Source: Pseudidiomarina andamanensis (lineage in GTDB: Bacteria > Pseudomonadota > Gammaproteobacteria > Enterobacterales > Alteromonadaceae). Taken from it: a stretch of DNA of 32,000 bases. The translations under genes were made by a program, and so were the position numbers. Of this stretch, positions 1 to 32,000 are shown one piece after another; positions within the stretch are counted from its first letter, which is position 1; every line of letters begins with the position of its first letter. The stretch covers positions 1,890,001 to 1,922,000 of the forward strand of contig NZ_CP032551.1 of assembly GCF_009734345.1 (NCBI RefSeq), in the 5' to 3' direction. The notes beneath the pieces are model-generated. The model was not told the origin of the DNA, did not search any database, and saw nothing but the letters and a program-made list of their open reading frames with translations.

Positions 1-359
1 GCGACAATATTCGTCTGCAATTACCAAGTAACGTGACGTTTGCCGTTGATAGCACGACTATTGCTTCAAGCTTTGATCCAGTGCTTGTTGATGTTGCGAA
101 GGTACTTAACCGTTATGAAAAAACCACGATGTTGGTGGAAGGTCATACCGATAGTACAGGTGACGCCAACTACAACCAACGTTTGTCAGAGAATCGCGCG
201 TTGGCTGTACGTAATCACTTGGTAGGCAATGGTGTTGACCAGCGTCGTGTGACTACTGTCGGTTATGGTGAAACCATGCCGGTAGCAGATAATAGCACTG
301 CTGATGGCCGTCAACTCAACCGCCGTGTTGAATTGCGAATCGTGCCGAACGAAGCCTAA
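1..359 (+). CDS. OmpA-family protein, C-terminal peptidoglycan-binding domain (5' end lies upstream of the window)
   Basis: Frame 3 is open from nt 3 (DNIRLQLPSNVTFAVDS...), so the GTG at 33 is internal. LVEGHTDSTGDANYNQRLSENRA and NRRVEL match the canonical OmpA/Pal/MotB C-terminal signature. Confidence 0.85.
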   Translation, partial: DNIRLQLPSNVTFAVDSTTIASSFDPVLVDVAKVLNRYEKTTMLVEGHTDSTGDANYNQRLSENRALAVRNHLVGNGVDQRRVTTVGYGETMPVADNSTADGRQLNRRVELRIVPNEA

Positions 360-380
360 TTCGAAGGTCTTCTGGTAATA

Positions 381-416
381 AAAGAAAAGCCGCTGATGAT
401 ATCAGCGGCTTTTTTG
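381..416. terminator. Bidirectional rho-independent terminator between the convergent OmpA-like and transporter genes
   Basis: Perfect 9-bp stem GCCGCTGAT (389-397) / ATCAGCGGC (401-409) with a 3-nt loop. An A-rich run lies on the 5' side and TTTTTT (410-415) on the 3' side. Confidence 0.8.
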
Positions 417-445
417 ATCGTTTTTATAAAGAGTTTAATAGTGCG

Positions 446-1594
446 TTATTCGGCTTTAGATGCTTGGTTTACCAAAAGCGCGATGGCGCCATCGCCGGTC
501 ACGTTACACGCCGTACCAAAGCTGTCTTGTGCCATATACAGCGCAATCATTAACGCAATGGCGGTTTCACCGAAGCCAAGCATTGAACCCAGTAAACCGA
601 CCGCAGACATTACCGCACCACCAGGTACGCCTGGCGCCGCCAGCATCACCACACCGAGCATGAAAATAAATGGCAGGATGGCTAAGAATGATGGAATTGC
701 TAAAGCGCTGTGCAAATACATCACCGCGATGGTGCAACTGACAATCGTAATGGTCGAGCCGGCTAAATGCGTTGTTGCACATAATGGAATCGCAAAGTTG
801 GCGACATCGTCATTCACTTTATTTGCTTTGGCGCTGCGTAAAGTCACTGGAATGGTTGCAGCGCTCGACATGGTGCCTAATGCCGTAAAGTAAGCTGGCA
901 GCATGTTCTTAATGAGCGTCACAGGGCTGATACTGGCTTTTAACCCAGCCACCGTAAACATGCTGATGATATACACCCAATGCAGTGCTACAGCGAGTAA
1001 CAAGACGATACCGAATGTTTTAAGCGTACCAAATACGGTGCCTGCGGCAGCCATTTCAGCAAATACGCCAGCAATGTAAAACGGCAATAGTGGAATGATG
1101 ACCTTACCGAGAAGTAACTCAATAATGTCTCGGCCTTGGTCTGAAATTTGTTTGAGTTGTTCTGCGCGAGTTGCGGTGATACCAAGCCCGAAAATAAACG
1201 CTAAAACAAGCGCTGTCATGATGCCAAACACGGGCGGCATGTCGAGAGTGATGAATGGCTCTAAAACCTTAGCATCGGCAGTCTGAGCGGTTTTAGCAGC
1301 GGTGGTTAACATCGGTACGACAAAACTCGCGACAAAATATGCAACGGTACCCGCCACAATGGTTGATAGGTAAGCGATACCCAAGGTGCGGCCAAGCAAT
1401 TTGCCAGAATTCTGTGGTAAACCAGCGATACCACTGGTGATAAAGAACAAAATTAATAACGGAATGGTAAAGAATAATAATTGACCGAATAGCTCTTTGA
1501 ACGTTAATAGTAGTTGGGTGACCCATTCAGGCGTATAGAGCCCAATTAATGTGCCAACGGTAATACCAATGATAAGTTTTATGATTAACCCCAT
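446..1594 (-). CDS. Dicarboxylate/amino acid:cation symporter family transporter, SstT-like
   Basis: 382-aa polytopic membrane protein. It has the family motifs GTMSSAATIPVT (HP1-like), LCATTHLAGSTITI and AQDSFGTACNVTGDGA. An AGAGAG-type SD precedes the ATG. Confidence 0.75.
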   Translation of the reverse strand: MGLIIKLIIGITVGTLIGLYTPEWVTQLLLTFKELFGQLLFFTIPLLILFFITSGIAGLPQNSGKLLGRTLGIAYLSTIVAGTVAYFVASFVVPMLTTAAKTAQTADAKVLEPFITLDMPPVFGIMTALVLAFIFGLGITATRAEQLKQISDQGRDIIELLLGKVIIPLLPFYIAGVFAEMAAAGTVFGTLKTFGIVLLLAVALHWVYIISMFTVAGLKASISPVTLIKNMLPAYFTALGTMSSAATIPVTLRSAKANKVNDDVANFAIPLCATTHLAGSTITIVSCTIAVMYLHSALAIPSFLAILPFIFMLGVVMLAAPGVPGGAVMSAVGLLGSMLGFGETAIALMIALYMAQDSFGTACNVTGDGAIALLVNQASKAE

Positions 1595-1664
1595 GGTGTT
1601 CTCTCTTTTGTGACCCTTGCGGATTTTATAGTGAGGGTAGTGTAAGGCGTTTCACCTAAATAAG

Positions 1665-1695
1665 TGAATCTAAATAGCGAGCAAGATCGTAACTT
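1665..1695 (+). promoter_or_regulatory. Candidate ECF-type promoter upstream of the sigma gene (TGAATC-N16-TCGTAA)
   Basis: It matches 2941-2971 at 20 of 31 positions with identical 16-nt spacing. The shared blocks are TGmATCTAA and ATCGTwACTT. The -10-like element ends 35 nt before the ATG at 1727. Confidence 0.4.
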
Positions 1696-1726
1696 AAGTA
1701 TTACCACAATAAAAAGGGAAATAACT

Positions 1727-2266
1727 ATGTCGTCACCACTTTCGTTGGAGAGGGAGCTTCAGCAAATTGCACTGGGTGACCGAGAAGCGTTCAAGCGCCT
1801 GTATCAGGCAACGTCCGCTAAGCTTTACTCAGTCAGTTACGCTATTGTTCGTCGCGAGAGCGCCGCCGAGGATGCTGTTCAAGACACCTTCATCAAAGTT
1901 TGGCATCGGGCGTCAGATTACAGCGTTACCAAGGGCTCAGTCATGAGCTGGCTAATTAGCATGGTGCGTTATCGGTCAATCGATTTGATGCGTAACCGTC
2001 ATAACAGCATGCAATATGAAGATACACCCGACCAGCTACCAGCTGTCGATACCTTAGATAAGTCCTTAGATTCATTGCACGAAAACCATCAACTCAAGCT
2101 ATGTATGGATGAATTGCAGCCGCAAACCCGTCACTGCCTGCAGCTTGCCTATATCAATGGCTTGAGCCATCAAGAAGTAAGCGATTACTTGAGTGAAGCG
2201 TTGGGTTCAGTGAAGAGTTGGATTCGTCGTGGCTTGGAAAATCTTAAAAGGTGCCTAAAACGATGA
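1727..2266 (+). CDS. RNA polymerase sigma factor, ECF (sigma-70 group 4) family
   Basis: Region 2 (DAVQDTFIKVWHRASDY) and region 4 HTH (LQLAYINGLSHQEVSDYLSEALGSVKSWIRRGLENLKRCL). I chose the ATG at 1727, which has a GGGA SD 7 nt upstream, over the track's GTG at 1664. This gives a 179-aa protein, the typical ECF size. Confidence 0.85.
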   Translation: MSSPLSLERELQQIALGDREAFKRLYQATSAKLYSVSYAIVRRESAAEDAVQDTFIKVWHRASDYSVTKGSVMSWLISMVRYRSIDLMRNRHNSMQYEDTPDQLPAVDTLDKSLDSLHENHQLKLCMDELQPQTRHCLQLAYINGLSHQEVSDYLSEALGSVKSWIRRGLENLKRCLKR

Positions 2267-2934
2267 GTGATAAAACTGAAATTCAACATCAATTAGCTGC
2301 GCGCTACGTTATTGGTAGCATGCGCGGTGGCGCCAGAAAACGCTTCATGCGCTTATTAATGACTACCCCTGCGCTACGCGAACATGTGACTTTTTGGGAG
2401 CAGCACCTTTATGCGCTAACGGATACAGTGCCTGAGCGCGAGGTGTCTCCGAAAGTTTGGAATCAGATCGAGCGTCGATTGGGTTGGACACAAGCTGAAC
2501 AGAGTCGCAATACATGGTGGTTGTGGGGATTCTCGGCGGCGGCGGCTTTATTACTGCTTAACTTGCTTACTTTTGTGGCGCCATTTACGCCAACGCCGCA
2601 GGCTATTGAGCGCGTGGCTGTGGTTCAAAATGATGATGCACAAACGCTGTGGCTAATAAAACAGCAGGGGCAAACGTTAATGGTAAACGCTGTTGGTAAC
2701 ATCGAGCAGAGAGCCGATGCCGATTATCAGTTGTGGATGTTACCGCAATCGGGGTCAGCGCCTATTTCGCTTGGTTTATTGCCGCAACAGGGTGAACGGG
2801 TTCTAACAATAGACACACAAATCAATTTAAATGATGTTGCAGCACTTGCTGTTAGCCGCGAGCCACTTGGTGGTTCACCACTTGATGTGCCTACGGGGCC
2901 AGTGGTTTTTGTAACCGATATTGTCATACTTTAA
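2263..2934 (+). CDS. Anti-sigma factor, RskA (anti-sigma-K) type, single-pass membrane protein
   Basis: The start shares ATGA with the sigma gene stop (2263-2266). There is one TM segment (WWLWGFSAAAALLLLNLLTFVAPF). The C-terminal extracytoplasmic domain has YQLWMLP...PISLGLL...ALAVSREPLGGSPLDVPTGPVV, typical of RskA domains. The N-terminal part has no HxxxCxxC zinc motif. Confidence 0.75.
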   Translation: MSDKTEIQHQLAARYVIGSMRGGARKRFMRLLMTTPALREHVTFWEQHLYALTDTVPEREVSPKVWNQIERRLGWTQAEQSRNTWWLWGFSAAAALLLLNLLTFVAPFTPTPQAIERVAVVQNDDAQTLWLIKQQGQTLMVNAVGNIEQRADADYQLWMLPQSGSAPISLGLLPQQGERVLTIDTQINLNDVAALAVSREPLGGSPLDVPTGPVVFVTDIVIL

Positions 2935-2940
2935 AAAAGT

Positions 2941-2971
2941 TGCATCTAATATGCTCTCTCAATCGTTACTT
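2941..2971 (+). promoter_or_regulatory. Candidate ECF-type promoter upstream of the DUF4331 gene (TGCATC-N16-TCGTTA)
   Basis: Second copy of the motif seen at 1665-1695, with the same spacing. It lies in the 100-nt gap between the anti-sigma and DUF4331 genes. Confidence 0.4.
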
Positions 2972-3028
2972 GGGTAAGACCCATAAGTTTTTCGGGGTTG
3001 GAAATCCAATTTAAACGATTGAGAGGGC
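2953..3028 (+). promoter_or_regulatory. Structured leader: a 15-bp long-range stem that pairs with the DUF4331 Shine-Dalgarno, enclosing two small hairpins
   Basis: GCTCTCTCAATCGTT (2953-2967) pairs with AACGATTGAGAGGGC (3014-3028), giving 14 Watson-Crick pairs plus one G-U. The 3' arm contains the SD GAGAGGG (3021-3027). The inner hairpins are 2968-2988 (followed by TTTTT) and 2998-3009. Confidence 0.45.
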
Positions 3029-3034
3029 ATTAAT

Positions 3035-4606
3035 ATGAACAACAAGACTTTGTTTACAACAACAATACTAGGCGTTGCCATTGCTGCCTCGACAGCATTT
3101 GCATCAAGCCACCGTGAAGCGCCGAATATTGCGCGTTTACCTACACTAGATTCAACAGACTTCTATCTATTCAATAGTTATGAATTAGGGCGAGAAGACT
3201 ACGTCACAATCATCGCCAACTATATTCCATTGCAGGATGCTTACGGTGGGCCAAACTATTTCGCCATGGATCCAGCAGCGGTATATGCATTACACATTGA
3301 TTCTGATGGCGATGCGGTTGAAGACGTGACGTTTGAATTTCGCTTTAACAACGAAATAGCTGGCGTGACGTTGCCGGTTGGCCCTGACGCGATTAACGTG
3401 AGTGTACCGCTTAAACATGTTGGTGGCATTGCTGCGGGCAACAACGCGACGTTAAATTACAACGAGACATACAGTTTAGCGGTGGTTTCAGGGGCACAAA
3501 GAAGTGGTTCAAGCGCCGCTGTTACTGGTGTTAATGGCGAAACAGCGTTTGTTAAACCCTATGCTTATGTTGGTGAAAAAACCTTTGGTTCGACTGCAGA
3601 CTATGAAGCTTATGCGAACCAATACATCTATGACATTTCAATACCAAACTGCAGTGCGCCAGGGCGCGTGTTCGTGGGTCAACGCAAAGACTCCTTCACG
3701 GTAAATCTTGGTGAAACCTTCGATTTAGTGAACTATGTTCCTGTTGAAGGAGATAGTGCACCGGGTGCTGGCGATGGTGGCGGCTTCCCTGGAGGTATTA
3801 CGCAGTCGATTAACAATGACGATTTGAACGATAAGAATACCAATACGATTGCACTGGAAGTACCGAAGTCGTGTTTAGTTGGCAATGGTAACGGTGTTAT
3901 TGGTGCTTGGACAACAGCAAGTTTACCGCAGGCACGAATCTTGAATCCGAATGCCGTGGCGAGCAAACCAGAAGTTAATGGTGGTGCATTAGTGCAAGTA
4001 TCGCGACTAGGCTCACCGCTTGTGAATGAATTGGTAATTGGTATTGATGATAAAGATCGGTTCTCATCAGCACACCCTTCAGCTGATGGACAGTTTGCAA
4101 CCTACGTAACTCACCCGACATTGCCGGTGATATTGGATATTTTATTCCGCGATGCCGTTAATGCCACGTTGGGAACCAATTTTGAAACAATTGCACCGAC
4201 TAATTATCCACGGACCGACTTGGTAGCGGCTTTTTTAACGGGGTTTGCGGGGGTTAATCAGCAAGCGACCGTGACCGCATCTGAAATGCTACGTCTGAAT
4301 ACAGCGATACCTGCCACACCAGCCGATTTACAATCGAACTTTGGTGTAGCTGGTAATGATTTAGCTGGCTTCCCGAATGGACGTCGCCCCGGTGATGACG
4401 TGGTCGATATCGCATTACGGGTTGTGATGGGTGCGCTTTGTCATGACATTCCAGTGAACGGTCAGCCTACTAACCTAGGTTTCTGTGAGCCAGCTGATGC
4501 AAATGTTGGTACGGCACCATTTACTGACGGTGCGCCGTTAGATAGCAGTTTCTTTAATACCAGCTTCCCTTACTTGCTAGCGCCGCTCGCTGGTTCACCG
4601 CAATAA
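3035..4606 (+). CDS. DUF4331 domain-containing exported protein
   Basis: Sec signal peptide with AFA|SSHREAP. The SSHREAP mature N-terminus and the C-terminal GFPNGRRPGDDVVD (4367-4408) are the hallmarks I recognise for DUF4331. The SD GAGAGGG lies 7 nt upstream. Confidence 0.75.
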   Translation: MNNKTLFTTTILGVAIAASTAFASSHREAPNIARLPTLDSTDFYLFNSYELGREDYVTIIANYIPLQDAYGGPNYFAMDPAAVYALHIDSDGDAVEDVTFEFRFNNEIAGVTLPVGPDAINVSVPLKHVGGIAAGNNATLNYNETYSLAVVSGAQRSGSSAAVTGVNGETAFVKPYAYVGEKTFGSTADYEAYANQYIYDISIPNCSAPGRVFVGQRKDSFTVNLGETFDLVNYVPVEGDSAPGAGDGGGFPGGITQSINNDDLNDKNTNTIALEVPKSCLVGNGNGVIGAWTTASLPQARILNPNAVASKPEVNGGALVQVSRLGSPLVNELVIGIDDKDRFSSAHPSADGQFATYVTHPTLPVILDILFRDAVNATLGTNFETIAPTNYPRTDLVAAFLTGFAGVNQQATVTASEMLRLNTAIPATPADLQSNFGVAGNDLAGFPNGRRPGDDVVDIALRVVMGALCHDIPVNGQPTNLGFCEPADANVGTAPFTDGAPLDSSFFNTSFPYLLAPLAGSPQ

Positions 4607-4617
4607 GGAGATTTGTC

Positions 4618-5127
4618 ATGAAAGCAATGATGATAAAAGTAGCTACTATTGTTGGTTTAAGTGTTGGTATGTCGGGTTGCTTCGATTCTGACGCAAACAT
4701 AAATACCGCGCCAGAGGCGATTTCTACGCGCATTACTACATCAACTGAAACACCGGTGATGGGACAATTATCTGCAGCAGATAGTGAAGAAGGCGAATTG
4801 ATTTTTTCACTTGATGGAGAGCCAAGCGAAGGAATGGTGACAGTCGCCAGCGATGGTAGTTTTACTTACACACCGCGAGCGGAATTCGTCGGGAGTGACT
4901 CATTCACGTTTCGTGTTTCAGATGGTCAGTTTTCATCTCGAGGAAGTGTTTCGATTACCGTTGAAGAGTTGGTTGTGTCGTTTCGTACTGCGGTACGAGC
5001 AGCGTTTGACCAGTCAACACAGGCGCAGCCAATTTCGGTAAACGGACGTTCGTATCAGCAAGATGTTACAACTACCGCAGAGTTTGACGACCTTATTGCT
5101 GCTGGTGAGGTTTCAGGAAATGACTAG
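4618..5127 (+). CDS. Lipoprotein with a single cadherin-like/VCBS-type Ig-fold domain
   Basis: AAGGAG SD. Signal peptide with lipobox GMSG-C. The segment NTAPEAIS...DGSFTYTPRAEFVGSDSFTFRVSDGQ...SITV has the pattern of adhesin-type cadherin-like repeats. Confidence 0.6.
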   Translation: MKAMMIKVATIVGLSVGMSGCFDSDANINTAPEAISTRITTSTETPVMGQLSAADSEEGELIFSLDGEPSEGMVTVASDGSFTYTPRAEFVGSDSFTFRVSDGQFSSRGSVSITVEELVVSFRTAVRAAFDQSTQAQPISVNGRSYQQDVTTTAEFDDLIAAGEVSGND

Positions 5128-6115
5128 AGTTACCAAGCGATCACCTTTCCTCATGGTGGTGTTGGTGCTGGGCAGCGGCGTTGTCGCCGCAGCCCCTTTC
5201 TCTGATGCGAAACACTACGCCATGTTGGTGCAGGAAGGAAAGCATGAAGCAACGCATTCGTTTCACCAAGATGCCGAAGTAATATGGCGACGAAATCAGT
5301 CGCTCTTGGTTGATATGGAGCCATTACAACAAGCTCAGTGGTATCTAGCGCGAGCGGATTTCCTACAATTTGAGCACCGCTTTGAAGAAGCGCTGCAAGC
5401 TTTAGATAAAGTTGAGAAAACCGGTTTTCTAGTAAGCAACGCATTGCTTATACGGGCTCGCATTTCATTGACTATTGGTGCGCTTGAAGACGCTCGTATG
5501 GCCTGTCAAAACCTTCGGGTATTGGTTCCGGTTGATACTTGGGCGACCTGCTTATTGGAAGTTGAAGGACGCAGCGGTGAACTTCCGCAATCGTATCAAG
5601 CATTAAAACGCATAGCGGCTCGAAATATTGATATGTCAGATGAAGTATCAGCATGGCGTTTTCAAATACTTGCCGAACAAGCACAGCTGTTGGGGTATTA
5701 CAACGAAGCATTGCAATGGTTAGATAGCGCTAACTACGCAGCTCAACCGGTTGTCGCTCAGAAACAAATACTCGATATTTGGTTTAAACAGAATAGACCT
5801 GAAGTGGCTTCAGATGTTATGCCTCGTTGTCCAGAGCCCGACAGTCTGTTTCCCGATAGTCTTATCGTTCGTTTTGCTCGTGCAGAACTGGAAAGTAGCA
5901 GCCAGTTGACCTGCTGGCGTTCATTAGCATCTGAACGTATTGAAATTAGGGAATTACGCCACGACCGTTTGCACACCGCTGATATTGCTTACTATCACAC
6001 CTATGTGAGTGGCAATGCGAAAGCGGCGGTCTATTGGGCTGAGTTAACGGTTGCAGTTGCTCGAGAGCCTTTTGATTATATGCTGCTAGAAGCAGCGCAG
6101 GAGTTGAGACCTTGA
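5120..6115 (+). CDS. TPR-like helical-repeat protein with N-terminal signal peptide or anchor
   Basis: I chose the ATG at 5120 (MTRVTKRSPFLMVVLVLGSGVVAAAPF) with a GGTGAGG SD upstream. The track's earlier start lies inside the preceding gene. The rest is Leu/Ala/Glu-rich helical repeat sequence. Confidence 0.55.
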   Translation: MTRVTKRSPFLMVVLVLGSGVVAAAPFSDAKHYAMLVQEGKHEATHSFHQDAEVIWRRNQSLLVDMEPLQQAQWYLARADFLQFEHRFEEALQALDKVEKTGFLVSNALLIRARISLTIGALEDARMACQNLRVLVPVDTWATCLLEVEGRSGELPQSYQALKRIAARNIDMSDEVSAWRFQILAEQAQLLGYYNEALQWLDSANYAAQPVVAQKQILDIWFKQNRPEVASDVMPRCPEPDSLFPDSLIVRFARAELESSSQLTCWRSLASERIEIRELRHDRLHTADIAYYHTYVSGNAKAAVYWAELTVAVAREPFDYMLLEAAQELRP

Positions 6116-6585
6116 AAACAAAATTAAATCTCTTACTGCTTTTAGTGATAATGGGTGTGTCTGGGTCGGCATTGGCACATCGATTTAGTACCAGTTTCTT
6201 GACCATGTCGTCGGCAACAGAGGGAACACAGAGTTGGACATGGCGCATAGTTGAACATGATCTTGATACGCTAGTAAATTCGCATCATCTAACTAAGTCA
6301 GAGTCAGATGACAAGTGGTTAGACGCTATTGTGAAGCGCTTAATAAGCGTTAACGAGGGCTGTGAGGTGCAAGTAGAACAGTCGGGAAATATGCTCGAGA
6401 CTGTTTATGCAGGGCAAACGTACGTTGATTTAAATGGTCAGATTATTTGTGTAGGAGGCAGTTTGTCAGAGCTTTCTGTTGAAACGGTATTTTCGTCAAT
6501 TAGCGACCATAAGGTTGTGCTAGCGATACCGTCAAATTCAACGAAACAGGTATTGAGTTTGAGCCAGACAAACTGGAAAAAATAA
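6112..6585 (+). CDS. Small secreted protein of unknown function (predicted mature N-terminus His)
   Basis: TTG start with an AGGAG SD (6099-6103) 8 nt upstream. The start overlaps the upstream stop as TTGA. Canonical signal peptide MKTKLNLLLLLVIMGVSGSALA|HRF. The internal ATG at 6151 would lose the signal peptide. Confidence 0.55.
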   Translation: MKTKLNLLLLLVIMGVSGSALAHRFSTSFLTMSSATEGTQSWTWRIVEHDLDTLVNSHHLTKSESDDKWLDAIVKRLISVNEGCEVQVEQSGNMLETVYAGQTYVDLNGQIICVGGSLSELSVETVFSSISDHKVVLAIPSNSTKQVLSLSQTNWKK

Positions 6586-6588
6586 TGA

Positions 6589-7962
6589 TTATTTCCCAAT
6601 ACAGAAGCTGCTAAAGATTTTGCCGAGTAAATCATCCGAGGTGAATTCGCCGGTTATTTCATTAAGGTGTTGCTGGGTGAGGCGAAGTTCTTCGGCCAGT
6701 AACTCGCCGGCTAGATTCATTTCTAATTGTTCTTGACCAACCATGAGATGTTCGCGCGCGCGCTCGAGGGCATCAAGGTGACGACGACGCGCCATAAAGC
6801 TACCTTCACTGGTGGCAGTGTAGCCAACGCAATGTTTTAGGTGTTCGCGTAAAAGATCAATACCGCGGCCGGTTTTAGCGCTCAGATGCAGTACTGGAAT
6901 GCCGCCGATATCTTCAATCGTGACCGGCTCTTCATTTAAGTCCACTTTGTTGCGAATGACCGTGAATGGTAAATCGTCAGGTAGCTGTTCAAAGAACTCA
7001 GGCCAAATGTCAGCGGGGTGTACTGCGTTGGTTTCTATTGCATCCACCATAAACAACACGCGATCAGCACCGCGAATTTCGTCCCAGGCGCGCTGGATAC
7101 CAATTCGCTCAACTTCATCTGGGCTTTCTCGGAGTCCGGCGGTGTCAATGATATGTAACGGCATACCATCAATTTGGATATGTTCGCGCAACACGTCACG
7201 AGTGGTACCGGCTATGGCGGTCACGATGGCTGATTCTCGGCCTGCTAACGCATTTAACAGTGATGATTTACCGGCATTTGGTCGACCGGCAATCACAACT
7301 TTCATGCCTTCGCGCAACAGCGTGCCTTGTTTTGCTTGTACCATGACCTGTTGTAGGCGGTCGATGATGCCTTCAAGATCAGTGGCGACTTTGCCGTCGC
7401 TAAGAAAATCAATTTCTTCATCCGGGAAGTCAATCGCAGCCTCAACGTACATACGCAGATGAATCACTTGATCAACAAGTTGGTCTATCTCGTGTGAGAA
7501 TCCGCCCTGTAGGCTTTGTAGGGCGGCTTTGGCTGCTTGTTCTGAAGTCGTATCGATGAGATCGGCGATGGCTTCCGCTTGCGTTAAATCAAGCTTGTCG
7601 TTCAGAAACGCACGCTCGCTGAATTCGCCGGGACGAGCGGGGCGTACATCGGGGAAATCCAGAATGGCTTTAATGATCATGTCAATGAGTACAGGGCCGC
7701 CGTGACCTTGTAGTTCAAGTACATCTTCACCAGTAAACGAATTTGGACCTTGGAAAAATAGTGCAATGCCCTCGTCGAGCACAGCACCATGAAGGTCTTT
7801 AAACGGCAGGTATTCGGCTTTGCGCGGGGCTGGGCAGTAACCTAGCATGCGCTCGGCGACACTGCGTGCCGCCGGCCCACTAACTCGGACGATGCCAACA
7901 CCACCACGCCCTGGAGGCGTGGCTTGTGCGACGATCGTGTCGTTCGTTAGCTCAAAGTCCAT
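6589..7962 (-). CDS. mnmE: tRNA modification GTPase MnmE (TrmE)
   Basis: G-domain motifs GRPNAGKSS and DTAG, and the C-terminal CIGK tetrapeptide diagnostic of MnmE. Conserved position downstream of yidC. Confidence 0.95.
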
Positions 7963-7965
7963 CGC

Positions 7966-9636
7966 TTATTTCTTCTTGCGACGTTCCATCATGCCTTTCT
8001 TTTCAAGGCCACGATAGATCCACTGCATCTGACCAATGGTAATTAAGTTACTGCTCAACCAGTACAGTACCAGACCTGCAGGGAACCATAGGAAGAATAC
8101 GGTAAAGATAACAGGCATGTATTGCAGTAATTTTTGTTGCATCGGGTCGGTAGCAGGAGTTGGTTGTAACTTCTGCATAATGAACATCGATGCACCCATT
8201 AAAATAGGCAGAATGTAGTAAGGGTCTTTCGCAGACAAATCGTTAATCCAGAGGAACAACGGTGCATGACGAAGCTCTACGCTTTCTAAAAGTACCCAGT
8301 ACAAGGCCAAGAAAATAGGCAACTGAAGAAGCATCGGTAAACAACCACCCAGTGGGTTTACTTTCTCTTCTTTGTACATTTTCATCATGGCTTGTGACAT
8401 TTTCTGACGGTCGTCGCCATAGCGTTCACGAAGCGCTTGCATTTTTGGCTGAATCATCCGCATTTTCGCCATGGACACGTACTGTGCTTTGGTCAACGGA
8501 TAGAGCAACGCTTTAATGATGATGGTGATGGCGATAATCGACAGACCCCAGTTAATGAGGACGCTTTGTACTAACTGAAGCAATTTGAAGATTGGTTGCG
8601 CAAGCCACCACAAGAAGCCGTAATCAACGGTTAAGTTTAAGTCTTCAGCAACCATTGCCATAGCATCTTGATCTTTTGGACCAACAAACAGTGTTGAACG
8701 TAGTTGTGCTTCAGCGCCTGGTGCTACCGTCGCAGTTGGGTAAAGTACCCCCATAATCGCTTGGTCACCACCAACAATGCGCGAGAATAGTTGTTTAGTG
8801 CCTTCGCCTCGTGGAATCCACGCTGAAACAAAATAGTGTTCAAGCATAGCCACCCAGCCCTTTTGGGTTTCGCGGCTTAGGCGTTGGTCGCGCATATCGT
8901 CAAATGCGTATTTTTCGTAACGGTCTTCATCCCATGAGTAGGCACCACCTTTATAGGTTGGCATCATCATGTTGCCCGAGCCTTCAGTCATGATTTGCTT
9001 AAGTTGGGCATAAAACTGAACTTGCTTATGGCTGCCTGTCGCGTTGCGAATGGTATAAACCACGTCTATGGCGTAAGAACCTTTTGAGAAGATGAAGGTT
9101 TTAGTTATTTGGCTACCATCTTCAAGCGTGTAGTGAAGAGGTACTTCAAGCTTATCACCGGTTAATTGATAATCAGTTTGTTCTACGTGGAACACTGGGC
9201 GGCCTTGCGCTGAGTCTGTTCCATCGGCGCCAACAAGGCCTGATTGAGCAATGTAGAGTTGGTTAGAATTTGCGTGCAACAACTCAAATCGCTCTTCTGA
9301 GTCTTGAGTGCGGGCAAATTGAAGAAGTTGAGCGTTAACAACATCACCGCCGTGGGTGTCGATAACCACATCAAGTACGTCAGTTTTCACCTGCACGCGT
9401 GGGTTATTCGATGCGTTGGTTGTAGCTGGCAAACCACTGTCGGTAGATTCTGGAACCGAGCTATCAGTAGCAGCTGGAGCCATGCGTGCTTCAGGCACAC
9501 CGGAATCTGTCGATTGAGTTTGTTGGGTTTGCGCCGCTTTTTGTGTACCCGGTGCAGTATCAATAAGCCAATTTTGGTAGAGGAAAAAGCTCACTACCAA
9601 GAAAGCGATAAACAAGATAGAACGTGGCGAATTCAT
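7966..9636 (-). CDS. yidC: Membrane protein insertase YidC
   Basis: 556 aa with an N-terminal TM segment, a large periplasmic domain, and a conserved C-terminal core ([44 protein letters not shown]). rnpA-yidD-yidC synteny. Confidence 0.95.
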
Positions 9637-9923
9637 AAGTCCTTCGTCTCTGTTTTACTTTGATTCGTTGTTTCCGTTTCACAAGATTCAGTACCTGGAA
9701 CCGGGTCGAAGCCACCTGGATGCCCTGGGTGACATTTGAGAATACGCTTACTGGCAAGCCAGAAGCCTCGAATGATACCATGCTTTTGGATTGCTTCGAT
9801 GGCGTATTGTGAACAGGTTGGCGTAAATCGACAACGCGGCCCTATCAGCGGACTAATAATTAGCTGGTAGAGTCGGATGAAACCGATAGGTACTGCGCGC
9901 AACGCTTGCTTAAGGTTCGCCAT
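9633..9923 (-). CDS. yidD: Membrane protein insertion efficiency factor YidD
   Basis: [30 protein letters not shown]...[13 protein letters not shown] is the YidD signature. Its stop shares ATGA with the yidC start. Its 5' end overlaps rnpA by 64 nt. Confidence 0.85.
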
Positions 9924-10252
9924 AAGTAATCCAAACGTTGCTGCAACTCTTCCTGAGAAAGATCAACAACACCGTTTTTTCCAATCACGATAATATCGAA
10001 TGCCGGTATTTTATGCTGTTTTAGACGAAAACTCTCGCGAATCTTGCGTTTTATTCGATTTCGATCAACAGCGCGCTTGGCTCGCTTTTTTGAGAGCGTG
10101 ACGCCAATACGAGGAAAACCGAGATTATTTGGGGTAGCAAGCATGGTGAGTTCAGCCGTGACAGCTTTCACCGGGGGATTATCGAAGACTTTCTGAAAGT
10201 GCGCGGGAGTTAACAGTCTTAACTCCCGCCCGTAAGCGTAATTCTGCTTCAA
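9860..10252 (-). CDS. rnpA: Ribonuclease P protein component
   Basis: [15 protein letters not shown] and [17 protein letters not shown] (RNR motif). TTG start 3 nt after the rpmH stop. It aligns in register with E. coli RnpA. Confidence 0.9.
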
Positions 10253-10254
10253 TA

Positions 10255-10389
10255 TTATGCAGACAGAACTTTACGGCCTTTGGCACGACGGCGAGCCAAC
10301 ACTTGACGACCGTTTTTCGTTGCCATACGAGCACGGAAACCGTGAGTGCGCTTGCGCTTCAATACGCTTGGTTGAAATGTTCTTTTCAT
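10255..10389 (-). CDS. rpmH: 50S ribosomal protein L34
   Basis: Not in the ORF track because it is under 60 aa. Hand translation gives [44 protein letters not shown] followed by a stop. Confidence 0.95.
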
Positions 10390-10471
10390 GACGTTACTTC
10401 CGTATTCGAGTTACCTAAAAATTTAGAGCGCGAATTCTAACGGTTAAAAGGATCAAAGTCAACGTAAAAAG

Positions 10472-10480
10472 CTATCCACA
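10472..10480 (+). promoter_or_regulatory. DnaA box, 8/9 match (CTATCCACA)
   Basis: One mismatch to TTATCCACA. It lies in the rpmH-dnaA divergent intergenic region. Confidence 0.6.
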
Positions 10481-10505
10481 AATGGAAGATGAGAATGATT
10501 TTAAT

Positions 10506-10514
10506 TGTGGATAA
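10506..10514 (-). promoter_or_regulatory. DnaA box, perfect (TGTGGATAA = reverse complement of TTATCCACA)
   Basis: Exact consensus 9-mer, 165 nt upstream of the dnaA GTG start. Confidence 0.75.
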
Positions 10515-10678
10515 GCACTCGTCGTCGATGCAGTAAATTTGTTGCAAATGCTAGCGATCCTGAGGTGCTTTTAGTACAATCAAATCAATCCAGCCGATGC
10601 TAAAAACAAAGGATCGCTACCGATCTGGCTTTAGCTATCGCGACTAATAATTATAACTGACAATATCGGGAGACAGGT

Positions 10679-12088
10679 GTGAATAAATCGCTTTGGCAAT
10701 TATGCGCAGATAGACTGCAAAGCGAATTAACCGCGCAGAATTTCAATACCTGGATCCGTCCACTTCAATCTGAAGTCGAAGACAACGTTCTTACCTTATA
10801 CGCGCCCAACTCATATGTTGTTGATTGGATCAAAGATAAATATTTGAACCAGATTAACGACTACCTAAATGAGCTTGCTACAGAGCGTGGTGAAAAGAGT
10901 CCACGAGTTTCTTTCCGGGTTGGTGGTGTTGAAAAGAAACCAACGGGTAATGGTGTAGCAACAAGCACGACTGCTAGCCGCCCAGTATCAACACCAGCCG
11001 CTGCACCAGCACCGCGCCAACCTCGCGCAACGCCATGGAATGCAACGGATGCCCCAGCCCCTGCTTTTGAGTGCAATATTGATGAAGAGTATACCTTTGA
11101 TAACTTCGTGGAAGGTAAGTCGAATCAACTTGCGTTGGCAGCGGCACATCAAGTAGCGGAGAATCCAGGTAGCGCTTATAACCCGCTGTTTGTATATGGT
11201 GGTACTGGGCTAGGTAAAACCCATTTGTTACATGCTGTCGGTAATGCTATTCGTACCCATAAGAAAGATGCGAAAGTATTCTATATTCGTGCCGAACGTT
11301 TCGTTCAAGATATGGTGAATGCGCTAAAGAATAGTACGATTGATGAAATGAAGCGCTATTATCGTTCCGTTGACGCGTTGCTGATTGATGACATTCACTT
11401 TTTCTCGAATAAAAAGGGTACACAGGAAGAATTCTTCCATACTTTCAATGCGTTACTTGAAGGTAACCAACAAATCATTCTTACCAGTGATCTGTATCCG
11501 AAAGAAATCGAGGGCTTAGAAGATCGACTACGTTCGCGGTTTGGCTGGGGTTTGACCATTGCGATTGAGCCGCCAGAGCTAGAAACACGCGTGGCTATAT
11601 TGATTCGTAAAGCGCAAGAGCGTGGAATTACCTTACCTCATGAAGTAGCTTTCTTCATTGCGAAACGGCTTCGCTCAAACGTGCGAGAGTTAGAAGGCGC
11701 TTTGAACCGTTTGGTGGCAAATGTGAATTTAACTGGGCGGCAAATAACAATCGATTTCGTGCGCGAAGCATTGCGAGATTTGATTGCAGCACAAGAAAAG
11801 TTAGTTACGATTGAAAATATTCAAAAGACAGTGGCTGAGTACTACAACATTAAAATGTCAGATATGCTGTCTAAGCGTCGCTCGCGCTCAGTTGCTCGTC
11901 CTCGCCAAATGGCGATGGCATTAGCGAAAGAATTGACGAATCATAGTTTACCGGAAATTGGCGATGCCTTTGGCGGGCGCGACCACACGACGGTATTACA
12001 TGCGTGTCGGACGATTGCAAAATTAAAAGATTCACAGAACGATTTAAAAGAAGATTATCGTAATTTAATTCGAACGCTGTCGGCGTAA
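10679..12088 (+). CDS. dnaA: Chromosomal replication initiator protein DnaA
   Basis: GTG start as in E. coli. N-terminus [17 protein letters not shown], Walker [11 protein letters not shown], and a C-terminal DNA-binding helix ([11 protein letters not shown]). It has a long Pro/Ala-rich domain II linker. Confidence 0.97.
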
Positions 12089-12149
12089 CGTTTAGTTTTG
12101 AGTAAAACGCGGCGAAGCGACAAGGAACAAACAACAGGGGAATGTGGGT

Positions 12150-13250
12150 ATGAAATTTTCCATCAGTCGTGATGCTTTTTTAAAGCCACTTCAAGTTGTC
12201 AGCGGTGCAGTTGAGCGCCGACATACCATTCCGATTTTATCGAATGTACTCATTCAAGCATCGTCGGATCAGGTACGGCTTACTGGAACAGACTTAGAAG
12301 TAGAACTCGTTTCTTCATGCGCTATTGAGGGCGGTGAAGCAGGTGAAGTAACCGTTCCTGCGAAGAAGTTGGTCGATATTGTTCGCAGCCTGCCAGACGG
12401 TGCGACGGTAGAATTTAGCGCATCGGCAGACAAAGCGATGATTCGCTCTGGTCGAAGCAAGTTCACGCTAGCCACGCTACCCGCACAAGATTTCCCTAAT
12501 ATCGACGACTGGGATAGCGATATCCAGTTGGTGACAAGCCAAGCAGTTTTAAAAGATTTAATGGAACGCACGCATTTTTCCATGGCGAACCAAGATGTTC
12601 GTTACTATCTAAATGGTATGTTGTTTGAAACCGATGTAAATATTTTGCGTACCGTCGCAACAGATGGTCACCGTTTAGCAATGAGTAGCTGTGAGATTGG
12701 TCAACCGAATCTTGCTGCACGACAGGTGATTGTACCGCGCAAGGGCGTGATGGAATTGCTTCGTCTTCTCGACGATGTTGAGAACGAAGTGAAGATTTTA
12801 ATTGGTAACAACCATATTCGTATTGAAACAAATGGGATTGGATTTACCAGCAAATTGGTTGATGGCCGATTCCCTGACTACCGCCGTGTACTTCCAAGTG
12901 GCGGCGACAAAGTGGTTGTGGCTGAGCGCGAAGTGTTGAAGCAAGCTTGTTCGCGCGCTTCAATTCTTTCGAATGAAAAGTACCGTGGTGTCCGTGTTAA
13001 TTTAAGTTCTGGTGAGATGTGTTTAACAGCTAACAACCCAGAACAGGAAACCGCTGAAGAAGTGATTGAAGTCGAATATCAGGGCGAGCCGTTAGAGATT
13101 GGCTTTAACGTTAGCTACTTGATTGATGTATTGAACACCGTACAAGGCAGTAAGGTGAAATTCACGCTTTCAGGTTCTGACGCAAGTGGACTTATTGAAG
13201 ATAACGACGACGATTCGTCGTTGTACGTGGTTATGCCAATGCGCCTGTAA
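12150..13250 (+). CDS. dnaN: DNA polymerase III beta sliding clamp
   Basis: MKFSISRDAFLKPLQ...VVMPMRL. I prefer the ATG at 12150 (AGGGGA SD upstream) to the track's GTG at 12144. dnaA-dnaN-recF synteny. Confidence 0.95.
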   Translation: MKFSISRDAFLKPLQVVSGAVERRHTIPILSNVLIQASSDQVRLTGTDLEVELVSSCAIEGGEAGEVTVPAKKLVDIVRSLPDGATVEFSASADKAMIRSGRSKFTLATLPAQDFPNIDDWDSDIQLVTSQAVLKDLMERTHFSMANQDVRYYLNGMLFETDVNILRTVATDGHRLAMSSCEIGQPNLAARQVIVPRKGVMELLRLLDDVENEVKILIGNNHIRIETNGIGFTSKLVDGRFPDYRRVLPSGGDKVVVAEREVLKQACSRASILSNEKYRGVRVNLSSGEMCLTANNPEQETAEEVIEVEYQGEPLEIGFNVSYLIDVLNTVQGSKVKFTLSGSDASGLIEDNDDDSSLYVVMPMRL

Positions 13251-13268
13251 AAGGCGCATTGCTGTCGT

Positions 13269-16783
<3,515 letters not shown>

Positions 16784-16798
16784 TCACGTCCTAGTGAA

Positions 16799-16835
16799 CA
16801 AAAAAGGGAGCCAATCGGCTCCCTTTTTTATTTTT
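16799..16835. terminator. Bidirectional rho-independent terminator between gyrB and glyS
   Basis: GGGAGCC (16806-16812) / GGCTCCC (16817-16823) with a 4-nt loop. An A-run lies before it and TTTTTTATTTTT after it. Confidence 0.85.
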
Positions 16836-16890
16836 GGAAACAAAGAATCTAGGCCAGTTATCAAGTAACCTGAATCTTATGCGTCTTAGT

Positions 16891-18957
16891 TTAATTTAAA
16901 ACCGAAATATCCGCAATTTGTAAGAACAACTCACGGAGATTTTGTAGCAAAGCGAGTCGATTCTGTCGTACTGCATCGTCATCCGCGTTTACCATCACGT
17001 TATCAAAGAAGGTATCTACCGGTTCTTGTAACGACGCAAGCGAAGTAAGTGCGGCGGTATAGTTACCAGCCTTTAAAGCACCCTCAGAGGCCTCTCTAGC
17101 ATCATTAATCGCGTCACTTAATGCACGTTCTGCACCTTCCACCAGCAAGTTAGTATCTACCGTCGTTGGCAGAGAACCTTCAACTTTCGCCAAAATATTG
17201 CTTACACGCTTATTCGCTGCTGCGAGCGCTTCTGCTGCTGAATGACTTCTAAACTCAGTCACAGCTTTCACTCGAAGATCAAAATCAACAGGCTTGGTAG
17301 GGCGTCGCGCAAGTACTGCTTGAATAACGTCTACTGCGATACCCTGTTCTTGATACCAAGTACGGAAGCGGCCTAGCAAGAAATCGACTACATCTTGTTG
17401 AACATCTTTCGCTGTTAACAGCGTTCCAAAGCTCTCTGCCGACTGTTTAACTAATACTTCTAAATCTAGGTTATAGCCGCCTTCAACAATAATCCGTAAC
17501 AAACCGATTGCGGCACGACGTAGTGCAAATGGGTCGCGGTCACCTTTTGGCGTTTGGCCAATACCGAAAATACCCACCAAGGTATCGAGCTTATCCGCAA
17601 TTGCAACGGCTGCACCTTCTGGCGATTGTGGCAAATTATCACCGGCAAAGCGTGGCAAATAATGCTCAAAAATTGCTTGCGGTACACCAGCGGCTTCGCC
17701 GTCGTGACGCGCATAATGCATACCCATCACACCCTGAGTCTCAGGGAATTCTAATACCATTTGCGAGGCGAGGTCGGCCTTACATAAATAGCCAGCACGT
17801 TCTGCAACTGACGCATTAGCACTTAAATCTGCTGCAATTAAAGCTGCAACCTTTGCAATGCGATCAGATTTGTCCTTAATAGAACCAAGCTGTTTCTGAA
17901 ACAAAATGTTAGCTAGGCCATCAACCCGATCAGCTAAACGAACCTTTTTGTCCGATTCAAAGAAAAACTGTGCATCGGCTAGGCGAGGGCGCACCACTTT
18001 TTCATTACCAGAAGTGATTTGCGCCGGGTCTTTCGACTCAATGTTGGTAATAAAGATAAACGCCGGTAGCAAGTTGCCTTGTTCGTCCTCAAGCGGGAAA
18101 TAACGCTGATCGTCTTTCATTGTCACAATCAACGGCTCTTTAGGAACCGATAAGAATGACTCATCAAACGAAGCTGACAATGCCACCGGCCATTCTACTA
18201 ACGCGGTAACTTCGTCAATTAAATCGGCGTCTTCAACAACGCGGCCGCCCAGTTCTTTGGCTAACGTAGCAATACCAGATACGATCATTTCACGGCGCTT
18301 TGCGAAATCACCCACAACCCAAACCGACTCGAGAGCTGCTTCATAGCTATCAGCGCTCTTTAACGCCGTACCTTGAGGAGCGTGAAAACGATGTCCTTGA
18401 ATATGATTATTAGAGCTCACGTCTAAAATGGTGCCTGGAATCAAATCTGAACCGTACATCATGGTGACTGTTTTAACGGGGCGAATAAATTGCGCGGTGC
18501 CGTTACCCCAGCGCATGGGCTTAGGAATCGGTAACTTTTTCAATGCCGCAGCCACAAGTTCGGGCAATACTTCCGCCAGAGGCTGGCCTTGAACTTCAGC
18601 TTTATAAAGCAGCCATTCGCCTTTATCCGTCACTAACCGTTCAGCTTCTGCAACGGTAATCCCGTTGCCGCGCGCCCAACCTTCGGCTGCTTTAGTCGGA
18701 TTTCCGGCGTCATCAAAGGCAACATTGACCGCAGGGCCACGCTTCTCAACGACTTTATCAGTTTGTTGCGAGGCCAATTTTTCTACTTGAATAGCTAATC
18801 GACGCGGCGTTGCAAACGATTTCACGCTCTCAAAACTGAAGTCATTTTCTTTTAACAAGTTACTCAAGCTCTCAGTAAAGGATTCGCTTAAGCCTTTCAA
18901 TGCTTTCGGAGGTAGCTCTTCAGTGCCAATTTCAACTAATAACGTATCGTAGCGCAC
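16891..18957 (-). CDS. glyS: Glycine--tRNA ligase beta subunit
   Basis: 688 aa. N-terminus ...[15 protein letters not shown], as in E. coli GlyS. GTG start 2 nt after the glyQ stop. Confidence 0.95.
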
Positions 18958-18959
18958 GG

Positions 18960-19883
18960 TTAAGCTCCTTCTTTCACTGCAGAATGGTTTTGAACTAGTG
19001 GAAAACCTAATGCTTCGCGGGCTGCAAAGTAGGCTTCAGCGCAACCTTTCGCCATGGTGCGAACGCGCAAAATATAGCGTTGACGTTCGGTTACCGAAAT
19101 GGCGTGGCGAGCATCGAGTAAATTAAACGCATGTGACGCTCGCATGACTTGCTCATAGGCCGGTAGCGGTAAGTTGACAGATAGTAAGTGCTCACATTCC
19201 TTTTCGCACGAATCAAAGCGCGCAAACAAAACATCCACATCGGCGTGCTCAAAATTGTAAGTAGATTGTTCTACTTCGTTTTGATGGAACACATCGCCAT
19301 AAAGAGTCTTACCGCGTGGACCGTCTGTCCATACCAGATCATAAATACTATCGACGCCTTGAATATACATTGCGAGGCGCTCAAGACCATAGGTTATCTC
19401 GCCGGCAACTGGTTTACACTCAAGGCCACCAACTTGCTGGAAGTAGGTAAACTGGGTGACTTCCATACCGTTCAACCAAACCTCCCAGCCTAAGCCCCAA
19501 GCACCTAACGTCGGTGATTCCCAGTTGTCTTCAACAAAGCGAATATCATGAACTAATGGATCAAACCCAAGCATTTCGAGCGAGCCCAAATACAGTTCTT
19601 GGATATTCGACGGTGACGGCTTTAGAAGCACTTGGAATTGATAATAGTGCTGAAGACGATTCGGGTTCTCGCCATAACGGCCATCCGTAGGACGACGGCA
19701 CGGTTGCACATAAGCAAAGCTAGCCGGCTCTGGGCCAACCGAGCGCAAGAACGTCATTGGGTGGAATGTGCCTGCGCCCACTTCCATATCCAACGGTTGT
19801 ACCACAGCGCAACCTTGCTGCGCCCAGTAATCTTGGAGGGCTAAAATGAGACCCTGAAATGTTTTTACATCGTAGCTAGCCAT
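18960..19883 (-). CDS. glyQ: Glycine--tRNA ligase alpha subunit
   Basis: 307 aa. [18 protein letters not shown] is nearly identical to the E. coli GlyQ N-terminus. Confidence 0.95.
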
Positions 19884-19965
19884 GCGATATCTCGTGCTGA
19901 TTTTTAAACCAAATTGGCGTAAATTATACCCTGTGTTGACGCGAGGTTACAGGATACCGTGCGAA

Positions 19966-20559
19966 ATGACGAAAACAATTAACCGCTGCAGTTGGTGTGG
20001 CACTGACCCTGAGTATGTTCGCTACCATGACAACGTGTGGGGGCGCCCAGTAAGCGACAGCCAAGAGCTGTTTGCGAAATTGTGCCTTGATGGTCAACAA
20101 GCGGGTTTAAGCTGGATCACGATTTTACGCAAACAAGCCAATTATGAAGAAGCCTTTTGCGACTTTAATCCCTATGAAATTGTTCGATTGCCCAAAGACT
20201 ATCAAGCTGAATTAATGCAAAATGCGGGCATTATTCGCAATCGCTTGAAAATAGAATCAATCTTTAAGAATGCGCGCGCTTACCTCGAACTCGAAGAACA
20301 GGGTATTCATTTTAACGAGTTTCTTTGGCAATTCAGCGATGGGCAGCCCAGAATTTTCGCTCGACAGGGTGGTGACATTCCCACTTCCGACGAAGTTTCT
20401 GATACCATGGCGAAAGCCTTAAAAAAAGCTGGTTTTAGCTTTGTTGGTACCACAATTTGTTATGCTTTTATGCAAGCGGTGGGAATGGTTAACGACCACG
20501 TTGTTAATTGTCATTGCTATGAACCAACCTGCGACGCCATGCGCCGTTTCTCATTATAG
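19966..20559 (+). CDS. tag: DNA-3-methyladenine glycosylase I
   Basis: The start is trimmed to the ATG at 19966 (MTKTINRCSWCGTDPEYVRYHDNVWG). It aligns from residue 1 with E. coli Tag, including QAGLSWITILRK and VGTTICYAFMQAVGMVNDH. Confidence 0.9.
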   Translation: MTKTINRCSWCGTDPEYVRYHDNVWGRPVSDSQELFAKLCLDGQQAGLSWITILRKQANYEEAFCDFNPYEIVRLPKDYQAELMQNAGIIRNRLKIESIFKNARAYLELEEQGIHFNEFLWQFSDGQPRIFARQGGDIPTSDEVSDTMAKALKKAGFSFVGTTICYAFMQAVGMVNDHVVNCHCYEPTCDAMRRFSL

Positions 20560-20572
20560 ATAAGAGTTGATC

Positions 20573-21052
20573 ATGTTAGAGATTGTACTTGCTGATTATA
20601 GTAATCCGAAACACCGTCAAGCCGTTGTTGATATGTTAGATGACTACGCCCGCGATCCGATGGGTGGGGGCGAGGCGCTACCAGAAGCAACACGGGAAAA
20701 TTTGATTGATGAAATGGCGAAGCGTGACCACGTCTTTTCAATTCTTGCTTACGTTGATGACCAACCGGTAGGTTTAGCGAATTGCGTTGAAGGTTTCTCG
20801 ACATTTGCGGCAAAGCCTGTGATGAATATTCATGATATCGCGGTCATAAAAGACTTTCGCGGCCAAGGTATTTCCAAGCGCCTATTGCAAGAAGTCGAAA
20901 CACTGGCTCAATTCCGTGGTTGCTGCAAGCTTACCTTGGAAGTATTACAAGGCAACGAACCAGCAAAAATCGCTTACGAAAAATTCGGCTTTAAACCTTA
21001 TCAGCTTGATGATGCGATGGGTAAAGCAGAATTCTGGCAGAAATACCTGTAA
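20573..21052 (+). CDS. GNAT family N-acetyltransferase (positionally like E. coli yiaC, next to tag)
   Basis: Acetyl-CoA motif A, IAVIKDFRGQGISKRLL. AAGAG SD before the ATG at 20573. The tag-GNAT adjacency matches E. coli tag-yiaC. Confidence 0.75.
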   Translation: MLEIVLADYSNPKHRQAVVDMLDDYARDPMGGGEALPEATRENLIDEMAKRDHVFSILAYVDDQPVGLANCVEGFSTFAAKPVMNIHDIAVIKDFRGQGISKRLLQEVETLAQFRGCCKLTLEVLQGNEPAKIAYEKFGFKPYQLDDAMGKAEFWQKYL

Positions 21053-21056
21053 GTGA

Positions 21057-21087
21057 CGTTGTTCGTTAGTTGTTATTGGTTATTCGT
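21057..21087. repeat. Left arm of the inverted repeat bounding the tusA segment
   Basis: CGTTGTTCGTTA[GTTGTTA]TTGGTTATTCGT. Without the bracketed 7 nt it is the exact reverse complement of 21447-21470. Confidence 0.8.
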
Positions 21088-21104
21088 AGAGCAGGAAAGA
21101 GAGC

Positions 21105-21341
21105 ATGGCTGATGGAGTGAGTTCACAGCTTGATACTTTGGGGCTGCGGTGCCCGGAACCGGTGATGATGCTGCGCGTGGCGATGCGCAAACTGAACCCC
21201 GGCGATACGCTGGAGGTGATTGCTGATGATCCCGCCACCACTCGTGATATTCCGAGCTTTTGCCGCTTTATGGATCACGAGCTGCTGGTGGCGGAAACAG
21301 AAAGCCAGCCATATCGCTACCTCATCCGCAAAGGCTCTTAA
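21105..21341 (+). CDS. tusA: Sulfurtransferase TusA
   Basis: 78 aa. [16 protein letters not shown] (catalytic Cys), [10 protein letters not shown] and PYRYLIRKG closely match E. coli TusA. Confidence 0.9.
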
Positions 21342-21380
21342 AACCAACAACGTTATTCGATAATCGTTAATCGTTGTTCG

Positions 21381-21418
21381 AAAAAAAACTCCGAAGCTTT
21401 TAAGCCTCGGAGTTTTTT
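21381..21418. terminator. Bidirectional rho-independent terminator between tusA and fadA
   Basis: AAAAAAAA, then CTCCGAAGC...GCCTCGGAG (one internal mismatch), then TTTTTT. Confidence 0.7.
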
Positions 21419-21446
21419 AAGTTTTGCTTCTTGGCTTTTCCGAATC

Positions 21447-21470
21447 ACGAATAACCAATAACGAACAACG
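21447..21470. repeat. Right arm of the inverted repeat bounding the tusA segment
   Basis: ACGAATAACCAATAACGAACAACG. Its reverse complement CGTTGTTCGTTATTGGTTATTCGT matches the left arm 24/24 apart from the left arm's 7-nt insertion. Confidence 0.8.
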
Positions 21471-21478
21471 CTTTTTAC

Positions 21479-24813
<3,335 letters not shown>

Positions 24814-24922
24814 ATTCGGTCTCCTTGAGCGTTTACTGATAATCAGATTGCTTTCGGTTAAAGTGGTTCTTATAGTCGCCCTAGAGTGTGGCCTTATTAG
24901 GGCAATTTTTCAATGATTTTTT

Positions 24923-24934
24923 AAACGTGCGTTT
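24923..24934. promoter_or_regulatory. AAAC-N4-GTTT palindrome, candidate PsrA-type (TetR family) operator in the fadB/slt divergent region
   Basis: AAACGTGCGTTT fits the published PsrA half-site pattern (G/C)AAAC-N2-4-GTTT(G/C). It lies about 110 nt upstream of the fadB ATG. Confidence 0.3.
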
Positions 24935-24939
24935 GAATT

Positions 24940-26919
24940 ATGTCGAATTGGTATCAGCAAGTTTGTGTGGTTGTATTGTGTACTAGCGGTTTGGTAAGTG
25001 GTGTTCATGCCAATGAATTATCAACCAGCCAAGCCACAACTAGCCCTATCGATGTGCGCGAGCAGCAACGTGAACTGTTTTTAGAAGCAGAAAAAGCATT
25101 GAAGCAGCGGCATCTAGATGAATACGCTCGACTCAAAGAAATATTAGAAGATTATCCTTTACTGCCTTACTTAGAGGCTGATTATATTCGCTTACTGGCT
25201 ACTGCCGAAGATGATAATCGGGTTGGTAACTTCCTTAACCAACATCATTTATCGCCATTGGGCTGGCAGGTACGTTCAGCCTGGCTCGATAAGCTGATGG
25301 ATGGCCATCATTACGAGCAATTTTTACGTTATTATGAATATCCCGGCAGTACCCGTCACCAATGTTTCATGGTTTACGCGCAGTTAGCGACAGGTACCGG
25401 TGATACGAAACCAGTGCTTCGTCTCGTGAATGATATTTGGTTAACCGGAGATTCTCTGCCAAAAGACTGCGACCCAATATTAGAGGCGTGGACGAATGCT
25501 GGAATGCGCACAACCGATATGGTTTGGCAACGCATTGTTCTGGCTGCTGAGGGGGGCAAGCACACGTTAATTCCTTATTTGCAGAAGATGTTGCCCATGC
25601 CCATGCAGTATCTGGCCGAGCATTATCATCGTGTGCGCCGTAACCCAGTGAACCTGAATGAGTTAAAGTTTTTAACCGGTAATTACCCTACACAGGAAAC
25701 GCAAATTGTTGCCTATGGTTTGGGACGATTGATCTGGCGCGACCCTGATTTGGCACTCAACCTTATCGATAACTTACCCGACCATATTAATTTTTCGGCG
25801 GAGCAATATCTTAAGCTTCGGCAGACGTTTGCGGTCGCCTTAAGTTTAAAAGATCACGATCAAGCCAGCCGTTGGCTTGCGCGAATTGATGCAACCGAAC
25901 ACACTGACGCAACCCTTCATTGGCAGCTAGCTGAGTGGCTTAGAGAAGGCGCGTGGACCCAAATTATGGGGTTGGTACCGCGTTTACCTGATTCACAGCG
26001 AGAGTCAGAGCAATGGCAATATTGGTTTGCCCGCTCGTTAGAGGCGCAAGGGTTCGAACCTGTATCTAAGCAAATATTTGAGCGTGTTGCGCAGCAGCGC
26101 AGTTACTATGGCTTTCTTGCGGCCGCGAAACTTCAGCAGCCATTAACACTGAGTCGAGATGCGCTTCAATTGCCCGCGGAGCATCTAAATCGCGTACGGC
26201 AATTGCCCGGCGTTCAGCGTGCTTATGAATTACGAGCACTCGATAGAAACTTAGATGCGCGGCGTGAATGGAATGCGTTAATTGAACATCAGCCTCCAAA
26301 TGATCAACGCGCGTTGGCAGTTATTGCAAGTGAATGGGGCTGGCATGATCAAGCCATTTATACATTGGGTATATTGGGCGAATACGATGCCATTGCTCAG
26401 CGTTTTCCAACGGCCTACATGGAAGAACATCAAGAATTCGCTAGCGCAGTGAATATTGATGTGAATTGGGCCTTGGCGGTATCGCGGCGCGAAAGCGCAT
26501 TTCGAGATGATGCGCGTTCACACGCTGGTGCTTATGGCCTTATGCAATTGCTGCCGAGCACAGCAAACTTAGTCGAGCGGCGAGATGTTAGCGTTCACGA
26601 ATTATTTAATCCTTCCTACAACATAAGGCTTGGCACTCGCTACCTCGCTGACTTGCAGCGTCGGCTTGGAAATAATTGGATCTTGGCGACAGCAGCGTAT
26701 AATGCTGGCATTTACCGGGTGTATGATTGGCTGCCAGCACAACCGATGGAGGTTGACCGCTGGATAGAACTCATTCCTTACGTTGAAACGAGAAACTATG
26801 TGAAGAATGTCTTGGCGTATCAACAAATCTATCGGACGTTACGCGAAAACGAGCTGCAACCGGAATTATTTGGTGAGTTAGTGCCCATGCAAATAAGCGG
26901 TGCACAACTAAAACGTTAG
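24940..26919 (+). CDS. slt: Soluble lytic murein transglycosylase (Slt70 type)
   Basis: 659 aa with a signal peptide, a long superhelical N-terminal region, and a C-terminal SLT catalytic domain (SRRESAFRDDARSHAGAYGLMQLLPSTA, AAYNAG). Confidence 0.9.
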   Translation: MSNWYQQVCVVVLCTSGLVSGVHANELSTSQATTSPIDVREQQRELFLEAEKALKQRHLDEYARLKEILEDYPLLPYLEADYIRLLATAEDDNRVGNFLNQHHLSPLGWQVRSAWLDKLMDGHHYEQFLRYYEYPGSTRHQCFMVYAQLATGTGDTKPVLRLVNDIWLTGDSLPKDCDPILEAWTNAGMRTTDMVWQRIVLAAEGGKHTLIPYLQKMLPMPMQYLAEHYHRVRRNPVNLNELKFLTGNYPTQETQIVAYGLGRLIWRDPDLALNLIDNLPDHINFSAEQYLKLRQTFAVALSLKDHDQASRWLARIDATEHTDATLHWQLAEWLREGAWTQIMGLVPRLPDSQRESEQWQYWFARSLEAQGFEPVSKQIFERVAQQRSYYGFLAAAKLQQPLTLSRDALQLPAEHLNRVRQLPGVQRAYELRALDRNLDARREWNALIEHQPPNDQRALAVIASEWGWHDQAIYTLGILGEYDAIAQRFPTAYMEEHQEFASAVNIDVNWALAVSRRESAFRDDARSHAGAYGLMQLLPSTANLVERRDVSVHELFNPSYNIRLGTRYLADLQRRLGNNWILATAAYNAGIYRVYDWLPAQPMEVDRWIELIPYVETRNYVKNVLAYQQIYRTLRENELQPELFGELVPMQISGAQLKR

Positions 26920-26926
26920 GTAGGAT

Positions 26927-27547
26927 ATGAGTGGATATCGGGTGCCGAGTGCGCCGGCAACCCATGAAATAATCATTAAGAACAGCCGATTTATTGCGTC
27001 AGCTCGTCACGCTGACTCCGCTGCCGCGCATCAACAGCATATACGCGACTGTCAGCAACAATGGCCTGGGGCCAACCATTATTGTACGGCGGCAGTGTAT
27101 GCAGAGCCAAACAACAGTCAAACTTATGCCATGAGTGATGACGGTGAACCTTCAGGTACCGCGGGGCGGCCGATGTTTCATGTGTTACAAAGTAGCGGTA
27201 TTGGCGAGATTTCGGTCGTTGTAACGCGTTATTTTGGCGGCGTGAAACTGGGTACCGGTGGCTTACAACGAGCTTACAGCCAAGCGGTCAGTGAAGTACT
27301 TAAAGTTTTGACCTGTCATGAAAAAATACTACGCAAAGCGGCACAGATAAACTACGATTATGCAGACCAAAGTGTGGTTTCCCACGCACTACAAAGCTAT
27401 GATGCGGTAATAAAAGAACAACAATTTACAGCTCATATTGAAGCGACACTTTATATTGTGGCTGATACAGCACAAACGCTTCAATCCGACATAAAAAATG
27501 CTACGCAAGGGCGCGTAGTCATGACAATTATAAATGAGGACGGCTAG
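26927..27547 (+). CDS. yigZ: IMPACT family protein YigZ
   Basis: IKNSRFIASA...NHYCTAAVY...DDGEPSGTAGRPM...VVVTRYFGGVKLGTGGL is the UPF0029/IMPACT N-domain signature. yigZ-trkH synteny as in E. coli. Confidence 0.85.
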   Translation: MSGYRVPSAPATHEIIIKNSRFIASARHADSAAAHQQHIRDCQQQWPGANHYCTAAVYAEPNNSQTYAMSDDGEPSGTAGRPMFHVLQSSGIGEISVVVTRYFGGVKLGTGGLQRAYSQAVSEVLKVLTCHEKILRKAAQINYDYADQSVVSHALQSYDAVIKEQQFTAHIEATLYIVADTAQTLQSDIKNATQGRVVMTIINEDG

Positions 27548-28998
27548 TGCGCTTTCGCGGCATACTTCGTATTCTAGGACTACTTATTTGCCTTTTTAGT
27601 GCGACATTGATCCCGCCAGGTATCGTAGCACTGATTTATGAAGACGGCGGCGGCGTCGCTTTCTTGTTGGCATTTATTGTCAGTATCACCGTTGGTTTTC
27701 TGGTTTGGTATCCGAATCGTCACGAACATTCAGACCTCAAAGTGCGAGACGGCTTTTTGCTCACCGTTTTGTTTTGGACGGTACTGGGCTCTGTGGGTAT
27801 TTTGCCGCTGTGGTTTACCGCTGAAGTACAGCTTTCAATTACTGATGCCGCATTTGAATCCTTTTCTGGTTTAACTACGACTGGTGCAACCATCTTAACC
27901 GGCATTGAGTACTTACCGCATAGTATTTTGTTCTATCGCCAGCAACTGCAATGGCTCGGTGGTATGGGTATTATCGTGTTAGCGGTAGCAATACTGCCAA
28001 TGCTTGGTATTGGTGGCATGCAGTTGTATCGCGCAGAAATTCCTGGGCCGCTGAAAGACGCTAAAATGACGCCCCGAATTGCCGATACGGCCAAGCACTT
28101 ATGGTACATCTATGTGGCGTTAACCGCCGTTTGTGCCATAGCCTATAAACTAGCTGGAATGGGTTGGTTTGATGCGATTGGGCATGCATTTTCGACCATT
28201 GCTGTTGGCGGCTTTAGTACTTACGACGCCAGCATGGGTTACTTTGACAGTTCCTTGATCAACACCATCTGTGTCGTATTTCTACTCCTGTCATCGATTA
28301 ACTTTGCAGTTCACTATGCAGCTATCACGGGTCGTACCCTACTGGGTTACTTTAAAGATCCGGAAGTACGCGGGTTTATTTTTATTCAGGTTATACTGAT
28401 TATCATCGTGTTCATGACAGTGTTGGTTCATAAAATATTCGACAACACCGAAACAGCCTTCAACCAAGCCATGTTCCAAGCTGTGTCAATTAGCACAACA
28501 GCCGGTTTCGCGACCACCGATTTTTCGAGCTGGCCATTGTTTTTACCGATACTTCTTATCTTCGCTAGCTTTATAGGTGGCAGCGCAAGCTCTACCGCAG
28601 GGGGCTTGAAAGTTGTTCGAGTCTTGCTATTGTTCCGTCAAGGTGTGCGCGAATTGAATCGCTTAGTGCATCCGCAGGGCATGTATTCCGTGAAGCTAGG
28701 GAAGCGCATTGTACCGCCGCGAGTGGTGGAGGCCGTATGGGGCTTCTTTGCGGCTTATGCGCTGGTGTTTGTTGTCATTATGCTTGGGCTATTAGCGACG
28801 GGGCTAGATGACATCACTGCATTCTCCGCAACCGCAGCCTGTTTGAATAACTTAGGTCCGGGCTTGGGTGATGTTGCGGCTAACTATGCCGGTATTTCAG
28901 ACACTGCAAAATGGCTACTGGTTGTAGCCATGTTGTTTGGGCGCCTTGAGGTATTCACCATCTTGGTGCTACTAACGCCAACATTCTGGCGCAGTTAG
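27547..28998 (+). CDS. trkH: Trk potassium uptake system membrane subunit TrkH
   Basis: 483-aa polytopic protein. The N-terminus [36 protein letters not shown] parallels E. coli TrkH. The GTG start overlaps the yigZ TAG by 1 nt. Confidence 0.92.
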
Positions 28999-30371
28999 AA
29001 GAATAGGGCGCTTGGTTGGAACAAGCGCTCTACCTCGCGAATATATTTCTTATCGACTAAGAACAGAATCACGTGGTCATCTGCTTGCAGTACAGTGTCA
29101 TCATGGGCAATGAGTACTTCATTTCCGCGCACAATAGCACCGATTGTGGTACCTGGCGGTAGCTTGATCTCGTCAATGGTTTTGCCAATAACTTTCGAGG
29201 TTTTCTCATCACCGTGAGCGATAGCTTCGATTGCTTCTGCAGCGCCTTTTCGGAGTGAGTAGGCATTCACTATATCGCCTTTGCGAATAAGCGACAACAA
29301 TGCTGAAACGGTCGCGCGTTGCGGCGAAATGGCAATATCAATGACGTTATCTTGAACGAGGTCGACATACGCTTGGCGCTGAATCAGTACCATTGTTTTC
29401 TTCGCGCCCAGTTTTTTCGCTAACATGGCCGACATAATATTGGCTTCATCGTCGTTGGTTACCGCAATAAACACATCCATATCTTCAATGTGTTCTTCGG
29501 TAAGCAAGCGTTCATCAGAAGCATCCCCCTGCAAAATAGTGGTATTTTGTAGGCTTTCGTTAAGTGCTTCGGCACGCTCTTTGTTATGTTCGATAAGTTT
29601 AACGCGGTGATTTTCTTCGAGCAACGACGCTAGTCCAGCACCAACATTACCGCCGCCGGCAATCATCACGCGGCGATATTGATGCTCGAGCTTTTGCATT
29701 TCTTCCATGACCATGCGCACATAACGGGTGTCTGCGATAAAGAATATCTCATCGCCCGCTTCAATAATGGTGGTGCCCATGGGTTTAATGGCTTGGCCTT
29801 GACGGAAAATTGCGGCAACGCGCGTTTCCACATTTGGCATATGACTTTTTAACGTTGAAATAGCATGACCAACTAATTTACCACCGTAATACGCGCGCAC
29901 AGCCACCAAGCTAGCGCGCCCTCCAGCAAACTCCATGACTTGCAGCGCTCCAGGATAATCCACCAAGCGCTTAATGTAGTGGGTAACTTGCTGTTCAGGG
30001 GAGATCAGGTAATCGACCGGAATATCATCTTTGTGGAATAGCTTATCTTTGTAGTCGCTATATTCTTGTGAACGAATACGAGCAATGCGCTTCGGCGTAC
30101 GATACAGTGTGTAGGCAATTTGACATGCCAGCATATTGGTTTCGTCACTTGGCGTTACCGCAATCAACATATCAGCGTCTTCACACCCCGCTTGGCGCAG
30201 CACGCGCGGATGCGATGCATAACCTTCAATGGTGCGAATATCGTGAAGTTCAGACAGGGCTTCGAGGCGCGATTTATCCGTATCTACAACGGTAATATCG
30301 TTGTCTTCGCCTACTAAGTTTTCAGCTAACGTGCCGCCAACCTGACCACCGCCTAAAATCACTATTTTCAT
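28995..30371 (-). CDS. trkA: Trk system NAD-binding subunit TrkA
   Basis: 458 aa with two Rossmann/RCK repeats ([16 protein letters not shown] and [14 protein letters not shown]). Its start shares ATGA with the rsmB stop. Confidence 0.95.
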
Positions 30372-31675
30372 TTGCGCTTTTCCAGTTTTGCGTAATAAAA
30401 CCCATCACCATTGTGATCACCGGGTAACCATTGCCACTCTACTGCGCCATCGGGTTTCGTTGCAACTGCTATTGCATCGGTATGGCGTTGTTTAAATGCT
30501 TCAATTTGAAGTGTATTTTCATCTGCCAGTATAGAACATGTGGCATACAGTAGCGTGCCACCAGGCTTTAACGTTGGCCACAAGGCATCTAGAATCTGTT
30601 CTTGAATAGCAACGAGCTCGGCAATATCACTGTCGCGACGTAACCACTTGATATCTGGGTGGCGGCGAATAACACCGGTTGCCGAACATGGCGCGTCGAG
30701 CAAAATACGATCAAATAATTGCCCGTTCCACCAGTCGGTGTTGGTGGCATCGGCCTCACGTACGTCGGCTTTCAACTGTAGTCGCTGCAAGTTTTCATGA
30801 ACGCGTTTCAAGCGCTGTGCATCGGCGTCAATCGCCAACACTTGCGCTTTAGGCTGCTTTTCCAAAATATGCGCGGTTTTTCCACCCGGTGCAGCACAGC
30901 AATCGAGAATACGTTCGCCAGCTTGTGCATCAAGTAACCATGCCGCGTGTTGTGCGGCGATATCTTGTACCGAAACCCAGCCATCTTGAAAATGAGGTAG
31001 TTGTTGCACATCAACAGCATTGACCAGTTGTATGGCGGTTTCTAACGGTGCTTCGGCAACGGCTTCTATATCAGCCTCGCGCAACAGCTCAAGGTATTCT
31101 GCGCGGTTCGTATGTTGACTATTAATACGTAACCACATCGGCGCTTGACCATTATTTGCCGTAAAAATTGCCTCTGCTTGGGCTGGATAATGCTGGGTAA
31201 TTCTATCGGCAAGCCAGCGCGGGTGACCGTGTAACAGCGCGGGTTTTGCATTGAGTTGCAGTTGTAGTTGTGGCAGCTGGCGTTGCAAGTTTCGTAACAC
31301 GCCATTCACCAAGCCTTTTTGCTTACCGCGTTTTAATAACACCGCTGCATCGACCGTAGCTGAAACCGCAGCGTGTTCAGCTGAGCCCATATAAACGAGT
31401 TGATAGGCGCCAACCAACAAGAGACTGTGCAAGATCTTTAGCTCACCTTTGAGGGGCTTGCTAATTAAGGCGCCAACCATAAAGTTTAGCGCTGGTAAAT
31501 GACGTAATGTGCCGTAAGCCAGTGCTTGCGCCATGCCTTTATCACGTGGTGCCAGTTGCCGGTTCAAAGCTGGCAGCGCTTGGCTGAGCGAACGACCTTG
31601 TTCAATAACCTGGAACACTGCTTGGGCAGCTACAGCACGACTGTCGGCTCCGGGGCGCACGTTGGTTTGGCTCAT
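30368..31675 (-). CDS. rsmB: 16S rRNA (cytosine967-C5)-methyltransferase RsmB
   Basis: N-terminal NusB-like domain and a C-terminal SAM methyltransferase ([29 protein letters not shown]). The start is trimmed to the ATG at 31675, which shares ATGA with the fmt stop. Confidence 0.9.
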
Positions 31676-32000
31676 GACTGTACCTGAGGTAGCGAGGTGT
31701 TTGGTGTAAGCCAATCGCTACGGCCATTAAGGAAGTCTGCGGCAGCCATTGGTTTTTTACCCGCAGGCTGAAGCTCGAGTAAACGGAGTGCTTGATCGGC
31801 AGTTTGAACAACAACGCCGTATTTGTCAGCTTGTAAAATTGTGCCTGGCGCTGCCTTGGTGCCTTCAACAACATCGGCCCGCCATACTTTCACAATCTCC
31901 CCGTTCGCACAGCTAAGCCAACATATAGGCCAAGGATTGAATGCTCGAACCCATCGTTCTAGCGCTTCGGCAGGTTGCTGCCAATCGAGTTGCGCTTCTT
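31672..32000 (-). CDS. fmt: Methionyl-tRNA formyltransferase, C-terminal part (5' end beyond the window)
   Basis: The frame stays open to nt 32000. Hand translation ...LDWQQPAEALERWVRAFNPWPICWL...VKVWRADVV...LQPAGKKPMAAADFLNG parallels the E. coli Fmt C-terminal domain. The track's start at 31893 is an internal GTG. Confidence 0.9.
   Translation of the reverse strand, partial: EAQLDWQQPAEALERWVRAFNPWPICWLSCANGEIVKVWRADVVEGTKAAPGTILQADKYGVVVQTADQALRLLELQPAGKKPMAAADFLNGRSDWLTPNTSLPQVQS

Follow-up and report, generated by a model that had tools for sequence, protein, structure and literature searches.

The window analyzed here, a stretch of 32 kb of DNA from Pseudidiomarina andamanensis, contains six open reading frames, all on the forward strand and flanked by two reverse-strand genes, one for an SDF-family transporter (446-1594) and mnmE (6589-7962). 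In order they encode a SigK-like ECF sigma factor of the ECF18/19 type (1727-2266, 179 aa), an RskA-type single-pass anti-sigma factor (2263-2934, 223 aa), a DUF4331 protein with a predicted Sec signal peptide (3035-4606, 523 aa), a predicted lipoprotein with a lipobox, a Big_9/cadherin-like domain and an acidic C-terminal tail (4618-5127, 169 aa), an exported or anchored protein assigned to a TPR family by a family-level profile (5120-6115, 331 aa), and a small protein that appears to be a stand-alone His1 periplasmic domain lacking the HupE/UreJ-2 membrane domain (6112-6585, 157 aa). The sigma stop and anti-sigma start share ATGA (2263-2266), an 11-nt gap containing GGAG (4607-4617) separates the DUF4331 and lipoprotein genes, the end of the lipoprotein gene overlaps the start of the TPR gene in ATGACTAG (5120-5127), and TTGA (6112-6115) combines the stop of the TPR-family gene with the TTG start of the last gene. 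An earlier note, made from the sequence alone, had described six co-directional genes with these overlaps, domains and operon-like coupling, and its description was confirmed by the sequence, by Pfam, and by independent public calls of the same six lengths at an identical locus (GCA_031624335.1). The sigma gene could also have been started at GTG 1664, but ATG 1727 is most likely the start because an ECF-type promoter occupies 1665-1691.

The sigma factor matched Sigma70_r2 (PF04542, 1.2e-13) and Sigma70_r4_2 (PF08281, 2.1e-11) in Pfam with no match to region 3, in keeping with the regions 2 and 4 recognized earlier. Its best PDB match was Mycobacterium tuberculosis SigK (4NQW, 1.3e-23), and in that alignment C126 and C176 fall on the C133/C183 pair, a conserved cysteine pair that has been described as a feature of SigK (PMC7509140). 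SigK-type models were also its best matches in NCBIfam, though below the curated cut-offs (best model 151 bits, cut-off 261; SigK NF007228 135.5 bits, cut-off 226), such that by sequence the protein is a relative of these models and an equivalog of none. The anti-sigma gene is directly downstream (+1 position), and its product has a single hydrophobic stretch (WWLWGFSAAAALLLLNLLTFVAPF) followed by an RskA_C domain (PF10099, residues 91-214, 1.7e-23, 83.8 bits vs. a cut-off of 29.4), with a further match to NF052375 (6.7e-27, 94.9 bits vs. a cut-off of 100). There is no Cys in the sequence and therefore no zinc-binding HxxxCxxC motif, so that the single membrane segment, RskA-type outer domain and missing motif predicted earlier were all borne out. 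The periplasmic domain contains no His or Cys and no obvious metal ligands, and direct metal sensing is thus not evident. Known SigK-RskA (ECF18/ECF19) pairs, e.g. M. tuberculosis SigK and Pseudomonas putida RpoT, share with this pair the sigma2/sigma4 architecture, the +1 RskA_C anti-sigma factor and the ECF18 promoter consensus, with 4NQW the closest structural relative and both cysteines kept. The target genes differ, being the DUF4331 operon in the window, the fasciclin-type MPT70/83 (mpt70/mpt83 regulon) for M. tuberculosis SigK, and the solvent pump TtgGHI for RpoT. This group has no described link to metals and is absent from a 2019 review of metal-responsive ECFs.

Two ECF18-type promoter motifs were found on the forward strand by motif search, TGAATC-N16-TCGTA 5′ of the sigma gene (1665-1691) and TGCATC-N16-TCGTT 5′ of the DUF4331 gene (2941-2967), and both agree with the published ECF18 consensus GCATCC / CGTAT (Table 4 of PMC13492112). 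No further match to TG[AC]ATC-N16-18-CGT[AT] occurs in the window when both strands (64 kb) are searched (shuffle mean 0.8). Of 29 loci in which a sigma/RskA pair adjoins DUF4331, 26 have the motif 5′ of DUF4331. These loci come from Alteromonadales, Marinobacter, Oxalobacteraceae, Nitrospira and Acidovorax, and the background rate is 0.014 per upstream region of 285 nt; the motif was also present in 21/48 loci without a nearby sigma gene, and 5′ of the sigma genes in many related loci. Control of the DUF4331 operon by this sigma factor, as the earlier note had proposed for the module, is therefore well supported at the sequence level by a conserved promoter motif, with promoter use itself predicted from that motif, and the sigma gene is predicted to be autoregulated from the motif at 1665-1691. 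The leader of DUF4331 additionally carries a forward-strand inverted repeat (2951-3030; arms 2951-2967 and 3014-3030, 17 nt, 94% complementary) that pairs the -10 region with the Shine-Dalgarno sequence. It was not found in more distant loci and is kept in three related ones, where 3 of 15 stem pairs show compensatory changes.

The 157-aa product of the last gene had no Pfam match, yet it aligns with residues 1-175 of a 370-aa HupE_UreJ_2 protein from one of the compared loci (E 3e-7). It ends without the PF13795 membrane domain, and the mnmE stop codon lies 3 nt further on. Judged by this homology, the protein is the His1 domain on its own, which most genomes encode as a fusion to a HupE/UreJ-2 permease. 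The predicted signal peptide is followed directly by His1 (SALA/HRF in the window, the slash marking predicted cleavage), and A/H was found in 58/58 homologues. The earlier note had listed four exported products of unknown role; the export signals stand, and the last protein seems to be no orphan. The fused orthologues share their architecture with the anglerase-HupE/UreJ-2 proteins (Ang-1/Ang-2; Franco Cairo et al., Nat Commun 2025, PMC12537917), namely a signal peptide, His1 and a periplasmic domain of ~170 aa that a linker near residue 175 joins to PF13795, and RbAng-1a (PDB 9GCE) has a membrane domain homologous to theirs (31% identity, E 5e-11). In that study, His1 domains fused to HupE/UreJ-2 bound Cu2+ (Kd 74 nM) and Ni2+ (220 nM) and the proteins were interpreted as uptake devices; DUF4331 has a count of only 2 in its neighbourhood tables, from which it follows that the DUF4331 operon was not described there. 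The likeness does not extend to the N-domain, for which no similarity to RbAng-1a was detectable (hhalign probability 0.2% for the family alignment, and no such PDB chain found by its profile), nor to the window form, a separate protein of 157 aa with no permease and without the EF-hand-like loop of most fused forms. A second comparison is with the DUF6702 'metal sequesterase' (PF20420), which is likewise small, secreted and His1-first, and binds Ni2+, Co2+ and Cu2+ (PaDUF6702: Ni2+ 5.6 pM, Co2+ and Cu2+ about 3 nM; PMC12537917). The His1 family profile aligned with a DUF6702 protein over 135 columns from His1 (hhalign probability 76%, E 2.2e-5), 16 of 43 family members weakly matched PF20420 (best E 0.0017), and His27-Asp28 of the window protein takes the place of His28-Asp29. 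However, conservation does not extend to His32, the third ligand, and DUF6702 genes adjoin M1 peptidases and are not part of a DUF4331-type operon. Given the missing Pfam match, membership in DUF6702 was rejected and the relatedness is remote only. Because similarity to RbAng-1a was not detectable, metal binding by the window His1 protein is extrapolated from architecture and the weak DUF6702 link; a single-sequence AF2 model was unusable (pLDDT 41).

Set beside 80 other genomes, the cluster fits a wider pattern. Among the 60 DUF4331 loci flanked by 5 kb or more on each side, a TPR gene was present in 45, the fused form of HupE_UreJ_2 in 40 with a further three short forms, and a core of the TPR gene plus the permease or short form in 42 (70%), while an adjacent ECF sigma/RskA pair was present in 28 (47%). 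The arrangement recurs across phyla and is for this reason far beyond chance. The earlier note's statement that DUF4331 is often followed by a TPR gene, in a conserved unit, was supported, and co-occurrence with ECF/RskA was found as well; the small secreted protein is usually permease-fused. One family of TonB-dependent receptors lies inside or flanking the operon in 20 of the 80 loci. Where HupE_UreJ_2 is missing, DUF4331 adjoins a canonical HupE_UreJ (3.9e-57), a NicO nickel-transporter-domain protein, SBP_bac_5 or a TonB-dependent receptor. The locus in the window clade has neither the HupE/UreJ-2 permease nor the receptor, so that the earlier picture of an entirely extracytoplasmic four-protein system fits this clade but not the usual version, which has a permease in the inner membrane and, in many cases, a TonB-dependent receptor as well. 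Since in most bacteria a His1-HupE/UreJ-2 fusion closes the operon, often accompanied by a TonB-dependent receptor of one family, the DUF4331 operon may be read as a periplasmic metal capture-and-relay system. On balance, the evidence leans modestly toward the cluster being a reduced form of a widespread and so far undescribed ECF-controlled operon for periplasmic transition-metal capture around DUF4331.

The lipoprotein and the TPR-family protein might instead suggest a non-metal envelope module, e.g. for adhesion or surface-protein handling, next to metal transporters only by coincidence. The window lipoprotein matched Big_9 (4.3e-15) and Cadherin_5 (2e-11), as the cadherin-like/Big domain anticipated earlier would have it, and such domains are common in adhesins. 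That domain is nevertheless confined to an Alteromonadales-like branch: in other lineages the same position, between the DUF4331 and TPR genes, is occupied by a lipoprotein of 70–105 aa without Big_9 (24/25 further loci checked), and the conserved, acidic C-terminal tails are remotely homologous across lineages (hhalign probability 74%, E 2.9e-5). By sequence, a small lipoprotein has gained the domain by insertion in this lineage. The lipobox, the MSG-C noted earlier, reads VGMSG-C in the window and L-[AT]-[AG]-C in the lipoproteins at the equivalent position. Helping to assemble envelope proteins is a frequent role of TPR proteins, and TPR_Slam is a weak match for two homologues of the window protein. 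The assignment to TPR stands at the family level, where 24/30 homologues match TPR_19 (best 1.1e-11) and the profile matches consensus-TPR structures at 7e-14, but not for the window copy in Pfam, where only ANAPC3 appeared at a non-significant E of 0.019. The copy is 29% identical to its Pseudoalteromonas orthologue (E 5e-28), and family invariants are Q83, H86, F88, C129, C144, R280, H285 and D319. Linkage to three different metal-permease families, together with His1 in every homologue, is not incidental, and a non-metal role is accordingly judged highly improbable.

The DUF4331 protein matched PF14224 over its full length (model positions 1-421 of 421, 5.3e-143, 477.7 bits vs. a cut-off of 27), as expected from the hallmarks recognized earlier. 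The family comprises 4321 clusters at 50% identity, and a literature search for DUF4331, PF14224 and IPR025566 found no paper and no experiment on any member, consistent with the earlier statement that it has no experimentally assigned function. The predicted mature N-terminus is AFA/SSHREAP (Ser-Ser-His-Arg-Glu-Ala-Pro), with H-R-E directly after the signal peptide; A/SSH after an AxA site, with the His kept, was found in 182 of 184 relatives and Ala at -1 in 165. The sequence NH2-X-X-His is a classical ATCUN site for Cu(II) or Ni(II), and DUF4331 probably binds metal through this conserved N-terminus. Confidence in the AF2 model (pLDDT 75.8, pTM 0.79) was lowest in the most conserved motifs (19-34, 323-344, 447-459), as might be expected if an unmodelled ligand orders them. 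A rather unlikely alternative is that DUF4331 is a periplasmic metalloenzyme which the other three proteins would help to mature or load with metal, the His1 domain and permease supplying the cofactor like chaperones of periplasmic copper enzymes. It would suit a protein of ~500 aa in two domains with dozens of invariant polar residues, including PNGRRPGDDVVD and the N-terminal H-R-E, whose gene opens the operon and is its best conserved. It would also suit the lack of any PDB relative in sequence, profile and Foldseek searches, i.e. no solved structure and no fold match to known binding proteins. However, the same searches gave no resemblance to a catalytic family, substrate-related genes are not recurrent near DUF4331, and the link to an outer-membrane receptor is better explained by transport. 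Two further features of DUF4331 count against metal capture: an ATCUN site would tolerate more variation than the near-invariant Ser-Ser that precedes the His, and its size and invariant residues, among them many Asp, Arg, Asn and Tyr, suit an enzyme as well as a binder.

Under periplasmic metal capture, the SigK-like sigma factor would be held by its membrane anti-sigma factor until a signal released and so activated it, and would then transcribe its own gene and the translationally coupled four-gene operon from the two near-identical promoters. The exported products would be a soluble periplasmic DUF4331 protein, the lipoprotein, the TPR protein and the small protein with a mature N-terminal His. 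The His1 domain would hold metal, with Cu(II) or Ni(II) the likeliest, via its N-terminal amine and imidazole, DUF4331 would probably bind it as above, and the lipoprotein and TPR protein might serve as a scaffold. The usual operon would deliver metal to the inner-membrane fusion with which it ends, often with the outer-membrane receptor, and the direction of transport we infer to be inward. In the window clade both transporters would have gone from the locus, leaving the periplasmic binding part; uptake is not its complete function here because permease and receptor are missing, and the module may partner transporters encoded elsewhere or be a periplasmic metal buffer. To our knowledge ECF control is unusual for metal import, FecI-type systems excepted, and this counts against capture. 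It is also possible, if unlikely, that the system is for metal defence or buffering and not acquisition, with excess periplasmic metal activating the sigma factor, much as CnrH is switched on by Ni/Co, the four proteins sequestering the metal, and the HupE/UreJ-2 protein and receptor adjusting fluxes elsewhere. ECF sigma factors with membrane anti-sigma factors are typical of stress and metal-resistance responses (PMC6851896), conserved acidic residues are abundant in DUF4331, and the window clade kept four putative binding proteins when both transporters were lost. Yet the recurrent partners are importer-type (TonB-dependent receptor, HupE/UreJ, NicO, SBP_bac_5), with no recurrent RND, CDF or P-type efflux genes among the neighbours, and the 2025 reading of His1-HupE/UreJ-2 as uptake devices (PMC12537917) also speaks for acquisition. 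The capture operon resembles the loci of HupE/UreJ Ni/Co permeases and of TonB-dependent Ni/Co/Cu uptake (e.g. DUF4198 operons with a TonB receptor and NikR) in combining a secondary permease, a His1 binder and a receptor. In contrast to those loci, which are under NikR, Fur or Zur control, it is served by an ECF sigma factor, the window locus is without the transporters, and DUF4331, the lipoprotein and the TPR protein are three extra components that have no counterpart there.

A sigma-switched periplasmic system that captures and relays a transition metal is the best-supported reading of the cluster. Such a system joins known kinds, ECF-controlled envelope systems and metal capture by His1-domain/HupE-UreJ-2 proteins, with an uncharacterised central protein, DUF4331. 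In its complete form a HupE/UreJ-2 permease would be connected with a TonB-dependent receptor; in the window genome the periplasmic components alone are left at the locus. Candidate metals are copper or nickel, or cobalt or iron, and the direction could be uptake or buffering; a rival explanation would have the same components serve metal defence. What the earlier note observed in the sequence is confirmed, and its interpretation, a signal-responsive extracytoplasmic system, is partly supported and substantially extended.

The suggestion that DUF4331 belongs to a conserved unit with a TPR gene was upheld by a survey of gene neighbourhoods. An alignment of 33 diverse DUF4331 proteins (A1), out of a family with 4321 clusters at 50% identity, was used to collect 80 loci, one genome per species, which were annotated with profiles from the window proteins and from a HupE_UreJ_2 protein of Pseudoalteromonas. 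Co-occurrence was counted in the 60 of the 80 loci that had 5 kb or more on each side. The TPR gene was found in 45/60, a HupE_UreJ_2 gene encoding 370-430 aa in 40/60 with a short form in 3 more, and DUF4331, TPR and HupE_UreJ_2 (or the short form) together in 42/60 (70%), while a sigma/RskA pair lay within 8 kb in 28/60 (47%). The core of the unit is four genes, DUF4331, lipoprotein, TPR and His1-HupE/UreJ-2, because in other lineages a small lipoprotein ORF, its tail related to that of the window lipoprotein, fills the apparent gap between DUF4331 and TPR. Clustering of the other neighbours gave a single dominant family, a TonB-dependent receptor in 20/80 loci. Its gene has no fixed place: Duganella and Massilia have it directly upstream of DUF4331, Pseudoduganella and Nitrospira downstream of the permease, Undibacterium between the DUF4331 and TPR genes, Rheinheimera and two MAGs behind the short His1 gene, Acinetobacter behind the TPR gene, and Kangiella upstream in divergent orientation. 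Where the usual permease is missing, the neighbour of DUF4331 is a canonical HupE_UreJ protein (3.9e-57, in a sphingomonad), a NicO nickel-transporter-domain protein (in a deltaproteobacterial MAG) or an SBP_bac_5 binding protein. DUF4331 itself is spread over Proteobacteria, Nitrospira, Myxococcota and Acidobacteria-like MAGs, and the nearest named relatives of the window protein are from Pseudidiomarina, Alishewanella and Rheinheimera. Some genomes have doubled DUF4331 genes, as divergent identical copies in one locus (L061:4946-6502 and 7941-9497) and as tandem paralogues on either side of the lipoprotein gene in another (L026:5513-7144 and 7839-9599).

One connection with metals comes from the last gene (6112-6585). 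The protein it encodes (157 aa) can be aligned with residues 1-175 of a 370-aa HupE_UreJ_2 protein from Pseudoalteromonas distincta (24% identity, E 3e-7), precisely the periplasmic part preceding the first membrane helix, and so by its sequence the protein is not an orphan and is a relative of the HupE_UreJ_2 N-domain. Ala-His ends the signal peptide in 58/58 homologous N-domains, fused or free, and the mature protein is therefore predicted to begin with histidine. In the fused architecture described by a 2025 study, a signal peptide precedes His1 and a beta-sandwich of some 170 aa, and a linker near residue 176 leads into a HupE/UreJ-2 domain. The study termed the N-domains of these proteins anglerases; one of them, RbAng-1a, binds Cu2+ with a Kd of 74 nM and Ni2+ with a Kd of 220 nM via a mono-histidine brace (PDB 9GCE), and a stand-alone relative, DUF6702, binds Ni2+, Co2+ and Cu2+ (PMC12537917). 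When the RbAng-1a sequence was taken from the supplement of that paper, its membrane domain was homologous to that of the fused proteins in DUF4331 loci (E 5e-11), but its N-domain had no detectable similarity to theirs (hhalign probability 0.2%). The DUF4331-locus N-domain family is, on the other hand, remotely related to DUF6702 (probability 76%, E 2.2e-5, 135 columns from His1), and 16/43 of its members weakly match PF20420. A further rival explanation is an envelope function with no metal role. Searches of the PDB found no relative with the small protein, and nothing beyond EF-hand loops with its family profile; a single-sequence AF2 model was too poor to use (pLDDT 41). A recent truncation confined to this genome was rejected as the origin of the last gene, since Pseudidiomarina planktonica, Alishewanella, Rheinheimera and several metagenomic contigs or MAGs all share the short form without a permease; in the window and its closest relatives this form directly abuts mnmE. 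An EF-hand-like loop, LDxNxDGxLTWxE, lies inside the His1 domain of most fused forms in the family alignment of these N-domains (A3; e.g. L004:11256-11690 and L037:11072-11488). EF-hand Pfam models are matched by 14/43 N-domains, the A3 profile weakly matches calmodulin-like PDB chains, and the loop is deleted in the short His1 protein of the window.

A literature search for DUF4331, PF14224 and IPR025566 found no paper mentioning them, and in the neighbourhood tables of the anglerase paper DUF4331 has a count of 2 (PMC12537917). No DUF4331 relative was found in the PDB by sequence, profile or Foldseek; the Foldseek search with an AF2 model had no hit at E <= 0.001 and weak Ig-like noise that included FtrA/P19. 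The model itself, built with 109 homologues (pLDDT 75.8, pTM 0.79), is beta-rich in its N-terminal part (about residues 35-320) and helical in its C-terminal part. Its three low-confidence stretches (19-34, 323-344 and 447-459) fall on the most conserved motifs, SSHREAP, SRLGxPLVNE and PNGRRPGDDVVD, a coincidence to be expected if a ligand absent from the model organised them. Among 184 relatives with an intact N-terminus, 182 have X-X-His after the AxA signal-peptidase site, 173 of them as Ser-Ser-His. Classical ATCUN sites for Cu(II) and Ni(II) have the form NH2-X-X-His, and our hypothesis is that DUF4331 would use its N-terminus in this way. A rival explanation would make DUF4331 a metalloenzyme with accessory factors alongside, rather than part of a capture and relay system. 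Two Asp-rich motifs near-invariant in the family, DSDGDAVED (residues 89-97, 3299-3325) and PNGRRPGDDVVD (residues 447-458, 4373-4408), resemble calcium-binding loops of the DxDxDG type, and a ligand of DUF4331 may be Ca2+ or some other hard cation, besides or instead of copper or nickel.

The lipoprotein (4618-5127) differs in form between lineages. Its Big_9 form is apparently restricted to an Alteromonadales-like branch, and this domain was rejected as a defining mark of the system since it is lineage-specific. In other lineages the 250-350 bp between DUF4331 and TPR encode a lipoprotein of 70-105 aa in 24/25 loci. The acidic C-terminal tails of these small lipoproteins and of the window lipoprotein are remotely homologous (hhalign probability 74%, E 2.9e-5), a relationship visible only by profile-profile comparison and not by direct BLASTP, where the match of the window protein to a small lipoprotein of Marinobacter was limited to the signal peptide and lipobox. 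For the TPR protein (5120-6115), the earlier assignment holds for the family, in which 24/30 members match TPR_19 and the profile matches consensus-TPR structures at 7e-14, but the window protein alone falls below the Pfam threshold and found no relative in a PDB sequence search. Cys129, Cys144, His86 and His285 of this exported protein are invariant in 30 homologues and might provide either a disulfide or a metal-binding site.

Control of the operon by its sigma factor, also proposed earlier, now has a predicted promoter. The regions upstream of the sigma gene (1727-2266) and of DUF4331 (3035-4606) have TG(A/C)ATCTAA-N-ATCGT(A/T)A in common, and the pattern TG[AC]ATC-N16-18-CGT[AT] has exactly two matches in the 32 kb window when both strands are counted (1665-1691 and 2941-2967), where shuffled sequence gives a mean of 0.8. 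When loci were scored with the pattern minus its final [AT] position (background 0.014 per 285-nt region), the motif lay upstream of DUF4331 in 26/29 loci where a sigma/RskA pair is adjacent and in 21/48 where it is not; the sigma-linked loci cover Gamma- and Betaproteobacteria and Nitrospira. The consensus found here, TGCATCC / CGTAT, is that of ECF18 promoters as drawn from the ECF Hub (PMC13492112). The top structural relative of the sigma factor is SigK of M. tuberculosis (4NQW, 1.3e-23), and both SigK cysteines are conserved; this cysteine pair (PMC7509140) together with an RskA partnership defines ECF18/19. For RskA (2263-2934), no PDB relative was found by sequence or profile search. 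From the sequence evidence we predict with high confidence that the sigma factor directly and dedicatedly targets DUF4331 and its coupled genes and that the sigma gene is autoregulated.

In a 17-nt inverted repeat (2951-2967/3014-3030), the -10 region of the DUF4331 promoter is matched to the Shine-Dalgarno sequence as its pairing partner. Three related loci (L005, L006 and L007) keep the repeat, with compensatory changes in 3/15 pairs, and the more distant loci examined lack it. Read-through transcription from rskA would yield RNAs with both arms and a masked ribosome-binding site; RNAs begun at the ECF promoter would be missing the 5′ arm and escape masking, so the repeat might hide the site in read-through transcripts only. 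A further hairpin, TGGGTAAGACCCA then TAAGTTTTTC, lies at 2971-2992, just past the predicted -10 element and 37 nt 3′ of the rskA stop codon. The sigma-rskA transcript might be weakly terminated by this hairpin, in a region (1500-6800) where counts from a scan for sigma-70 promoters and intrinsic terminators were at chance level. Rfam had no match in 1-8000 of the window, even at E <= 1.

These elements may be joined into one account that we hold only tentatively and consider rather doubtful as a whole. DUF4331 would be the founder of a very widespread new class of periplasmic metalloproteins, binding Cu(II)/Ni(II) via the Ser-Ser-His N-terminus made by signal peptidase; with the lipoprotein and TPR protein it would form a relay between the TonB-dependent receptor and the anglerase-HupE/UreJ-2 permease; for proteobacterial sigma factors of ECF18 (SigK/RskA-type) the operon would be the dedicated regulon, and the ancestral one; and in the window clade the promoter-overlapping hairpin would limit translation to sigma-initiated transcripts. 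If true, the ECF18 group would gain its first physiological role outside mycobacteria, and one more group would join the few ECF sigma factors linked to metals. The anglerase concept would widen from one fused protein to a multi-component envelope system, with names for the neighbours of 'unknown function' left unnamed in 2025 (PMC12537917). Comparative evidence ties a large family, for which no paper, structure or fold relative was found, to a specific pathway that can be tested. In it a TonB-dependent receptor, DUF4331 with its lipoprotein and TPR protein, and a His1-domain HupE/UreJ-2 permease would stand under a dedicated ECF18 sigma/RskA switch whose promoter can be recognised. The window clade is a natural reduction, and because permease and receptor are absent it is useful for telling periplasmic function from transport.

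At the window locus, the six co-directional ORFs lie between two minus-strand genes, one for an SDF-family transporter (446-1594) and the other mnmE (6589-7962), and the remaining genes are those of a replication-origin neighbourhood (yidC, dnaA, dnaN, recF, gyrB, glyQS, fadAB, slt, trkHA and rsmB). The domains named in the earlier note were recovered by Pfam (Sigma70_r2 and r4_2, RskA_C at 1.7e-23, DUF4331 at 5.3e-143 over the full model length, and Big_9/Cadherin_5), and its gene junctions stand: ATGA at 2263-2266, an 11-nt spacer, with GGAG, ahead of the lipoprotein ATG at 4618, ATGACTAG at 5120-5127 and TTGA at 6112-6115. Gene calls of an identical public locus, GCA_031624335.1, have the same six products (179, 223, 523, 169, 331 and 157 aa). 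A mechanical ORF would start the sigma gene at GTG 1664, which was set aside because the stretch 1664-1726 holds the predicted promoter motif; ATG 1727, with AAAAGGGAAATAACT just before it, is the likely start and fits the public call of 179 aa. The stop codons of the last operon gene (6583-6585) and of convergent mnmE (6589-6591) are separated by only 3 nt, leaving no space for an intergenic terminator of either gene, and the junction is similarly tight in L005-L007. In Pseudidiomarina planktonica and Alishewanella, paired genes for a Peptidase_M1 protein and a DUF6702 (His1) protein precede the sigma gene by about 3 kb (L005:3614-4129 and L006:3805-4293); at this position the window has the SDF transporter gene and an OmpA-like gene instead.
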